Made by a program: the position numbers and the translations under genes
Shown here: positions 1 to 64,000 of the stretch, in pieces
How positions within the stretch are numbered: position 1 is the first letter of the stretch
Layout of the letters: the number at the start of each line of letters is the position of its first letter
Notes under the pieces: model-generated
Seen by the model: only the letters and a program-made list of their open reading frames with translations
What the model was told of the DNA's origin: nothing
Database searches by the model: none
Assembly: GCF_048403405.1 (NCBI RefSeq)
Contig: NZ_CP183129.1
Source of the DNA: Escherichia coli
GTDB taxonomy: Bacteria > Pseudomonadota > Gammaproteobacteria > Enterobacterales > Enterobacteriaceae
Reading direction: 5' to 3' (one strand)
DNA: 64,000 bases

Positions 1-11688: not shown

Positions 11689-12891
11689 ATGCGCATCCTT
11701 CACACCTCAGACTGGCATCTCGGCCAGAACTTCTACAGTAAAAGCCGCGAAGCTGAACATCAGGCTTTTCTTGACTGGCTGCTGGAGACAGTACAAACCC
11801 ATCAGGTGGATGCGATTATTGTTGCCGGTGATGTTTTCGATACCGGCTCGCCCCCCAGTTACGCCCGCACGTTATACAACCGTTTTGTTGTCAATTTACA
11901 GCAAACTGGCTGTCATCTGGTGGTACTGGCAGGAAACCATGACTCGGTCGCCACGCTGAATGAATCGCGCGATATCATGGCGTTCCTCAATACGACCGTG
12001 GTCGCCAGCGCCGGACATGCGCCGCAAATCTTGCCTCGTCGCGACGGGACGCCAGGCGCAGTGCTGTGCCCTATTCCGTTTTTACGCCCACGTGACATTA
12101 TTACCAGCCAGGCGGGGCTTAACGGTATTGAAAAACAGCAGCATTTGCTGGCGGCTATTACTGATTATTATCAACAACATTATGCCGATGCCTGCAAACT
12201 GCGCGGCGATCAGCCTCTGCCCATCATCGCCACGGGACATTTAACGACCGTGGGTGCCAGTAAAAGTGACGCCGTGCGTGACATTTATATTGGCACGCTG
12301 GACGCGTTTCCGGCACAAAACTTTCCACCAGCCGACTACATCGCGCTCGGGCATATTCACCGCGCGCAGATTATTGGCGGCATGGAACATGTTCGCTATT
12401 GCGGTTCCCCCATACCACTGAGTTTTGATGAATGCGGTAAGAGTAAATATGTCCATCTGGTGACATTTTCAAACGGCAAATTAGAGAGCGTGGAAAACCT
12501 GAACGTACCGGTAACGCAACCCATGGCGGTGCTGAAAGGCGATCTGGCGTCGATTACCGAACAGCTGGAACAGTGGCGCGATGTATCACAGGAGCCACCT
12601 GTCTGGCTGGATATCGAAATCACTACTGATGAGTATCTGCATGATATTCAGCGCAAAATCCAGGCATTAACCGAATCATTGCCTGTCGAAGTATTGCTGG
12701 TACGCCGGAGTCGTGAACAGCGCGAGCGAGTGTTAGCCAGCCAACAGCGTGAAACCCTCAGCGAACTCAGCGTCGAAGAGGTGTTCAATCGCTGTCTGGC
12801 ACTGGAAGAACTGGATGAATCGCAGCAGCAACGTCTGCAGCATCTTTTCACCACGACGTTGCATACCCTCGCCGGAGAACACGAAGCATGA
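11689..12891 (+). CDS. sbcD: SbcCD nuclease subunit D (Mre11-like phosphoesterase)
   Basis: Matches Sbc[32 protein letters not shown]...; start placed at the ATG at 11689 (400 aa) rather than the upstream ORF-track Met; its stop overlaps the sbcC start (ATGA). Confidence 0.94.
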
Positions 12892-15800
12892 AAATTCTCA
12901 GCCTGCGCCTGAAAAACCTGAACTCATTAAAAGGCGAATGGAAGATTGATTTCACCCGCGAGCCGTTCGCCAGCAACGGGCTGTTTGCCATTACCGGCCC
13001 AACCGGTGCGGGGAAAACCACCCTGCTGGACGCCATTTGTCTGGCGCTGTATCACGAAACTCCGCGCCTTTCTAACGTTTCACAATCGCAAAATGATCTC
13101 ATGACCCGCGATACCGCCGAATGTCTGGCGGAAGTGGAGTTTGAAGTCAAAGGTGAAGCGTACCGTGCATTCTGGAGCCAGAATCGGGCGCGTAACCAGC
13201 CGGACGGTAATTTGCAGGTGCCACGCGTAGAGCTGGCGCGCTGCGCCGATGGCAAAATTCTCGCCGACAAAGTGAAAGATAAGCTGGAACTGACGGCGAC
13301 GTTAACCGGACTGGATTACGGGCGCTTCACCCGTTCGATGCTGCTTTCGCAGGGGCAATTTGCTGCCTTCCTGAATGCCAAACCCAAAGAACGCGCGGAA
13401 TTGCTCGAGGAGTTAACTGGCACTGAAATCTACGGGCAAATCTCGGCGATGGTTTTTGAGCAGCACAAATTAGCCCGCACAGAGCTGGAGAAGCTGCAAG
13501 CGCAGGCCAGCGGCGTCGCGTTGCTCACGCCAGAACAAGTGCAATCGCTGACAGCGAGTTTGCAGGTACTTACTGACGAAGAAAAACAGTTACTTACCGC
13601 GCAGCAGCAAGAACAACAATCACTAAACTGGTTAACGCGTCTGGACGAATTGCAGCAAGAAGCCAGCCGCCGTCAACAGGCCTTGCAACAGGCGTTAGCC
13701 GTAGAAGAAAAAGCGCAACCTCAACTGGCGGCGCTCAGTCTGGCACAACCGGCACGAAATCTTCGTCCGCACTGGGAACGCATCGCAGAACACAGCGCGG
13801 CGCTGGCGCATACTCGCCAGCAGATTGAAGAAGTAAATACTCGCTTACAGAGCACAATGGCGCTTCGCGCGAGCATTCGCCACCACGCGGCGAAGCAGTC
13901 AGCAGAATTACAGCAGCAGCAACAAAGTCTGAATGCCTGGTTACAGGAACACGACCGCTTCCGTCAGTGGAACAACGAACTGGCGGGTTGGCGTGCGCAG
14001 TTCTCCCAACAAACCAGCGATCGCGAGCATCTGCGGCAATGGCAGCAACAGTTAACCCATGCAGAGCAAAAACTTAATGCGCTTGCGGCGATCACGTTGA
14101 CGTTAACCGCCGATGAAGTTGCTAGCGCCCTGGCGCAACATGCTGAGCAACGCCCACTGCGTCAGCGCCTGGTCGCGCTGCATGGACAGATTGTTCCCCA
14201 ACAAAAACGCCTGGCGCAATTACAGGTCACTATCCAGAATGTCACGCAAGAACAGACGCAACGTAACGCCGCACTTAACGAAATGCGCCAGCGTTATAAA
14301 GAAAAGACGCAGCAACTTGCCGATGTGAAAACCATTTGCGAGCAGGAAGCGCGCATCAAAACGCTGGAAGCTCAACGTGCACAGTTACAGGCGGGTCAGC
14401 CTTGTCCACTTTGTGGTTCCACCAGCCACCCGGCGGTCGAGGCGTATCAGGCGCTGGAGCCTGGCGTTAATCAGTCTCGATTACTGGCGCTGGAAAACGA
14501 AGTTAAAAAGCTCGGTGAAGAAGGTGCGACGCTACGTGGGCAACTGGATGCATTAACGAAGCAGCTTCAGCGCGATGAAAACGAAGCGCAAAGCCTCCGA
14601 CAAGATGAGCAAGCACTTACTCAACAATGGCAAGCCGTCACGGCCAGCCTCAATATCACCTTGCAGCCACAGGACGATATTCAACCGTGGCTGGATGCAC
14701 AAGATGAGCACGAACGCCAGCTGCGGTTACTCAGCCAACGGCATGAATTACAAGGGCAGATTGCCGCGCATAATCAGCAAATTATCCAGTATCAACAGCA
14801 AATTGAACAACGCCAGCAGCAGCTCTTAACGGCATTGGCGGGTTATGCGCTGACATTGCCACAGGAAGATGAAGAAGAGAGCTGGTTGGCGACGCGTCAG
14901 CAAGAAGCGCAGAGCTGGCAGCAACGCCAGAACGAATTAACCGCGCTGCAAAACCGTATTCAGCAACTGACGCCGATTCTGGAAACGTTGCCGCAAAGTG
15001 ATGAACTCCCGCACTGCGAAGAAACTGTGGTACTGGAAAACTGGCGGCAGGTACATGAACAATGTCTCGCACTACACAGCCAGCAACAGACGTTACAGCA
15101 ACAGGACGTTCTGGCGGCGCAAAGTCTGCAAAAAGCCCAGGCGCAGTTTGACACCGCGCTACAGGACAGCATTTTTGACGATCAGCAGGCATTTCTTGCG
15201 GCGTTAATGGATGAGCAGACGCTAACGCAGCTGGAACAGCTGAAACAGAATCTGGAAAACCAGCGTCGTCAGGCGCAAGCGTTGGCCATTCAGACAGCTG
15301 AAACGCTGGCACAGCATCAGCAACACCGACCTGACGGCCTGGATCTCAGTGTGACGGTGGAGCAGATTCAGCAAGAGTTAGCGCAAACTCAGCAAAAGTT
15401 GCGTGAAAACACCACCAGTCAGGGCGAGATTCGCCAGCAGCTGAAGCAGGATGCAGACAACCGTCAGCAACAACAAACCTTAATGCAGCAAATTGCTCAA
15501 ATGACGCAGCAGGTTGAGGACTGGGGATATCTGAATTCGCTAATAGGTTCCAAAGAGGGCGATAAATTCCGCAAGTTTGCCCAGGGGCTGACGCTGGATA
15601 ATTTAGTCCATCTCGCTAATCAGCAACTTACCCGGCTGCACGGGCGCTATCTGTTACAGCGCAAAGCCAGCGAGGCGCTGGAAGTCGAGGTTGTTGATAC
15701 CTGGCAGGCAGATGCGGTACGCGATACCCGTACCCTTTCTGGCGGCGAAAGTTTCCTCGTCAGTCTGGCGCTGGCACTGGCGCTTTCAGATCTGGTCAGC

Positions 15801-16031
15801 CATAAAACGCGTATTGACTCGCTGTTCCTTGATGAAGGTTTTGGCACGCTGGATAGCGAAACGCTGGATACCGCCCTTGATGCGCTGGATGCCCTGAACG
15901 CCAGCGGCAAAACCATCGGTGTGATTAGCCACGTAGAAGCGATGAAAGAGCGTATTCCGGTGCAGATCAAAGTGAAAAAGATCAACGGCCTGGGCTACAG
16001 CAAACTGGAAAGTATGTTTGCAGTGAAATAA
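12888..16031 (+). CDS. sbcC: SbcCD nuclease subunit C (Rad50/SMC-like ATPase)
   Basis: 1047-aa ORF with N-terminal Walker A (GPTGAGKTT), a long Gln-rich coiled coil with a CPLCGS zinc hook, and a C-terminal signature/Walker B region ([20 protein letters not shown]...[10 protein letters not shown]). Confidence 0.96.
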
Positions 16032-16156
16032 CTATTCAGCAGGATAATGAATACAGAGGGGCGAATTATCTCTTGGCCTTGCTGGTCGTTATCCTGCAAG
16101 CTATCACTTTATTGGCTACGGTGATTGGTAGCCGTTCTGGTGGTTGTGATGGTGGT

Positions 16157-17341
16157 ATGAAAAAAGTCATTTTATCTTTGGCTCTGGGCACGTTTGGTTT
16201 GGGGATGGCCGAATTTGGCATTATGGGCGTGCTCACGGAGCTGGCGCATAACGTAGGAATTTCAATTCCTGCTGCCGGGCATATGATCTCGTATTATGCG
16301 CTGGGGGTGGTGGTCGGTGCGCCAATCATCGCACTCTTTTCCAGCCGCTACTCACTCAAACATATCTTATTGTTTCTGGTGGCGTTGTGCGTCATTGGCA
16401 ACGCCATGTTCACGCTCTCTTCGTCTTACCTGATGCTCGCCATTGGTCGGCTGGTTTCCGGCTTTCCGCATGGTGCATTTTTTGGCGTCGGCGCGATCGT
16501 GTTATCGAAAATTATCAAACCCGGCAAAGTCACCGCCGCCGTGGCGGGGATGGTTTCCGGGATGACAGTCGCCAATTTGCTGGGCATTCCGCTGGGAACG
16601 TATTTAAGTCAGGAATTTAGCTGGCGTTACACCTTTTTATTGATCGCTGTTTTTAATATTGCGGTGATGGCATCGGTCTATTTTTGGGTGCCGGATATTC
16701 GCGACGAGGCGAAAGGGAAGCTACGCGAACAATTTCACTTTTTGCGCAGCCCGGCCCCGTGGTTAATTTTCGCCGCCACCATGTTTGGCAACGCAGGTGT
16801 GTTTGCCTGGTTCAGCTACGTAAAGCCATACATGATGTTTATTTCCGGTTTTTCGGAAACGGCGATGACTTTTATTATGATGTTAGTTGGGCTAGGGATG
16901 GTGCTGGGGAATGTGCTAAGTGGCCGGATTTCAGGACGTTATTCACCACTGCGCATTGCGGCAGTAACTGACTTTATTATTGTGCTGGCACTGCTGATGC
17001 TCTTTTTCTTCGGCGGCATGAAAACAACGTCGCTTATTTTTGCATTTTTTTGTTGCGCGGGATTATTTGCCCTTTCAGCACCACTGCAAATATTGTTACT
17101 GCAAAATGCCAAAGGCGGAGAGTTATTAGGTGCCGCAGGTGGGCAAATAGCGTTTAACCTCGGTAGCGCCGTCGGCGCATATTGCGGTGGTATGATGCTG
17201 ACGCTGGGGCTGGCATATAATTACGTGGCGCTGCCTGCCGCCCTGCTTTCGTTTGCTGCGATGTCGTCATTGCTGCTGTATGGTCGCTATAAGCGCCAGC
17301 AAGCGGCGGATAGTCCGGTGCTGGCGAAACCACTGGGGTAG
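16157..17341 (+). CDS. araJ: MFS transporter AraJ
   Basis: Matches AraJ MKKVILSLALGTFGLGMAEFGIMGVLTELA...; start placed at the ATG at 16157 (394 aa). Confidence 0.9.
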   Translation: MKKVILSLALGTFGLGMAEFGIMGVLTELAHNVGISIPAAGHMISYYALGVVVGAPIIALFSSRYSLKHILLFLVALCVIGNAMFTLSSSYLMLAIGRLVSGFPHGAFFGVGAIVLSKIIKPGKVTAAVAGMVSGMTVANLLGIPLGTYLSQEFSWRYTFLLIAVFNIAVMASVYFWVPDIRDEAKGKLREQFHFLRSPAPWLIFAATMFGNAGVFAWFSYVKPYMMFISGFSETAMTFIMMLVGLGMVLGNVLSGRISGRYSPLRIAAVTDFIIVLALLMLFFFGGMKTTSLIFAFFCCAGLFALSAPLQILLLQNAKGGELLGAAGGQIAFNLGSAVGAYCGGMMLTLGLAYNYVALPAALLSFAAMSSLLLYGRYKRQQAADSPVLAKPLG

Positions 17342-17368
17342 ATTGCAGTCACGGTGCACGTTGCTTAT

Positions 17369-17456
17369 TGCCGGATGCGGCGTGAACGCCTTATCGGCCT
17401 ACGGTTCCGGCACATTTTGCAGGCCTGATAAGATGCGGCAAGCGTCGCATCAGGCA
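17369..17456. repeat. REP/BIME element (two palindromic units) between the araJ and mak 3' ends
   Basis: gccggatgcggcgtgaacgccttatcggcctac and aggcctgataagatgcggcaagcgtcgcatcaggc are typical E. coli REP palindromic units at a convergent junction. Confidence 0.8.
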
Positions 17457-17480
17457 TGATACGCCAATTGCCTGGTTTTT

Positions 17481-18389
17481 TTACTCTTGTGGCCATAACC
17501 ATGCAGCGCCGCGTACGCCGCTCGAATCACCATGTTTCGCCTTGCGTACCGGCGTTTCACATTCTCCGCCGAAGACAAATTGTTTAATCAACTGCGGAAC
17601 CGTTTGATATAAACGGTCTACATTGCTCATTCCGCCGCCCAGGACAATCACATCCGGATCGAGAATATTCACGACATGTGCCAGCGATTTTGCCAGCCGC
17701 AGCTCGTAGCGACGCAATGCCAGTTCCGCTACCGGATCGCTTTCTTCTACCAGGCGGATAATTTCACTGCCTTTCAGCGCATGTCCGCTCAAACGACGAT
17801 AATCCGTCGCGAATCCCGTGCCCGAAATAAAGGTTTCAATACAACCTTGTTTACCGCAATAACAAGGGACTTCCTCGCGATAACGCAGTTCGTCTTCGTC
17901 CATCCACGGTAGCGGATTGTGTCCCCACTCACCTGCCGTGCCATTGCCGCCGATATGCGCCCGCCCATTGAATGCCACGCCCGCGCCGCATCCCGTGCCG
18001 ATAATCACGGCAAATACCGTCTGCGCTCCCGCTGCCGCACCATCTACTGCTTCTGAAACCGCCAGACAGTTGGCGTCATTTGCCAACCGTACTTCCCGCT
18101 GCAACCGCGCGCTTAAGTCTTTATCGAATGGCTGACCGTTGAGCCAGGTTGAATTGGCATTCTTCACCACACCGGTGTAGGGCGAAATCGAACCTGGAAT
18201 GCCCATACCTACCGTTCCGCGCTGCCCTGTCGCCTGCTCCGCCATATCAACCAACGTGGCGATCGTTTCAATAGTCTGCTGGTAATCATCACGCGGCGTG
18301 GGCAGACGATGGCGGTACAACTGCTCCCCTGCATCGCCCAGTGCAATCACTTCAGTTTTGGTGCCGCCTAAATCGATACCTATACGCAC
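17481..18389 (-). CDS. mak: Fructokinase / manno(fructo)kinase, ROK family
   Basis: ROK-family ORF ...[14 protein letters not shown]...; start assigned to the GTG (complement of 18387-18389) with an upstream GGAGAG, giving the 302-aa K-12 length. Confidence 0.88.
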
Positions 18390-18513
18390 GGTACTCTCCT
18401 TATTTTTTTCAATATCAATAGCGTAGAGACGGACAACCGGATTGGCAATGCAAGGCCGCCGACAATTCGTTATCATGCCCGCTAAATTTAACGACAAGGC
18501 CGTGGAAATTATC

Positions 18514-19425
18514 ATGCTGTGGTTCAAAAATTTAATGGTTTACCGTCTTAGCCGCGAGATTTCGCTGCGTGCAGAAGAGATGGAAAAACAGCTAGCCTCG
18601 ATGGCATTTACCCCATGCGGCAGCCAGGACATGGCGAAGATGGGCTGGGTTCCTCCGATGGGATCGCACAGCGATGCGTTAACGCACGTTGCCAATGGTC
18701 AAATTGTTATCTGCGCGCGCAAAGAAGAAAAAATCCTCCCGTCTCCGGTGATTAAACAGGCGCTGGAAGCGAAAATCTCCAAACTGGAAGCGGAACAGGC
18801 GCGTAAGCTGAAGAAAACCGAAAAAGATTCGCTGAAAGACGAAGTGCTGCATTCTCTGCTGCCGCGTGCTTTCAGCCGTTTTAGCCAGACAATGATGTGG
18901 ATCGACACGGTTAACGGTTTGATTATGGTGGACTGCGCCAGTGCCAAAAAAGCGGAAGATACGCTGGCACTGCTGCGTAAAAGCCTGGGGTCGTTACCGG
19001 TTGTACCATTGAGCATGGAAAACCCGATTGAACTGACGCTGACCGAATGGGTACGTTCCGGCAGCGCGGCACAGGGCTTCCAGCTGCTTGATGAAGCCGA
19101 GCTGAAATCGTTGCTGGAAGATGGCGGCGTGATCCGCGCGAAGAAACAAGATCTGACCAGCGAAGAGATCACCAACCACATTGAAGCCGGAAAAGTGGTG
19201 ACTAAACTGGCGCTCGACTGGCAGCAGCGCATTCAGTTTGTGATGTGCGACGATGGTTCGCTCAAGCGTCTGAAGTTCTGCGACGAGCTGCGCGATCAAA
19301 ACGAAGATATCGACCGTGAAGATTTCGCCCAGCGTTTTGATGCCGATTTCATCCTGATGACTGGTGAACTGGCAGCGTTAATTCAAAACCTGATTGAAGG
19401 ATTAGGTGGCGAAGCACAACGTTAA
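18514..19425 (+). CDS. rdgC: Recombination-associated protein RdgC
   Basis: Matches Rdg[35 protein letters not shown]...; start at the ATG at 18514 (303 aa). Confidence 0.94.
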
Positions 19426-19433
19426 TTGCTGAT

Positions 19434-19467
19434 TTACCTTTAATGCCGGATGCGACGCCTGCCGCGT
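19434..19467. repeat. REP palindromic unit downstream of rdgC
   Basis: gccggatgcgacgcctgccgcgtcttatccggc (REP consensus-like palindrome). Confidence 0.7.
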
Positions 19468-19582
19468 CTTATCCGGCGTGCGAAGCTACACCAGGCATAT
19501 AATTATTCGCTACGGCGGGCAATAATTTTTAGCGCAGCAATATTATGCGTTTTATGCTGTAACTTGCTCCAGGGGCGTTGTG

Positions 19583-19864
19583 TCATTGTTTTTCCTCAAG
19601 CCGGTGACGCGCTTCACTGCGAATTTTTCGCGTTGCCCCGGTTTTCACTAAATCACGTAACAGCGAAAGATCGGGTTGTTCGACAAATAAGAGTAATGAT
19701 GGATCCTCTTTTAACCACGCCGTTTTCACATCGGCAGCCAGCTGTGAATTATTAATAGCCAGCGACCGCTCCTGAGGCTCAGTCAATGTCGTTAACAACA
19801 ACACCGGGGTATGTGCGTTGTGCAATGCCGTTTGGCGCAAATGATCATTGCGACTTTGCAGCAA
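19583..19864 (-). CDS. ykiA: Small hypothetical protein in the rdgC-ppnP gap (possibly the ykiA equivalent)
   Basis: 93-aa ORF from the track (MLQSRNDHLRQTALHNAHTPVLL...). The position matches where I recall ykiA in K-12, but I cannot verify the sequence, and my hand count of the start codon near 19860 did not fully reconcile with the track. Confidence 0.35.
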   Translation of the reverse strand: MLQSRNDHLRQTALHNAHTPVLLLTTLTEPQERSLAINNSQLAADVKTAWLKEDPSLLLFVEQPDLSLLRDLVKTGATRKIRSEARHRLEEKQ

Positions 19865-20071
19865 TGCACGCCACCATTCATCATCTGATTTATCTTTTAT
19901 CGTCGCCAGTTCCGCAACAATATCTGGAGATCTTCGCTGATATTTATATCAACCTTGATGAATTATGAATATATCGGAAATCGAAAAAATCCCAGCAAAG
20001 GAAATATTATTATGGGTTAAAGAGAGGACATTTCAGATAAATGCCCTCCCGTTCAAGGGGAAGGCGAGGAA

Positions 20072-20356
20072 TTACAGATAGCGGCACAGATAAGAGGTGG
20101 GTTCGGCAACTTGCAGATGAAACTCGCTGTGACCGGGAACATTAAACACCGAACCGGCTTCATACACTTGCCAGTCGGTCGCGTCAGGCAGTAACACATT
20201 CAGCGCGCCACTGATTACCGTCATCTCTTCAGGCTCAGCGGTGCTGAAGGTGTATTCACCTTCAACCATAACACCCACGCTGGCGCGACCAGTGCTGCTG
20301 CTGGAAAAGCCGATCGATTTCACTTTGCCGGAAAAGTACTCATTACTTTGAAGCAT
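20072..20356 (-). CDS. ppnP: Pyrimidine/purine nucleoside phosphorylase
   Basis: 94-aa [40 protein letters not shown]... matches PpnP (YaiE). Confidence 0.93.
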
Positions 20357-20427
20357 AAACTGGCCCTGTCTGGTAGTTGAACATCTACTTCACTATAGGG
20401 GCCAGAGGCGCTGGCTGTCACGCAAAA

Positions 20428-21105
20428 TTACATCAGTAATTCCGCAGCCAGCCGTGCAATCAATACGTTAGAGAGCAAAACAGGAACATCGAGCTGTTTT
20501 TGCAGTAAATCGCGATGACGCTGGTTAAATCCCAAACAATCCAGCATGATGACATCTGCACCTTTTTCCAGTAATTCTTTTCCGGCATCAATGATTTTTT
20601 GTTCCGAATCATGAATGGGGTTACCCAATGAAAATACTGGCGGTTTCTGCAAAATTTGCCATTTTTGCGCCTGAACGGTCAGCAACTCCTCAACCGGAAC
20701 GATAACCCCCACCTGATGATCTTCAACAATAGAAGAAACCAGCGGAGGCAATATTCGCGACGGCTCAAGAAAGATCGTATTACGCGCAGTCATACTACTA
20801 ATGTTTGCTGTACTCATTAATAAAATGACGTCATAACCCTGATTATCGAGCACTTCAACCACACCTTGCAGGTCACGCTCCACTTTGCGACGCGAAACAT
20901 GGGCCAGCTGGTTGTCATTTAATAATGTGAGAATTGTGTCTTCGCCTGCTTCTGGCGCGTACTCCGCCATCACTTCTTCGCGGCTTAACTTCCCCAGCAG
21001 GCTATGATGGGAAATATTATCTTCGTCAATGTATTCTGTCAGGAGCGGCAAAACTTCCTGCATAGGTACAATGCCGATGGTCAGGATCGCCAACGACGCA
21101 CTCAT
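20428..21105 (-). CDS. aroM: AroM protein
   Basis: 225-aa [37 protein letters not shown]...; position downstream of aroL-yaiA as in the aroL-yaiA-aroM operon. Confidence 0.92.
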
Positions 21106-21362
21106 TGTTCTTCCACCTTACTTTTATTTCGTCGTTAATTACCGGGCAAGCGCTAAGCACCACTGCTGACACTTACCTGTGCTACAAATGACAAAAAGCG
21201 TAGCAGCAGACCTGCACGGCATAATGTAAAGATTCCAAATGATTCCAGTAATGGATTGTTATTGTTTAATATTCTAATTATTTGAAAAACATGAATTGTG
21301 AAAAATGTGACGCAGATCCCTTGTGGCGGCACTCAGAATCCCTTCCGAGCAGTCTGATGCGG

Positions 21363-21563
<201 letters not shown>

Positions 21564-21603
21564 TTATTTCACGGGATGAACGTTAAGTATAGGCGCTCGA
21601 AAA

Positions 21604-22128
21604 TCAACAATTGATCGTCTGTGCCAGGGCACTGCGAATTTCAGAAATCACCTGGCTGGGTTCGTTTGTTGCGTCGATGATAATATGCGCAACTTCGCGA
21701 TATAGCGCATCGCGTTCTTCCAGCACTTCCTGAACTTCTTCGCTCAGCGGTTTCCCCGTTAAGGTTGGCCGTAAATCTTCTTCCGGTGCAGCTTGCAGTC
21801 GGTTAACCAGGACTGATACTGGCGCACACAAATAAACCACGATCCCGTTATTTTGCATAAAGTGACGATTAAATTCCGTCAGAATAATGCCGCCGCCCGT
21901 AGCGATAACGGTGGATGGCGCAGTTACCGCTTCCAGCGCCGCCGTTTCTCTGGCGCGGAATCCCGCCCACTCTTCCCTTTCGACGATCTCCGCGACCGTC
22001 ATATTGAGCTGTGATTGCAACCACTGGTCGGTATCGACAAATCGACGGTTAAGCGAATCGGCAAGGGCCATTCCGACCGTTGTTTTACCACAGCCCCGAG
22101 GCCCGATCAGAAAAAGAGGTTGTGTCAT
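21604..22128 (-). CDS. aroL: Shikimate kinase II
   Basis: 174-aa [39 protein letters not shown]... with P-loop GPRGCGKTT. Confidence 0.96.
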
Positions 22129-22195
22129 CGTGGGTTTTCCCCAATAGGTCGCAATGCGGCGAAAGCCGGTGTCATGAGAATAGCGATCATACCAT

Positions 22196-22310
22196 CAAAC
22201 TAGTACAATTTCGATTGTAAAGAAAAAATTCCACTTAAAGTGAAAATCTCGATACACCCCTTACTATACCAATAAATATTCAAGAATGAAGTGTAAATAA
22301 TAAATTACAT
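22196..22310 (-). promoter_or_regulatory. aroL promoter region with TyrR-box-like and TrpR-operator-like motifs
   Basis: TGTAAA-N6-ATTACA at about 22292-22309, a weaker TGTAAA-N6-ATTCCA at about 22216-22233, and AACTAGTAC (trp operator half-site-like) at about 22199-22207; aroL is known to be TyrR/TrpR-regulated. Confidence 0.55.
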
Positions 22311-22769
22311 TTAGCCACGACTACGTTGCACTTCCAGCCACCACTTCTCCAGCTCCGCGGCAAAGGCCTGGCGGTCACGTTGTGAAAGGCTATCTGGTCC
22401 CCCGGTCTGGATCCCACTGGCGCGTAAGGTATCCATAAAATCGCGCATCGTCAGGCGCTCACGAATGGTCGCTGGCGTGTAACGTTCGCCGCGTGGATTA
22501 AGCGCCGCCGCGCCTTTCTCGATGGCTTCAGCAGCCAAAGGAATATCTGCGGTGATCACCAAATCGCCCGCTTCACACTGCCGGACAATTTCGTTATCGG
22601 CAACGTCGAAACCTGCCGCGACGCGCAGCGTACGAATAAATCGCGATGGCGGCACGCGTAAACTCTGGTTTGCTACCAGTACCAGCGGCATCTGCATACG
22701 TTCCGCCGCGCGATACAAAATCTCTTTAATTACATTGGGACACGCGTCGGCATCCACCCAAATTGTCAT
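22311..22769 (-). CDS. yaiI: UPF0178 family protein YaiI
   Basis: Matches Yai[36 protein letters not shown]...; start at the internal ATG (complement of 22767-22769) for the 152-aa length. Confidence 0.88.
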
Positions 22770-22888
22770 AAAGTCATCCTTTGTTGGGTAATCCTCTATT
22801 GTGTCGCGCTTTTGCCTTCCGGCATAGTTCTGTTTATGCTTCTGCCAGCGATTATCAAAACAATGAATTTCACGGCAGGAGTGAGGCA

Positions 22889-23698
22889 ATGGAAAAGAAA
22901 ATCGGTTTTATTGGCTGCGGCAATATGGGAAAAGCCATTCTCGGCGGTCTGATTGCCAGCGGTCAGGTGCTTCCAGGGCAAATCTGGGTATATACTCCCT
23001 CCCCGGATAAAGTCTCCGCCCTGCATGACCAGTTCGGCATCAACGCCGCAGAATCGGCGCAAGAAGTGGCGCAAATCGCCGACATCATTTTTGCCGCCGT
23101 TAAACCTGGCATCATGATTAAAGTGCTTAGCGAAATCACCTCCAGCCTGAATAAAGACTCTCTGGTCGTTTCTATTGCTGCAGGTATCACACTCGACCAG
23201 CTTGCCCGCGCGCTGGGCCATGACCGGAAAATTATCCGCGCCATGCCGAACACTCCCGCGCTGGTTAATGCCGGGATGACCTCCGTAACACCAAACGCGC
23301 TGGTAACCCCAGAAGATACCGCTGATGTGCTGAATATTTTCCGCTGCTTTGGCGAAGCGGAAGTAATTGCCGAGCCGATGATCCACCCGGTGGTCGGTGT
23401 GAGCGGTTCTTCGCCAGCCTACGTCTTTATGTTTATCGAAGCGATGGCCGACGCTGCCGTGCTGGGCGGGATGCCACGCGCCCAGGCGTATAAATTTGCC
23501 GCTCAGGCGGTAATGGGTTCCGCAAAAATGGTGCTGGAAACGGGAGAACATCCGGGGGCACTGAAAGATATGGTCTGCTCACCGGGAGGCACCACCATTG
23601 AGGCGGTACGCGTACTGGAAGAGAAAGGCTTCCGTGCCGCAGTGATCGAAGCGATGACGAAGTGTATGGAAAAATCAGAAAAACTCAGTAAATCCTGA
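22889..23698 (+). CDS. proC: Pyrroline-5-carboxylate reductase
   Basis: Matches Pro[37 protein letters not shown]...; start at the ATG at 22889 (269 aa); divergent from yaiI. Confidence 0.95.
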
Positions 23699-23714
23699 TG
23701 ACTTTTGCCGGACG

Positions 23715-24830
23715 TCAGGCCGCCACTTCGGTGCGGTTACGTCCGGCTTTCTTTGCTTTGTAGAGCGCCAAATCTGCCGATTTCAACCACTCGCGATAGT
23801 GACTCATTTGTGGGTTCAGCGGCGCAACCCCCACACTAATCCGTAACATCACCTGCGGCGTATTCGGCAGGCGTAACGTATTTAATCCTTCATGCACTCG
23901 TAACATGGCGGTAATGGCGCTCTCAGCTGGCGTACCGGACATGATTACCGCAAACTCATCGCCGCCAAACCGACCAATCACATCGCTACCGCGCAGGGTT
24001 ATTTGTAATTGTCGGGTAAGCGCCACAATCGCTTCATCGCCCACATCATGGCCCCAGGTATCGTTGATGCTCTTGAAATGGTCGATATCGATAATCAGTA
24101 ATGTCGCATCGCGGTTATGCCGCCGACAGTTATCAAATTCATTGCGTAACATAGTTTCCCAATGACGTCGGTTATACACGCCCGTCATACCGTCGCGGGT
24201 ACTCATGACCTGCAACCTGCGTTTATGTTCCGCCAGTTTAGTCGCCGTCTGGTAGCTGACCCAGCCAAACAGCAGAGGATAAATGACGATAATGGGAAGG
24301 GAGAGCCACCATTCCAGCGGCGCACTATTGAACGACACGGTGATGCCCGTCAGTTCAAGGGTGACAAGACAGGAAACCACCATCAATACCAGACCCGCGA
24401 CAAACAGACGGGGGCCGCCTGCCCCCATCAAATTCAGACACATAATCATCAACATCGCGGTGGAAGGCAGCACGTTTACGCCCATTACGCCTACCCACAT
24501 TCCCGCTAATACTGCATCGGTTTTTAAGTTGTAAATTTCCCGGCTAAGCGGATCGACGGCCCTGCTCGCTATCTGCCAGGCTAAATGCGGCCAGACGAAC
24601 GCCCAGCCGACCAACACCAGCCACCACCAGCCCGGCGGCGGGTGCGAAACCAGCGTTGAAGCAATCGGTAAGAACATGCCAGCCAGGCCAACCGCGCGGG
24701 GTAGTCTGACGCGACGGGCGAAGCGCAGCCCGGATCGCTGATGTTCGTTTTGAGGAGTTAAAGGAGGTTCCTCCCCATGCGCCGCCGCTTTTTTGAAAAA
24801 GTTTTCATCATTCATTATTTTTGGGAACAT
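23715..24830 (-). CDS. dgcC: Diguanylate cyclase DgcC (AdrA/YaiC), MASE2 membrane domain plus GGDEF
   Basis: 371-aa ORF with N-terminal transmembrane segments and a C-terminal GGDEF domain (RFGGDEFAVIM). Confidence 0.94.
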   Translation of the reverse strand: MFPKIMNDENFFKKAAAHGEEPPLTPQNEHQRSGLRFARRVRLPRAVGLAGMFLPIASTLVSHPPPGWWWLVLVGWAFVWPHLAWQIASRAVDPLSREIYNLKTDAVLAGMWVGVMGVNVLPSTAMLMIMCLNLMGAGGPRLFVAGLVLMVVSCLVTLELTGITVSFNSAPLEWWLSLPIIVIYPLLFGWVSYQTATKLAEHKRRLQVMSTRDGMTGVYNRRHWETMLRNEFDNCRRHNRDATLLIIDIDHFKSINDTWGHDVGDEAIVALTRQLQITLRGSDVIGRFGGDEFAVIMSGTPAESAITAMLRVHEGLNTLRLPNTPQVMLRISVGVAPLNPQMSHYREWLKSADLALYKAKKAGRNRTEVAA

Positions 24831-24931
24831 TCAGAAACAATTTTCCCAAATTATAGAGACGGGGCTAAAGGCAGAAGTATGAAATTTCGGGTGAGCCATT
24901 TTCGTAGCTCACCCGTTAGCACTATCAGGTA

Positions 24932-25252
24932 TCAGGCGGCTTTCTTGAGGCAGGCGCTCATAAACTTATTACGATCATCACCTTTCAGAGATTGTTGCGT
25001 TGCTTGATTATTACATTCGCGCATCTTTTGCTGCTGTGGCGTCAAACTTTTTTCACCAGGCGCAGACTTGCTGTTCTTCAGGCAATCACTCATGTAGGTC
25101 TTACGAGCATCCCCTTTCAACGCCTGCGCCGTCGCCTGCTGATTACAGGAGGTCATACGCTGTTGTTGCGGGGTTAAGGTTCTCTCGGCAGCGCCGACGG
25201 TGGTTAAAAAAACCAGACCGAAAAGCAAGGTAACCAGTAATGTTATTTTCAT
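24932..25252 (-). CDS. psiF: Phosphate starvation-inducible protein PsiF
   Basis: Matches PsiF MKITLLVTLLFGLVFLTTVGAAERTLTPQQQRMTSCNQQA... with an internal duplication; start at the second Met (106 aa). Confidence 0.9.
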   Translation of the reverse strand: MKITLLVTLLFGLVFLTTVGAAERTLTPQQQRMTSCNQQATAQALKGDARKTYMSDCLKNSKSAPGEKSLTPQQQKMRECNNQATQQSLKGDDRNKFMSACLKKAA

Positions 25253-25325
25253 AGCACCATCCCTCTTCATGTTTTAACCATGAGCGTATGCGCCCGTGAT
25301 CTGCCATTAAGTCTGGTTGCTAACA

Positions 25326-25363
25326 GCAAAAAAACCACCCGGCAGCGAAAATTCACTGCCGGG
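25326..25363 (-). terminator. Rho-independent terminator 3' of phoA
   Basis: Minus strand reads cccggcagtgaattttcgctgccggg followed by TGGTTTTTTTGCTG. Confidence 0.65.
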
Positions 25364-25370
25364 CGCGGTT

Positions 25371-26786
25371 TTATTTCAGCCCCAGGGCGGCTTTCATGGT
25401 GTAGAAGAGATCGGTCTGGTCGGTTAGTCCAACAACATTGGCGGCATGCGGGCCATACGCCGCAATACGCAACTGACTGCCGGTATGTTCTTGTGAATCC
25501 TCTTCGGAGTTCCCGTAACTCATCACCATCACTGCGCCATCTTTGGTATTTAGTGCCTGGGTGAGGCCCGGCGCTTTGGTGTCCGGCGCGACAATCTGGC
25601 TGGCGTGGGCGTGATCAGCGGTGACTATGACCAGCGTGTTGCCATCCTTTTTAGCGAATTCCAGCGCACGTTGTACGGCTTCATCGAGATCGACCGTCTC
25701 GCCAATTTGCCCACAAGGATTCGCAGCGTGATCCTGTTTATCGATGGATGCACCTTCAACTTGCAGGAAAAAGCCTTTCTCATTTTTACTCAACAATTCA
25801 ATGGCTTTGTCGGTCATCTGCGCCAGGGTCGGTACGCTGTCATTACGTTGCGGATTAGGCGTACAGGTAACTGCGGGCTTGTCGATATTGCCGTGGTACG
25901 TTGCTTTCGGTCCTAGCCAGCGCACTGGCATATTGCCGTCAGCAAACAGGCCAAGCAGGGGTTTTTGCTGATTCGCTTCCGTCACCGCATTTAGCGATGC
26001 AGCATCACTCACCAGCTGATAACCACGCGCCTGTGCCTGTTCACGCAGCGTTTTTCCCTGCCATTCGCCAGCGGTTGCCGTTTCAGCAAAGGTTTTTGCG
26101 CCGCCGCCAAGCGTAACATCGGCACGGGCGTTAAGCAGCTGTTCGGTAATCGATCCTCTCCCGCCTTTTTCCAGAGCGTTATCCGGACATTTTTCACTGG
26201 TCGCGCTCGGACCGTAGCATTTGCGCGAGGTCACATGCGCCACCAGCGCGGCGGGCGTGGCATCCTGCAACTCTGCGGTAGAAACGTTACCGGTCGCCAG
26301 ACCTGCGGCTTTTGCCATTTCCAGAATCGTTGGGTGATCTTTTTCGTGAATATCGACGCCCAGCGCACCGTTATAGGTTTTGACACCAGTTGACCAGGCG
26401 GTTGCTGATGCAGCCGAGTCGGTAACGTAGTCCGGTTTGCCGGTTTTTTTATTCAGCGCATAGTGTGTGTATTGTCCGGTAAGCGGTAAGGCATCGATAC
26501 CTTTAAAAAAGCCGCCCGCACCTTCGGCATAATTGCGTGCAGCAGTAATTTCCGAGTCCCCCATCCCATCGCCAATCAGCAAAATAATATTTTTGGCAGG
26601 TTTATCGCTAAGAGAATCACGCAGAGCGGCGGTCTGATCACCCGTTAAGCGGCGAGCACCGCCGGGTGCAGTAATATCTCCCTGAGCAGCCCGGTTTTCC
26701 AGAACAGGCATTTCTGGTGTCCGGGCTTTTGTCACAGGGGTAAACAGTAACGGTAAGAGTGCCAGTGCAATAGTGCTTTGTTTCAC
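25371..26786 (-). CDS. phoA: Alkaline phosphatase
   Basis: Matches PhoA (V)[36 protein letters not shown]...; start assigned to the GTG (complement of 26784-26786) with an upstream GGAGAA, giving 471 aa. Confidence 0.96.
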
Positions 26787-26847
26787 TTTATTTTCTCCAT
26801 GTACAAATACATTAAAAAATAAAAACAAAGCGACTATAAGTCTCGGC

Positions 26848-26868
26848 CGTGACAGCTTTATGACAGCT
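26848..26868 (-). promoter_or_regulatory. Pho box of the phoA promoter
   Basis: Minus strand reads CTGTCATAAAGCTGTCAC about 60-80 bp upstream of the phoA start. Confidence 0.8.
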
Positions 26869-26886
26869 GTTGAAAAGATTAACTTT

Positions 26887-27147
26887 TTACTGACGAGGAT
26901 GCTTCAATAACTTCTTTACATAATTGCGCAGCAGCTCCGTAGCGTCGTCAGGAATGCTGGCATCGGGCTTTACCTCGTACAGCGCCCCCTCTACCTGATC
27001 AATCAACCTTTGTTGGTCATTTTGCGCCATATTGCGAAGCATTGCAGTGACGATAATCTCCAAAGCTTCTACCTGCGCGCACAGTTCTTTCGACTCTTCT
27101 TCTTTTTGGGCAAGCTTAAATAACAACTCAGCAATGAGATTTTTCAT
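26887..27147 (-). CDS. iraP: Anti-adaptor protein IraP (stabilises RpoS under phosphate starvation)
   Basis: 86-aa [40 protein letters not shown]... matches IraP (YaiB). Confidence 0.93.
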
Positions 27148-27609
27148 GTCTGTATTTCCTTATCCAAAGTATGGAGAAGTTAACATTATGTTTCACAACT
27201 TCATAGTGTCTGGAAGTATTATTTTTATGACAAAGGAAATACTTTGCGCAAATATTTTTTGTTTGATTACCAGCGAAACGTTTCTCTTATTTTAATAATT
27301 ACCCACACAAAATATAGGCTTTTAATTATCAACCTTTATTATAAATAAAAGTTATGAAATATATTCTCTTCGTAAACTTATAATTAAGAGAAAAAAACTC
27401 ACTGCATGGCCATACAAGCCAGGAATAAATTAGCTTCCCGTTCATCATTTTTGTGATCTTGCGCACATCATTGAGATAACGCGCTTTCTTCACCAGTACG
27501 TTGCACGCTTTGTCAGCAGAAGATTGCAACATTCTGTCAGAAGGCCGCGAATCCCCCGTTTTGTCGTGGTAATGTATGCACTTTGTGTTAGACGGGATAG
27601 GTTTTTAAG

Positions 27610-28704
27610 ATGGAAAAACTGCGGGTAGGAATCGTTTTTGGTGGTAAATCAGCGGAACATGAAGTGTCTCTGCAATCGGCAAAAAACATTGTCGATGCCA
27701 TTGATAAAAGTCGCTTCGACGTTGTGCTGCTGGGCATTGATAAACAAGGGCAATGGCACGTCAGCGATGCCAGCAATTATCTGCTAAATGCAGACGATCC
27801 TGCCCATATTGCGTTGCGCCCTTCGGCGACCAGCCTTGCGCAGGTGCCTGGTAAACATGAACATCAGCTTATCGACGCGCAAAACGGTCAGCCGTTGCCG
27901 ACGGTGGATGTCATTTTCCCGATTGTCCACGGTACGCTGGGCGAAGATGGTTCCTTGCAGGGAATGCTGCGGGTCGCCAATTTACCGTTTGTAGGTTCTG
28001 ATGTTCTGGCTTCAGCGGCCTGTATGGATAAAGATGTCACCAAACGTCTGCTGCGCGATGCCGGGCTGAACATTGCGCCATTTATTACCCTGACGCGCGC
28101 TAATCGTCACAACATCAGTTTTGCCGAAGTGGAGTCTAAACTGGGGTTACCGCTGTTTGTAAAACCGGCTAATCAGGGCTCTTCTGTTGGTGTCAGCAAA
28201 GTAACCAGTGAAGAACAGTACGCAATTGCCGTCGATCTGGCGTTCGAGTTCGACCATAAAGTGATCGTTGAGCAAGGGATCAAAGGTCGTGAGATCGAAT
28301 GCGCAGTTCTGGGCAACGACAATCCGCAAGCCAGCACCTGTGGCGAGATCGTACTCACCAGCGATTTTTATGCCTACGACACCAAGTACATTGACGAAGA
28401 TGGCGCGAAAGTGGTAGTTCCGGCAGCCATTGCGCCAGAAATCAACGATAAGATCCGGGCGATTGCCGTTCAGGCTTATCAGACGTTGGGATGCGCAGGC
28501 ATGGCGCGTGTAGACGTGTTTTTAACCCCAGAGAACGAAGTGGTGATCAACGAGATCAACACACTGCCTGGTTTCACCAACATCAGTATGTATCCGAAGC
28601 TGTGGCAAGCCAGCGGTCTGGGTTACACCGACCTGATCACCCGTTTGATTGAGCTGGCGCTGGAGCGTCACGCTGCGGATAACGCATTGAAAACCACAAT
28701 GTAA
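27610..28704 (+). CDS. ddlA: D-alanine--D-alanine ligase A
   Basis: 364-aa [53 protein letters not shown]... matches DdlA. Confidence 0.96.
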
Positions 28705-28708
28705 TATT

Positions 28709-28744
28709 TAAACGCCCGATAATATTCTTATTGGGCGTTTTCAG
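28709..28744. terminator. Bidirectional hairpin terminator between ddlA and yaiZ
   Basis: aaacgcccgataa-tattc-ttattgggcgttt followed by T-rich sequence on the plus strand; overlaps the 3' end of yaiZ. Confidence 0.6.
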
Positions 28745-28940
28745 TTTCTTCATCGCGACGACGAATAATCAGCCCCGCCAGCCAGAAACTAATCACCCAC
28801 GTCACCAGACCGACGGCATAGGTCTGCCAACCTTTTGCTTCAAATCCCAGTAACCCCACCACGCCATTAAGAATGAATATAAGGCCAATGGCGAACGCAT
28901 AGTAGTGCCAGTCACGGCGGATTTTTACAGGCAAGTTCAT
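28728..28940 (-). CDS. yaiZ: Small inner-membrane protein YaiZ (DUF2754)
   Basis: Start placed at the internal Met to give the 70-aa protein MNLPVKIRRDWHYYAFAIGLIFILNGVVGLLGFEAKGW... with two predicted transmembrane helices. Confidence 0.8.
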   Translation of the reverse strand: MNLPVKIRRDWHYYAFAIGLIFILNGVVGLLGFEAKGWQTYAVGLVTWVISFWLAGLIIRRRDEETENAQ

Positions 28941-29199
28941 GGCAGCTCCGTTAACGAAAAACAACATCCTTGCATATTCTGCAACATCCGTCTGTGGCGT
29001 AGACAACATTTCCGTAATTGTTAATAAATTTAACTTAAGGTTGTCATTTTGTGACTTACGACGAAGATTCACGCTTCGGGAATATTCCCAACATCAATTT
29101 ACCATGATTCTGATATTGACAATCTTAATGACCTGTCAGACTTGCCATAAGCCGCTGGTATCACACCAGAAGAGAAGCAGATGACTTCCGGAGGTTTTT

Positions 29200-29508
29200 A
29201 TGGCTGATTTCACCCTGTCAAAATCGCTGTTTAGCGGAAAATATCGCAATGCCTCTTCAACGCCTGGCAACATTGCCTATGCGTTGTTTGTGCTGTTTTG
29301 CTTTTGGGCTGGGGCGCAATTGCTGAACCTGTTAGTGCATGCGCCCGGCGTCTATGAGCGCTTAATGCAGGTCCAGGAAACAGGTCGCCCACGGGTGGAA
29401 ATTGGTTTAGGTGTCGGCACCATTTTCGGGCTGATCCCGTTTTTAGTAGGCTGCCTCATTTTTGCAGTAGTGGCGCTATGGCTGCACTGGCGACATCGCC
29501 GCCAGTAA
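29200..29508 (+). CDS. yaiY: Inner-membrane protein YaiY (DUF2755)
   Basis: 102-aa hydrophobic [45 protein letters not shown]...; divergent from yaiZ. Confidence 0.88.
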
Positions 29509-29565
29509 GATTTACTTGCCAGATAGGACCTAAAACGCTTTATCTGGCATGACATTCCTGTTTGA

Positions 29566-30660
29566 TCACTGTTTCATACAACGCGCCCGCCGTTCGTCTA
29601 CGCGCTTCGCAAACCAGGCCGTAGTCAGGTTGCGGGTGATTTTCGGGCTTTCCAGTTGAATGCCAGGCAACATTTCGCGGGGTAGTGATTTACCCGTTTT
29701 CGCTTCGGCAAGTTGATAAACTTTCTTGTACAGCGCCGTCTCCTCAAAAGAGAAGCTGTCCCCTTTCTCTAACTGGCGGCGAATTTCACTGTCACTCATC
29801 CCCAGTTTTCCCGCCAGTTTGCGCGTTGCCAGTTCGGTTTTCCCGGGCTCTTTACTGTCGTAACGAATTAAATCACCGTCCAGTGCCAGCTTCACGCCGC
29901 TGGCTTTACTGACCGCGTTCTGAAACGCGGCATTACGGCTGGCGTACCAGCCAGCGTTAAAATCAGCAAAACGGTATATCGGCGCGCTATAGCTGGCGGG
30001 ATAATTCAGTAAATGGTAAGTACCAAACCACAACCCGCCGCGACGACTGAAGACTTCCTGACGGACTGTACCGTCCATTTTCCACGGATACCCTTTGGTA
30101 TGCTGTTCGGCAAAGGCAATGCTGACCTGCATCGGCCCACCGGTGCGCACCGGATTAAGCGAACCAAACAACGTCTGCCCCATTGGCACCATGCTGATCA
30201 GATCGTCAAAAATCGCGCTCAATTGCTTTTCTGTACGCACCGAATCTAACCGTTCGCTATAGCTTTTGCCGTTTGGCGATTTGATTTTTAGCGCGGTATG
30301 CACCAGAAAAGCAGGAATGTGCATCCGTTCAGCACGACGGTCAATCTCTTGCCAGGCGATCTTGCTTAAGCCCGGAACGGCTGGATCTGCCTGATAATTT
30401 GACTCCTGCTGCGCCACCGCCAGCACCGAGCAGACGTTTTCCAGCGTCGGTGCCAGCCCCTGACTTTCAAACGTGGTGGCGAGATCTTTCGCCCAGGCAT
30501 CGCGGTCTTTCACGCTCGCAGGCATCTTCTGCCGCACGACGCTCGCCACATCTATCGCTTTTTCGCCCTTTTTCAACGGTTGCGGAGCCTGACTACTACA
30601 CCCCGCTAAAACCAGAACCGCCAACAATGACAGCGAAGATAGATGATTGACGCGCGACAT
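29566..30660 (-). CDS. yaiW: Outer-membrane lipoprotein YaiW
   Basis: 364-aa ORF with lipoprotein signal MSRVNHLSSLSLLAVLVLAGCSS (lipobox LAGC); lies immediately downstream of sbmA. Confidence 0.92.
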   Translation of the reverse strand: MSRVNHLSSLSLLAVLVLAGCSSQAPQPLKKGEKAIDVASVVRQKMPASVKDRDAWAKDLATTFESQGLAPTLENVCSVLAVAQQESNYQADPAVPGLSKIAWQEIDRRAERMHIPAFLVHTALKIKSPNGKSYSERLDSVRTEKQLSAIFDDLISMVPMGQTLFGSLNPVRTGGPMQVSIAFAEQHTKGYPWKMDGTVRQEVFSRRGGLWFGTYHLLNYPASYSAPIYRFADFNAGWYASRNAAFQNAVSKASGVKLALDGDLIRYDSKEPGKTELATRKLAGKLGMSDSEIRRQLEKGDSFSFEETALYKKVYQLAEAKTGKSLPREMLPGIQLESPKITRNLTTAWFAKRVDERRARCMKQ

Positions 30661-30672
30661 TACTTCTCCTTT

Positions 30673-31893
30673 TTAGCTCAAGGTATGGGTTACTTCCTGA
30701 ATTTTGTCACCATCCAGCTCATGTTCAAAGCTGCGCAGACGTTTGTAGATAGACATCAACTCAACCAGTGTGGTCCATGAGTTAATCAGGTACTGGAAAG
30801 CTCCGCGAACCTGACCAAAAACGTTGGTAATCTGCGTCATCAGGCCGAGCGTAATCGTACCGGCAACAATTGACGGAAACAGCAAGAACAAACCGAAAAC
30901 GTTATCGACCTGCAAATAGAGAATGCGGGCGATGTTGAAATACATATAGTGAAAATAGAGGCGGAAATAGTTTTTCCGTACGGCGCTAAACAGCTCGCGT
31001 ACCGTAGGCGGCGTCGCGCGCGTGGCATCGTCTTCACCATAAACCAGCTCTTTACGGTAGGCAGCCTCTACACGCTGGTTTTTAAACTCCAGCCCCGGCA
31101 GTTTGATCCCTACCACTGCCAGTAATCCGGTCCCCATCAGCGACCAGACGATAGCGGCAATCACCAGACCATACGGAATGTGCCCGACAATCGGCAGCTC
31201 CGGCACATGCGCGGAGAGCGTGACCAGCACCGGCAGGAAGGCGATCAACGTCATGATAGCGTTGATAAAGCTGACGCCCATATTCTCCAGCGTTGAAGCA
31301 AAACGCATGGTGTCTTCCTGCACGCGTTGGGCGGCACCTTCGATATGACGCAGTTGTTGCCAGTTCGCCATGTAATATTCGTTCATCGCTGTACGCCAGC
31401 GGAACACGTAGTGACTGACAAAGAAGTTGTTCAGCACACTGATCACTACCGCGATCAGCGCAATCCCCAGAAAGACGCCCACTTCGCGGTAAAATTGTTC
31501 GATGGTGACTTTATGCGGCGAACTTAGCGCGGTTTGAATCAGATCATAGAACGGCGCATACCAGGCGTTGACGGCGACCCCGACTTCCACCAAAAACCAG
31601 GTGACGAAGATGATCAGTGCAGTACCGAGTATTGACCAATATTGCCAACGATGCGGGCTGTAGATAAACCAGAACAATGCAAAAAGTCCTACGCAAACAA
31701 TGTAGTAAGCGTAAAAAATCAGGAAATCTAACGACCAGAAACGCGCGGCGCTAATCGGGATCTGCCCGGAAGCTCCGGTGATACGCGCCACCCAGTCACC
31801 CCCACCTGCTTGCCAGAAGATAACGGCAATCAATGCCCAAACAAAGGCCGAGAGAAAAAACGGTCCCGGCTTTGGGAAAAAAGACTTAAACAT
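30673..31893 (-). CDS. sbmA: Peptide antibiotic / antimicrobial peptide importer SbmA
   Basis: Matches Sbm[32 protein letters not shown]...; start at the second Met (406 aa). Confidence 0.94.
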
Positions 31894-32244
31894 ATGCACT
31901 CCTGCTAACTTCTTATCGTTTTAACAACTGCTGTGTATTAACCGCATGACCGCTACAAAGCGTCAGCCAAATGAAACCGCCCATTGTGACCCATAGCAAG
32001 GCGCTTAGTTCGCCAGCCTGAGCATAAGAATTGTTTCGACGGATTTCACAAACCAAAGATTGTTTACATAATCGGATTAACACGCGCAGGATCACAAATG
32101 CAGGCATTGGTGAGCAGGAAAAAGATCGTGTTTACGCGCCGTTACGTTTTTAACACTATTATTGCACTAATTCGCCCTTTGCAATCCATCAATGAGTAGT
32201 ATAAATACGCTCAGTTACCTTCATTCAATCTATGGACACCACCG

Positions 32245-33402
32245 TTGAAACGTAGTCTGCTTTTTTCTGCCGTGCTGTGTGCGGCGTCATTGACCTCCGT
32301 CCATGCGGCGCAGCCGATCACTGAACCGGAGTTCGCCTCTGATATTGTCGATCGTTATGCCGATCATATTTTTTACGGCAGCGGTGCCACGGGGATGGCG
32401 CTGGTTGTTATCGACGGTAACCAGCGCGTCTTTCGCAGTTATGGCGAAACGCGACCTGGTAATAACGTTCGCCCGCAGCTGGATTCGGTCATACGTATTG
32501 CTTCCCTCACCAAGCTAATGACCAGTGAGATGCTGGTGAAATTGCTCGACCAGGGGACCGTGAAGTTAAACGATCCGCTAAGTAAATATGCTCCGCCAGG
32601 CGCACGCGTGCCAACCTACAATGGGACGCCCATTACGCTGGTGAATCTGGCAACCCATACCAGCGCCCTGCCCCGTGAACAGCCCGGTGGCGCGGCACAT
32701 CGTCCGGTATTTGTCTGGCCAACGCGCGAGCAACGCTGGAAATACCTTTCCACTGCCAAACTAAAAGCCGCGCCGGGCAGCCAGGCCGCGTACTCCAACC
32801 TCGCATTCGATCTGCTGGCAGATGCACTGGCGAATGCGTCCGGCAAGCCTTATACCCAGTTGTTTGAAGAGCAGATTACCCGTCCATTGGGGATGAAAGA
32901 CACCACCTACACCCCCTCGCCGGACCAGTGCCGCCGTTTAATGGTTGCAGAGCGCGGTGCCAGTCCATGCAATAACACGCTGGCGGCAATTGGCAGCGGC
33001 GGCGTCTATTCCACGCCTGGCGATATGATGCGCTGGATGCAGCAGTATTTGTCATCTGATTTTTATCAGCGCAGTAACCAGGCTGATCGCATGCAGACGT
33101 TGATTTATCAGCGAGCGCAGTTTACAAAAGTGATTGGCATGGATGTCCCCGGCAAAGCGGATGCGCTTGGTTTAGGCTGGGTATATATGGCCCCGAAAGA
33201 GGGTCGTCCAGGGATTATTCAGAAGACAGGTGGTGGTGGCGGTTTCATTACCTATATGGCGATGATCCCGCAGAAGAACATTGGCGCATTTGTGGTGGTC
33301 ACTCGTTCGCCATTGACGCGCTTTAAAAATATGAGCGATGGCATCAATGACCTGGTGACCGAACTGAGCGGGAATAAACCGTTGGTCATCCCCGCGTCCT
33401 GA
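32245..33402 (+). CDS. ampH: Penicillin-binding protein AmpH (class C beta-lactamase-like DD-peptidase)
   Basis: 385-aa ORF with signal peptide and SxxK motif (IASLTKLMTS). Confidence 0.95.
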   Translation: MKRSLLFSAVLCAASLTSVHAAQPITEPEFASDIVDRYADHIFYGSGATGMALVVIDGNQRVFRSYGETRPGNNVRPQLDSVIRIASLTKLMTSEMLVKLLDQGTVKLNDPLSKYAPPGARVPTYNGTPITLVNLATHTSALPREQPGGAAHRPVFVWPTREQRWKYLSTAKLKAAPGSQAAYSNLAFDLLADALANASGKPYTQLFEEQITRPLGMKDTTYTPSPDQCRRLMVAERGASPCNNTLAAIGSGGVYSTPGDMMRWMQQYLSSDFYQRSNQADRMQTLIYQRAQFTKVIGMDVPGKADALGLGWVYMAPKEGRPGIIQKTGGGGGFITYMAMIPQKNIGAFVVVTRSPLTRFKNMSDGINDLVTELSGNKPLVIPAS

Positions 33403-34085
<683 letters not shown>

Positions 34086-34099
34086 AACCTATTTCTTCA

Positions 34100-37060
<2,961 letters not shown>

Positions 37061-37585
37061 TTGTCATCCCTCCTCAGGGACGTAATAAGTTGATCCATCA
37101 ATTATCAATGCATAGAAAACATATTATGTTTCGCGTTGACGATTATGCGGCGTTATAGAGGAATGGTTCAATTATTCTTTCCCCTAAGTCCGATTGCGGA
37201 CATATATAAAGCACGTGAACACACACACAGAAAGAAATAACAAAAACACAATATTTCAATACGTTAATGAAAGCGTTAATTTTAAAACATAGACCATGAA
37301 AATATAAAACAACTAAAACAGACAAATAATGTATCAATAAGCAATGAACTTTAAGTTATTCGCTTTTTGAAAACGTCACCAAATCCCCAAAAACAATAAT
37401 CTATGGCTATAAATAAAAATTAAAAATATTTTCAGTGAATATGAAATTATTGCTATTTCTTTTACAAAGATGTCCTGGCCTCTCTTCCATTCTCTTCTTG
37501 TCAACATCGCGACAACTTTCGTAAAACATCCCCACCCTGCTTCAGGTATACTATGCCCCTCGATTCCACAAACATCAGGCAGACC

Positions 37586-38560
37586 ATGACAGACTTAATC
37601 CAACGCCCTCGTCGCCTGCGCAAATCTCCTGCGCTGCGCGCTATGTTTGAAGAGACAACACTTAGCCTTAACGACCTGGTGTTGCCGATCTTTGTTGAAG
37701 AAGAAATTGACGACTACAAAGCCGTTGAAGCCATGCCAGGCGTGATGCGCATTCCAGAGAAACATCTGGCACGCGAAATTGAACGCATCGCCAACGCCGG
37801 TATTCGTTCCGTAATGACTTTCGGCATCTCTCACCATACCGATGAAACCGGCAGCGACGCCTGGCGGGAAGATGGACTGGTGGCGCGTATGTCGCGCATC
37901 TGCAAGCAGACTGTGCCAGAAATGATCGTCATGTCAGACACTTGTTTCTGTGAATACACTTCTCACGGTCACTGCGGTGTGCTGTGCGAGCATGGCGTCG
38001 ACAACGACGCGACTCTGGAAAATTTAGGCAAGCAAGCCGTGGTTGCAGCTGCTGCAGGCGCAGACTTCATCGCCCCTTCCGCCGCGATGGACGGCCAGGT
38101 ACAGGCAATTCGCCAGGCGCTGGACGCTGCGGGCTTTAAAGACACGGCGATTATGTCGTATTCGACCAAGTTCGCCTCCTCCTTTTATGGCCCGTTCCGT
38201 GAAGCTGCCGGCAGCGCATTAAAAGGCGACCGCAAAAGCTATCAGATGAACCCAATGAACCGTCGTGAGGCGATTCGTGAGTCACTGCTGGATGAAGCCC
38301 AGGGCGCAGACTGCCTGATGGTGAAACCAGCTGGAGCGTACCTCGACATCGTGCGTGAGCTGCGTGAACGTACTGAATTGCCGATTGGCGCGTATCAGGT
38401 GAGCGGTGAGTATGCGATGATTAAGTTCGCCGCGCTGGCGGGTGCTATAGATGAAGAGAAAGTCGTGCTCGAAAGCTTAGGTTCGATTAAGCGTGCGGGT
38501 GCGGATCTGATTTTCAGCTACTTTGCGCTGGATTTGGCTGAGAAGAAGATTCTGCGTTAA
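37586..38560 (+). CDS. hemB: Porphobilinogen synthase (delta-aminolevulinic acid dehydratase)
   Basis: Matches Hem[40 protein letters not shown]...; start at the ATG at 37586 (324 aa). Confidence 0.95.
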
Positions 38561-38599
38561 TGTTCATTATGCCGGGTTATCCAACCCGGCATTTCCCCC

Positions 38600-39451
38600 T
38601 TACCCCGCCCGATAAAACGGTTTATCCCCAAGGATCGTCGCCCGATGCATAATCCGCCGCTGTGGCAGGTAATCCGCATTGGCATAGTGCTGAGTCACGC
38701 GATTATCCCAAATCGCAATATCATTCGGTTGCCAGCGCCAGCGCACCTGAAACTCCGGTTTGGTGATATGGGCAAACAAAAAACTTAACAAGGCTTCGCT
38801 CTCTTTCTCGCTGACATCAACAATTCGCGTAGTAAAGCCTTCATTCACAAACAGCGCCTGTTTACCGCTCACCGGATGCGTTCGCACCACCGGATGTAGC
38901 AACGGCGGGTTTTTCGCGACCGCCTCGCGCCAGCGTTGATGCTCCTCCTCGGTTTTGCGGTATTTGTATTCCGGGAACGATTTACGGAAATCATGCTCCG
39001 CACGCAGCCCGCTCAGCAGTTGGCGGAAGGGAACAGAGAGCGCCTCATAGGCCGCAATACCGCTGGTCCAGAGCGTATCGCCGCCGGTCGAGGGTAACTC
39101 TTTTGCCGCCAGAATCGCCCCTGCGGGTGGCGTTTCAATAAATGTCACATCGGTATGCCAGTTGTCGTTATCCGGCGGATTATCGTTATGAGTATCCAGC
39201 ACGATGATCTCGTCAACCCCTTCGGCATGAGGGTAAACAGGGTGAATATGCAGTTCGCCAAAACGCTGGGCCAGCGCGCGTTGCTGCTGCGGCGTAATAG
39301 CTTGATCGCGCAGAAACACCACCTGATGGCGCAGCACCGCATGGTAAAGCTGTTCAAACTGATTATCGCTTAACGGGCGCGTCAGGTCGGCACCCGAAAT
39401 TTGTGCGCCAATATACGGCCCCAGCGGGGTAATGCTCAGACGTTCACTCAT
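38600..39451 (-). CDS. tauD: Taurine dioxygenase (alpha-ketoglutarate dependent)
   Basis: 283-aa [43 protein letters not shown]... matches TauD; last gene of tauABCD. Confidence 0.96.
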
Positions 39452-40275
39452 TGTACTTCTCCATGCCAGGGCGTCAGGCGGCGCTGTAACGCGCGCAAAC
39501 CCAGTTCTAAAAGAAAAGCGATAATCGCAATCACCGCGATCCCCGCCAGCACCACGTCAGTCGCGAGAAATTCACCCGCTGACTGAACCATAAATCCTAA
39601 ACCGCGCGTCGCGGCAATCAGCTCCGCCGCTACCAGCGTAGACCAGCCCACACCCAGACCAATGCGTAATCCGGTGAGGATTTCCGGCAGCGCGCCGGGC
39701 AAAATGACAAACCACAGCACCTGCGCACGACTGGCACCCAGCGACTGGGCGGCACGAATGCGAACCTGCTGCGCGCTTTTCACCCCCGCCAGCGCCGACA
39801 TCGCCACCGGTGCAAAAATCGCTAAATAGATCAGTAAGATCTTCGAGGTTTCACCAATACCAAACCAGATCACCATCAGCGGCAAATACGCCAGCGGCGG
39901 CACCGGACGATAAAGCTCGATTACCGGATCCAGAATGCCGCGCACCGTCGGGCTTAGTCCCATGGCGATCCCGACCGGAATGCCGATCAACACCGCCGCA
40001 AGTAGCGCCAGCACAATGCGCGTCAGGCTGGCTGCAAGATGCTGCCACAGGGTGGCGTCCATAAATCCCTGCGGCCCGGCAATGGTGAGCAGTTTTGCCA
40101 GTACCTGTTGCGGTGGCGGCAAAAACAGCGGGCTAATCAGGTGCAGCGCCGCCACTGCCCACCATACAGTGAGTAAAATCGCTAACGTGCCAATGCTTAA
40201 GGTCACCTGACGCGAGAGCGGCCAGCGCCATTTCAGCCGACGCGAATGCAGTTTTTCATTAATGAGCACACTCAT
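39448..40275 (-). CDS. tauC: Taurine ABC transporter permease
   Basis: 275-aa polytopic membrane ORF with overlapping stop/start junctions to tauB and tauD. Confidence 0.95.
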
Positions 40276-41039
40276 GAGAATGCCTCCCGTTGCTCAAATA
40301 CGCGGCTTAAAACATATTCGCGCATGGCGATGAATTGTGGATCGGACTTGATGCTGCGGCTCGGTTCCCCGGCAACAAAGCGGCGGGCGAAGTTGAGCGG
40401 CAGCCGCTCCAGCACGCGGCCTGGGCCGGGTGAAAGCAGAACCAGTTCAGTCGCCATAAACACCGCTTCTTCTATATCGTGGGTAATCAACAGCACCTGC
40501 TTGCCCGTCTCCTGCCAGAGTTTCAGCAGCAGGGTTTGCATCTGGTCGCGGGTGAAGGCGTCCAGCGCACCAAACGGTTCATCGAGTAATAACAGCTGGG
40601 GATTTGCCGCCAGCGCGCGGGCAATCCCCACCCGCTGACGTTGACCGCCGGAAAGCTGCCAGATGTAGCGTTTTTCTGCCCCTTCCAGCCCCACTTTTTT
40701 CAGCATCTGGTGCGCGATTTCCAGTCGCTGCATTTTCTCAACACCTGCCAGTTGCAGGCCGAACGCCACGTTGTCCCGTACATTGCGCCACGGTAGCAGC
40801 CCTTCATTCTGAAAAACTACGCCACGCTCTGCTCCCGGCCCCTCAATGCGTTTGCCCGCCAGTTGAATACTGCCGTGCTGATAAGGCACAAAACCGGCAA
40901 TCAGATTCAGCAGGGTGGTTTTACCGCAGCCGGACGGCCCCAGCACCACCAGTAGCTCACCGCTTTCCAGCGTCAGGTTGATATCTTCCAGTGCCGGTTT
41001 GCCGCCATAATCGGCGTAAAGATGAGAGATTTGCAGCAT
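40272..41039 (-). CDS. tauB: Taurine ABC transporter ATP-binding protein
   Basis: 255-aa ORF with Walker [10 protein letters not shown], signature LSGGQRQRV and Walker B LLLDEP. Confidence 0.96.
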
Positions 41040-41051
41040 CTGCGCCTCCTT

Positions 41052-42014
41052 TTATTGCACGAAGCGCGAGGTCACGTACTGGCTGTAATCGTTCGCTACA
41101 GCCGGGACTTTGCCCTGCTCTTTCAAAAACTGCGCGGTGTCGATGATCGCTTTGTTCACCGATCCGGTCAGTTCTGCCGTTTGCTGCTGCGGCGTCAGAT
41201 AGGTATTCCCCTTCACCAGCCCCGGAACGTCACCTTCAGGCACGCCGCTTAACCGCGCCAGTTTGCTGATGTTTTCAGGCTGTTTCAGCCACGCGTCTGG
41301 GTTAGCAATGTACGGTTGCTGAGCATCGATGGCGCTTTTAGCGAACGCTTTCACGACCTCAGGATGTTTCTCGGCAAAATCTTTGCGCACTACCCAGACA
41401 TCCAGCGTCGGCGCGCCCCACTGCCCGACCTGTTCAGAATCGGTCAGCACCTTGCCGTCTTTTTCCAGGGCGTTAACCGCCGGTGCCCAGACATAAGCAC
41501 CATCAATGTCTCCCCGTTGCCATGCGGCGATAATCGCGGGTGGCTGCAGGTTCACTATCTCCACTTGTCCGGGTTTTATACCCCAGTGTTTCAGCGCCGC
41601 CAGCAGGCTGTAGTGGGTGGTGGAGATAAACGGTACGGCGATGCGTTTGCCAATGAGATCTTCCGGTTTGCTGATAGTTTTCTTTACCACCAGCGCTTCG
41701 GAGTTACCCAGTTTTGACGCCAGTAAGAAGACTTCAATCGGCACCTGTTGGCTGGCTGCCACCGCTAATGGGCTGGAACCGAGGTTACCGATTTGGACAT
41801 CGCCTGAAGCCAGCGCCCGCACGATGCTGGCTCCGCTGTCAAACTTACGCCAGTCCACCGTCGCCCCGCTCTCTTTAGCAAAGGTGTTATCAGCCTGAGC
41901 CACTTTCGCCGGTTCAGCGGAGGTTTGATAGGCCACGGTGACGTTCACCGCCTGTGCCTGAAAAGCGATGAATGCCAGTGCGGCAAGAAGTGTGTTACGC
42001 GATGAAATTGCCAT
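41052..42014 (-). CDS. tauA: Taurine ABC transporter periplasmic binding protein
   Basis: Matches TauA MAISSRNTLLAALAFIAFQAQAVNVTVAYQTSAEP...; start at the internal ATG (complement of 42012-42014), 320 aa. Confidence 0.94.
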   Translation of the reverse strand: MAISSRNTLLAALAFIAFQAQAVNVTVAYQTSAEPAKVAQADNTFAKESGATVDWRKFDSGASIVRALASGDVQIGNLGSSPLAVAASQQVPIEVFLLASKLGNSEALVVKKTISKPEDLIGKRIAVPFISTTHYSLLAALKHWGIKPGQVEIVNLQPPAIIAAWQRGDIDGAYVWAPAVNALEKDGKVLTDSEQVGQWGAPTLDVWVVRKDFAEKHPEVVKAFAKSAIDAQQPYIANPDAWLKQPENISKLARLSGVPEGDVPGLVKGNTYLTPQQQTAELTGSVNKAIIDTAQFLKEQGKVPAVANDYSQYVTSRFVQ

Positions 42015-42622
42015 GATTGTCTGCTCCCCTGTCTTGTTATAGGAGCAGTATTCAGGAATAAAAACATTCATTAAAAGAATTAGTCGTTATCGCACAGATG
42101 ATTTTATTCTTAGCAAAAAAGCGGCAAAGGAAAGATTAAATATGCAATTACACCCACTCTGACAATTCAGTAAGTTACTGCACTTCATTTTTATTAATGC
42201 ATAAACAAGCAGAACATAATGTCTTTTATTTTATTAACAGCAATACATATAATGAAATCATTATATTCACATTGCATATATAACTGTATCATTCTCAATC
42301 AACCACATAATACATTCACATAATGTATATAATCCATATTTGTGCCTAGAACATATTTTTAATATGTAATTAATTGACAAACTAAATCACATCTAAATAC
42401 AATATATAAAACAAAATAACTATACAAACCAAACACACAAACACTTAACATATGAACTACATAAAAGATTACGCAGTCGTATCCCCGTACCTGAAAGCCC
42501 CTTATTTTTCAGCTATCAGTAATTTTTAACACTTAAAAATTAGCATCTGTCTGTGCCAGAGATTACGTCTCTGCGGGCATCGTTGTGCTTGTAGTATAAT
42601 AAATAAAATGGAGTGTCATTAA

Positions 42623-43294
42623 GTGGATAAGGTTTTAGATTCAGCCATCCTTTCTTCGGCAAATAAAAGAAAGGGTATCCTTGCTATTGGCGCACATCCT
42701 GACGATATAGAATTGGGCTGTGGCGCGTCGCTTGCTCGTCTTGCGCAAAAAGGAATTTATATCGCAGCCGTGGTGATGACTACCGGCAACTCTGGCACAG
42801 ATGGAATAATCGATCGCCATGAAGAATCGCGCAACGCCCTAAAGATATTAGGGTGCCACCAAACTATTCATCTTAATTTTGCTGACACCCGCGCGCATTT
42901 GCAGCTCAATGATATGATTTCCGCCCTGGAAGACATCATTAAAAATCAAATTCCTTCTGATGTTGAAATCATGCGGGTATATACCATGCATGATGCCGAC
43001 CGCCATCAGGATCATCTTGCTGTTTATCAAGCTTCAATGGTTGCCTGCCGAACTATTCCACAAATTCTCGGCTACGAAACCCCAAGCACCTGGCTTTCAT
43101 TTATGCCTCAGGTTTTTGAATCCGTTAAAGAAGAATATTTCACAGTCAAACTTGCTGCATTAAAAAAACATAAAAGCCAGGAACGACGCGATTATATGCG
43201 TCATGATCGCCTGCGTGCAGTTGCACAATTTCGCGGGCAACAGGTCAATAGCGATCTGGGTGAAGGCTTTGTAATTCATAAAATGATTCTTTGA
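42623..43294 (+). CDS. yaiS: PIG-L / LmbE-family deacetylase YaiS
   Basis: ORF with the LmbE-type motif AIGAHPDDIELG. The only in-frame start before that motif is the GTG at 42623 (GGAG about 9 nt upstream); start uncertain. Confidence 0.8.
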   Translation: MDKVLDSAILSSANKRKGILAIGAHPDDIELGCGASLARLAQKGIYIAAVVMTTGNSGTDGIIDRHEESRNALKILGCHQTIHLNFADTRAHLQLNDMISALEDIIKNQIPSDVEIMRVYTMHDADRHQDHLAVYQASMVACRTIPQILGYETPSTWLSFMPQVFESVKEEYFTVKLAALKKHKSQERRDYMRHDRLRAVAQFRGQQVNSDLGEGFVIHKMIL

Positions 43295-43303
43295 GCAAAT
43301 TGC

Positions 43304-44500
43304 ATGAAAACCTGGATATTTATCTGTATGTCCATAGCAATGTTGCTATGGTTTTTAAGTACGCTAAAACGTAAACCCAGTCAAAAGAAAGGCTGTATTG
43401 ACGCCATTATACCTGCTTATAACGAAGGCCCGTGTCTGGCACAGTCACTGGATAATCTGCTGCGTAATCCTTATTTTTGCCGGGTAATTTGCGTAAACGA
43501 CGGCTCCACGGACAATACCGAAGCGGTCATGGCGGAAGTCAAACGCAAATGGGGCGACCGCTTTGTTGCCGTCACGCAAAAAAATACCGGTAAAGGTGGT
43601 GCGCTGATGAATGGCCTCAATTACGCCACCTGCGACCAGGTTTTTTTAAGTGATGCCGACACCTATGTTCCGCCCGATCAAGACGGAATGGGCTATATGC
43701 TTGCAGAAATAGAGCGCGGTGCTGATGCCGTAGGCGGCATTCCCTCTACTGCGTTGAAAGGCGCGGGTCTGTTACCGCACATCCGCGCGACCGTAAAGTT
43801 GCCGATGATTGTTATGAAGCGCACGCTACAGCAGCTCCTGGGCGGCGCACCGTTTATTATCAGCGGTGCCTGCGGGATGTTCCGTACTGATGTATTGCGT
43901 AAGTTCGGTTTCTCTGATCGTACTAAAGTCGAAGACCTTGATCTCACCTGGACATTGGTGGCAAACGGCTATCGTATTCGGCAGGCGAATCGCTGCATCG
44001 TATACCCACAGGAATGCAACAGCCCGCGTGAGGAATGGCGTCGCTGGCGGCGTTGGATTGTGGGCTACGCGGTCTGTATGCGCCTGCATAAAAGGCTTTT
44101 ATTTAGCCGCTTCGGTATCTTCAGTATATTTCCTATGCTGTTGGTTGTGCTTTATGGCGTTGGGATTTATCTCACTACCTGGTTTAATGAATTCATCACC
44201 ACCGGGCCGCATGGTGTGGTGTTGGCAATGTTTCCGCTTATCTGGGTCGGCGTAGTTTGTGTTATTGGTGCTTTTAGCGCCTGGTTTCATCGTTGCTGGT
44301 TGTTGGTGCCTTTAGCACCGCTTTCCGTTGTGTATGTATTATTAGCTTATGCCATCTGGATTATTTATGGACTTATTGCCTTTTTTACTGGACGCGAACC
44401 TCAGCGCGACAAACCCACCCGCTATTCCGCACTGGTGGAAGCGTCAACCTCTTATTCCCAACCTTCTGTCACAGGAACTGAAAAACTTTCTGAAGCTTAA
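43304..44500 (+). CDS. yaiP: Family 2 glycosyltransferase YaiP with C-terminal membrane segments
   Basis: 398-aa ORF with GT-A motifs (VICVNDGSTDNT, FLSDADTY) followed by several hydrophobic helices. Confidence 0.9.
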   Translation: MKTWIFICMSIAMLLWFLSTLKRKPSQKKGCIDAIIPAYNEGPCLAQSLDNLLRNPYFCRVICVNDGSTDNTEAVMAEVKRKWGDRFVAVTQKNTGKGGALMNGLNYATCDQVFLSDADTYVPPDQDGMGYMLAEIERGADAVGGIPSTALKGAGLLPHIRATVKLPMIVMKRTLQQLLGGAPFIISGACGMFRTDVLRKFGFSDRTKVEDLDLTWTLVANGYRIRQANRCIVYPQECNSPREEWRRWRRWIVGYAVCMRLHKRLLFSRFGIFSIFPMLLVVLYGVGIYLTTWFNEFITTGPHGVVLAMFPLIWVGVVCVIGAFSAWFHRCWLLVPLAPLSVVYVLLAYAIWIIYGLIAFFTGREPQRDKPTRYSALVEASTSYSQPSVTGTEKLSEA

Positions 44501-45059
44501 TGTTAAAGAGAAAAATATTCAGATTGCAGACCAGGTAATTATTGATGAAACTGCAGGTGAAGTTGTTATCGGCGCGAATACCCGTATTTGTCACGGTGCC
44601 GTTATTCAGGGTCCGGTAGTGATTGGCGCAAACTGCCTGATAGGTAATTATGCGTTTATTCGTCCTGGCACAATAATCAGCAATGGCGTAAAAATTGGCT
44701 TCGCCACCGAAATTAAAAATGCGGTTATTGAAGCGGAAGCAACGATTGGTCCGCAATGCTTTATTGCCGACTCGGTAGTTGCAAACCAGGCATATTTGGG
44801 CGCACAAGTACGAACCAGTAATCATCGTCTGGATGAACAGCCCGTGTCTGTTCGAACTCCCGAGGGAATTATCGCTACCGGATGCGATAAATTAGGTTGT
44901 TATATCGGGCAGCGTTCACGCCTTGGCGTACAAGTTATTATTTTGCCTGGGCGAATTATTTCCCCGAACACGCAACTTGGCCCGCGCGTGATTGTAGAAC
45001 GTAATTTACCTACCGGAACTTATTCACTCCGACAAGAACTTATCCGTACAGGAGATTAA
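44349..45059 (+). CDS. yaiX: Hexapeptide-repeat (left-handed beta-helix) acyltransferase-like protein YaiX, uninterrupted; start uncertain
   Basis: Repetitive [LIV]-G-x-x-x-x hexads (VVIGANTRICHGAVIQGPVVIGANCLIGNYAFIRPGTIISNGVKIG...). The ORF begins 150 bp inside yaiP with no ATG/GTG right after the yaiP stop, so the true start may be internal or non-canonical. I recall K-12 has this gene disrupted by IS2; no IS here. Confidence 0.7.
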   Translation: MPSGLFMDLLPFLLDANLSATNPPAIPHWWKRQPLIPNLLSQELKNFLKLNVKEKNIQIADQVIIDETAGEVVIGANTRICHGAVIQGPVVIGANCLIGNYAFIRPGTIISNGVKIGFATEIKNAVIEAEATIGPQCFIADSVVANQAYLGAQVRTSNHRLDEQPVSVRTPEGIIATGCDKLGCYIGQRSRLGVQVIILPGRIISPNTQLGPRVIVERNLPTGTYSLRQELIRTGD

Positions 45060-45060
45060 A

Positions 45061-45834
45061 ATGATAAAACGGACGTTATTAGCGGCGGCCATTTTTAGCG
45101 CATTACCCGCTTATGCCGGGTTAACTTCCATTACCGCGGGCTACGATTTTACCGATTATTCTGGCGATCATGGCAACCGTAATTTAGCGTATGCTGAACT
45201 GGTGGCGAAAGTTGAAAACGCAACGCTGCTTTTTAATCTTTCCCAGGGGCGTCGTGATTATGAAACTGAACATTTCAATGCCACTCGCGGTCAGGGTGCG
45301 GTCTGGTATAAATGTAATAACTGGCTGACAACCCGAACGGGTATTGCCTTTGCGGATAATACGCCGGTCTTTGCCCGCCAGGATTTTCGTCAGGATATTA
45401 ACCTGGCACTGTTGCCAAAAACGCTTTTCACGACCGGTTATCGCTACACTAAATATTACGATGATGTCGAAGTCGATGCCTGGCAAGGCGGCGTATCACT
45501 CTATACTGGCCCGGTGATCTCCAGCTACCGCTATACCCATTATGACTCCAGCGATGCAGGTGGTAGTTACAGCAATATGATTTCCGTGCGTCTGAATGAC
45601 CCGCGCGGCACTGGTTATACGCAACTATGGCTAAGCCGCGGAACAGGCGCTTACACCTATGACTGGACGCCAGAAACACGCTACGGCAGCATGAAGAGCG
45701 TCAGTTTGCAACGTATTCAACCGCTGACTGAGCAACTTAATCTCGGGCTGACGGCAGGTAAAGTGTGGTACGACACCCCAACTGATGATTATAACGGTCT
45801 GCAATTTGCAGCCCATCTGACCTGGAAATTCTGA
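45061..45834 (+). CDS. yaiO: Outer-membrane beta-barrel protein YaiO
   Basis: 257-aa ORF with signal peptide MIKRTLLAAAIFSALPAYA and a C-terminal aromatic residue (...LTWKF); starts 1 bp after the yaiX stop. Confidence 0.92.
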   Translation: MIKRTLLAAAIFSALPAYAGLTSITAGYDFTDYSGDHGNRNLAYAELVAKVENATLLFNLSQGRRDYETEHFNATRGQGAVWYKCNNWLTTRTGIAFADNTPVFARQDFRQDINLALLPKTLFTTGYRYTKYYDDVEVDAWQGGVSLYTGPVISSYRYTHYDSSDAGGSYSNMISVRLNDPRGTGYTQLWLSRGTGAYTYDWTPETRYGSMKSVSLQRIQPLTEQLNLGLTAGKVWYDTPTDDYNGLQFAAHLTWKF

Positions 45835-45944
45835 TTGCTTCTGCCGCCCGCTATCCGGGGCGGCCTTCCCTGCCGATTAGCCCCCCCTTTCCTCTTTGTT
45901 TTCCGACCACATTCACCGGATAAATTTTATTCTCCAGTGTTATA

Positions 45945-45992
45945 TACTATAGGGGGGTATGTATTGACACATGGCATACCCCCCTATAGTAT
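45945..45992 (+). promoter_or_regulatory. frmRAB promoter/operator: long dyad with G6/C6 tracts (FrmR binding site)
   Basis: ATACTATAGGGGGG...CCCCCCTATAGTAT, a 14-bp perfect inverted repeat flanking TTGACA, about 30-70 bp upstream of the frmR ATG. Confidence 0.75.
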
Positions 45993-46018
45993 ATTGCGTG
46001 CAGATGATGAGGTGCGAA

Positions 46019-46294
46019 ATGCCCAGTACTCCGGAAGAGAAGAAAAAGGTCCTTACTCGAGTTCGTCGTATTCGGGGGCAGATTGATGCTCTGGAACGGT
46101 CGCTGGAGGGTGATGCCGAATGCCGTGCCATACTCCAACAGATCGCTGCCGTTCGGGGCGCGGCTAACGGGCTGATGGCAGAAGTGCTTGAAAGCCATAT
46201 CCGGGAAACGTTTGACCGAAATGACTGCTACAGCCGCGAAGTCAGCCAATCCGTTGACGACACTATTGAACTGGTTCGTGCCTATCTTAAATAG
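46019..46294 (+). CDS. frmR: Formaldehyde-responsive transcriptional repressor (CsoR/RcnR family)
   Basis: Matches Frm[52 protein letters not shown]...; start at the ATG at 46019 (91 aa). Confidence 0.94.
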
Positions 46295-46298
46295 CTGA

Positions 46299-47438
<1,140 letters not shown>

Positions 47439-47531
47439 TTTCCCGCAGGTTTTACCCCGTCCAGTTCAGGCGGGGTTCTTAATACTCTCCCCGGGCAGCC
47501 GTCCGGGGGATTAACCGTGAGATAATGACTG

Positions 47532-48365
47532 ATGGAACTCATTGAAAAACATGCCAGCTTTGGCGGCTGGCAAAATGTGTATCGGCATTATTCCCCATCA
47601 CTGAAATGTGAAATGAATGTCGGCGTCTATCTCCCACCAAAAGCTGCAGGTGAAAAATTACCGGTGCTGTACTGGCTTTCGGGCCTGACCTGCAATGAGC
47701 AGAATTTCATTACTAAATCGGGGATGCAGCGTTACGCGGCTGAGCACAACATTATTGTTGTTGCGCCGGACACCAGTCCGCGAGGCAGTCATGTCGCAGA
47801 TGCCGACCGTTACGATCTCGGGCAAGGTGCCGGGTTTTACCTGAACGCAACGCAAGCGCCGTGGAATGAACATTACAAAATGTATGATTATATCCACAAC
47901 GAGCTGCCGGATTTAGTGATGCAACATTTTCCGGCAACGACCAGAAAGTCTATTTCAGGTCATTCTATGGGCGGGCTGGGCGCGCTGGTGCTGGCGTTAC
48001 GTAACCCAGATGAATATGTCAGCGTCTCAGCGTTTTCGCCCATTGTCTCCCCATCGCAAGTACCGTGGGGACAGCAAGCCTTTACCGCATATCTTGGTGA
48101 AAATAAAGAGGCGTGGTTGGATTACGATCCGGTGAGCCTTATTTCACAAGGTCAACGCGTTGCGGAAATAATGGTTGATCAGGGGTTGAGTGATGATTTT
48201 TACGCAGAACAGCTGCGGACTCCAAATCTTGAAAAGATCTGCCAGGAGATGAATATCAAGACGTTAATCCGTTATCACGAAGGTTATGATCACAGCTATT
48301 ATTTTGTCTCCAGTTTTATTGGCGAGCATATTGCCTACCACGCCAATAAACTGAATATGCGTTAA
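47532..48365 (+). CDS. frmB: S-formylglutathione hydrolase
   Basis: 277-aa esterase-D-like ORF with GHSMGG nucleophile motif. Confidence 0.95.
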   Translation: MELIEKHASFGGWQNVYRHYSPSLKCEMNVGVYLPPKAAGEKLPVLYWLSGLTCNEQNFITKSGMQRYAAEHNIIVVAPDTSPRGSHVADADRYDLGQGAGFYLNATQAPWNEHYKMYDYIHNELPDLVMQHFPATTRKSISGHSMGGLGALVLALRNPDEYVSVSAFSPIVSPSQVPWGQQAFTAYLGENKEAWLDYDPVSLISQGQRVAEIMVDQGLSDDFYAEQLRTPNLEKICQEMNIKTLIRYHEGYDHSYYFVSSFIGEHIAYHANKLNMR

Positions 48366-48380
48366 TAATAGTGCACGACT

Positions 48381-48466
48381 GCCGGATGCGGCGTGAACGC
48401 CTTATCCGCCTACATTTCGCCCGCAGGCCGTAGGCATGATAAGACGCGCATAGCGTCGCATCAGGC
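48381..48466. repeat. REP/BIME element (two palindromic units) between frmB and yaiL
   Basis: gccggatgcggcgtgaacgccttatccgcctac and gcaggccgtaggcatgataagacgcgcatagcgtcgcatcaggc. Confidence 0.8.
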
Positions 48467-48489
48467 ATCTACGTACGACTTATCTATGT

Positions 48490-49029
48490 TTACCACATCA
48501 AATCATCAGGCACTTTGAAGTCGGCATACGGGTCGTCTTCATCCTGCTCTTCGGCGCTGAGCGCGCTGTGCAACACAATACTGCTGGCATCACGCTGAGC
48601 AATTTTATCGGCAACGCTGGCGGGAATAATGGCGTATTCACCTTCGCTATTGTTATCGAGCAACAAGCGGGCAATCGCCAGACGACCATTAATCAACTGC
48701 GCCTGTGTGAGCTTATCGACAAAAATCTTCTTAATCAGATTGCCGTCAGTGAAGTTAAAACCAATATCGCCATTGGCAATGGTGATTCGGTTCATTTCAA
48801 TGAGCTGCTTCACCTGAGCTTTATATTCTTTCGCCAACGCCGCTTGTTTTTGTTGCTCGCTAAGCTGTTTATCACGCTCAAGCTGTGCCTTTTTATTTTC
48901 TTCTACCGCCGCCCGAGCTTCACGCGCCTGAACGCGCGATTTTTTCGCCGTTCTCTCGACCTTCGCCGCTTTTTTGCTGGTGACTAATCCTGCTTTGAGC
49001 AACTGCTCTTGTAAGGTAAGTTTTGCCAT
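48490..49029 (-). CDS. yaiL: Uncharacterised protein YaiL (DUF2058)
   Basis: Start placed at the internal Met for the 179-aa protein MAKLTLQEQLLKAGLVTSKKAAKVERTAKKSRVQAREAR...; lysine/glutamine-rich N-terminal half. Confidence 0.85.
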   Translation of the reverse strand: MAKLTLQEQLLKAGLVTSKKAAKVERTAKKSRVQAREARAAVEENKKAQLERDKQLSEQQKQAALAKEYKAQVKQLIEMNRITIANGDIGFNFTDGNLIKKIFVDKLTQAQLINGRLAIARLLLDNNSEGEYAIIPASVADKIAQRDASSIVLHSALSAEEQDEDDPYADFKVPDDLMW

Positions 49030-49130
49030 CTTTGTTTCCAAACCCGCTGAATAATTTTTAGCGAGTATACCTGTAAACGCCGTAGGTGTATCGGGGGGAA
49101 GTCCCTTTCGCCCCTGCTTAATAAAGCGCG

Positions 49131-50342
49131 TCAGACATCGGCGCACGGCTGCATTCTTGATCTCCGGCTCATCAAAATAAACACCGCCAACCCCGCAACA
49201 AGAATACCCGGCGCAGAAGCGGCCATTACGCCAACCGTGCCAGTACCTAATGCCAGCATTTTCCCGGCCAGTAACGGACCGCTCATAGCCCCCAGACGCC
49301 CTACCGCCACGGCTGTTCCCACACCTGTTGCGCGGATCTGCGAACTGTAAAACAACGGTGCCAGGGCATACAAAACGCTTTGCCCACCTGTCGCAAACAA
49401 CCCCGCGACGAATCCCGCCAGCAACATACCGTTAAATGACGACACCGTTCCCAGCGCCAGCAGCGAAGCTAACATGCCGCTATAAATCAGTAGCGACATG
49501 GTTACTGGACGCAGCTTATCCATCAATGCGCCCAACATTAACGTCCCGCTTGCCGCCCCCATTTGCAGTGCAAACATCACCCCTGCCGCCTGCGATGGCT
49601 GGAATCCTTGCTCCACCAAAAGCAGCGGTAGCCAGTTGATCAACATGTAGACCACCAGCAGAGTGAAGAAATAACACAACCACAGCAGCAGCGTCGCGGT
49701 TGCCGTTTCTGGCGCAAATAACGCACGCAGTGGTGGCGCAGCCTGTTTTTCGCCAGCGAAAACCGCCGACTCCGGCAGCCAGCGCATTAATAGCGGCACC
49801 AGAATCAACGGCACCACACCACCGACCCAAAACACCGTTTGCCAGGCTAAGTTTGCCCCCGCAAAACCCAGCGTCGCCGCCAGCGCCGCGCCAATGGGAA
49901 CACCGCAATACATCAGGCTCACTGCCGTCCCACGAAAACGTGGCCCCGCGGCTTCAGACGTCAGGGCGATCAGATTCGGCAACGCCGCCCCCAGCCCGAC
50001 ACCGGTCATCAGTCGCGCAAAGACCAGTGAGGGGAAATCCCAGGCAATCGCCGTTGCCAGTGAGAACAAACCAAACAGCGCAACTGAGCCAATCAAAATG
50101 CGCTTACGACCATAACGGTCCGCCAGCATTCCGCCAACCAACGCGCCGGGTAGCAAACCGAGTATTCCGGCGCTGAATATCCAGCCCATTTGCATTTTAT
50201 CGAGTGCGAAAGCCTGGGCGATGCCACCCGCCGCAATGCCAGCCGCCTGAAGATCCAGTCCTTCCATCAGAGCGACCAAAAAACAAAGCCCGATGGTCAG
50301 CATCAGGCGGGATGAAGATGATGAAGGGATACGAGCCGACAT
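49131..50342 (-). CDS. mhpT: 3-(3-hydroxyphenyl)propionate transporter (MFS)
   Basis: MFS membrane ORF; start placed at MSARIPSSSSSRLMLTIGLCFLVALMEGLDL... (403 aa), downstream of the upstream ORF-track Met. Confidence 0.9.
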   Translation of the reverse strand: MSARIPSSSSSRLMLTIGLCFLVALMEGLDLQAAGIAAGGIAQAFALDKMQMGWIFSAGILGLLPGALVGGMLADRYGRKRILIGSVALFGLFSLATAIAWDFPSLVFARLMTGVGLGAALPNLIALTSEAAGPRFRGTAVSLMYCGVPIGAALAATLGFAGANLAWQTVFWVGGVVPLILVPLLMRWLPESAVFAGEKQAAPPLRALFAPETATATLLLWLCYFFTLLVVYMLINWLPLLLVEQGFQPSQAAGVMFALQMGAASGTLMLGALMDKLRPVTMSLLIYSGMLASLLALGTVSSFNGMLLAGFVAGLFATGGQSVLYALAPLFYSSQIRATGVGTAVAVGRLGAMSGPLLAGKMLALGTGTVGVMAASAPGILVAGLAVFILMSRRSRMQPCADV

Positions 50343-50417
50343 AAGATGAACCTCGTTGCGAGTGCAGGTGAATCGCGGCTGATACATTGCCAGCCGCGTA
50401 ATCAGAACCATTTAATG

Positions 50418-50476
50418 ACTGCCTACGGGCGAAGAAAATGTAGGCCGAACAAGGCGTTTACGCCGCATCCGGCAGT
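50418..50476. repeat. REP element between mhpT and mhpE
   Basis: gtaggccgaacaaggcgtttacgccgcatccggcag (REP-like palindrome). Confidence 0.7.

Positions 50477-64000: not shown

Follow-up and report, generated by a model that had tools for sequence, protein, structure and literature searches.

Knowledge of the REP and BIME elements of Escherichia coli goes back to the 1980s, and a REP hairpin on the 3' side of a transcript shields the upstream mRNA from exonucleases. The REP is an imperfect palindrome of 30-40 nt whose stem has a conserved mismatch, and the 4.64-Mb K-12 chromosome contains 584 copies, roughly one every 8 kb (PMC3333891). The BIME-2 elements combine a Y and a Z2 REP over a short linker and are arranged in tandem in some strains (PMC3333891; PMC1187871). 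The copy number of tandem BIMEs varies between strains (PMC3333891), and a passage of PMC1187871 that cites Bachellier et al. 1997 describes the BIME-2 loci as generally present across isolates and highly length-polymorphic. In vitro, the TnpAREP protein cuts and recombines BIMEs, and models have been put forward for the amplification of units; the GTAG tetranucleotide is needed for binding of the protein in vitro (PMC3333891). The only known locus of rayT in E. coli is placed between yafL and lfhA, where replacement by hicAB has been described in the literature.

Other systems resemble these elements in part. The BIME-1 (RIP/RIB) elements contain a Y and a Z1 unit separated by a long L linker with an IHF site (PMC3333891), and occur in single copy. 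In Pseudomonas, the REPINs and RAYT-associated REPs are formed by inverted REP doublets as the repeat unit, and the mobilising enzyme proposed for them, as for the E. coli REPs, is a domesticated IS200/IS605-like Y1 transposase (PMC3116915, PMC2817692). The Rho-independent terminators are also GC-rich hairpins downstream of stop codons.

REP copies in a 64-kb window

The window, which is the whole stretch of 64,000 nucleotides analysed here, is a segment of the E. coli chromosome that extends from tgt as far as lacA and runs against the K-12 MG1655 numbering (361-427 kb). Over positions 16000-21000, six complete genomes match it at 100% identity, and nearly all others of the 5,426 that were searched match it at 95-99%. 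The gene map was taken from the near-identical complete genome of strain 4621 (NZ_CP103479.1), which differs from the window by only four substitutions in a direct comparison. Window positions 712-7685 correspond to positions 1-6974 of the strain 4621 locus, and the coordinates are identical from 7680 on. The MG1655 RefSeq record carries no REP repeat_region features and the K-12 REPs were therefore called by the same scans as those of the window.

Some differences from the reference genomes concern other genes. The proY-brnQ gap (window 7655-7731) carries a 711-bp IS200C in strain 4621 that is absent from the window; the insertion adjoins a GC-rich terminator-like hairpin. The mhpR gene (56983-57816) is an intact ORF of 277 codons in the window and an annotated pseudogene with an internal stop in strain 4621; position 57246, one of the four substitutions, is G in the window and A in strain 4621. 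In the ehaB/yaiT autotransporter region, about 1.5 kb (35433-36978) have no megablast alignment to K-12, and the adjoining segments are only 94-96% identical to it. The IS3 and IS2 insertions of K-12 yaiT and yaiX are absent from the window.

The REP head motif GCCKGATGCGRCGY, with at most one mismatch, was found nine times in the window against 0.37 expected, a count reached in none of 100 shuffles. Two profile HMMs were then used with nhmmer. The first (HMM 1) was built from the K-12 REPs of the orthologous region. Since this training set is orthologous to the targets, the scan was repeated with an independent profile (HMM 2) trained on the six REPs around K-12 rayT, at a distance of about 110 kb from the K-12 equivalent of the window. 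Both recovered the identical seven full-length REPs, distributed over five sites. With HMM 1 the seven score E=2e-10 to 7e-8 and the next match E=0.21; with HMM 2 they score E=4e-9 to 2e-4 and the next match E=1.8, whereas the best matches of HMM 2 in five shuffled windows ranged from E=0.018 to 2. The two remaining motif matches, inside lacZ on the - strand (60934-60947 and 61726-61739), were rejected as REPs: both are half-sites and do not fold like one. A search of the whole window with Rfam at gathering thresholds gave no matches; Rfam has no family for REPs. The features are the following.

17369-17403, + strand: Y-type REP, araJ/mak; E=8e-10 (HMM 1), 1e-8 (HMM 2); -14.2 kcal/mol with the canonical internal mismatch; 27 nt past the araJ stop; CTAC tail kept, one stem base deleted relative to K-12
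17404-17418, no strand: linker of 15 nt, araJ/mak, with the Y and Z2 REPs tail-to-tail on its two sides; aligned with the unit in K-12
17419-17456, - strand: Z2-type REP, araJ/mak; E=7e-8 (HMM 1), 2e-6 (HMM 2); -15.5 kcal/mol, z=-3.1; 24 nt past the mak stop; tail CTGC, not CTAC, with the same CTGC in the K-12 copy 411179-411217
19444-19479, + strand: single atypical REP, rdgC; E=1.4e-8 (HMM 1), 2e-4 (HMM 2); -23.2 kcal/mol, z=-4.3; Y-like head (GCCGGATG), Z2-like inner stem, GCGT in place of the CTAC tail; 18 nt past the rdgC stop and 23 nt from that of a convergent ykiD-like ORF, in the gap between the two
29517-29549, no strand: possible decayed REP-like hairpin, yaiY/yaiW (convergent); -13.1 kcal/mol, z=-4.1
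48380-48414, + strand: Y-type REP, frmB/yaiL; E=5e-10 (HMM 1), 4e-9 (HMM 2); 14 nt past the frmB (fghA) stop; CTAC tail present
48415-48428, no strand: linker of 14 nt, frmB/yaiL, between the Y and Z2 tails
48429-48467, - strand: Z2-type REP, frmB/yaiL; E=2e-9 (HMM 1), 2e-8 (HMM 2); -14.7 kcal/mol, z=-3.8; 22 nt past the yaiL stop; CTAC tail present
50420-50438, no strand: REP tail remnant TGCCTAC (50420-50426, 7 nt) and short linker, shared with K-12
50439-50474, - strand: single Y-type REP, mhpE-mhpT; E=9e-10 (HMM 1), 2e-8 (HMM 2); -17.4 kcal/mol; 47 nt past the mhpE stop, 96 nt ahead of the mhpT start; CTAC tail present
63486-63521, + strand: single Y-like REP, lacY-lacA; E=2e-10 (HMM 1), 8e-8 (HMM 2); -19.2 kcal/mol, z=-4.6; 8 nt past the lacY stop, 21 nt ahead of the lacA start; tail CAAC, not CTAC; identical in sequence to the K-12 copy 361882-361917

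All seven REPs measure 35-39 nt and give one hairpin each, with folding energies between -14 and -23 kcal/mol and, as is typical of REPs, an unpaired position in either arm of the stem. They are intergenic in every case and lie 8-47 nt past stop codons. The flanking genes are convergent at three sites (araJ/mak, rdgC/ykiD-like and frmB/yaiL) and co-directional at the other two, where mhpE is followed by mhpT and lacY by lacA. The density of seven in 64 kb, about one per 9 kb, is near that of K-12.

Two loci, 17369-17456 and 48380-48467, are BIME-2 units in which a Y and a Z2 REP are inverted tail-to-tail over linkers of 15 and 14 nt, respectively. The rdgC, mhpE-mhpT and lacY-lacA loci contain single REPs and lack this pairing. 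At the mhpE-mhpT locus, the TGCCTAC at 50420-50426 is the relic of a truncated partner REP. The GTAG/CTAC tetranucleotide is conserved in four of the seven REPs (17369, 48380, 48429 and 50439) and is variant in the copies at 17419, 19444 and 63486. With respect to this tetranucleotide the three variant copies are degenerate; two of the variant tails, CTGC and CAAC, are shared with the K-12 orthologues.

A sequence-only reading of the same DNA had reported REP palindromes at these five sites, and the seven copies recovered by the two profiles and by the hairpin folds bear it out. The genes it named at the sites all agree with the annotation of the near-identical genome. Its coordinates are within 1-4 nt at four of the five sites; at rdgC it gave 19434-19467, about 10 nt too far left. 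The label of BIME fits the inverted pairs of araJ/mak and frmB/yaiL but not the three single REPs, and the description of the sites as inter-operon junctions fails for lacY-lacA, which is inside the lac operon. The list of five sites holds, but did not include the REP-like hairpin at 29517-29549.

The seven sequences almost certainly belong to the REP (palindromic unit) family of E. coli and are ordinary examples of it. The identification of the REPs and BIMEs is based on the profile matches, the hairpin with its internal mismatch, the extragenic placement at gene 3' ends and the inverted Y/Z2 pairing. The profile, the size, the mismatch and the 3' placement are those of the Y and Z2 types described as BIME-2 (Gilson, Bachellier, Hofnung; PMC3333891, PMC1187871). 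The inverse orientation of Y and Z2 over a short linker and the strain-variable number of units are also alike, and nothing essential differs. The BIME-1 elements share with the pairs of the window the inverted arrangement of REPs, including a Y unit. This class was rejected for the window pairs because the partner is Z2, with the long inner stem CGACGC...GCGTC, and not Z1, and because the linkers of 14-15 nt are exceeded by the long L linker. In addition, BIME-1 is a single-copy element, whereas elements of the type seen in the window form tandem arrays in other strains. The Pseudomonas REPINs share the inverted doublet but belong to another sequence family; furthermore, deep E. coli lineages have orthologues of the window copies, and strain 4621, the proxy genome, has no rayT at the canonical site.

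Promoter and terminator scans at four of the five sites (lacY-lacA excluded) predicted no site that coincides with a REP. A simple terminator scan detected no T-tract at the REPs, which are thus not classical intrinsic terminators. On the + strand, window 17450-17480 contains a separate hairpin (CAGGCA-N12-TGCCTG followed by T7) that resembles an intrinsic terminator for araJ, the 5' arm of which overlaps the head of the Z2 REP. This hairpin was missed by the terminator scan because the scan accepts loops of up to 8 nt only.

Array lengths in K-12 and in complete genomes

The same five loci carry full REP copies in K-12, with 19 copies against seven in the window. Apart from a degenerate locus between yaiW and yaiY, the shared region of K-12 has no REP locus beyond the five. 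At rdgC and at lacY-lacA, each genome has one REP. At araJ/mak and at frmB/yaiL, K-12 has two Y+Z2 units and the window one, the extra unit measuring about 100 bp at each locus. At mhpE/mhpT, K-12 has nine REPs (4.5 units) and the window one (0.5 unit). The size difference at this last locus is exactly 404 bp, which corresponds to four Z2+Y units of 101 bp, with identical flanks on both sides. On these alignments, the arrays of the window and K-12 differ by whole Y+Z2 units, which explains three indels between the two genomes as whole BIME-2 units.

The degenerate K-12 locus is the orthologue of the hairpin at 29517-29549. With HMM 2 the K-12 sequence scores E=3.9e-4, whereas that of the window scores E=6.1, below significance. 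In the alignment of the two, the outer stem of the window hairpin is retained and even improved. It is possibly the relic of a decayed REP.

The three variable loci were compared in evenly spaced samples from searches of the 5,426 complete genomes, using queries of 901 bp centred on each locus. In the samples, 29 one-unit and 29 two-unit alleles were found at araJ/mak, and 35 one-unit and 23 two-unit alleles at frmB/yaiL. At mhpT/mhpE, 28 alleles have a single REP; the excess length is about 100 bp in seven others, about 30 bp in one and about 300 bp in another. K-12-type long arrays also occur at this locus, and for 17 rows more, among them K-12 derivatives, the mhpT and mhpE halves were not joined into one place. 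Both short and long alleles are therefore common in the sampled genomes, and of the common alleles the window has the shortest at each of the three loci. The differences in copy number between the window and K-12 are the published length polymorphism of BIME-2 and are already known. The description of these elements as ordinary for E. coli is upheld by their density, by the occupation of the same five loci in K-12 and by this polymorphism; on copy and arrangement, for which the sequence-only reading had pointed to K-12, the loci coincide but the copies are fewer and the arrays shorter.

The differences in copy number result from gain or loss of whole tandem units. Such events could proceed via unequal recombination, via replication slippage between direct repeats or, possibly, via RayT/TnpAREP.

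rayT and other readings of the short arrays

In another reading, the REPs are currently mobile, non-autonomous (REPIN-like) elements moved or amplified by RayT/TnpAREP, and the minimal arrays are the consequence of the loss of this enzyme in the lineage. The cleavage and recombination of BIMEs by TnpAREP in vitro, together with the amplification models, agree with it (PMC3333891). The gene rayT is not in the window. In strain 4621, examined over the yafL-lfhA region (L006 25874-28439), the gap between yafL and lfhA measures 97 bp, and rayT, the BIMEs that flank it and hicAB are all missing from this canonical locus, compared with 896 bp, rayT and six REPs in K-12. The junction of the near-identical strain TUM14771 is empty in the same way. 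This junction is rare, being present in few genomes of an evenly spaced sample, and close relatives with 99% flank identity carry hicAB. Genomes like that of the window also show 1-3 megablast places for the BIME queries against 7-19 in K-12 and O157, which hints at a REP-poor lineage. A literature search on the phylogroup of this lineage retrieved nothing.

On the other hand, O157:H7 strains carry the rayT REPtron (PMC3333891), yet have the same minimal alleles at all three variable loci, and a published survey observed no clear link between the presence of rayT and the number of REPs (PMC3333891). The REP positions are orthologous to those of K-12 at five of five loci, with no sign of recent transposition, and the absence of rayT refers to the canonical locus of proxy genomes only. 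Current mobility is accordingly quite improbable. It is similarly improbable that the source lineage is REP-poor, a reading suggested by the minimal arrays, the few megablast matches and the proxies with neither the rayT REPtron nor hicAB. If array length did track rayT, such lineages would provide a natural experiment on the maintenance or amplification of BIMEs by RayT in vivo.

The rayT-less junction of strain 4621 (L006 27593-27689) contains a GC-rich palindromic repeat, GTCCCCTCGCCCC.TTGGGGAGAGGG, which is also present in the K-12 tauD-hemB gap (L003 28148-28253) and which we take to be boxC-like. A search of the window for this element found no copy, and the hemB-tauD gap of the window (38561-38599) has a plain hairpin.

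A collapse of tandem units of about 100 bp during assembly would also give short arrays, since short-read assemblies can collapse tandem 100-bp repeats. Several independently finished complete genomes that are 99.99-100% identical to the window have the same short alleles, however, and these recur in about half or more of the complete genomes sampled, including the O157:H7 reference strains. An artefact of this kind is hardly credible, and the short arrays are common alleles.

The reading of the hairpins as locus-specific transcription terminators or chance palindromes, outside any dispersed repeat family, would suit their placement at gene 3' ends, where terminators are expected, and the T7-tract hairpin at 17450-17480, which looks like a real araJ terminator, but it had almost no probability and is refuted by the family-profile matches: the profile from the distant rayT locus finds all seven copies (E=4e-9 to 2e-4, against a best E=0.018 in shuffled windows), copies at loci 31 kb apart are 81-97% alike, the REPs themselves are followed by no T-tract, and the BIME-containing 901-bp queries have matches at 8-14 places in the median E. 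coli genome, all of which sets a dispersed family of conserved sequence apart from the Rho-independent terminators. All observations fit the published descriptions of REP and BIME-2 elements and are already known.

Proposed roles and the acpH/malZ insert

Three roles may be proposed for the REPs of the window by analogy with other loci and strains, from which the protection of mRNA, the damping of translation and the binding of gyrase are all carried over. In the transcript, each REP would form a stable 3' hairpin that slows the 3'-to-5' exonucleolytic decay of the upstream message. Reviews on REP function are cited in PMC12306157. The same source summarises the work of Liang et al. 2015, according to which a REP that starts at most 15 nt past a stop codon makes ribosomes stall at termination and reduces the expression of the gene ahead of it. 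With distances of 8 nt and 14 nt, respectively, lacY and frmB would qualify for this translational damping, and both are flagged here since their stop codons lie within the published range of 15 nt; the other six genes (rdgC, yaiL, the ykiD-like ORF, mak, araJ and mhpE) are outside it. A literature search on the lacY-lacA REP retrieved nothing relevant. In K-12, DNA gyrase cleavage is enriched in BIME-2 elements, where the Y REP is preferred, and this does not depend on transcription (PMC6379681). At the DNA level, the BIME-2 units of the window, and above all their Y REPs, could thus be preferred sites of gyrase binding and cleavage.

The significance of these results is small and mainly of a housekeeping nature, one point being that the insert between acpH and malZ has no REP at its borders. 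Compared with K-12, this insert adds 1,660 bases (window 2649-4308) between the convergent acpH and malZ genes. Within positions 1-7000, neither profile gave a match better than E=3, in agreement with the sequence-only reading that no REP flanks the insert. That reading had also taken the absence as an argument against REP-mediated acquisition. The borders are indeed free of REPs, but this is weak evidence on the mechanism because the empty K-12 site, a gap of 4 bp between the convergent stop codons, has no REP either. At the insert junctions no target duplication and no terminal or inverted repeats were seen.

The insert is AT-rich, with 37.5% GC against 53% in the flanks, and 1,126 of the 5,426 complete E. 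coli genomes carry it at this site. It contains an ORF of 485 aa on the - strand (2666-4123), for which searches of Pfam, NCBIfam, PADLOC, PHROGs and the PDB sequences gave nothing above threshold. Within this ORF, a 12-bp tandem repeat of about nine copies extends over window 3190-3297; it is CGCAATTTTTTT-like on the + strand and encodes a lysine-rich repeat of four residues (EKIAEKIAKKTEEENAKKIAKQNAK).

What the first reader, a model, noticed from the sequence alone, without database searches (positions are those of the whole stretch)
19426..20071. 646-bp rdgC-ppnP gap with a REP unit and one or more small ORFs of uncertain reality
The gap holds a REP palindrome and overlapping small ORFs on both strands (93 aa on the minus strand, 101 and 60 aa on the plus strand). 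Only one can correspond to the K-12 small gene I recall here (ykiA). Which strand is coding cannot be decided from sequence alone.
Basis: inference. Interest (0 to 1): 0.2.

Follow-up and report, generated by a model that had tools for sequence, protein, structure and literature searches.

The report
Decayed ykiA–ykiD gene remnants plus REP
The rdgC–ppnP gap of this E. coli window holds the leftovers of a two-gene cassette that is still intact in O157:H7: the ykiA pseudogene, the 27-residue YkiD peptide gene and one REP hairpin, all already annotated in K-12, so the finding is ordinary.

Summary
The gap is 646 bp (19426-20071) and contains a REP palindrome (19445-19477) and ORFs of 93 aa (-), 101 aa (+) and 60 aa (+).

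The strand question can be settled: the minus strand was the coding strand.
- Window 19583-19924 (-) is the K-12 pseudogene ykiA (b0392). It is the last ~113 codons of a 759-aa DUF2773 protein that is intact in O157:H7. The 93-aa ORF is its inner part.
It is an in-frame internal-deletion relic of the 151-aa SF0329-family gene, residues 1-10 joined to 135-151. Its product was detected by epitope tagging in K-12.
- Three microhomology-flanked deletions (372, 864 and 1070 bp) turn the O157-type cassette into this allele. About 82% of 5,426 complete E. coli genomes carry it.

Both plus-strand ORFs are antisense artefacts. They are broken by stops in 4/13 and 7/13 alleles, K-12 included, and have no family match. 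The ykiA frame shows no protein-level constraint (dN/dS 0.61; variable sites 12:10:16 by codon position) and has no start codon.

Already known; low interest.

The parts
19445..19477 (.). Single REP (repetitive extragenic palindrome) unit between the convergent 3' ends of rdgC (+) and ykiD (-). It forms a stable hairpin on either strand.
   Evidence: Pattern match with 0 chance matches. Inverted repeat of 14-nt arms and a 5-nt loop. RNA folds of -30.9 and -31.2 kcal/mol, z -3.5 and -3.2. Sub-threshold Rfam naRNA4 hit, 27.8 bits. The REP is also present in the O157 allele, since window 19300-19564 aligns to L005 1501-1766.
19503..19586 (-). ykiD (K-12 b4732), 27 aa, MTQRPWSKLQHKTHNIAALKIIARRSE. 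It is a relic of the 151-aa SF0329-family gene: residues 1-10 fused in frame to residues 135-151 by a 372-bp deletion. It keeps the ancestral ATG and a GAGGA Shine-Dalgarno 6 nt upstream, and its ATG overlaps the ykiA stop (ATGA).
   Evidence: RefSeq annotation of the 100%-identical strain and of K-12. Alignment to the intact SF0329 genes of O157 and VE-T9. SD and ATG are identical in 13/13 alleles. The K-12 protein was detected by chromosomal epitope tagging (PMC6001520 Table 1). The window copy differs from K-12 by R11H.
19556..19564 (.). Junction of deletion 1, a 372-bp in-frame deletion inside SF0329. The 9-nt microhomology GCTGTAACT is present at both ends of the deleted segment in the intact allele (GCCGTAACT / GCTGTAACT).
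   Evidence: Overlapping blastn segments, window 19300-19564 = L005 1501-1766 and window 19556-19924 = L005 2130-2498. Sequences printed.
19583..19924 (-). ykiA pseudogene (K-12 b0392). It is the 3' end of a DUF2773-family gene, covering residues 359-362 plus 651-759 of the 759-aa O157:H7 protein. There is no ATG or GTG at its 5' end.
   Evidence: PGAP note 'DUF2773 domain-containing protein, incomplete, missing N-terminus'. K-12 pseudogene ykiA. Pfam PF10971 at E=1.9e-43. 95.4% nucleotide identity to L005 2130-2498. Residue mapping.
19913..19930 (.). Junctions of deletions 2 and 3 inside the former DUF2773 gene. An 18-nt island, CGCAACAATATCTGGAGA, comes from codons 357-362. Deletion 2 (864 bp, in frame) lies between 12-nt repeats CGCAA(A/C)AATATC. 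Deletion 3 (1070 bp) removes codons 1-356, the start codon and 1-2 nt upstream.
   Evidence: An 18-nt exact match, window 19913-19930 = L005 3351-3368, together with the flanking alignments. Sequences. The sizes add up: 372+864+1070+1 = 2307 = 2953-646.
19931..20042 (-). Retained upstream region (promoter and 5' UTR) of the former DUF2773 gene, which is the ykiA promoter region. A sigma-70-like site runs from 20036 to 20009 (CTGAAA-16-CATAAT).
   Evidence: 97% identity to the region upstream of the intact O157 gene, window 19930-20400 = L005 4438-4908. Consensus scan. In K-12 the ykiA promoter was mapped by 5'-RACE and shown to be activated by BglJ-RcsB (PMC3950696). The exact transcription start coordinate is not in the held text.
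20043..20065 (-). Terminator-like hairpin immediately after the ppnP stop codon.
   Evidence: Consensus scan: 8-pair stem with 6 GC pairs, followed by ATTTATCT. Function not tested.
19450..19755 (+). 101-aa ORF antisense to ykiD and ykiA. Not a gene.
   Evidence: No Pfam match. A premature stop at codon 19 in 4 of 13 E. coli alleles. Its frame shows dN/dS 0.90. Not annotated in any record inspected.
19786..19968 (+). 60-aa ORF antisense to ykiA and running across the deletion junctions. Not a gene.
   Evidence: No Pfam match. Interrupted by a stop in 7 of 13 alleles, including K-12. It spans the deletion 2/3 junctions, so it cannot predate them.

Best explanation
The gap is the decayed remnant of a two-gene cassette transcribed on the minus strand, from ppnP towards rdgC. 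The cassette encoded a 759-aa DUF2773-family protein and, overlapping its stop codon, a ~150-aa SF0329-family protein. The DUF2773 protein has a signal-like N-terminus, a beta-solenoid and a long alpha-solenoid. The cassette is intact in O157:H7.

In the lineage of this window, as in K-12, three deletions flanked by short direct repeats removed 2.3 kb. What remains is the old promoter and 5' UTR, an 18-nt island, the last 109 codons of the first gene (the ykiA pseudogene, with no start codon), and a 27-codon in-frame fusion of the two ends of the second gene (ykiD).

ykiD kept its own Shine-Dalgarno and ATG, so its peptide is still made. This was shown in K-12 by epitope tagging. Transcription comes from the retained promoter, which BglJ-RcsB activates in K-12. 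Whether the peptide does anything is not shown. Most likely it is a translated relic.

The REP hairpin at 19445-19477 sits between the convergent ends of rdgC and ykiD. By inference it acts as a 3'-end stabiliser or barrier for both transcripts. The 101-aa and 60-aa plus-strand ORFs are antisense shadows of former coding sequence.
For: Annotation: the 100%-identical strain and K-12 annotate exactly these features.

Homology: Pfam DUF2773 matches the minus-strand translation at E=1.9e-43, and nothing matches the plus-strand ORFs.

Intact cassette: O157:H7 carries DUF2773 (759 aa) plus SF0329 (149 aa) between the same flanking genes.

Deletion map: blastn segments and printed junctions show the microhomologies, and the sizes add up exactly.

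Intermediates: an allele with the ykiA remnant plus an intact SF0329 exists (L026). The SF0329-only allele shares the ykiA 5' junction. This gives a stepwise decay series.

Census of 5,426 complete genomes: about 4,476 are window/K-12 type, 444 are full length, about 57 are intermediate and about 447 are SF0329-only or other.

Relaxed constraint: across 13 alleles, variable columns make up 13.6% of ykiA and 13.1% of ykiD, against 1.6% and 3.2% of the rdgC and ppnP ends. In the ykiA frame dN/dS is 0.61 (other frames 0.44-1.02), and variable sites split 12:10:16 by codon position.

Plus-strand ORFs are interrupted in 4/13 and 7/13 alleles.

ykiD: its SD and ATG are invariant in 13/13 alleles, and the protein was detected in K-12 (PMC6001520). 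The ykiA promoter is activated by BglJ-RcsB (PMC3950696).
Against: The ykiA frame stays free of stops in all 13 alleles, and one indel within it is in frame (3 bp, 3/13 alleles). I estimate roughly a 15% chance of that under neutrality, so weak selection on the frame is not excluded. The dN/dS estimate rests on 13 alleles and 108 codons and is noisy. Even the intact gene shows only weak constraint, 0.33-0.51 for O157 against VE-T9. No transcript or ribosome data were available for this strain. The roles of the REP and the ppnP terminator hairpin are inferred, not tested. The direction of change, deletion rather than insertion, is inferred from the remnants of both genes and from the intermediates.
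Confidence: 0.9

Rival explanations
1. The minus-strand 93-113-aa ORF (ykiA) is a functional small protein in its own right, a free-standing helical-repeat fragment expressed from the BglJ-RcsB-activated promoter.
For: The frame is open in 13/13 alleles and one indel is in frame. The promoter is retained and active in K-12 (PMC3950696). The allele is carried by about 82% of E. coli genomes.
Against: There is no ATG or GTG at the 5' end. The first canonical start is an internal TTG, and no Shine-Dalgarno was noted there. dN/dS is 0.61, indistinguishable from the other frames, and dN is 0.039 against 0-0.002 in the flanking genes. A 1-nt insertion shifts the 5' end in strain 042. The whole remnant is deleted in the SF0329-only allele, about 447 genomes. 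RefSeq and K-12 curators call it a pseudogene.
Confidence: 0.04
2. One of the plus-strand ORFs (101 aa at 19450-19755 or 60 aa at 19786-19968) is the real gene.
For: They are the longest and third-longest ORFs in the gap. Two ORFs of >=93 aa together are rare in shuffles, 0.3%.
Against: There is no family match. Premature stops occur in 4/13 and 7/13 alleles, including K-12. dN/dS is about 0.9-1.0. The 101-aa ORF starts inside the REP. The 60-aa ORF spans the deletion junctions. Neither is annotated in any record inspected. Both lie opposite sequence that is demonstrably homologous to minus-strand genes.
Confidence: 0.01
3. YkiD is not a mere relic but a selected 27-aa micropeptide, or the ykiA'-ykiD transcript is a selected regulatory RNA. 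That would explain why this particular deletion allele dominates the species.
For: The protein is detectably made in K-12 (PMC6001520). SD and ATG are invariant in 13/13 alleles. The allele is present in about 82% of genomes. The reading frame was preserved by a deletion of exactly 124 codons.
Against: 6 of 27 residues vary and the stop codon shifts by one codon among 13 alleles. ykiD is the most variable segment of the region by pairwise difference, 5.5%. The peptide lacks almost every invariant residue of the SF0329 family and gives no HMM match. The high frequency of the allele can be simple descent.
Confidence: 0.05

Closest known systems
E. coli K-12 ykiA (b0392, pseudogene) and ykiD (b4732, 27-aa protein)
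   Same: Same locus between ppnP and rdgC, same lengths (342 and 84 bp), same 4-nt overlap and same orientation relative to the neighbours. Nucleotide identity is 97.3% over 901 bp. YkiD is identical at 26/27 residues.
   Different: The window copy has R11H in YkiD and a few substitutions in the ykiA remnant. In the window the codon two before the annotated start of the ykiA remnant is CGA (Arg), where K-12 has a stop.
Intact DUF2773 + SF0329 cassette of E. coli O157:H7 (WP_120795310.1 + WP_001303823.1)
   Same: Same flanking genes, promoter region, REP and strand. The window sequence aligns to its ends at 95-98% identity.
   Different: The window lacks 2,306 bp: codons 1-356 and 363-650 of DUF2773, and codons 11-134 of SF0329.
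REP (repetitive extragenic palindromic) elements of enterobacteria
   Same: A ~33-nt imperfect palindrome of the GCCGGATG...CTTATCCGGC type, extragenic, lying between convergent genes and forming a stable hairpin on both strands.
   Different: It is a single unit, not a BIME pair or cluster. Only one other REP-like half-site was found in the 64-kb window with the pattern used.
Orphan-immunity gene arrays of polymorphic-toxin systems (recombinase-associated arrays of small genes)
   Same: SF0329 homologues in other bacteria lie in same-strand arrays of 100-190-aa genes next to a tyrosine integrase, together with Imm10, SUKH-3 and Macro-domain genes. In E. coli, SF0329 is often kept after its upstream partner has been lost.
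   Different: No toxin domain was found in the DUF2773 protein; its fold is a plain solenoid. DUF2773 homologues elsewhere are not next to SF0329. The SF0329 fold matches nothing solved. This is a lead about the ancestral gene, not about the 27-codon relic in the window.

Membership tests
REP element | Imperfect palindrome of about 35 nt matching the enterobacterial REP consensus | tested here: met
   GCCGGATGCGACGCCTGCCGCGTCTTATCCGGC at 19445-19477, with 14-nt arms 86% complementary. Partial naRNA4 (REP-derived) Rfam hit.
REP element | Extragenic position, typically at the 3' ends of genes | tested here: met
   It lies 20 nt after the rdgC stop and 26 nt after the ykiD stop, between convergent genes.
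REP element | Many dispersed copies in the genome | tested here: inconclusive
   Only the 64-kb window could be scanned. One further REP-like half-site lies at 17419-17432. The whole genome was not searched.
DUF2773 (Pfam PF10971) | Match to the family HMM above the gathering score | tested here: met
   Window 19583-19924 (-): 146.9 bits against a cut-off of 25, E=1.9e-43, covering profile positions 1-81 of 81.
DUF2773 full-length family (750-800 aa) | Complete protein with a signal-like N-terminus, a beta-solenoid and an alpha-solenoid | tested here: not met
   Only 113 of 759 codons remain and there is no start codon. Full-length relatives are 735-819 aa. The O157 protein was modelled with pLDDT 91.6.
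SF0329 family (PF25753 / NF049912) | Match to the family HMM; ~150-aa protein carrying the invariant core residues | tested here: not met
   The 27-aa YkiD gives no hit in Pfam or NCBIfam. It retains only residues 1-10 and 135-151. It descends from the family but is not a member.
YkiD (K-12 b4732) | Same locus, length and sequence as the experimentally detected K-12 peptide | tested here: met
   26/27 residues identical, with the same position and the same overlap with ykiA. Translation was not tested for this strain.
Polymorphic-toxin immunity protein (for the ancestral SF0329 gene) | Encoded immediately downstream of a toxin-domain gene and neutralises that toxin | tested here: inconclusive
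   In E. coli SF0329 lies immediately downstream of DUF2773 and overlaps its stop, but no toxin domain was found in DUF2773. Neutralisation cannot be tested here.

The most novel reading that the evidence does not exclude
The relic has been co-opted. On this reading the ykiA'-ykiD transcript, made only when BglJ-RcsB is active, yields a 27-aa YkiD micropeptide (or an RNA) with a function of its own, and that function explains why this exact triple-deletion allele is carried by about four fifths of E. coli. A related reading concerns the ancestral pair. DUF2773 is an exported solenoid protein. SF0329 is a small protein ~60% identical across phyla and found in immunity-like gene arrays. The pair could be an undescribed effector/immunity-type module.
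Probability: 0.06. Interest if true: 0.4.

Novelty: already known. Interest (0 to 1): 0.1.

Why it matters
The scientific stakes are small.

Two modest by-products may help annotators. First, the Pfam family DUF2773 covers only the last 81 residues, the piece that survives as the pseudogene, of what is really a 750-800-aa family of solenoid proteins with a signal-like N-terminus. Second, the experimentally detected 'new small protein' YkiD is an end-to-end fusion relic of a 151-aa gene. This shows that detecting a small protein does not by itself imply that it has a function.

Tried and rejected
- NCBIfam, PADLOC and PDB sequence searches of the intact DUF2773 and SF0329 proteins gave only the family names, or nothing.
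- A Foldseek search of the DUF2773 model gave only generic HEAT/armadillo solenoids.
- DUF2773 homologues in other bacteria are not next to SF0329 genes, so the pair is not a conserved two-gene system.
- Rescanning ten neighbours of an SF0329 homologue in an integrase-linked array found no further immunity families. The immunity-island idea remains a weak lead.
- Literature searches for SF0329 and DUF2773 found nothing relevant.
- The coordinates of the ykiA transcription start and the BglJ-RcsB box could not be recovered. They are in figures and supplements that are not held.
- An Rfam scan of the gap found no sRNA above threshold.
- dN/dS did not single out any of the six frames. Homology to the intact genes does.

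Full report
**Observation.** The window is E. coli chromosome. It is 100% identical over 19300-20200 to strain TUM14771 and 97.3% identical to K-12 in reverse orientation. rdgC ends at 19425 (+) and ppnP is 20072-20356 (-), which gives the 646-bp gap 19426-20071.

The REP is real. A 33-nt imperfect palindrome lies at 19445-19477, with no match in 100 shuffles, 14-nt arms and a 5-nt loop. It folds stably on both strands, z -3.5 and -3.2. It also gives a sub-threshold match to Rfam naRNA4, which to my knowledge is a REP-derived RNA. Two ORFs of >=93 aa in one 646-bp stretch occur in only 0.3% of shuffles. That hints at former coding sequence.

**What it is.** RefSeq annotates two minus-strand features in the identical strain and in K-12.
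- The first is a pseudogene, 'DUF2773 domain-containing protein, incomplete, missing N-terminus'. It is ykiA, b0392, at window 19583-19924.
- The second overlaps it by 4 nt. It is an 84-bp gene for the 27-aa protein YkiD, b4732, at window 19503-19586.

The minus-strand translation of 19583-19924 matches Pfam DUF2773 at E=1.9e-43. The plus-strand ORFs match nothing. The 93-aa ORF is simply the part of the ykiA frame that follows the first TTG.

**Origin.** E. coli O157:H7 carries an intact two-gene cassette between the same neighbours. It encodes a 759-aa DUF2773 protein and, overlapping its stop codon, a 149-aa SF0329-family protein. Aligning the window to this allele gives four collinear pieces. 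They define three deletions.
1. A 372-bp deletion inside SF0329, between 9-nt repeats GCYGTAACT. It is in frame and fuses residues 1-10 to residues 135-151, and the product is YkiD. The C-terminus ...RKTHNIAALKIIARRSE is exactly that of the 151-aa SF0329 protein of strain VE-T9.
2. An 864-bp deletion between 12-nt repeats CGCAA(A/C)AATATC. It is in frame and joins codons 357-362 (SPDIVA) to codon 651.
3. A 1070-bp deletion that removes codons 1-356, the start codon and 1-2 nt of leader.

The sizes sum exactly to the length difference: 372+864+1070+1 = 2953-646.

The promoter and leader region (19931-20071) is retained at 97% identity. Within it, a terminator-like hairpin for ppnP lies at 20065-20043 and a sigma-70-like site runs from 20036 to 20009.

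**Allele series.** A predicted intermediate, the ykiA remnant plus an intact SF0329, was searched for and found (L026). A fourth allele has SF0329 only. It shares the ykiA 5' junction, so it derives from that intermediate by a further deletion.

The approximate census of 5,426 complete genomes is as follows. The split rests on coverage thresholds and is an estimate.

| Allele | Genomes |
|---|---|
| Window/K-12 type (ykiA' + ykiD) | ~4,476 |
| Full length (DUF2773 + SF0329) | 444 |
| Intermediate (ykiA' + intact SF0329) | ~57 |
| SF0329-only or other | ~447 |

Independent inactivations also occur. There is an IS3 insertion in the full-length gene of VE-T9 and a frameshift in SF0329 of strain 99RCEF.

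I aligned 13 diverse alleles of the window type.

| Segment | Variable columns |
|---|---|
| ykiA remnant | 13.6% |
| ykiD | 13.1% |
| REP spacer | 9.1% |
| Promoter region | 8.2% |
| rdgC 3' end | 1.6% |
| ppnP 3' end | 3.2% |

In the ykiA frame dN/dS is 0.61, against 0.44-1.02 in the other five frames. dN is 0.039, against 0 and 0.0017 in the flanking genes. Variable sites split 12:10:16 over codon positions. No frame is under detectable protein-level constraint, as expected for a pseudogene.

The 101-aa plus-strand ORF has a premature stop in 4/13 alleles. The 60-aa ORF has one in 7/13, including K-12. The ykiA frame itself stays open in all 13, with a 5' frameshift in strain 042. By my rough estimate this is only weakly unlikely under neutrality.

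ykiD keeps an invariant GAGGA-N6-ATG in 13/13 alleles. However, 6 of its 27 residues vary and its stop codon shifts by one codon.

**How it works.**
- Shown elsewhere: the K-12 ykiA promoter was mapped and is activated 4- to 73-fold (the range over ten promoters) by BglJ-RcsB (PMC3950696). K-12 YkiD was detected by chromosomal epitope tagging and immunoblot (PMC6001520 Table 1).
- Inferred here: the retained ancestral promoter drives a transcript across the start-less ykiA remnant. Ribosomes load independently at the preserved Shine-Dalgarno and ATG of ykiD and make a 27-aa fusion relic. The transcript ends at or near the REP hairpin, which also faces the 3' end of rdgC.
- The relic lacks nearly all invariant residues of the SF0329 family, so a retained ancestral function is unlikely.

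**Ancestral genes (side inquiry).** The full-length DUF2773 family has 169 representatives at E<=0.001. About 40 of these are 735-819 aa long at 20-35% identity. The Pfam model covers only its last 81 residues. The O157 protein models confidently (pLDDT 91.6) as an N-terminal hydrophobic, signal-like helix, a beta-solenoid (~65-175) and an alpha-solenoid (240-757). It matches only generic HEAT/ARM repeats. Its homologues elsewhere have varied neighbours and no SF0329 next to them.

**Verdict.** The features are already annotated in K-12, so the finding is ordinary. The strand question is resolved in favour of the minus strand. ykiA is a pseudogene fragment, ykiD is a translated relic, and the plus-strand ORFs are artefacts.

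Noticed in passing
window 19583-19924 (-); L005 2157-4436 (-): Pfam PF10971 (DUF2773, 81 positions) covers only the last 81 residues of what is really a 750-800-aa family. The model matches the part that survives as the K-12 ykiA pseudogene. The full-length protein models as a signal-like helix, a beta-solenoid and a long alpha-solenoid.
   Followed up: partly
[not shown]
   Followed up: partly
L003, L005, L018, L026 (E. coli rdgC-ppnP locus): Four allele states coexist in E. coli: the full cassette, the ykiA remnant plus intact SF0329, the ykiA remnant plus ykiD, and SF0329-only. There are also independent hits: an IS3 insertion in VE-T9, a frameshift in 99RCEF, and a 1-nt indel that changes the SF0329 C-terminus in O157:H7.
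   Followed up: yes
window 19794-19796: A 3-bp in-frame deletion in the ykiA remnant occurs in 3 of 13 alleles. Strain 042 has a 1-nt insertion near window 19915 at the 5' end of the remnant.
   Followed up: no
window 17419-17432 (-): A second REP-like half-site (CTTATCAGGCCTGC) lies just downstream of mak.
   Followed up: no
window 19426-20071 versus flanks: Pairwise diversity among E. coli alleles is 2.5-5.5% inside the gap, against 0.4-1.0% in the adjacent ends of rdgC and ppnP. This makes the gap a local hotspot of neutral polymorphism.
   Followed up: partly

Follow-up and report, generated by a model that had tools for sequence, protein, structure and literature searches.

Does the short stretch of DNA between yaiI and aroL hold the operator through which TyrR and TrpR both act on aroL, and how are the sites of these two regulators arranged around the start of transcription? 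The locus lies in a window of 64,000 nucleotides (the whole stretch of DNA that was analyzed), which belongs to Escherichia coli and in which proC, yaiI, aroL, yaiA and aroM follow each other in the same order as in the K-12 MG1655 record. An initial annotation, made from the letters of the DNA, had placed TyrR-box-like and TrpR-like motifs upstream of aroL, between positions 22196 and 22310, and had related them to the known dual control of this gene. As detailed below, the segment is, with high confidence, the known E. coli aroL promoter-operator under dual TyrR/TrpR control. This operator is already known, and nothing new on the control of aroL in E. coli is added here.

Four genes of the locus, all encoded on the minus strand of the window, frame the analysis:

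yaiI coding sequence, 22311..22769, minus strand: DUF188 protein, from the list of open reading frames and the RefSeq annotation; stop codon TAA at 22313-22311.
aroL coding sequence, 21604..22128, minus strand: shikimate kinase II, 174 amino acids, the regulated gene; the A of its ATG is at 22128.
yaiA, 21554-21363, minus strand.
aroM, 21105-20428, minus strand.

The aroL coding sequence was assigned from the list of open reading frames and from the RefSeq annotation of identical or near-identical DNA. The yaiI-aroL spacer covers 22129-22310, i.e., 182 bp, and is core-genome DNA. Indeed, a 1401-bp stretch around it, annotated as proC/yaiI/aroL/yaiA, was found with 95-100% identity in 5425 of the 5426 complete E. 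coli genomes, and the 182-bp spacer alone was likewise found in 5425/5426 genomes, with at least 95% identity in all but one. Alignment with the characterized K-12 region, which the initial annotation had proposed as a check, established that the spacer is identical to that of MG1655 at 181 of its 182 positions (241-base alignment centered on the spacer, one mismatch). Whatever was mapped in K-12 is therefore also present here. The sole difference in the spacer is at window position 22251, a C instead of the T of K-12, and corresponds to position 6 of a weak TyrR box (box 2, see below); as this position is already non-consensus in the K-12 box, its match count is unchanged. Between yaiI and aroL, no intrinsic terminator was found, i.e., no terminator-like hairpin followed by a T-run. 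An Rfam scan of 21300-22900 returned no matches at E<=1, and the region thus contains no known leader RNA element.

TyrR boxes are 18-bp palindromes of consensus TGTAAA-N6-TTTACA, which are called strong when at least 10 of the 12 defined positions are matched and weak when fewer are; the G and C of the G-N14-C motif are essential, and a weak box functions only with a strong one beside it (PMC4374768). Inspection of the spacer revealed exactly three G-N14-C boxes of this type, together with one TrpR-type site. The boxes are named here with the numbering used for K-12:

TyrR box 3 (strong), 22292..22309, minus strand: gene strand TGTAATTTATTATTTACA; 11/12 to TGTAAA-N6-TTTACA; G-N14-C kept.
TyrR box 2 (weak), 22239..22256, minus strand: gene strand TGTATCGAGATTTTCACT; 8/12; G-N14-C kept.
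TyrR box 1 (strong), 22216..22233, minus strand: gene strand TGGAATTTTTTCTTTACA; 10/12; G-N14-C kept.

With 11/12 and 10/12 matches, boxes 3 and 1 are strong under the rule of at least 10/12, and the weak box 2 is separated from the strong box 1 by 5 bp only. The centers of boxes 3 and 1 are 76 bp apart and those of boxes 2 and 1 are 23 bp apart. In sequence and position, the boxes thus show the hallmarks expected of TyrR boxes: the consensus score, the G-N14-C motif, a weak box next to a strong one and a location at a promoter of the TyrR regulon. On the plus strand, box 3 reads TGTAAATAATAAATTACA (22292-22309); it starts 1 nt past the yaiI stop codon, and the aroL ATG follows 164 nt downstream of its gene-proximal edge, in full agreement with the TGTAAA-N6-ATTACA box that had been noticed right after yaiI, at ~165 bp from aroL. 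The second box of the initial annotation, described as weaker, was recovered as box 1 (plus strand, TGTAAAGAAAAAATTCCA at 22216-22233); it is in place, but with 10/12 matches it still counts as strong. The two boxes that had been named are therefore genuine, but the total is three, the weak box at 22239-22256 having been missed.

The third type of motif pointed out, a TrpR-like sequence nearer the gene, was also recovered, as the nonamer AACTAGTAC at 22198-22206 on the plus strand. This nonamer is one half of a longer element:

TrpR operator-like site, 22189..22206, minus strand: gene strand GTACTAGTTTGATGGTAT; 13/18 overall.

The TrpR operator is a dyad of ~18 bp with CTAG in both halves, and its consensus, last two bases included, reads GTACTAGTTAACTAGTAC. 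Most of this string, GTACTAGTTAACTAGT, has been printed (PMC2811016). Compared with the consensus, the left half of the aroL site is perfect (9/9), while the right half matches at 4/9 positions and does not contain CTAG. A search for the full TrpR palindrome at up to 3 mismatches gave no match, and the site is therefore best described as a half-consensus operator. The range first proposed, 22196-22310, holds the TyrR boxes but cuts off the right half of this operator, which runs to 22189.

How these elements relate to transcription can be read from published start-site maps, which were transferred to the window. Cappable-seq coordinates refer to U00096.2, and an offset of +776 to the current K-12 record was verified from the position that Kim et al. 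(2012) give for aroL, 405629-406153 (PMC3415461). Kim et al. (2012) report a single aroL start in K-12, at NC_000913 (version.2) 405502, with 136 reads and a 5' UTR of 127 nt (PMC3415461). The 51-nt upstream string that they print is found verbatim in the window and ends exactly at 22255, and the same start, 405502, was detected by Cappable-seq in MG1655 grown in M9 glucose, with an RRS of 4.7 (PMC4782308). In the same data set, a second start is found at 405579 (U00096.2; RRS 7.35, enrichment 3.9), which corresponds to window position 22178 and lies 8 nt after a TATGAT hexamer (PMC4782308). These positions, together with the hexamers found at the appropriate distances, define the following elements:

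Main (distal) aroL promoter, 22263..22290, minus strand: -35 TTCATT at 22290-22285, 16-nt spacer, -10 TATAGT at 22268-22263.
Main aroL transcription start (G), 22255, minus strand: 127-nt 5' UTR; U00096.2 405502, equal to U00096.3 406278.
Proximal promoter candidate, 22178..22214, minus strand: -35 TCGAAA at 22214-22209, 17-nt spacer, extended -10 TGg-TATGAT at 22191-22186.

The distal hexamers stand at the correct distance from the published start but failed a scan that required 9/12 consensus positions; this promoter is therefore weak by consensus. Conversely, the proximal candidate, with 9/12 positions and the TG of an extended -10, is the only promoter-like match obtained when 22050-22400 was scanned, and a start near 22178 would give a 51-nt leader. 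Relative to the main start, box 3 spans -54..-37 and abuts the -35 hexamer, box 2 spans -1..+17 and box 1 spans +23..+40 of the transcript, so that the TyrR boxes flank and cover the mapped start. The TrpR-like site spans +50..+67 of the main transcript, which corresponds to -28..-11 with respect to the proximal promoter candidate: the end of box 1 precedes the proximal -35 by 2 bp, and the TrpR-like site fills the proximal spacer and -10. The description of the motifs as lying upstream of aroL holds with respect to the gene, as all of them are 5' of it; boxes 2 and 1 and the TrpR site are nevertheless inside the 127-nt leader, downstream of the main start.

Several other features of transcription at this locus were noted. 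A minor antisense start (U00096.2 405540, K-12 minus strand, 4 reads; Kim et al., PMC3415461) corresponds to window position 22217 on the plus strand and points from the aroL operator to yaiI and proC. The hexamer TACAAT (22203-22208, plus strand) is its likely -10 and overlaps the TrpR half-site. Downstream, yaiA has a strong start of its own, at U00096.2 406178, whose Cappable-seq RRS of 719 is ~100-150 times that of either aroL start (PMC4782308). This start is 25 nt upstream of the yaiA ATG with a TATACT -10 behind it (window 21579-21610, minus strand, at the 3' end of aroL and in the aroL-yaiA spacer), and Kim et al. also list 406178 and 406145 at yaiA (PMC3415461). Most transcription of yaiA(-aroM) is therefore probably independent of the aroL operator. 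Within the aroL leader, at 22140-22165 (minus strand), ~15-35 nt upstream of the ATG and just upstream of the ribosome-binding site, a small hairpin can be drawn by eye, TCGC-loop-GCGA in E. coli and CCGC-loop-GCGG in Leclercia, Raoultella and UBA5654, which looks like a compensatory change. RNAalifold, applied to the last 58 nt of the leader in a MAFFT alignment of 13 sequences, gave no consensus structure and did not recover this hairpin. In addition, the clinical isolate E. coli 18AR0366 (NZ_CM132283.1) carries an IS1A insertion (1730-2500 of the extracted locus) with a 9-bp target duplication, TAGTAAGGG, at the equivalent of ~22257-22265. The element is located exactly between the distal -10 and the aroL +1, with box 3 and the main promoter on one side of it and boxes 2 and 1, the TrpR site and the gene on the other.

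As the spacer is AT-rich, with a GC content of 0.36 versus 0.51 for the window, it could be argued that such motifs arise by chance, or that box 3, a palindrome placed right behind the yaiI stop codon, is a 3'-end or terminator element of yaiI. Across the window, boxes with at most one mismatch number 1 versus 0.21 expected, those with at most two mismatches 5 versus 2.7 expected, and GTACTAGT 1 versus 0.37 expected; the excess at two mismatches is not significant by itself. Two of these five boxes, however, sit 76 bp apart in the yaiI-aroL spacer. The other three (13832-13849, 44993-45010 and 56864-56881), each with 2 mismatches, are in the number expected by chance. To account for base composition, the spacer itself was shuffled 200,000 times with dinucleotides preserved. 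A box with at most one mismatch appeared in 310/200,000 shuffles, such a box accompanied by a second, non-overlapping box with at most two mismatches in 5/200,000, and GTACTAGT in 359/200,000, whereas the three together never appeared (0/200,000). Other data also argue against chance or a terminator element. The box 3 palindrome consists of A/T pairs but for one G-C pair and is not part of a hairpin with a T-run. In Klebsiella, Raoultella and Enterobacter JUb54, the DNA preceding the distal box can no longer be aligned with the 3' end of yaiI, and in K. pneumoniae, KPN_00331 has its mapped start just upstream of aroL (PMC3415461). Finally, across genera the bases around the boxes vary, whereas the positions that make up their consensus are the invariant columns. 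Chance, or a yaiI terminator, is thus effectively refuted by the shuffles, the invariant columns and the lack of a T-run hairpin, and retains a vanishingly small probability.

The conservation of the region was assessed by scanning one genome per species with a DNA pattern for the AroL P-loop, which yielded 17 enterobacterial aroL loci. The 215 bp upstream of the ATG were then aligned for 19 sequences from about 7 genera: the window, K-12, five other Escherichia lineages, Superficieibacter, Leclercia, Silvania, Enterobacter, Raoultella, K. pneumoniae and one MAG. The columns of this alignment were 61% identical on average. Over the 19 sequences, the invariant columns of box 3 are TG..A......TTTACA and those of box 1 are.G.AA.......TTTAC, the G and C of G-N14-C in both boxes being invariant in 19/19. 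Outside these boxes, no column is invariant except the "TA" of the proximal -10, two positions in the leader, a G close to the ribosome-binding site and the ATG. Conservation thus independently shows these boxes to be maintained by selection. Box 2 departs from this pattern. Its conservation is poor already among Escherichia lineages, where it ranks last of the elements, and the cryptic clades lose its right arm along with the C of G-N14-C.

The spacing of the two strong boxes, distal and proximal, falls into classes. Their centers are 76 bp apart in Escherichia and 74-76 bp apart in Superficieibacter, most Leclercia and Silvania, versus 63-65 bp in Klebsiella, Raoultella, Enterobacter JUb54 and UBA5654, and 56 bp in one Leclercia MAG. 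These spacing classes differ by roughly whole helical turns, as would be expected for a looped complex whose boxes face one TyrR oligomer. The TrpR half-site is more patchy. In 15/19 sequences, GTACT[AC]G is found at 27-28 bp from the box 1 start, so that conservation of the TrpR site at a fixed offset extends to most of the orthologues. It is kept in Escherichia, Superficieibacter, Leclercia, Silvania hatchlandensis and UBA5654, and absent in the remaining 4/19, i.e., Klebsiella, Raoultella, Enterobacter JUb54 and S. confinis. In a comparative genomics study of Enterobacteriales, TyrR control of aroL was predicted in 10 genomes and TrpR control in 4 (PMC5343134). The patchy occurrence of the putative half-site agrees with this restriction of the TrpR-aroLM link to a few Enterobacteriales (PMC5343134). 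In the Klebsiella group (K. pneumoniae, Raoultella and Enterobacter JUb54), a weak box precedes the distal strong box by 23 bp, in the region ~150-190 nt upstream of aroL. In this group, the operator is rewired around two conserved strong boxes.

Among known systems, the closest is the K-12 aroL promoter-operator itself, which has the same locus, the same gene order, three TyrR boxes, a single TrpR site and the exact published start-site string, and which differs from the window by the single SNP at 22251 (C versus T in K-12). It was described by DeFeyter et al. in 1986, by Heatwole and Somerville in 1992 and by Lawley and Pittard in 1994. The abstract of the last study reportedly states that aroL has three TyrR boxes and one TrpR site. 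The same work is said to be the origin of the box numbering and to have reported TyrR binding on the K-12 sequence, a requirement for boxes 1 and 3 with box 2 being dispensable, and looping accompanied by phased DNase I hypersensitivity. An IHF site was reportedly proposed as well; in the window, the IHF core consensus WATCAANNNNTTR gave no match at up to 1 mismatch inside 22129-22310. Regarding TrpR, in vitro protection and lacZ fusions attributed to Heatwole and Somerville (1992) and to Lawley and Pittard (1994) are said to have demonstrated TrpR binding and ~2-fold repression. The 1994 study is also reported to have found that the effect of TrpR on aroL depends on TyrR, and that inserting 4 bp between box 1 and the TrpR site strengthened repression by tyrosine and abolished the effect of tryptophan.

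The aroF-tyrA operator offers a second point of comparison. It consists of two adjacent boxes and a third, distal one, and is subject to tyrosine-dependent repression by the TyrR hexamer. Its adjacent boxes share the 23-bp center spacing of aroL boxes 2 and 1. The aroF boxes are nevertheless upstream of or over the -35, whereas in aroL boxes 2 and 1 are at or downstream of +1 and the promoter lies between the distal and proximal boxes; moreover, aroF has no TrpR site. With the TrpR operators of trpLEDCBA, aroH, trpR and mtr, aroL has the CTAG-centered half-site in common, GTACTAGTT being the left half of the consensus (PMC2811016), and mtr, like aroL, is under both TyrR and TrpR (bioRxiv 10.64898/2025.12.20.695731). 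In contrast to these operators, the aroL site has only one good half (13/18 overall), is located at +50..+67 rather than over the main promoter, and the TrpR effect reported for it is small and TyrR-dependent. K. pneumoniae aroL also has distal and proximal strong boxes, ~64 bp apart, with the proximal box in the leader. However, its start is 3 nt after the distal box (PMC3415461), which covers the -10, its weak box is 23 bp upstream of the distal box and not beside the proximal one, and the TrpR half-site is lacking.

The regulation of aroL(M) by both proteins is supported by the literature, as it has been reported to be repressed by TyrR and by TrpR (PMC5343134; bioRxiv 10.64898/2025.12.20.695731), and knock-down of tyrR increases aroL expression (bioRxiv 10.64898/2025.12.20.695731). 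The arrangement found in the spacer, three TyrR boxes and one TrpR-type site, fits this dual control, as the initial annotation had proposed. The mechanism that would best account for the arrangement draws on the literature, or on inference, for the binding of TyrR and TrpR, the looping by the hexamer and the cooperation of the two regulators. When tyrosine and ATP are available, TyrR would assemble into a hexamer, which would bind both the strong box 3, just upstream of the -35, and the box 2/box 1 pair, over the start and the early leader. Bridging of sites ~53-76 bp apart would trap the weak TTCATT-16-TATAGT promoter in a small loop, and the looped, occluded main promoter would leave aroL-yaiA-aroM repressed. 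Tryptophan-bound Trp repressor would then bind the half-consensus operator, at a constant distance of 27 bp from where box 1 starts, and add a modest extra repression that depends on TyrR.

Why TrpR should depend on TyrR may have a different answer if aroL is transcribed from two promoters. In such an extension of the main explanation, TrpR would occlude the proximal promoter (TCGAAA-17-TGgTATGAT, start ~22178) without touching TyrR, and its effect would be seen only in tyrR+ cells, where the stronger distal promoter is shut off. Several observations point to this scenario: the TrpR site covers -28..-11 of the proximal promoter, which is the sole consensus-scan promoter of the spacer, and its -10 "TA" is invariant in about 7 genera, including those that do not have the TrpR half-site. 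The trp operator similarly overlaps the trp promoter. The reported 4-bp insertion would hit the proximal -35 or its immediate vicinity and could by that alone inactivate the promoter; a dead proximal promoter would explain both the stronger repression by tyrosine and the lost effect of tryptophan. In M9 glucose, the Cappable-seq RRS of the proximal start even exceeds that of the distal one, 7.35 versus 4.7 (PMC4782308). Set against this, Kim et al. (2012) give only the distal start for aroL, the start mapped in K. pneumoniae is also distal (PMC3415461), the proximal -35 is poorly conserved outside Escherichia and Leclercia, and the start base, C, is unusual. On balance, this extension is possible, with the odds against it, and the stronger statement that aroL has two promoters and that the TyrR/TrpR "synergism" reflects a promoter hierarchy instead of protein-protein contact is a tentative one that is rather doubtful.

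Conversely, the TrpR-like motif might have no meaningful role in vivo, TyrR alone governing aroL, with the conservation of the motif resulting from the proximal -10 or from other constraints. Its right half-site, as noted, matches at 4/9 positions only, and Klebsiella, Raoultella and Enterobacter JUb54 do without the site. CTAG is, however, a rare tetramer in enterobacteria, and GTACTAG, which contains it, keeps a fixed offset of 27-28 bp to box 1 in at least four genera, although the bases around it have diverged there. The older protection and lacZ-fusion data also speak against this reading, since they reportedly gave TrpR binding and ~2-fold repression. In a CRISPRi study of 2025, aroL responded to tyrR while no trpR effect was detected: silencing trpR, singly or with a tyrR knock-down, did not significantly change aroL transcripts or a P_aroL reporter (bioRxiv 10.64898/2025.12.20.695731). 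In vivo, the TrpR site therefore has little weight, or a weight that varies with conditions, although those of the CRISPRi experiments may not have been tryptophan-replete and tyrosine-repressing. Comparative genomics moreover places aroLM in the TrpR regulon (PMC5343134). Control by TyrR alone thus appears unlikely, and dual control by TyrR and TrpR is the reading retained here.

The main value of this analysis is that of a positive control, a textbook operator having been recognized from raw sequence alone. Beyond E. coli, the cross-genus footprint identifies the two strong TyrR boxes as the conserved core of the region, around which the weak box, the position of the main promoter and the TrpR site shift or vanish between genera. 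The analysis also leads to a testable suggestion, namely that a conserved secondary promoter may underlie the odd TyrR-dependence of TrpR repression, and the IS1A insertion in 18AR0366 would provide a natural test of whether the proximal promoter suffices for aroL.

Follow-up and report, generated by a model that had tools for sequence, protein, structure and literature searches.

IraP sets the stability of RpoS, and inputs to the iraP promoter therefore shape the general stress response. The iraP promoters of Escherichia coli and Salmonella respond to ppGpp and DksA (ppGpp control is stated in PMC10957080), and that of Salmonella responds to PhoP as well: the Salmonella spacer between an MFS transporter gene (mfs) and iraP carries PhoP boxes and a PhoP-dependent iraP start with a 218-nt leader. 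Also in Salmonella, rbsR mutants have less RpoS protein with unchanged rpoS transcription; iraP mutants show the same combination, and the two mutants have a common phenotype for growth on succinate. The authors of the rbsR study left the mechanism open.

Here we analyse the DNA upstream of iraP in a 64,000-nucleotide stretch of an E. coli genome (the window). We conclude that the 462-bp iraP–ddlA spacer is very probably a composite transcription-control region that arose by gene loss, and not a gene for a protein or an RNA. As regulatory DNA it is ordinary and has a clear evolutionary explanation, and it yields two modest leads, an orphaned CRP site and an RbsR-type operator.

The iraP–ddlA spacer

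The window sequence is that of E. coli, with 100% identity over the query to strain 7/2, and the iraP–ddlA region is found in 5,422 of 5,426 complete E. coli genomes. The initial annotation described a long divergent spacer with very AT-rich DNA inside it, and measurement agreed: iraP and ddlA are divergent, with phoA on the minus strand like iraP, and 462 bp lie between them (27148–27609). GC content is 0.35 in the spacer compared with 0.51 for the whole window. The 100-bp stretch with the least GC anywhere in the 64 kb lies inside the spacer, starting at 27287 (GC 0.18), and the AT-richness of 27290–27420 is equalled by only 0.6% of 131-bp windows. The genes and frames concerned are as follows.

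26887–27147, minus strand: iraP, encoding the anti-adaptor IraP (Pfam PF10796, 2.8e-33; NCBIfam equivalog NF007598, 134.6 bits; RefSeq agrees)
27290–27420: very AT-rich block (GC 0.25, minimum 0.18), whose iraP-side part, about 27291–27364, is a remnant of the ancestral MFS–iraP intergenic region
27329–27532, minus strand: ORF67, a 67-aa frame with an ATG start, a PGAP 'hypothetical protein' (WP_000942026.1 and relatives); a chance ORF
27610–28704, plus strand: ddlA (ORF list and annotation)

Gene loss as the probable origin of the spacer

Scanning species-representative genomes for IraP gave 80 loci. In Salmonella, Enterobacter, Leclercia, Kosakonia and most others, the start of ddlA is some 2.4 kb away from iraP, and in most loci two iraP-strand genes stand between them, one for a PF06904 extensin-like protein (ext) and one for an MdtG-like MFS transporter; a K. 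pneumoniae orthologue table likewise has two genes between. Both are missing from all Escherichia and from three Citrobacter, and the iraP–ddlA gap is 450–464 bp in all Escherichia.

Cross-genus BLAST of the E. coli spacer covered only 27528–27660 and 27100 to about 27286, with homology from Escherichia to Enterobacter, Kosakonia and others ending sharply at 27528. A permissive search revealed a 27-nt match, 27430–27456, that is found again in over 40 loci, where it lies between the extensin-like and MFS genes; the extended element, TGTGA-N6-TCACAAATATGATGAcTGGGAAGATAAAA, stands about 100–150 bp before the MFS start codon (100–130 bp in most) in 38 other loci. Local alignment assigned each Salmonella spacer to its own part of the E. 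coli sequence: ddlA–ext to 27528–27609 (score 108), ext–mfs to about 27434–27502 (score 47) and mfs–iraP to 27152–27364 (score 120). The locus thus has what marks a gene-loss scar, namely flanking synteny, intervening genes in outgroups and residual non-coding homology. This origin, together with the CRP site and the RbsR-type operator described below, makes up the main features that the initial annotation missed.

We propose that the Escherichia lineage lost the bodies of the extensin-like and MdtG-like genes and kept pieces of three flanking intergenic regions, which now abut. The piece next to ddlA (27528–27609) would comprise the ddlA promoter and leader; the middle piece (27430–27470) would be the upstream element of the lost transporter gene, with a high-affinity CRP site; and the remainder (27148 to about 27364) would be the ancestral iraP upstream region, with an AT-rich distal part, the RbsR-type operator and two iraP promoters. 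Homology in the middle piece is short (27–40 nt), and a blastx comparison of the central 241 bp with the extensin-like and MFS proteins of Salmonella and Enterobacter turned up no coding remnant (E > 0.3). As neither lost coding sequence has left a detectable trace, the scar model leans on synteny and parsimony.

We measured constraint along the spacer as the fraction of positions invariant among seven Escherichia species, with the 4-fold sites of ddlA and iraP (46% invariant) as the neutral reference. The conserved blocks, delimited after inspection of the alignment, have these invariant fractions.

27528–27609: block A, 0.87; ancestral ddlA–extensin-like intergenic DNA by BLAST homology, and the presumed ddlA promoter and 5' UTR
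27430–27470: block B, 0.78 (P = 3e-5); by homology to the element before the MFS gene, the upstream element that the lost MdtG-like gene left orphaned
27345–27391: block C, 0.64 (P = 0.012)
27270–27290: block D, 0.86
27148–27251: block E, 0.80

The four stretches between blocks are 0.26–0.49 invariant, and the DNA between the conserved islands evolves at the synonymous-site rate. Within E. coli, the block-B 46-mer occurs in 5,412 of 5,426 genomes, compared with 716 for the adjacent 46-mer when a 28-nt exact word is required for both.

Some loci in the collection call for separate mention. Citrobacter sp. NCU1, Awk 4 and R56 (L009, L010 and L012) are missing both intervening genes and keep the CRP-site element; L011 is missing only the MFS gene and also keeps the element. 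The record CACSKA010000001.1 (L072), titled 'Chryseobacterium sp. 18061', carries a typical Enterobacteriaceae ddlA–ext–mfs–iraP locus and is probably mislabelled or contaminated. 'Escherichia sp. ESNIH1' (PQKR01000011.1, L066) groups with Pseudescherichia vulneris, not with Escherichia.

iraP promoters and the AT-rich block

The spacer had been read initially as promoter and UP-element DNA. The promoter part of that reading stands, with mapped iraP starts inside the spacer. The UP-element part does not extend to the block 27290–27420, which lies at about −76 to −206 from the start at 27214 and is too distant from either mapped start to be an UP element. Cappable-seq places iraP-direction starts in the spacer at 400543, 400561 (weak) and 400587, which correspond to 27214, 27196 and 27170 (for U00096.2, window position = 427757 − coordinate). 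Two promoters can be described from these starts.

27170–27185, minus strand: proximal iraP promoter P1; TSS 27170 (400587 in U00096.2; Cappable-seq score 168; the same start in Kim 2012), 23-nt leader, extended −10 TGtTAACTT at 27185–27177 as read from the sequence
27214–27251, minus strand: upstream iraP promoter P2; TSS 27214 (400543; Cappable-seq score 298, the highest in the spacer), 67-nt leader, presumed −10 ATAAAAAT at about 27228–27221 and −35-like TTGCGC at 27251–27246

The P1 block is 80–100% invariant among Escherichia species and the P2 motif ATAAAAATA is conserved across genera. Both mapped E. coli starts and their −10 regions show conservation across genera. Just upstream of the presumed P2 −35 is an A/T-rich tract, AAACAAAAAATATT (27252–27265), which fits the UP-element idea loosely and is poorly conserved in sequence.

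The iraP-side part of the AT-rich block falls within the alignment to the equally AT-rich Salmonella mfs–iraP spacer, in the region that holds the PhoP boxes and the 218-nt leader. The Salmonella PhoP-dependent start aligns near 27365, where Cappable-seq saw no E. coli start. E. coli also differs in missing the Salmonella PhoP box CCGTTACGATATGGTTTAA, which lies directly after the MFS gene that Escherichia lost.

A scan for PhoB motifs gave a site with 5 mismatches. The literature contains a NagC site at 27294–27316 (aataattacccacacaaaatata), a FITBAR prediction only; its sequence varies among Escherichia species and it is probably not functional. In E. coli O121 (NZ_CP119441.1, L083, 2389–3486, about window 27000–27368), the AT-rich block carries IS1 copies and iraP has lost its N-terminus, and many 'partial' ORF67 proteins lie at contig ends of draft assemblies, which suggests that insertions or assembly breaks are common at this block.

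An orphaned CRP site in block B

Block B contains the only CRP site in the spacer that a motif scan found with two or fewer mismatches.

27452–27467: CRP site TGTGATCTTGCGCACA, one mismatch to TGTGA-N6-TCACA

A 2026 Footprint-seq preprint lists TGTGATCTTGCGCACA among its novel CRP sites (centre 401077, window 27456), with an in vitro Kd of about 1.2 nM for CRP and the assignment 'ddlA / iraP'. The CRP site is also about 30 bp from an FNR ChIP-seq summit at 400,328 (window 27429) reported by Myers 2013, who classed iraP as directly FNR-repressed, with the comment 'TSS not in peak region'. Our motif scan found no good FNR motif at the summit.

With its TGTGA-N6-GCACA core and nanomolar in vitro affinity, block B resembles the sites of CRP-dependent promoters. 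Unlike them, it has no evident partner promoter at −41.5, −61.5 or −71.5: a sigma-70 scan found no −10 reaching 4/6 at class I or class II distance on either strand, and the weak TAATTT at 27432–27427 would place CRP near −40. As an orphan transcription-factor site, it is still conserved although the ancestral downstream gene is gone. The orphaned CRP/FNR site may now modulate iraP, the reading we favour, or possibly ddlA. If so, it offers a clean example of a regulatory element that has outlived its own gene and has possibly been re-used.

Alternative readings of the spacer

The initial annotation had thought the spacer worth a look for an unannotated small RNA; such an RNA has no support in sequence searches or published maps. 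Rfam at a permissive E-value returned only eukaryotic-family noise for the spacer (best E = 1), a terminator scan found no terminator-like site at 26800–27900, promoter-like counts in a promoter scan were not above those of shuffles, and sliding RNAalifold over nine Escherichia sequences gave z about 0 across the AT-rich part on both strands. Cappable-seq of glucose-grown cells has no start on the iraP-direction strand between 398889 and 400543, that is, upstream of 27214, and term-seq has no 3' end from 399790 to 401850, between the ddlA terminator and phoA. A transcript might nevertheless arise if a CRP-dependent promoter in block B still fires towards iraP only when cAMP–CRP is active, yielding a small or non-coding RNA or an AT-rich iraP leader of about 270 nt. 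The affinity of the CRP site would suit such a promoter, as would the conservation of about 22 nt downstream of the site, both in Escherichia and in genera with the element before the MFS gene, and the weak −10-like TAATTT; CRP is inactive in the glucose-grown cells of the TSS map, and the hypothetical transcript 27425–27215 folds better in E. coli than its own shuffles do (z = −2.9). That fold is, however, not conserved (z = +0.6 for the Escherichia consensus), the 38 nt immediately downstream (27392–27429) are the least conserved part of the spacer, and the lack of a suitably spaced 4/6 −10, of mapped ends, of an intrinsic terminator and of an Rfam match all weigh on the same side. We regard a distal promoter of this kind as quite improbable. 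It is unlikely, too, that ddlA and not iraP is the target of the CRP site and block B, which would then serve the ddlA promoter from far upstream, in an activating or architectural role. The site is 150 bp from the ddlA ATG compared with 312 bp from iraP, and the Footprint-seq table names both genes, but in the ancestral arrangement the element faced the MFS gene, with the extensin-like gene and more than 800 bp separating it from ddlA; in the published FNR data the peak goes with iraP expression, and the plus strand is without a −10 at class I or II spacing.

As for proteins, ORF67 would have to encode a genuine small protein of recent origin, restricted to E. coli, and this we consider extremely unlikely, in line with the early view of the frame as an improbable gene. 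PGAP names it 'hypothetical protein' in almost every RefSeq E. coli, and the frame is open in the window strain, K-12 and several others. Its best anti-Shine–Dalgarno duplex is only −1.7 kcal/mol compared with −6.2 for iraP and −5.6 for ddlA, which agrees with the earlier remark that it has no obvious ribosome-binding site; it matches no Pfam or NCBIfam model, and the curated MG1655 annotation enters no gene between ddlA and iraP. A search of 5.8 billion proteins found relatives confined to E. coli, Shigella and one cryptic Escherichia. Conservation analysis, which had been suggested as a check, went against the frame: it contains stops or a frameshift in all six other Escherichia species (L003–L008), PGAP itself flags it as frameshifted or internally stopped in five of eight E. 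coli sampled across the identity range, and its start codon is TTG in K-12 as against ATG in the window strain. Intact alleles carry 12 non-synonymous and 2 synonymous polymorphisms, the random expectation (predicted synonymous fraction 0.20), and KITKMMNGKLIYS, the one part of the frame that is conserved, falls on the CRP-site block. ORF67 also spans the inferred deletion junctions. It is an accidental frame across those junctions, picked by ab initio gene finding in AT-rich DNA, and it fits the known class of spurious intergenic ORFs completely, with no ribosome-binding site, homologues in the species only, neutral substitutions and frequent disruption. Horizontal or mobile origin of the AT-rich block, as an H-NS-silenced islet or an insertion-sequence remnant, is very improbable. 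The block does contain the lowest-GC stretch of the 64 kb, and IS1 landed in it in the O121 strain; against this, every Escherichia species has it at this location, part of it is homologous to the Salmonella mfs–iraP spacer, it has no terminal repeats but merely short chance repeats, and it has no match in a phage collection, with matches in a plasmid collection only to E. coli chromosome-sized records.

WP_000942026.1, WP_001300163.1 and WP_001300669.1 represent ORF67. Essentially all of the 5,400 complete E. coli genomes have the frame annotated, either as a hypothetical protein or as a pseudogene with a frameshift or internal stop. Calling of ORF67 by PGAP looks like a systematic annotation artefact, and the frame, now spread across thousands of RefSeq genomes, should be flagged as spurious.

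Two further RNA-related observations concern the ddlA side. A weak G·U-rich hairpin, the one signal of the RNAalifold scan, is predicted at 27558–27517 on the minus (iraP) strand only, within and just beyond the ddlA-proximal block (consensus minimum free energy −21 compared with −11 for shuffles, z = −3.4), in a region too conserved for covariation; it could be a leader relic of the lost extensin-like gene. Adams 2021 reports a bicyclomycin-sensitive (Rho-dependent) antisense 3' region inside ddlA at K-12 400341 (+), about window 28192 on the minus strand, reading towards the spacer.

A candidate RbsR-type operator upstream of P2

Block D holds a sequence similar to the perfect 20-bp palindrome upstream of K-12 rbsD (TCAGCGAAACGTTTCGCTGA), which we take to be the RbsR operator.

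27270–27289: candidate RbsR-type (LacI-family) operator, plus-strand sequence CCAGCGAAACGTTTCTCTTA, centre 27279.5

The sequence shares 13 of the 14 core positions of the rbsD palindrome, and 17 of all 20, and its centre lies at −65.5 from the TSS at 27214 and at −109.5 from that at 27170. A match with two or fewer mismatches is expected 0.39 times per 64 kb by chance, so that a lone occurrence is not significant. The element recurs, with AAACGTTTCG invariant 115–133 bp before the iraP ATG in 60 of the 80 loci and in many genera, and within Escherichia the operator is 86% invariant compared with the neutral 46%. Like the rbsD operator, it is a palindrome around a central CG, with an identical right half-site, GTTTCGCTG. 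It differs in its degenerate left half, which reads GAGAAAC or GAAAAAC instead of GCGAAAC, and in its position: the rbsD operator lies over the start or leader, whereas the site upstream of iraP is at −65.5 of a promoter, for which activation rather than repression would be expected.

In the motif scan, Cra and PurR gave poorer matches to 27270–27289 than RbsR did. The reported secondary targets of RbsR are purH, add and udk, whose upstream regions match the rbsD palindrome far worse. A literature search found no paper linking RbsR to iraP and no report of the operator at 27270–27289, and iraP is reportedly not among the named targets of RbsR genomic SELEX. In summary form, that SELEX analysis is given as just 5 peaks, which counts against the proposal.

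Judged by its sequence and placement, the operator is a candidate for connecting RbsR with RpoS stability. RbsR would bind at −65.5 of P2 and stimulate iraP, and ribose availability would then reach RpoS stability through IraP. Binding of RbsR to 27270–27289 would wire ribose availability directly to RpoS degradation and, if true, an RbsR–iraP link would give the missing mechanism for the post-transcriptional drop in RpoS of the Salmonella rbsR mutant. More tentatively, it is possible that the spacer as a whole acts as a sugar-sensing input to RpoS proteolysis, with a genuine RbsR site stimulating P2 and the CRP/FNR site retained to report carbon and oxygen status.

A further RbsR-like site, CATGTAAAACGTTTCGAGGT, weaker than the perfect rbsD operator and about 80 bp upstream of it, is present in the K-12 kup–rbsD spacer (L092, 741–760) and is similar to AAAAACGTTTCG, the variant that precedes iraP in Enterobacter. 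Loci of the Klebsiella oxytoca group (L075, L081 and L082) have a rearranged neighbourhood upstream of iraP, with ddlA and the extensin-like and MFS genes all absent from the nearest 3 kb, and still retain the RbsR-type operator 115–116 bp before the iraP ATG.

Follow-up and report, generated by a model that had tools for sequence, protein, structure and literature searches.

The ehaB-hemB locus

The window, i.e. the whole stretch of 64,000 nucleotides of Escherichia coli DNA which was analysed, carries the genes ehaB and hemB in divergent orientation, and the spacer between both genes comprises exactly the positions 37061-37585 (525 bp). The following features were assigned to the genes and to the spacer:

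34112-37060, minus strand: ehaB (yaiT in K-12), intact gene of an autotransporter adhesin of 982 aa; ORF with start at 37060
37061-37136, minus strand: predicted 5' leader of ehaB, ~75 nt; start predicted from the position of the -10 hexamer
37069-37073, minus strand: Shine-Dalgarno sequence GGAGG, inside a hairpin (TCCCT 37076-37080 / AGGGA 37067-37071)
37142-37147, minus strand: ehaB -10 hexamer CATAAT, from a promoter scan; unchanged in 10 E. coli alleles and in 39 species
37166-37171, minus strand: ehaB -35 hexamer TTGAAC, from a promoter scan; invariant across genera
37188-37201, no strand: palindrome GTCCG-N4-CGGAC, ~50-65 bp upstream of the predicted ehaB start; candidate transcription factor site
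37211-37405, no strand: hypervariable AT-rich core, 195 bp, GC 0.25-0.31; likely H-NS platform, judged from composition and the Salmonella orthologue
37219-37229, plus strand: ACACACACACA tract, (CA)5; one match vs. 0.05 expected per window in shuffled sequences
37406-37512, no strand: AT-rich segment, conserved within E. coli, not across genera
37513-37529, plus strand: box ACAACTTTCGTAAAACA, upstream of the hemB -10 hexamer and conserved across genera; candidate for a -35 region or an activator site
37547-37552, plus strand: hemB -10 hexamer TATACT; T-A-n-A-n-T in all genera, and a G at -14 is likewise conserved
37559-37585, plus strand: predicted 5' leader of hemB with predicted start at about 37558-37560; TTCCACAAACATCAGGCAGACC conserved
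37586-38560, plus strand: hemB, encoding a porphobilinogen synthase of 324 aa; 555 bits against the NCBIfam equivalog NF009923

In NCBIfam/Pfam profile searches, the product of ehaB matched the autotransporter barrel TIGR01414 and the Pfam families Autotransporter and AC_1. The same gene is annotated as ehaB in O157:H7 and in strain ST2747, which is ~99% identical to the window across 64 kb and carries an identical spacer. The yaiT of K-12 is a pseudogene split by IS3. The name yaiT was used in the original prediction; the window contains the intact ehaB and not the split pseudogene. EhaB is known as a laminin- and collagen-binding adhesin and as a biofilm factor of pathogenic E. coli. Between the window and O157:H7, the passenger part of ehaB (35361-36760) shares only 62-91% identity, whereas barrel, signal peptide and flanking genes are 96-100% identical; which passenger allele is present does not depend on the spacer haplotype (see below). 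The HemB protein (WP_001295337.1) was identical in all E. coli strains examined.

Two observations were made in the vicinity. In the corresponding region of the ST2747 record, the annotation gives frameshifts for frmA and araJ and truncations for yaiS and proC. Downstream of hemB, the spacer to tauD (38561-38599) comprises 39 bp with a GC hairpin in the window, and 106 bp of an unrelated, G/C-rich and repeat-like sequence in K-12 and O157:H7 (L002, 7499-7604).

Distribution and age of the spacer

The spacer was found in 5421 of 5426 complete E. coli genomes. A HemB scan with one genome per species yielded 80 loci, 39 of which contain iprA, ehaB, the spacer and hemB in the same order. The genera with this arrangement include Escherichia, Citrobacter, Enterobacter, Lelliottia, Kluyvera, Pseudocitrobacter, Yokenella, Trabulsiella, Pluralibacter, Leclercia and Kosakonia. 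All 39 species representatives have a spacer of 389-617 bp with a GC content of 0.32-0.44, the GC content of the locus being 0.48-0.59. A 2026 preprint on the Salmonella orthologue SeaB reports the same synteny and dates the gene to before Salmonella, E. coli and Citrobacter split.

The original prediction had compared the region to horizontally acquired DNA. This is not supported: the arrangement is common to 39 species representatives from many genera of the Enterobacteriaceae, and the SeaB preprint takes the same view. A patchy distribution or absence from relatives, as expected after a recent acquisition, was found neither among the complete E. coli genomes nor among the species representatives. 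The synteny shared across genera, taken together with the preprint, thus indicates an old locus which has been maintained vertically. The ehaB-hemB spacer is an ordinary, ancient, AT-rich divergent promoter region and does not change the current understanding. Bacterial genomes have a deletion bias. Since a long AT-rich spacer persists in 39 species despite this bias, the spacer appears to be maintained.

Losses at the locus were seen as well. In about 43 of the 5421 genomes, the spacer is present only partially or in two pieces, which suggests further IS insertions or deletions in this AT-rich DNA. In Salmonella enterica subsp. diarizonae (loci L030 and L094-L101), seaB/ehaB is reduced to a C-terminal remnant of 72 aa, and the palindrome upstream of hemB and the -10 region are kept. 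When the exact HemB protein encoded at locus L030 of subsp. diarizonae was used as query, all loci obtained lacked seaB, as L030 itself does.

Composition of the spacer

The predicted 525-bp AT-rich divergent region was confirmed in its coordinates and its composition: the GC content is 0.343 in the spacer and 0.291 in 37161-37500, vs. 0.514 in the whole window, which corresponds to an AT content of 65.7% in the spacer and 71% in its core. Among the 41 spacers of ≥ 30 bp in the window, it ranks second in length and fourth-lowest in GC. Across the 64 kb, only the region upstream of tauA has a lower 400-bp GC minimum than the spacer (0.292). Runs of at least four A or T number 15 in 525 bp (28.6/kb vs. 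10.4/kb in the window), and TpA steps have a frequency of 0.084 in the spacer vs. 0.045 in the window. The A-tracts and the CA tract pointed out previously are thus indeed present, the latter as ACACACACACA at 37219-37229. Repeat searches of the spacer gave only weak AT-rich matches, and Tandem Repeats Finder reported no array.

H-NS-silenced promoters typically exceed the AT content of the genome clearly for a few hundred bp; this was found here and likewise in the 39 species. The AT-richness is not due to chance, since all 39 species representatives with ehaB beside hemB keep an AT-rich spacer. AT-biased mutation alone roughly yields a GC content of ~0.28-0.34 in unconstrained DNA. Because mutation bias gives a similar GC content, composition alone is no proof of selection for H-NS binding.

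With a GC content of 0.25, the 400 bp richest in AT in the window lie in 42057-42585 upstream of tauA, in a spacer which is longer than that between ehaB and hemB. This spacer is hyperdivergent from K-12 as well (71-88% identity). Higashi et al. 2016 list ampH and the tauABCD unit as H-NS-bound (PMC4720273; tauABCD in table S2).

Promoter, palindrome and leader of ehaB

On the ehaB side, the sequence TTGAAC-18-CATAAT was found, in which the hexamers are conserved and the 18 nt between them vary freely; the distance falls within the 16-19 bp of σ70 promoters. Because invariant hexamers flanking a variable spacer are the classic signature, the ehaB promoter was assigned to σ70. The position of the -10 hexamer predicts a transcription start at about 37134-37137. 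Between TTGAAC and the palindrome lies an A/T-rich stretch. In scans of the whole spacer, matches to promoter and terminator consensus sequences were not enriched compared to shuffled sequences, and a 'terminator' at 37228-37211 was rejected, as it consists of the CA tract.

The palindrome GTCCG-N4-CGGAC has its sole perfect copy in the window here and is found at an equivalent position in nearly all ehaB loci. Across genera, the 4-nt centre varies between conserved arms; changes in one arm are not compensated in the other. In the E. coli alleles of group III (see below), one arm reads TGGAC. The winged-helix gene iprA adjoins ehaB in 39 of 39 loci, which makes IprA a candidate regulator; upstream of iprA, the palindrome is absent. 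A classification of IprA as a Crp/Fnr-type protein was discarded, since a PDB sequence search gave only one weak match of the FadR-type wHTH kind and odd matches to phycobilisome linkers. Around iprA or the ehaB-iprA spacer, a HusR SELEX peak has been reported (PMC12844172), and a CyuR site has been predicted upstream of yaiV (PMC11408624).

In the leader, CCCTGAGGAGGGATGAC (37063-37082, minus strand) around the Shine-Dalgarno sequence of ehaB is invariant across the 39 species or changed by one base (in four). The hairpin is seen in the MFE fold; the overall fold of the leader has a z-score of -1.7, which is not significant. The AGGGAUG near the Shine-Dalgarno sequence resembles the core of the CsrA binding consensus. 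Together with the conserved hairpin, this hints at translational control.

Elements upstream of hemB

The box ACAACTTTCGTAAAACA matches the consensus TTGACA poorly. A natural deletion bears on the assignment of the hemB promoter: in strain 4848 (L013, 2930-3060; about 37537-37585 of the window), an IS1-associated event removed ehaB and nearly the whole spacer. Only ~50 bp upstream of hemB are left, with TATACT kept and ACAACTTTCGTAAAACA lost. The IS1 end provides TTGGCA 18 nt upstream of TATACT and thereby forms a natural hybrid hemB promoter. The survival of TATACT in this deletion supports its assignment as the -10 hexamer of hemB.

Haplotypes of the hypervariable core

Between the two promoters, from 37211 to about 37500, no conservation across genera was detected. 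Within E. coli, the core falls into three deep haplotype groups with p-distances of 0.26-0.38 between and 0.02-0.11 within groups. The window allele belongs to group I together with its relatives, that of O157:H7 to group II and that of K-12 to group III; among the 5426 genomes, 1573 belong to group I, 407 to group II and at least 3152 to group III. The core has a length of 192-195 bp in all haplotypes, with almost no indels and a constant GC content of 0.25-0.31. Across 37406-37585, the mean pairwise distance of the E. coli alleles is 0.067.

At flanking four-fold sites, the same pairs of strains differ by 0.057-0.111; hence, the divergence of the core is 2.6-6 times as high. K-12 and O157 are the closest pair at the flanking four-fold sites, but not in the core. 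The 5' coding alleles of ehaB, the core haplotypes and the SNP haplotypes proximal to hemB occur in all combinations, which means that the region is a recombinational mosaic. The core of E. albertii has a distance of 0.35-0.42 from all E. coli groups, and that of a cryptic Escherichia genome is nearest to group II (0.17-0.18). A fourth haplotype, from a genome labelled E. coli SCPM-O-B-8794 (L014), was not accepted as a further group, as none of the 5426 complete E. coli genomes contains it; its lineage may be unsampled among complete genomes.

The deep core haplotypes illustrate how much regulatory variation can hide beside a perfectly conserved housekeeping gene. It is conceivable, though distinctly unlikely in our estimation, that three or more old 'allotypes' of the core are kept by selection and recombine independently of the passenger alleles, causing heritable differences in the silencing of ehaB, and that the palindrome is an IprA operator in an adhesin-regulator module of iprA and ehaB. 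If this were true, lineages would differ heritably in how tightly, or to what signal, ehaB is silenced.

Silencing by H-NS

In S. Typhimurium, the gene yaiU (i.e. seaB, the positional orthologue of ehaB) had previously been reported as H-NS-repressed (PMC10657408). Its promoter binds H-NS in EMSA and ITC, with Kd values of 0.29-0.46 µM across the four promoters tested, and is occupied by H-NS in ChIP-qPCR (PMC10657408). Binding of H-NS to this promoter is inhibited by c-di-GMP, and in the c-di-GMP-blind mutant hns(K107A), yaiU expression is decreased and H-NS occupancy increased (PMC10657408). The EMSA probes of that study have an AT content of > 57.9% (PMC10657408). The ChIP reverse primer used (PMC10657408) is identical to positions 37061-37081 of the window (21/21); of the EMSA primer, the 12 nt at the 3' end are the same as 37141-37152, i.e. 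the -10 region of ehaB. These primer matches show that the Salmonella probes cover the counterpart of the ehaB promoter and its AT-rich upstream DNA. By orthology, we infer that H-NS binds the ehaB spacer in E. coli as well. In the accessible papers and supplements, no E. coli data on H-NS occupancy or hns-mutant expression at hemB/yaiT were found.

Further reports concern the neighbourhood. A genomic SELEX study of constitutive RpoD promoters in K-12 has no entry for the hemB-yaiT spacer, but the yaiU-yaiV (ehaB-iprA) spacer is given there with a constitutive promoter and an H-NS site (PMC3946193); iprA and this spacer lie at about 33403-34111 of the window. In Salmonella, a SoxS ChIP-seq peak has been reported in the hemB<>yaiU spacer. 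According to the SeaB preprint, EhaB and SeaB must be over-expressed for their adhesion and biofilm phenotypes to be seen, which fits a low native expression of ehaB.

Within the spacer itself, the H-NS high-affinity consensus TCGATAAATT was searched with up to two mismatches and was not enriched (2 hits vs. 1.3 in shuffled sequences). AA/TT dinucleotides show no periodicity of 10-11 bp, i.e. the A-tracts are not helically phased. Thus, A-tract curvature is not supported; neither a nucleation motif nor curvature is, however, obligatory for H-NS silencing.

We consider it probable that the 525 bp form a shared regulatory region of ehaB and hemB, in which the AT-rich centre serves as a platform for H-NS to silence ehaB and hemB has a separate promoter. 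The ~150 bp beside ehaB would contain a σ70 promoter, the upstream palindrome and a leader of ~75 nt with the Shine-Dalgarno sequence in a hairpin. The central ~200-300 bp, with 70% A+T, would be the binding platform, of which length and composition are kept and the sequence is not. From there, H-NS would spread or bridge over the ehaB promoter, and ehaB would be silent in ordinary growth until the silencing is relieved. The last ~75 bp before hemB would hold its own promoter, by which the housekeeping gene could be expressed independently. Of the original reading as a silenced, horizontally acquired promoter, the silencing gains support from the H-NS-bound and H-NS-repressed orthologous promoter of Salmonella; the horizontal origin and the CA tract as a meaningful feature are not supported. 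The probable silencing of the ehaB promoter by H-NS would explain why phenotypes appear only on over-expression, and the promoter map shows which DNA of ehaB to fuse, delete or swap.

Alternative explanations

The central AT-rich stretch could be functionless filler at mutational AT equilibrium, with ehaB being run by the proximal elements and by factors other than H-NS. The missing sequence conservation across genera in 37211-37500, the lack of enrichment of the H-NS consensus and the unphased A-tracts are in line with such filler. The natural IS1 deletion indicates that the spacer is dispensable for hemB function, and the hyperdivergent AT-rich spacer upstream of tauA would make hyperdivergence a general property of AT-rich spacers in this region. 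However, filler does not account for a spacer of 389-617 bp persisting in 39 of 39 species, nor for a core held at 192-195 bp among haplotypes which are 26-38% apart. Neutrality at an ordinary rate does not explain a core divergence of 2.6-6 times that of flanking four-fold sites with a discordant genealogy, and in Salmonella, H-NS occupies the counterpart in vivo and represses it. Filler is therefore unlikely, although not far-fetched. That the composition is shaped by an unannotated gene for a small RNA or a small protein in the core is very unlikely. ORFs of 42-64 aa are found mechanically on the minus strand, but these are hit by stop codons or loss of the start codon in other haplotypes; an Rfam scan of 36500-38200 on both strands gave no matches with E up to 1, nothing is annotated under the spacer match among the matches listed (of 5422), and conservation across genera is missing.

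The low GC content of the region, the GC content of ehaB (0.42-0.53, somewhat below the genome) and the IS elements which hit the locus (IS3 in K-12, IS1 in strain 4848) might be taken to indicate a mobile element scar or the border of an island which was acquired recently. Against this stand the synteny conserved across many genera, the presence of the spacer in 5421 of 5426 E. coli genomes, an annotation without tRNA or integrase context, and the absence of direct or inverted repeats on either side apart from weak AT-rich matches, so that we regard an island or scar as highly improbable. Least credence of all is given to the (CA)n tract as a slippage-prone switch for phase variation of ehaB. 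The tract is seen once where 0.05 copies are expected per window, and at least two of the 1532 genomes with the window allele have (CA)4. Yet it consists of just five units, Tandem Repeats Finder reports no array for it, and (CA)6 occurs in none of the 1532 genomes. It is confined to haplotype group I, with versions altered by point substitutions in groups II and III, and it lies ~85-95 bp upstream of the predicted ehaB start, outside the spacer between -35 and -10. Because the tract is located upstream of the -35 hexamer, is restricted to one group of alleles and has a near-constant length, it is not a phase-variation device based on a simple sequence repeat; as a meaningful feature, the tract is not supported.

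Comparison with known systems

The closest counterpart of the proposed H-NS-silenced ehaB promoter is PyaiU, the seaB promoter of Salmonella. It has the same position between hemB and the autotransporter gene, AT-rich upstream DNA, a ribosome binding site region identical to the window (21/21) and a shared -10 region. The two differ in that the H-NS assays were done in Salmonella only and that the AT-rich core has no sequence similarity between the genera.

H-NS-repressed promoters are known for several autotransporter adhesins of E. coli, such as UpaC and UpaG/EhaG, which are mostly lineage-variable genes. They are surface adhesin genes with AT-rich upstream DNA, like ehaB, and are silent in laboratory culture, as ehaB probably is. 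In contrast, ehaB resides at a near-universal and anciently syntenic locus.

Regulatory regions which are switched or transferred horizontally were reportedly described by Oren et al. in 2014 and are the subject of the 'switched IGR' concept of Piggy. The ehaB-hemB locus shares with these the near-identical flanking genes and the deeply divergent spacer alleles, which recombine independently. Unlike switched IGRs, however, the ehaB-hemB alleles are collinear, of equal length and alignable, and are not unrelated replacements.

Higashi et al. 2016 reported that H-NS-bound upstream spacers of E. coli evolve faster than unbound ones, with ybdO as a worked example (PMC4720273). Like the ehaB-hemB spacer, these spacers are AT-rich and located upstream of a gene, with a conserved position and a sequence far more divergent than the flanks. 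Spacers of more than 300 bp were excluded in that study, hence the ehaB-hemB spacer is not part of the set (PMC4720273). In the ehaB-hemB spacer, divergence likewise exceeds that of the neutral flanks in DNA which is presumably H-NS-bound, and it differs in extent: the core haplotypes are 0.26-0.38 apart vs. medians of ~0.017 in the 2016 set, and recombinational reshuffling is added. The core is thus an extreme example of the pattern already described for fast-evolving, H-NS-bound spacers, and not a new one.

Follow-up and report, generated by a model that had tools for sequence, protein, structure and literature searches.

In the stretch of Escherichia coli DNA analysed here (the window, 64 kb in full length, from a strain other than K-12), the start codon of tauA, on the minus strand, ends at 42014, and the GTG start codon of yaiS, on the plus strand, lies at 42623. 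The spacer between these divergent genes is exactly 608 bp long (Table 1). Its GC content is 30.1%, and 26% in its core (42146-42535), against 51.4% for the whole window. The window's lowest-GC stretches of 200, 400 and 608 bp are all located inside the spacer; for 200 bp, GC falls to its lowest value, 20.5%, at 42224. AT content so far over the genome average is a general mark of xenogeneic DNA silenced by H-NS.

An earlier note, made from the letters alone, had described a strongly AT-rich divergent gap of about 600 bp and called it the longest non-coding stretch of the window. Both descriptions are correct. Among the annotated intergenic gaps of a near-identical strain, tauA/yaiS is the longest (608 bp, against 525 bp for ehaB/hemB), and it is likewise the longest ORF-free gap of the window at ORF cut-offs of 60 and 80 amino acids. 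The feature is real and has already been described for K-12, and the reading given in the note was essentially right, if incomplete; what it missed is that most of the spacer is part of a horizontally acquired replacement segment. Three other low-GC stretches were noticed in the window: the ehaB/hemB spacer (37074-37474, GC 0.29), the iraP/ddlA spacer (27081-27481, GC 0.305) and 3530-3870 (about 0.28-0.33), within a hypothetical gene at 2666-4123. They may be further targets of H-NS.

Table 1. Features of the tauA/yaiS spacer and the adjoining acquired segment, in window coordinates
Feature	Position	Strand	Remarks
Whole tauA/yaiS divergent spacer	42015..42622	.	608 bp, GC 30%
tauA 5' leader	42015..42040	-	start at A 42040; distance to ATG 26 nt
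tauA -10 hexamer AATACT	42047..42052	-	spacing to the 42040 start correct
Left junction of variable segment	42053	.	just upstream of tauA -10; end of the close match to O157-type E. coli and to other genera
Putative tauA -35 TTTAAT	42070..42075	-	weak, 3/6 matches, 17-bp spacer; read from sequence
Putative Cbl activator site	42108..42152	-	-68 to -112 from start
Counterpart of K-12 promoter island 383994_309	~42168..42469	.	PMC3661553 Table 1, 776-bp offset
Palindrome ATATAATGA-aa-TCATTATAT	42247..42266	.	perfect 9-bp arms; one TATAAT per strand
K-12-predicted tauA-direction "constitutive" promoter site	42271..42298	-	TTGAGA-16-TACAAT in K-12
Hydrophobic 30-codon ORF	42451..42359	-	open, conserved sequence in six alleles
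Distal promoter TTGACA-18-TACAAT	42374..42403	+	11/12 matches; predicted start near 42410
21-nt A/C-only tract acaaaccaaacacacaaacac	42424..42444	+	shuffle test
Upstream ORF, 25 codons	42452..42529	+	open in six alleles (25-27 codons)
AT-only inverted repeat TAATTTTTAA-cac-TTAAAAATTA	42520..42542	.	perfect 10-bp arms
Inverted repeat CAGAGA-ttacg-TCTCTG	42557..42573	.	read from sequence and allele alignment
Proximal yaiS promoter and translation start	42595..42625	+	TATAAT 42595-42600, GGAG 42610-42613, GTG 42623
Rest of acquired segment	42623..45925	+	yaiS, yaiP, hexapeptide acetyltransferase, yaiO

The acquired segment upstream of tauA

The variable segment extends over about 3.9 kb to a right junction at ~45925, about 95 bp upstream of frmR. 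Its four genes code, according to Pfam, for a PIG-L deacetylase (yaiS), a GT2 glycosyltransferase (yaiP), a hexapeptide acetyltransferase and an outer-membrane beta-barrel (YaiO), and their GC content is 0.48, against 0.57 for tauABCD. The spacer core is present in 4288 of 5426 complete E. coli genomes. The remaining 1138 (about 21%), O157:H7 included, carry a different tauA upstream region, and conclusions on regulation drawn from K-12 may for this reason not transfer to strains without the core. In O157:H7, close identity stops ~40 bp upstream of the tauA ATG and a response-regulator gene is located 302 bp away; the alternative segment of ~8 kb, which reaches to frmR, comprises this response regulator, a MASE1 kinase, a uhpC-like gene and an ABC transporter of the afu type. 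E. coli has two mutually exclusive segments between tauA and frmR, the 3.9-kb yaiS type and the ~8-kb O157:H7 type. Among 80 tauA loci, each from one genome per species, only that of E. whittamii also has yaiS and yaiP upstream (spacer of 607 bp, GC 0.31). Many other species (Citrobacter, Klebsiella, Enterobacter and their relatives) carry a divergent 630-nt response-regulator gene upstream of tauA, and spacers of this type are typically 230-340 bp long with GC of 0.41-0.51. Since the response-regulator arrangement is the one found in other genera, the O157 arrangement is ancestral and the yaiS segment a replacement.

IncFIB plasmids carry the same four genes as well, at ~77% nucleotide identity and next to genes for an integrase and a transposase. 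The upstream region of the plasmid copy has a GC content of 29%. Its homology to the chromosomal spacer was considered and rejected, as the local alignment score was the same as that of shuffles; TTGACA is nevertheless located about 230-250 bp upstream of the gene in both regions. The genes yaiS, yaiP, the acetyltransferase gene and yaiO (42623-45834) form a mobile module, which in its composition is reminiscent of synthase-dependent exopolysaccharide systems, for example pgaABCD. In the strain under study yaiS (42623-43294) is intact and codes for 223 amino acids, like the E. whittamii gene and the one on the plasmids, which are intact too; in K-12 MG1655 a Gln186-to-stop change shortens YaiS to 185 amino acids. 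An IS1 element is inserted in the spacer of some strains (98219, MSB1_1D), and in MSB1_1D it stands in place of yaiS and of the spacer portion next to this gene.

Six alleles of the spacer were aligned: the allele of the window, that of K-12, three from other E. coli strains and one from E. whittamii. Over the core, the allele here shares 80% identity with K-12 and 86% with E. whittamii, and K-12 and E. whittamii are 82.5% identical; the corresponding values for the tauA coding sequence are 96%, 91% and 91%. Divergence of the core between E. coli haplotypes, 20% and accompanied by indels, exceeds its divergence from E. whittamii. Variation is unevenly distributed, with ~6 variable columns in the 90 bp of 42365-42455 against ~30% variable columns in the flanks. 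The yaiS gene is 98.7% identical to K-12 and 91% identical to two strains that have a core 93-95% like the one here, and this disagreement between yaiS and core identities points to deep recombining haplotypes at the locus and to a recombinant allele in our strain. Further, yaiP (43385-44500) shows 94-99% identity when E. coli is compared with E. whittamii, and 97-99% over its first 300 bp; as the adjoining tauA is only ~91% identical, a recent exchange of the cassette between the two species is indicated.

Promoters and conserved sequences of the spacer

On the tauA side, the allele here is 98-99% identical to K-12 over the first ~130 bp of the spacer, 97-98% over ~140 bp and 97-100% in the leader up to the transcription start, which has been mapped in K-12. 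The sole plus-strand start that Cappable-seq detected in K-12 between 383338 and 388394 is 384430, in U00096.2 coordinates (PMC4782308 supplement). As yaiS occupies 383283..383840 in U00096.2 (Kim et al. 2012 supplement, PMC3415461) and 384059..384616 in NC_000913.3, the two coordinate systems differ by 776 bp, and the start falls 26 nt upstream of the tauA ATG, at 42040 of the window. The correctly spaced AATACT hexamer stands in front of it, and the tauA promoter that the earlier note had expected in the spacer is confirmed in this way. The -10 region AAATACTG is invariant in all 13 aligned Enterobacteriaceae sequences, which also have in common the tauA leader and the core of TTGCCGnTTTTTTnCTAA (~42108-42126). 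The weakness of the putative -35 hexamer is to be expected of an activator-dependent promoter. A 25-bp block at 42127-42151 (-87 to -111) is invariant across the six alleles. The conserved blocks at -68 to -111 presumably coincide with the Cbl footprint reported by van der Ploeg et al. 1997.

Judged by these traits, the first ~140 bp of the spacer is the conserved Cbl/CysB-dependent promoter of tauABCD, in which the exact Cbl site is placed tentatively. Its mapped start, weak -35 and conserved upstream activator block are those of Cbl/CysB-activated promoters (tauA, ssuE), but the tauA promoter part makes up no more than a quarter of the whole spacer. The activator region of the K-12 type (42053-42154) is 85% identical to E. 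whittamii and 42-62% identical to 75 other species, and the activator regions of other species compared are 69-93% identical to the O157 type. We therefore regard the K-12 tauA promoter as a strongly diverged, AT-enriched variant. The textbook promoter of K-12 adjoins foreign DNA from its -10 element outward.

In the direction of yaiS, the earlier note had named a TATAAT-like element close to the gene. This proximal element, together with the Shine-Dalgarno block, is kept in all six alleles and the whole block 42587-42639 (TATAAT, GGAG, GTG) is near-invariant in them, but the element has no usable -35, and the note overlooked the strongest candidate, the distal TTGACA-18-TACAAT. The latter is located 213 bp upstream of yaiS, with its hexamers at 42374-79 and 42398-403, and was proposed for yaiS in an RpoD genomic SELEX study (Shimada et al., PMC3946193). 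The sequence around it, 42368-42403, is the best-conserved block of the core, with one variable column in six alleles. The whole conserved stretch 42365-42455 carries the distal promoter, the A/C tract and CATATG. The leader at 42380-42457 is poor in G (C 22%, G 1.3%), and RNA made from the distal promoter would carry the 42424-42444 tract within a G-poor, unstructured leader. The close match to consensus and the conservation suggest that the distal element is likely a real promoter of the cassette; conservation of the block could also reflect something other than promoter function. A BLAST search of all E. coli genomes with the 92-nt conserved block matched 505 of them, a count that is affected by low-complexity masking and was discarded.

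In the K-12 list of Kim et al. 2012, the one yaiS-direction entry is a site with 2 reads that lies within tauA, and there is none in the spacer, which fits silencing. For the opposite direction, Shimada et al. propose TTGAGA-16-TACAAT as a promoter of tauA in K-12 (PMC3946193). Its -10 reads TGTAAT in E. whittamii and TGCAAT in the allele here, which thus lacks the crucial A; conservation of this site is absent.

Sequence motifs were compared with 500 dinucleotide shuffles of the spacer. The CA-rich tract reported in the earlier note is present, and an A/C-only run of its length, 21, was obtained in 0 of 500 shuffles and is thus beyond chance. The TATA/ATAT runs are there as well, at a frequency that composition itself provides (23 observed, 19.2 +/- 4.1 expected). 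The inverted repeat CAGAGA-ttacg-TCTCTG is found upstream of the proximal TATAAT as described, its centre ~42 bp ahead of the start that this element would give. It is identical in four of the six alleles and has CAGAGG in the other two; taken by itself, a 6-bp inverted repeat is not significant, as a GC-containing one occurs in ~10% of shuffles. Two perfect AT-rich inverted repeats, 42247-55/42258-66 and 42520-29/42533-42, are both beyond chance. The first is preserved in K-12 by a paired G>A / C>T change, and the second overlaps the stop codon of the 25-codon upstream ORF. A Fur box was considered at 42247-42266, where the arms fit the Fur consensus but the spacing, compared by eye, is one base short.

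H-NS binding and promoter-like sites

The spacer between yaiS and tauA of K-12 is known as promoter island 383994_309, one of 78 such islands, which was bound by H-NS in all ChIP studies compared and was classified as foreign-gene-associated by three predictors (Panyukov & Ozoline, PMC3661553 Table 1). Its counterpart in the window spans most of the AT-rich hypervariable core. Genomic SELEX has further shown binding of RpoD holoenzyme to the K-12 spacer and an in vitro H-NS site in it (PMC3946193), and a SELEX peak of RpoS (sigmaS) holoenzyme is located 28 bp upstream of the yaiS start in K-12 (PMC5493296), that is, near the proximal promoter block 42595-42625 after correction for the 776-bp offset. 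These published occupancies support the earlier note, which had recognized the composition of an H-NS-bound region; all occupancy and start-site data are from K-12, whose core is 80% identical to the allele here. The ROSE supplement contains no entry for the tauA/yaiS locus.

The note had also expected a curved region, and here its reading is not supported: AA/TT power at a periodicity of 10-11 bp, the usual sign of intrinsic curvature, is 0.55 in the spacer, against 0.68 +/- 0.29 in shuffles. Nor is the high-affinity H-NS motif (TCGATAAATT-like) enriched over composition, with one occurrence in the spacer and 1.6 expected. H-NS can, however, bind DNA that has neither a high-affinity motif nor phased A-tracts.

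Promoter islands (Shavkunov et al. 2009; Panyukov & Ozoline 2013, PMC3661553) were defined by the Ozoline laboratory as regions of at least 300 bp in which each 100-bp window has at least 8 start points predicted by PlatProm. The spacer, being the same locus, shares with this class its AT-richness and its dense promoter-like sites. Counted on both strands with a home-made -35/-10 matrix and a lenient cut-off, which is not the defining PlatProm scan, these sites reach 82 per kb, the highest density in the window and about six times its average of 14 per kb. This density is, however, fully explained by dinucleotide composition: 49 sites were observed and 49.1 +/- 6.3 are expected from dinucleotide shuffles, and a stricter scan gave 2 sites where 3.6 are expected. 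The promoter-island character would on this account be a product of AT-richness alone. In other respects the likeness to island 383994_309 is close, as acquired genes adjoin it, as is usual for promoter islands, and in K-12 H-NS and RNA polymerase are bound with little productive transcription. The allele here differs in being 80% identical and in having one of the two K-12-predicted promoters destroyed. The locus illustrates that a promoter island can be the mere composition of silenced AT-rich DNA, and that the same island can still hide one conserved, probably real, promoter.

A second class to which the spacer can be compared is the regulatory regions under xenogeneic silencing by H-NS (bgl, proU, LEE, SPI-1). 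Its GC content is 21 points below the genome average, it borders an acquired cassette of which plasmids carry a copy too, and H-NS occupancy has been published for K-12; on the other hand, we found no published derepression of the yaiS cassette, and no counter-silencer is known. Elevated sequence diversity is also shared with H-NS-bound upstream regions, for which the medians given by Higashi et al. are a diversity of 0.016 in intergenic regions and a dS of about 0.054-0.058 (PMC4720273). The divergence of 0.20 observed here, more than ten times their intergenic median, reflects deep recombining haplotypes.

Interpretation of the spacer

We consider it probable that the spacer is a composite of the native tauABCD promoter and the H-NS-bound front end of the acquired cassette. 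The first part, ~42015-42152, would be a weak sigma70 promoter that starts at 42040, has the -10 AATACT and a poor -35, and fires only when the LysR-type activators Cbl and CysB are bound just upstream, under sulfate starvation. The second part, ~42053-42622, which overlaps the first, would be the 5' end of the ~3.9-kb low-GC segment that displaced the ancestral ~8-kb segment for a two-component system and transporters in most E. coli. Its very AT-rich core may nucleate H-NS filaments, and by composition alone it would offer RNA polymerase many -10/-35-like sites, which would result in the behaviour of a promoter island. Polymerase would bind with little productive transcription, leaving the cassette silent in laboratory conditions. 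The conserved distal promoter, starting near 42410, could be freed once H-NS is displaced, and its G-poor, CA-rich, unstructured leader of 213 nt may expose untranslated transcripts to Rho as well. Read like this, the locus is one more member of a well-described class and raises no new question; the point of most remaining interest is the conserved distal promoter with its leader block.

Leaving aside two short promoters close to the genes, the ~400-bp core could instead be functionless, AT-drifted filler, to which H-NS and RNA polymerase would bind without consequence. Several results are in line with this: promoter-like sites are as frequent as in dinucleotide shuffles, the core has diverged by 20% with indels between E. 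coli haplotypes, the K-12-predicted promoter in the tauA direction is lost in our allele, no RNA structure was found, and no alignment could be made with the AT-rich DNA upstream of the plasmid copy. Drift alone, however, does not account for 42365-42455, in which an 11/12 promoter is kept nearly invariant across six alleles, another species included, between flanks with ~30% variable columns, nor for the 21-nt A/C-only run and the two long perfect palindromes, all beyond chance. We hold neutral filler to be unlikely.

The same conserved block permits a more elaborate reading, which we find distinctly doubtful, namely that its 90 bp form a dedicated leader switch of the mobile exopolysaccharide-like cassette yaiS-yaiP-acetyltransferase-yaiO. 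Such a switch would consist of the near-consensus distal promoter, the G-poor, CA-rich leader and the always-open upstream ORF of 25 codons; translation of this ORF would decide whether Rho and H-NS abort the transcript, and the hypervariable DNA around the block would be free to drift or diversify.

The core could also belong to tauA rather than to the control of yaiS, as an extended upstream regulatory region with more CysB sites or looping elements. CysB is reported to occupy several sites at the tau promoter (van der Ploeg et al. 1997), and a 12-bp imperfect inverted repeat flanks the region from -16 to -69. Yet in other Enterobacteriaceae, and in the 1138 of 5426 E. coli genomes without the core, tauA is expressed from spacers, mostly of 230-340 bp, that have no sequence in common with it, and the sequence past 42152 is hypervariable, which makes an extended tauA region highly improbable.

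The spacer was also searched for genes of its own, as the earlier note had left room for a small RNA or a small ORF in it. Three Rfam matches at a permissive E-value (4.6-9.6) were far under the gathering scores and were rejected. No intrinsic terminator was found in the spacer, and the putative 213-nt leader has a fold z-score of -1.25 relative to shuffles, with 0 compensatory pairs in six alleles; none of the marks by which a small RNA gene would be recognized (promoter plus terminator, conserved structure or a known family) was found. Two small ORFs are open in all six alleles, one of them, on the plus strand, beginning 42 nt downstream of the predicted distal start, behind the CA-rich leader, and the other, on the minus strand, being conserved in sequence as well. 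In neither is variation among the six alleles biased to third codon positions (14/8/8 variable sites over positions 1/2/3 in the plus-strand ORF, 5/2/1 in the minus-strand ORF), and the middle of the plus-strand ORF is frame-shifted in K-12. Neither peptide matched a named protein, and neither ORF is mentioned in the one small-protein survey consulted, so that coding-type variation and a recognised homologue are both missing. The leader ORF may be translated even so, with the sequence of its peptide being of no importance. That the spacer codes for an unannotated small RNA, or for a small protein from either ORF, is hardly credible on this evidence. Outside the spacer, YkiC, a small protein verified in K-12, is encoded antisense to the 3' end of the intact yaiS (43160-43279 of the window, minus strand), and an antisense Cappable-seq start inside K-12 yaiS, at U00096.2 383338 (+), is located downstream of ykiC.

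Follow-up and report, generated by a model that had tools for sequence, protein, structure and literature searches.

Genes and features at the yaiP-yaiX junction

The window analysed here, a stretch of 64,000 nucleotides of Escherichia coli DNA, contains the genes yaiP and yaiX, which are read in the same direction and overlap. The following features were distinguished (positions are those of the window):

43304..44500, + strand: yaiP, family-2 glycosyltransferase of 398 aa (ORF and Pfam Glycos_transf_2)
44349..44351, + strand: ATG of the original prediction, giving a 236-aa form that is also KEGG's; not conserved
44357..44360, + strand: weak Shine-Dalgarno-like UGGA, 6 nt before ATG 44367
44366..44392, + strand: conserved synonymous-site block in yaiP, TAT GGA CTT ATT GCC TTT TTT ACT GGA
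44367..45059, + strand: best-supported yaiX coding sequence, 230 aa (22-aa enteric-specific N-terminal extension, WW segment, LbH domain)
44367..44500, + strand: co-directional yaiP/yaiX overlap of 134 nt, with yaiX in the +1 frame relative to yaiP
44420..44422, + strand: Arg codon of YaiP KPTRY, ancestral Shine-Dalgarno site, now CGC
44424..44426, + strand: ATT at -9, possible relic or near-cognate start (ATG in Enterobacter L021, Superficieibacter L009 and Salmonella/E. bugandensis L020/L025)
44430..44432, + strand: ancestral yaiX start position, now CAC (His); ATG or GTG in 9 distant loci (MWW/VWW)
44433..44438, + strand: TGG TGG, the invariant Trp-Trp of the YaiX family
44441..44443, + strand: position of the ancestral yaiP stop (TGA), GCG in E. 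coli
44478..44480, + strand: CTG used by PGAP as start (193 aa), probably an internal Leu codon
44498..44500, + strand: yaiP stop TAA
44500..44502, + strand: out-of-frame ATG of TAATG, heading a 12-codon ORF; not conserved
44505..45056, + strand: LbH (hexapeptide-repeat) domain of YaiX (Pfam Hexapep and LbH_EIF2B)

The LbH reading frame is open from 44346 and ends at the stop codon 45057-45059. Its canonical in-frame starts are ATG 44349, ATG 44367 and TTG 44376, after which the next is GTG 44619. The original prediction had the hexapeptide-repeat ORF opening at an ATG inside yaiP, no ATG, GTG or TTG directly after the yaiP stop, and hexad repeats beginning just past that stop. All of this was verified: ATG 44349 is the first ATG of the frame, the codons that follow the yaiP stop read AAT GTT AAA, and the Pfam LbH match starts at ORF residue 53 (44505). 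The predicted overlap exists as well, but measured from 44349 it comprises 152 nt instead of 150 bp. An open +1 frame of ca. 50 codons is by itself not rare by chance; the evidence for its significance comes from cross-species comparison. Both frames encode proteins with conserved homologues, YaiP being a GT2 and YaiX an LbH protein.

YaiX and the yaiSPXO cassette

YaiX matches the Pfam families PF00132 (5e-18) and PF25084, and in Foldseek it is matched best by the C-terminal domain of ST0452 and next by GlmU. In the AF2 model the pLDDT exceeds 95 over the LbH helix; it is around 45 in the N-terminal extension and climbs to 78-89 from the Trp-Trp pair (WW), with residues 21-50 predicted confidently (78-89). 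Similar to the C-terminal domains of GlmU and Sulfolobus ST0452, YaiX is an LbH protein (30-34% identity to ST0452, TM 0.7 on the query). Unlike these proteins, it has no N-terminal nucleotidyltransferase domain and carries instead the short WW segment and the enteric 22-aa extension. The modelled protein resembles stand-alone LbH acyltransferases, and its transferase activity is putative; PMC13058169 describes the substrate as unknown.

Repair of yaiX in strain K-12 led to yaiP-dependent clumping (EcoGene, PMC3531124), so the intact gene is functional. The yaiSPXO genes, for a deacetylase, a GT2 synthase, an LbH transferase and an outer-membrane barrel, look like a poorly studied exopolysaccharide system tied to cell clumping, and the cassette of PIG-L, GT2, LbH and YaiO proteins is kept across phyla. 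The window harbors an uninterrupted yaiX allele, whereas in K-12 (MG1655 yaiX') an IS2 element lies inside yaiX and yaiS has an amber codon. At the other end of the gene, the yaiX-yaiO junction in the window reads TAA A ATG with an AGGAG Shine-Dalgarno sequence and is of the short-overlap coupling type.

The ancestral junction outside the enterobacteria

The yaiP-yaiX junction was compared across ca. 30 related loci, and the 24 related loci from other taxa gave a consistent picture. The enteric set comprised 16 loci for the start codon and the open frame, with 14 fully analysed, and 6 distant loci were used for codon comparison. Outside the enterobacteria yaiX begins with ATG/GTG-TGG-TGG (MWW...), and some 50 YaiX homologues of about 206 aa start with MWW, which aligns to H-W-W of the E. 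coli protein. At the ancestral junction, ATGTGGTGGnnTGA, the genes overlap by 14 nt; it was seen in 6 distant loci, with AGG 8-10 nt upstream. The yaiP stop ends at +11 in L011, L012, L013, L017, L018 and L019, and the YaiP sequence of distant homologues terminates as ...KPTRYxxVVx*. The Arg codon of the KPTRY motif is AGG or AGA in 6/6 distant loci (plus L014) and CGN in 14/14 enteric loci. Pseudomonas, Acinetobacter, sphingomonads and several MAGs retain this arrangement; from every enterobacterial locus the ancestral start, the AGG and the ancestral yaiP stop are gone.

All loci examined carry the TGGTGG sequence, even those of the CPR, where yaiP is lacking upstream. Within this sequence, the Val codon of YaiP was GTG in all nine lineages scored, compared with a single invariant position among 136 other four-fold sites in yaiP. 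Since the WW codons are invariant although the enteric start has been lost, translation of yaiX must begin upstream of them. From WW to the yaiP stop, yaiX third positions vary to the same degree as elsewhere in yaiX. In YaiP, residues 380-398 form a lineage-specific C-terminal tail, and the yaiP stop ranges from +17 to +83 among enterics. In view of the shifting stop and the ordinary yaiX third-position variability, the YaiP tail appears to be an unconstrained passenger.

Probable initiation of yaiX at ATG 44367

The ATG at -66 (44367 in the window) is present in 16/16 enteric loci, each with an open frame through to WW; in 11 or 12 of these loci no other ATG lies between it and the preceding stop. 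The equivalent of ATG 44367 together with the open frame occurs in one of the 6 distant loci. Randomisation of synonymous codons gave probabilities of 0.15-0.70 per lineage for finding both the ATG and the open frame, with a product of 5e-6 over 10 lineages; because the enteric lineages are phylogenetically related, this product, like the probabilities of the conservation tests, overstates their independence. The ATG is partly a by-product of the conserved YaiP residues Tyr/His-Gly.

Selection in the second frame is detectable as reduced synonymous change at 44366-44392 and as fixation of the WW codons. The block at 44366-44392 corresponds to yaiX codons 1-9 (MDLLPFLLD) and has the lowest third-position diversity of 270 yaiP windows (0.28 normalised, against a minimum of 0.69 in the 247 upstream windows). 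Within it, TAT/CAT and GGA are each found in 14/14 enteric loci; in the 6 distant loci the codons vary freely. No synonymous constraint extends upstream of 44366, and the remainder of the extension (44393-44429) displays ordinary synonymous variation. We infer that selection on the new peptide, on the initiation region or on both underlies the block. A conserved RNA element was also considered, as was an internal promoter as the source of the constraint. The former was rejected, as RNAalifold predicted no pairs for 12 enteric sequences around ATG 44367 and an Rfam E-value scan of 42400-46000 gave no matches, and the latter because no sigma-70-like site was present in 43200-45200.

The UGGA preceding ATG 44367 has a duplex energy of -3.1 kcal/mol at a spacing of 5 (the value for the start of yaiP itself is -1.9) and is conserved as TGG plus a purine in 14/14 fully analysed enteric loci vs 2/6 distant ones. 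Among the candidate starts, a Shine-Dalgarno-like match, a workable spacing and weak local structure are combined only at ATG 44367. The weakness of this Shine-Dalgarno sequence counts against the site, and a recent paper (PMC13058169) reports none upstream of yaiX. Initiation could also be limited by the active translation of the ORF around it. In addition, disorder is predicted for the N-terminal extension, NCBI PGAP chooses other starts, and TTG 44376 or the near-cognate ATT 44424 may serve as alternative or additional starts.

Taken together, it is likely that yaiX starts at ATG 44367, 134 nt inside yaiP, as a separate gene encoding a protein of 230 aa, and ribosomes presumably initiate at this codon in vivo. 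True initiation inside yaiP with a long overlap, one of the options of the original prediction, is thus supported, although at the conserved ATG 44367 and not at 44349. The prediction had associated a simple long overlap with conservation throughout the overlapped region and a clear ribosome-binding site before 44349; the conservation was found, but no clear binding site precedes 44349, and the one before 44367 is weak. The papers and supplements searched yielded no ribosome-profiling, start-site-profiling or N-terminal proteomic data on the yaiX start, the PIRT-seq supplements have no yaiP, yaiX, yaiO or yaiS entries, and no publication on yaiX and yaiP/yaiO was found that addresses the yaiX start or the overlap.

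Alternative starts and modes of expression

Of the other possible starts, those downstream of WW, which would leave the upstream frame untranslated, are improbable, even though they are used in several annotations: CTG 44478 (193 aa) and a GTG in B2 strains (44535 equivalent) are annotated by PGAP, and downstream starts are also found in P0009 (1845 members) and P0017 (1174 members), two protein clusters; CTG 44490 and GTG 44619 belong to the same group. The sequence AGGA at 44473-44476 matches the anti-Shine-Dalgarno (-4.3 kcal/mol), but it is only 0-1 nt from CTG 44478, and the codon at +45, which is GTG or ATG in some relatives, changes between CTG, GTG and ATG by lineage as expected for a hydrophobic residue and not for a conserved start. 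Conservation begins 15 codons upstream of this CTG. WW and the segment that follows are under selection in every enteric lineage and evolve like normal yaiX coding sequence. As residues 21-50 are confident in the AF2 model, starts at or after 44478 would remove a structured and conserved segment, and they would also leave the synonymous constraint at 44366-44392 unexplained. The conserved WW N-terminus, which lies upstream of the yaiP stop and is under selection, also contradicts the suggested non-canonical start past that stop. Quite unlikely, too, is initiation at another codon upstream of WW. The TTG at -57 (44376) is present in most enteric loci, but it is absent in L020, L023, L025 and L026 and is a by-product of YaiP Ile-Ala (ATT GCC). 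The codon at -9 (44424 equivalent) is ATG in L009, L020, L021 and L025, and the PGAP K-12 pseudogene fragment begins at ATT 44424; yet this ATT has no Shine-Dalgarno sequence (+0.4 kcal/mol) and a more stable local fold (-18.1), and the position is ATA in several lineages. Neither codon accounts for the precise onset of the constraint at the Tyr wobble T and the GGA codon. We consider it very unlikely that yaiX starts at ATG 44349 (236 aa, 152-nt overlap), notwithstanding that this is the first ATG of the open frame in the window and that the KEGG 236-aa variant was expressed from a plasmid (PMC13058169). This ATG also has no Shine-Dalgarno sequence (duplex energy +0.9 kcal/mol) and is created by YaiP Tyr349-Ala (TAT GCC), where the Tyr wobble position is freely variable (T in 5/10 enteric lineages). 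Citrobacter L006/L007 and the majority of the other enteric loci lack it, in many of them a stop codon separates its equivalent from the -66 ATG, and the synonymous constraint ends at 44366 with none upstream toward 44349.

Least probable, with hardly any likelihood in our estimation, is production of YaiX by ribosomes that translate yaiP, either through a +1 frameshift to a YaiP-YaiX fusion or through termination-reinitiation at TAATG. The position of yaiX in the +1 frame of yaiP, the T-run TTT TTT A (44381-44387) within the overlap and the TAATG at the yaiP stop would agree with such coupling. However, the T-run is interrupted (TTC TTT ACC) in L020, L023 and L025, no GT2-LbH fusion occurs among the best 120 of the 526 matches of the homologue search, and a frameshift would need no conserved ATG, such as yaiX independently possesses; the ancestral yaiP and yaiX are clearly separate, each with its own Shine-Dalgarno sequence and start. 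As for reinitiation, the ATG of TAATG (44500) is in the third frame and yields MLKRKIFRLQTR followed by a stop, the sequence is TAATAT in E. whittamii, and the yaiP stop lies elsewhere in other enterics, so that TAATG is not conserved. We know of no mechanism for reinitiation 131 nt upstream of a stop. ATG 44500 was also considered as an ancestral start shifted by a 1-nt indel and was rejected, since the homologues conserve sequence upstream of the stop (MWW) and this ATG is neither in frame nor conserved. The original prediction's option of coupling or frameshifting from yaiP accordingly found no support.

Annotated and published forms of yaiX

The curated yaiX pseudogene of MG1655 (b4579) starts at the same ATG as 44367; its start at 382872 and the end of b0363 at 382739 give the same 134-nt overlap. 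Prodigal-type calls (cluster P0001, 1737 members) use this ATG as well. PGAP places the start at CTG 44478 (193 aa) or, in B2 strains, at the GTG (174 aa), and both drop the conserved N-terminus; several automatic annotations thus truncate the beginning of yaiX, whose start was most likely relocated into yaiP. In RefSeq, the E. coli YaiX entries of 193 aa (from CTG) and 174 aa (from GTG), which number in the thousands, probably miss ca. 37-56 N-terminal residues including the family's invariant Trp-Trp. Forms described in the literature are variants of 71 aa and 236 aa (ATG 44349), for which no Shine-Dalgarno sequence was found upstream of yaiX (PMC13058169), and the repaired yaiX' (PMC3531124). 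The 236-aa form of this 2026 functional study probably has six extra residues. For expression or repair of yaiX the 230-aa form should be used, and correct gene models are a precondition for the study of yaiSPXO.

Proposed origin of the overlap

The distribution of the two architectures suggests the following history. The enterobacterial lineage lost the yaiX start codon, the AGG Shine-Dalgarno sequence and the ancestral yaiP stop, and YaiP gained its variable, apparently unconstrained C-terminal tail. The new yaiX start would be the ATG that arose from the YaiP Tyr/His-Gly codons (TAT GGA); in the +1 frame it would add an N-terminal extension of 22 residues across a conserved YaiP region. Initiation at 44367 would occur de novo, aided by the weak UGGA Shine-Dalgarno sequence and a U-rich unstructured region, and would be independent of frameshifting and of termination-reinitiation.

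On balance we lean towards regarding the 134-nt overlap as a genuine dual-coding region. With the loss of the ancestral start, YaiX would have received a new N-terminal peptide of 22 residues (M-D/E-L-L-P-F-L-L-D/E...), overprinted in the +1 frame on a C-terminal, membrane-proximal stretch of YaiP that is itself conserved, and the peptide and/or the initiation region would be under purifying selection across Enterobacterales. If this is true, the overlap is a real co-directional one of over twice the length of the longest accepted in a 2008 survey of 338 genomes (56 bp, PMC2478687).

Comparison with known gene overlaps

The yaiP-yaiX overlap is real and ordinary in kind. As in the model of Fonseca et al. 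2013 (PMC3887535) and in the holD-rimI pair (Pallejà et al. 2008, PMC2478687), it is a same-strand, out-of-phase terminal overlap, formed by loss of the upstream stop with 3' elongation of yaiP and by loss of the downstream start with 5' elongation of yaiX to an upstream ATG. It also shares with holD-rimI its conservation across Enterobacterales and a length that is specific to the genus.

The ancestral yaiP-yaiX arrangement resembles the short-overlap coupling junctions of the ATGA and TAATG type, having the downstream start in frame at the upstream stop and the Shine-Dalgarno sequence inside the end of the upstream gene. Unlike such junctions, the E. coli locus has the yaiP stop 131 nt downstream of the yaiX start; as TAATG offers only an out-of-frame, unconserved ATG, stop-start coupling cannot operate there.

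In bacteria, most long overlaps of co-directional genes are errors of annotation, and the length rule of the overlap literature (PMC3887535, PMC2478687) would classify yaiP-yaiX as a misannotation of the '5' and 3' extension' type. Unlike in such misannotations, the extensions of both genes are found throughout the lineage, and synonymous constraint in the host frame is seen in the new 5' part. Living lineages still display the ancestral junction of 14 nt, intermediate states and the derived overlap of 134 nt, which makes yaiP-yaiX a traceable counter-example and, in addition to an annotation fix, a clean example of start relocation producing a dual-coding stretch.

Gene organization and annotated yaiX starts

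The yaiP-yaiX junction lies in the E. coli tauA / yaiS-yaiP-yaiX-yaiO / frmRAB neighbourhood, and strain K_EC180 is 100% identical to the window over a 901-bp junction query (44200-45100). The genes concerned are:

42623-43294, + strand: yaiS, PIG-L deacetylase, complete 223-aa ORF
43304-44500, + strand: yaiP, family-2 glycosyltransferase (GT2), stop codon TAA at 44498-44500
44346-45059, + strand: open frame of yaiX, hexapeptide-repeat protein (left-handed beta-helix, LbH), +1 frame relative to yaiP
45061 (start), + strand: yaiO

The yaiX gene is uninterrupted in the window and split by IS2 in K-12. Its first ATG is at 44349, inside yaiP, as the original prediction held; the overlap measured from there is indeed long, at 152 nt rather than 150 bp. 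Other canonical in-frame starts are ATG 44367 and TTG 44376. Past the yaiP stop the frame does read AAT GTT AAA and lacks ATG, GTG or TTG until GTG 44619, within the beta-helix. The hexad repeats were correctly placed just past that stop, Pfam LbH matches running from ORF residue 53 (44505). Intact yaiX is functional: according to an EcoGene report, K-12 yaiX', once repaired, promotes clumping that depends on yaiP (PMC3531124).

K-12 yaiS carries a CAG-to-TAG (amber) change at the equivalent of 43178-43180, giving a 185-aa YaiS, so that with IS2 in yaiX the K-12 operon has two lesions. Annotation places ykiC, a small gene on the opposite strand, directly past the amber position. The window yaiS aligns over its full length with a Salmonella PIG-L homologue; PGAP labels yaiS of K_EC180 an incomplete pseudogene, although the ORF in the window is complete. 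At the yaiX-yaiO junction (45045-45063) an AGGAG Shine-Dalgarno sequence within the yaiX 3' end precedes the stop TAA, which a single base separates from the ATG of yaiO. The arrangement is typical of tight coupling, and its signal is strong compared with the weak ones at the yaiP and yaiX starts.

Public annotations give four different yaiX starts. For most strains PGAP predicts a protein of 193 aa beginning at CTG 44478; for ST131 it predicts one of 174 aa, from a GTG at the equivalent of 44535 that is GTA in the window. A KEGG-derived 236-aa form from ATG 44349 was used in a 2026 paper, in which overexpressing a 71-aa K-12 YaiX fragment reportedly made cells multidrug-resistant and more virulent in silkworms, the 236-aa variant having a weaker effect (PMC13058169). 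The latter construct, starting at a non-conserved ATG, probably carries six residues beyond native YaiX. The curated MG1655 pseudogene b4579 starts at ATG GAC TTA TTG, which corresponds to window position 44367, 134 nt within b0363; Prodigal-type gene calls match it (protein cluster P0001, 230 aa, 1737 members). The start at 44367 is already present in the curated K-12 record and is not a new mechanism. No direct start-site data for yaiX were found in the papers searched.

Ancestral and derived yaiP-yaiX junctions

The comparison drew on fifteen loci taken from a collection of genomes at species level, plus nine obtained via exact-protein look-ups. The cassette PIG-L, GT2, LbH, YaiO is kept in Enterobacterales, Pseudomonas, Acinetobacter, sphingomonads and uncultured lineages. 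About 50 distant YaiX homologues (~206 aa, ~50% identity) all begin M-W-W, which aligns with E. coli His-Trp-Trp (44430-44438); the proposed orthologue alignment thus places the beginning of homology well within the overlap. Six distant loci (L011, L012, L013, L017, L018 and L019) share a common junction, in which YaiP ends in KPTRYxxVVx*, yaiX opens with ATG or GTG followed by TGG TGG, and 14 nt are shared by yaiP and yaiX (ATGTGGTGGnnTGA). The KPTRY motif has AGG or AGA as its Arg codon in all six, providing a Shine-Dalgarno-like AGG 8-10 nt ahead of the yaiX start. Two CPR loci have another upstream gene and an intergenic Shine-Dalgarno sequence; since yaiX there still opens with (M/V)WW, the Trp-Trp pair is a feature of YaiX and not a by-product of YaiP.

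Unlike the other distant loci, L014 (Sphingomonas MAG, around locus position 3085) has its GT2 frame offset by 2 and an unrelated C-terminal sequence, with the junction AGG-ATG-TGG-TGG intact; an assembly frameshift or a decaying yaiP is the likely explanation. Some E. coli also harbor a second, divergent PIG-L, GT2, LbH, YaiO cassette (YaiX identity ~62%; E. coli locus L022 on contig ABZNGZ010000040.1, with L010 and protein P0051 belonging to the same group). Protein P0050 of this cassette occurs on 55 contigs, P0051 is labelled plasmid-borne, and a near-identical copy is found in a MAG assigned to Ignatzschineria, a spread which suggests that the cassette is mobile. It too has an ATG 66 nt before the first Trp codon (-66), and its yaiP stop is at +83.

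The codon preceding Trp-Trp is not a start in any of the 16 enteric-type loci (CAC, TAC, CCT, CGG, GCA and others), the KPTRY Arg codon is CGN in 14/14, and the yaiP stop shifts among +17, +32, +50, +53, +68, +77 and +83 from the first Trp codon. TGGTGG is unchanged in every locus compared, and YaiP invariably uses GTG for the Val encoded within it; among the other four-fold-degenerate yaiP columns, 1 of 136 is invariant in 10 representative enteric lineages. The invariance indicates that the Trp-Trp segment is still translated and selected in enterics, and therefore that yaiX starts upstream of 44433, which argues against the PGAP starts and any start past the yaiP stop.

Evidence for initiation at ATG 44367

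Independent initiation at AUG 44367, within the yaiP coding region, is the likely source of YaiX as a 230-aa protein, judging from comparative sequence evidence. The ancestral yaiX start, Shine-Dalgarno sequence and yaiP stop have been lost in enterics, and the long overlap would be the historical result. ATG 44367 (-66) is found in 16/16 enteric loci with the frame open to Trp-Trp in each, and in most is the first ATG past a stop. It is made by YaiP Tyr/His355-Gly356 (TAT/CAT GGA), whose wobble T is fixed in 14/14 enteric loci, as is the rare GGA codon; the six distant loci have CAC/CAT/TAC and GGA/GGC/GGT, and ATG and open frame coincide in only one of them. In the yaiP codon alignment, synonymous-site diversity across 270 windows is lowest in the eight columns that start at this Tyr/His codon (44366-44392; normalised 0.28, against a minimum of 0.69 in the 247 windows upstream of the overlap). 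With the YaiP sequence fixed, synonymous-codon randomisation gave probabilities of 0.15-0.70 per lineage for ATG plus open frame, with a product over 10 lineages of 5e-6. All these figures count lineages as independent and so overstate significance. That assumption does not affect the gene-internal control six codons upstream, Tyr349-Ala, which creates ATG 44349 and has wobble T in only 5/10 lineages. These results point to selection on ATG 44367. No conserved RNA structure is predicted at the conserved block, no Rfam family matches around it, and no promoter-like site was found as its cause.

Predicted Shine-Dalgarno duplexes at candidate and comparison starts
ATG 44367: -3.1 kcal/mol; UGGA 44357-44360, spacing 5-6 nt, weak local structure
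ATG 44349: +0.9 kcal/mol; no match
ATT 44424: +0.4 kcal/mol; no match, local fold more stable
CTG 44478: -4.3 kcal/mol; AGGA just 0-1 nt from the codon
yaiP start: -1.9 kcal/mol; comparison
yaiO start: -7.4 kcal/mol; comparison

Initiation inside yaiP was thus rightly suspected, with 44367 better supported than 44349. A start at ATG 44349 is highly improbable: the clear ribosome-binding site envisaged for it is absent, and the wobble base of Tyr349 varies. Starts downstream of Trp-Trp, as in PGAP, are improbable in view of the selected segment that they would leave out, and the suggested non-canonical start after the yaiP stop is rejected on the same ground. Initiation at TTG 44376 or at the near-cognate ATT 44424 is very improbable; the latter position is ATT or ATA in E. 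coli and Citrobacter, and some enteric lineages have an ATG 6-12 nt ahead of Trp-Trp, made by YaiP TAT-Gnn. Least probable of all is expression from yaiP by a frameshift fusion or TAATG coupling, which had also been proposed and is discarded; the ATG of TAATG (44500) heads a 12-codon ORF read in the third frame.

The two halves of the overlap and YaiX structure

In 44367-44432 YaiP is strongly conserved, as far as Pseudomonas, and what yaiX encodes there is a lineage-specific extension. The nine codons at its start read M-D/E-L-L-P-F-L-L-D/E, or M-D/E-x-x-x-S-L-P-D in the clade of Salmonella and E. bugandensis, and appear to constrain the silent sites of yaiP. In 44433-44500 yaiX evolves as ordinary coding sequence (four-fold third-position diversity ~0.7, equal to the rest of yaiX), and the YaiP tail, since it varies in sequence as well as length, looks like a read-through product free of constraint. 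Read in frame with yaiX, T TTT TTA at 44381-44387 forms a -1 slippery-type heptamer, at which a shift would carry ribosomes into the frame of yaiP. Its simplest explanation is that it encodes Phe-Phe in YaiP and Phe-Leu in YaiX; the loci of Salmonella and E. bugandensis have it interrupted (TTC TTT ACC).

The AF2 model of 230-aa YaiX has a mean pLDDT of 88, with ~45 for residues 1-20, values reaching 78 for 21-30 and 89 for 31-50, and >95 in the beta-helix. By these values the model is confident at the Trp-Trp segment, and the extension is likely to be flexible. Among solved structures, the nearest are the C-terminal acetyltransferase LbH domain of ST0452 from Sulfolobus (30-34% identity) and GlmU C-terminal domains.

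Comparison with known gene overlaps

In the standard model for unidirectional overlaps, start or stop codons are disrupted and then replaced (PMC3887535), and the yaiP-yaiX process fits this model. It offers a clean stepwise case of start-codon relocation producing a dual-coding segment, and allows widespread truncated or extended YaiX gene models to be corrected. A survey of 338 genomes accepted no co-directional overlap >60 bp as real, the longest genuine one being holD-rimI with 32-56 bp (PMC2478687). Its ortholog-length rule would mark yaiP-yaiX as an error of extension at the 5' and 3' sides together. Across Enterobacterales, however, each of the two extensions is fixed, and a signature of selection marks the new start, so the long overlap is probably real. 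The original prediction is thus confirmed as an observation and partly supported in its interpretation, the start of the overlap most likely being 44367; yaiP-yaiX is a better-supported case of an already known overlap type.

Follow-up and report, generated by a model that had tools for sequence, protein, structure and literature searches.

The FrmR-binding region of the Escherichia coli frmRAB promoter, with which this analysis is concerned, is already known and published. Denby et al. 2016 (PMC5146963) described the dyad studied here as a 'large inverted repeat centred at -29' made of tandem type I FrmR sites (ATAC-N9-GTAT), and reported specific binding of FrmR to a K-12 Pfrm fragment, and its release by formaldehyde, using BLItz. 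Purified EcFrmR bound Pfrm DNA with a Kd of ~220 nM compared to 3600 nM for control DNA, the binding data were fitted with a 1:1 model, formaldehyde accelerated the dissociation of FrmR from Pfrm DNA, and a Pro2-Cys35 methylene bridge was found to increase the distance between DNA-binding patches from ~35 to ~45 Å (PMC5146963). As determined by anisotropy, the Salmonella 33-mer TTCTGATAGTATACCCCCCTATAGTATATGGAG binds two FrmR tetramers at ~1e-7 M each, and mutation of one of its flanks abolished binding (Osman et al. 2015 and 2016; PMC4528141, PMC5016687). The FrmR stoichiometries reported for the two systems do not agree, with two tetramers on the single Salmonella site versus a 1:1 fit for E. 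coli. Pfrm has reportedly also been the subject of a sort-seq study by Rohlhill in 2017.

A 2024 study (PMC11127321) grafted ATAC-N9-GTAT sites upstream of the -35 element and into the spacer of the J23100 promoter and obtained FrmR-dependent repression, which amounts to a sufficiency test of these sites. In the same study, a shortened PfrmR devoid of the DNA upstream of both sites reportedly lost FrmR repression despite retaining both of them; flanking DNA may thus contribute, and the result hints that it could do so through wrapping, by analogy with what has been proposed for RcnR. The evidence that FrmR binds the frmRAB promoter and is released by the effector, and that ATAC-N9-GTAT-type sites are both needed and sufficient, comes from these cited papers, while our own observations bear on the anatomy of the sequence, its overlap with the promoter and the pattern of conservation. 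The comparison with published FrmR footprints proposed in a preliminary description of this DNA found no counterpart, in that the searchable literature yielded neither a base-resolution footprint nor a ChIP experiment for FrmR on the frmRAB promoter; the word 'footprint' has no occurrence in PMC5146963, and a search for FrmR ChIP-exo work returned nothing relevant.

Anatomy of the dyad and of the frmRAB promoter

The window, a 64-kb stretch of E. coli DNA, carries a yaiO-frmRAB locus whose gene order matches that of K-12 MG1655 (Table 1). The gene downstream of the dyad bears the annotation frmR in RefSeq E. coli, and its product matched PF02583 with 82 bits and PDB 5LBM, the structure of E. 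coli FrmR, with E=4e-55. The yaiO-frmR intergenic region was 100% identical to that of E. coli strain 4621 and was found in 5414 of 5426 complete E. coli genomes.

Ending ~24-25 nt before the frmR ATG, the dyad delineated by the repeat finder reads ATATACTATAGGGGGGTATG-TATTGACACATGG-CATACCCCCCTATAGTATAT, where the left 20-nt arm ATATACTATAGGGGGGTATG (45942-45961) pairs with the right 20-nt arm CATACCCCCCTATAGTATAT (45975-45994) with 100% complementarity, around a 13-nt spacer, TATTGACACATGG, and a centre at 45968. This dyad is real and non-random, far beyond chance: no other perfect inverted repeat (loop <=40) in the window is as long, the runner-up having arms of 13 nt, and the longest repeats in 40 first-order-Markov simulations of the window measured 9-14 nt, with a median of 10. 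Furthermore, the 17-mer ATACTATAGGGGGGTAT, searched with up to three mismatches, occurred at two places in the window, both of them in the dyad, for 0.03 expected.

Each arm has an internal dyad of its own, ATAC-N9-GTAT, and makes up a complete type I site. Under the definition of type I operators of the CsoR/RcnR family given in PMC5146963, both arms display a 3-8 bp G/C tract within a short AT-rich inverted repeat, here a G6 (C6) run flanked by ATAC and GTAT; they lie in the promoter of an operon encoding a DUF156 (PF02583) repressor; and the motif recurs ahead of orthologous repressor genes (49 of 55 frmR loci, see below). The two sites are inverted relative to one another and 32 bp apart, start to start, in both the window and K-12, where PMC5146963 states a separation of 31 bp. 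The distal, promoter-upstream site stops 3 nt short of the -35 hexamer, and the proximal one overlies the promoter spacer and the -10 element.

The dyad overlaps a sigma-70 promoter whose transcription start is predicted at about 45997-46000, TTGACA-17-TAGTAT being the sole sigma-70-like match between positions 45700 and 46400. An alternative -10 element, TATAGT (45985-45990), likewise falls within the proximal FrmR site, and in the plasmid paralogues TATAGT is found 17 nt from the -35. The sequence GTGAGGT, ahead of frmR, is conserved among the compared frmR loci. The preliminary description had correctly recognized an operator for a repressor of the CsoR/RcnR family, a 91-aa PF02583 protein being encoded downstream with 5LBM as its best structure match, as well as the TTGACA hexamer bracketed by the dyad and the overlap with the frmRAB promoter (TTGACA, 17 nt, TAGTAT). 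Its 14-bp perfect inverted repeat needs adjustment: the two 14-mers, ATACTATAGGGGGG (45944-45957) and CCCCCCTATAGTAT (45979-45992), are present and perfect, but the first starts at 45944 rather than 45945, 21 rather than 20 nt separate them, and the arms really extend over 20 nt.

Table 1 Features of the yaiO-frmRAB region, in window positions
Feature	Position	Strand	Remark
yaiO	45061-45834	+	
Whole perfect dyad, FrmR operator region of the frmRAB promoter	45942-45994	.	Repeat finder
Distal type I FrmR site, ATAC-TATAGGGGG-GTAT	45944-45960	+	Motif ATAC-N9-GTAT as in PMC5146963 and PMC11127321
-35 hexamer TTGACA (consensus)	45964-45969	+	In the dyad spacer, between both sites
Proximal type I FrmR site, ATACCCCCCTATAGTAT on the + strand	45976-45992	-	Distal 17-mer repeated on the - strand
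-10 hexamer TAGTAT	45987-45992	+	Consensus match, 17-nt spacer; in right arm and proximal site
Probable ribosome-binding site GAGGTG	46009-46014	+	4 nt before the frmR ATG; sequence-based
frmR, 91 aa, CsoR/RcnR family (PF02583)	46019-46294	+	Best solved-structure match PDB 5LBM
frmA, S-(hydroxymethyl)glutathione dehydrogenase	46329-47438	+	Regulated gene
frmB, S-formylglutathione hydrolase	47532-48365	+	Regulated gene

Several other elements of the window were noted. The second-longest perfect inverted repeat, with 13-nt arms (TAATGCCCGTCAA) and a 4-nt loop, is located at 34044-34073. Upstream of yaiO, yaiX is an intact 236-aa open reading frame (44349-45059), whereas the K-12 MG1655 yaiX is a pseudogene split by IS2A. 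A G+C-rich stem-loop (45843-45864; GCCGCCC, 8-nt loop, GGGCGGC) begins 9 nt past the yaiO stop codon and may form a structure at the yaiO 3' end; it lacks a T-run, and the terminator scan did not call it. Finally, a C tract in the yaiO-frmR spacer (45881-45887) counts seven residues here versus ten in K-12 MG1655 and is length-variable.

FrmR sites within Escherichia and across frmR loci

Both FrmR sites are almost invariant in Escherichia, E. albertii (L005) having one base changed in the proximal site. Variation is carried by the 15 bp between the sites, where the window and K-12 differ at positions 45962, 45970, 45973 and 45975; one further substitution, at 45998, lies downstream of the sites. 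The perfect arms accordingly measure 19 nt in K-12, 20 nt here and 21 nt in the most frequent E. coli allele, whose spacer is GCATTGACATATAGC and which was found exactly in 3554 genomes; the exact 57-nt allele of the window occurred in 4 of 5426 complete E. coli genomes. Strain FORC_044 (L060, 1222-1237) has a G5 instead of a G6 run in its distal site (ATAC-N8-GTAT). Since this form was a singleton among the 5426 complete genomes, it likely reflects an assembly error or a private mutation, and phase variation of the tract was rejected on the same ground.

Other DNA takes the place of yaiO ahead of frmR in ~1100 of 5414 E. coli genomes, with tauA in ST131 and fbpC in FORC_044. Similarity of ST131 (L061, 1000-1200) and FORC_044 (L060, 1130-1215) to the window starts 15-26 bp upstream of the dyad (~45916-45927), indicating that a rearrangement or island boundary adjoins the operator, with both FrmR sites kept.

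The comparison was extended to 55 frmR loci from a protein-anchored scan with one genome per species, to which were added three plasmid paralogues, two further E. coli backgrounds and one Salmonella-type contig. Of the 55 loci, which span Enterobacterales, Burkholderiales, Sphingomonadales and one Planctomycetota MAG, 49 had ATAC-N9-GTAT in the 150 nt preceding frmR. Seventy sites were counted upstream of frmR (7.6/kb) as opposed to 2 in the 164 kb making up the rest of the same loci (0.012/kb), an enrichment of ~600-fold. When 42 non-redundant sites were oriented with their G-rich strand, the consensus was ATAC-T-N3-G(G/T)GG-(A/G)-GTAT, that is TACT-N7-AGTA, with the half-sites and spacing of the RcnR motif TACTGGGGGGNAGTA quoted in PMC5146963.

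The arrangement of the sites was far from uniform, their number (one or two), orientation (inverted or direct) and spacing (23-35 bp) all being variable. Escherichia species have two inverted sites 32 bp apart with a TTGAC -35 between them. Plasmid-type cassettes in Klebsiella, Enterobacter, Edwardsiella, Providencia, Pantoea, Serratia and Aeromonas have two inverted sites at 34-35 bp with TTGAC or TTGAT between them, and a -35 of this type was found between the sites in all two-site enterobacterial loci. The two sites are direct repeats at 33 bp in Erwinia endophytica and at 23 bp in Paraburkholderia (Burkholderiaceae), and show the opposite inversion at 32 bp in Deefgea. Tatumella, Actinobacillus, Novosphingobium, Luteimonas, Gluconacetobacter, the Planctomycetota MAG and Salmonella have a single site. 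Spacings of 32, 34 and 35 bp leave residual rotations of 17, 86 and 120 degrees, respectively, which disfavors a strict face-of-helix requirement between the sites. Inverted symmetry and arm spacing, which a single long operator would be expected to keep wherever the regulator is conserved, were not kept across these loci.

The G6 run was often degenerate, reading GTGGAG, GTGGGG or GGGAGG in plasmid and other enterobacterial operators. We also compared the arms of one locus with those of different loci, concerted evolution being expected if a hairpin, a cruciform or the whole dyad were under selection. Identity of the N9 core was 7.4/9 within loci versus 7.0/9 between loci, a difference that was not significant (permutation p~0.11), and the palindrome as such thus shows no sign of upkeep. 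Judged from these sequence comparisons, the conserved unit across Proteobacteria and beyond is the 17-bp ATAC(T)-N7-(R)GTAT rather than the long palindrome or the G6 homopolymer.

Conjugative plasmids of Klebsiella, Enterobacter, Citrobacter, Salmonella and others commonly carry frmR-frmA cassettes (L002-L004 and 527 PLSDB plasmids), which share 80-85% DNA identity with the chromosomal gene and often adjoin IS1 and a VOC-family gene. Every cassette comes with a two-site operator of its own, in which the G tract is degenerate, and one cassette type (L004, L010, L013, L015) has an N10 distal site located 40 bp from the proximal site.

Readings of the dyad

The 53-bp dyad is very probably the autoregulated frmRAB operator, composed of two identical 17-bp type I sites that are inverted and lie at a distance of 32 bp. 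The distal site adjoins the -35 TTGACA on its upstream side and the proximal site overlies the promoter spacer and the -10 element, such that FrmR tetramers bound to both would exclude RNA polymerase. Formaldehyde cross-links Pro2 to Cys35 between FrmR subunits and, because the cross-link widens the distance between DNA-binding patches from ~35 to ~45 Å, FrmR comes off the DNA and frmRAB is transcribed. We infer the exact stoichiometry of FrmR on the two-site operator of E. coli and the transcription start of the frmRAB promoter, as well as that repression works by occlusion and not by distortion of the DNA. The recognized unit is not the long perfect palindrome itself, which arises as a by-product of two consensus-perfect sites standing back to back.

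The loss of repression in the shortened promoter (PMC11127321), together with the binding of two tetramers to the single Salmonella site, leaves room for the inverted two-site layout of Escherichia and of mobile enterobacterial frmRA(B) cassettes to build a higher-order complex that would be impossible on single-site operators such as that of Salmonella. We regard this as unlikely, if conceivable. Such a complex may consist of one tetramer bridging both sites by its two faces, or of four tetramers sandwiching the DNA with upstream wrapping; if it did form, the formaldehyde switch would be sharper and more cooperative.

Less probable still, and in our opinion improbable, is that the whole long dyad is the recognition unit, with one FrmR tetramer (or both its faces) contacting both arms and with symmetry and spacing being essential, a possibility raised by Denby et al. 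(PMC5146963). While the symmetry of the arms is perfect over 20 nt (21 nt in the most frequent E. coli allele), the arms of a given locus resemble each other no more than arms taken across loci do (7.4 vs 7.0 of 9, p~0.11). Likewise, the 32-bp spacing is close to three helical turns, yet inverted pairs are found with spacings of 32, 34 and 35 bp, which do not preserve helical phase, and direct pairs occur in Burkholderiaceae (23 bp) and Erwinia (33 bp). The 1:1 fit of the E. coli binding data (PMC5146963) would suit a single tetramer on the dyad; however, the patches on one tetramer face are ~35 Å apart, a distance that fits the internal dyad ATAC-N9-GTAT of each arm, whereas the arms are 32 bp apart from centre to centre. 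Moreover, single-site Salmonella binds FrmR tightly, and Tatumella, Novosphingobium and many others also have single sites.

The preliminary description had placed one tetramer on a dyad with 14-nt arms and an N20 gap, and had taken the G6/C6 tracts to be a hallmark of the family's operators. The first proposal is at odds with each arm being a complete type I site, with patches ~35 Å apart for arms separated by 32 bp, with FrmR binding to the single Salmonella site, and with the single, inverted or direct sites, 23-35 bp apart, of other loci. The second does not hold for the plasmid and other enterobacterial operators that have GTGGAG, GTGGGG or GGGAGG instead.

That the palindrome acts through nucleic-acid structure, as a cruciform or as an RNA or DNA hairpin (a yaiO read-through terminator, or a recombination or replication signal), is very improbable: the dyad lies between the co-directional, convergent-free yaiO and frmR and can fold as single-stranded DNA into a 21-pair hairpin of -19.5 kcal/mol (z = -6.7 vs shuffles), but neither strand has a T-run after it, the terminator scan found no site in 45700-46400, Rfam gave no match at E<=1, the predicted transcript begins downstream of the dyad, the conservation of the 17-bp unit extends to single-unit and direct-pair loci incapable of forming this hairpin, and the median number of places with the dyad is one per E. 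coli genome. Three specific candidates were rejected, namely an intrinsic (Rho-independent) terminator, as the stem is followed by ATTGCGTG with no T-run and with no scan site in 45700-46400; a known RNA, in the light of the Rfam search at E<=1; and a dispersed extragenic palindrome (REP-like), since the dyad is confined to this locus in the window and, in the median E. coli genome, to one place.

Two back-to-back type I sites forming the frmRAB operator carry little weight as a discovery, the operator being published and already in use in formaldehyde and methylglyoxal biosensors. The modest added value of the present analysis is comparative, in that the 17-bp unit is conserved while site number, orientation and spacing are free to vary. 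This may be of use in the annotation of the FrmR regulon and in the design of synthetic FrmR-controlled promoters, and calls for caution in treating perfect palindromes as single sites.

Comparison with described operators

The closest described system is the E. coli K-12 Pfrm operator, which occupies the same locus and has both 17-bp sites, the -35 element and the 32-bp spacing, with arms identical to those of the window over 19 nt; the four substitutions between the sites and the one downstream listed above set the window apart from it.

In Salmonella Typhimurium, the frmRA operator (frmRAPro) sequence ATACCCCCCTATAGTATAT shares an identical 19-nt stretch with the proximal arm of the window, positions 45976-45994 (the proximal site and 2 nt on the + strand) corresponding to the core of the Salmonella frmRAPro probe. 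FrmR tetramers bind frmRAPro in vitro, and the flanking T/A-rich repeat is required (Osman et al. 2015, 2016). Salmonella, however, has one site only, located 7 nt ahead of the frmR ATG (13 nt when counted from where the ATAC-N9-GTAT unit ends), and no distal G6 copy. Owing to this single FrmR site, Salmonella is devoid of the long dyad and its site is placed differently with respect to the promoter. On the Salmonella-type contig (L063, 9682-9710), the single FrmR site abuts a GGAGG ribosome-binding site, and a possible TTCAAT-16-TAGTAT promoter ends in the left flank of the site, an operator-promoter geometry unlike that of E. coli.

The E. coli RcnR operator of the rcnR-rcnA intergenic region (TACT-G6-N-AGTA, in tandem; Iwig & Chivers, as cited in PMC5146963) shares with the FrmR operator its repressor family, half-sites and geometry. 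The FrmR consensus derived from the 42 non-redundant sites, ATACT-N7-RGTAT, contains TACT-N7-AGTA with a G-rich run beside one half-site, as in RcnR, and both operators have tandem sites at an autoregulated promoter. They differ in the central 7 bp, which read ATAGGGG or ATAGTGG here compared to GGGGGGN in the RcnR operator; in spacing, the RcnR sites lying at 19 bp from one another and each holding one tetramer, on the same face (PMC5146963); and in effector, nickel or cobalt for RcnR versus formaldehyde for FrmR.
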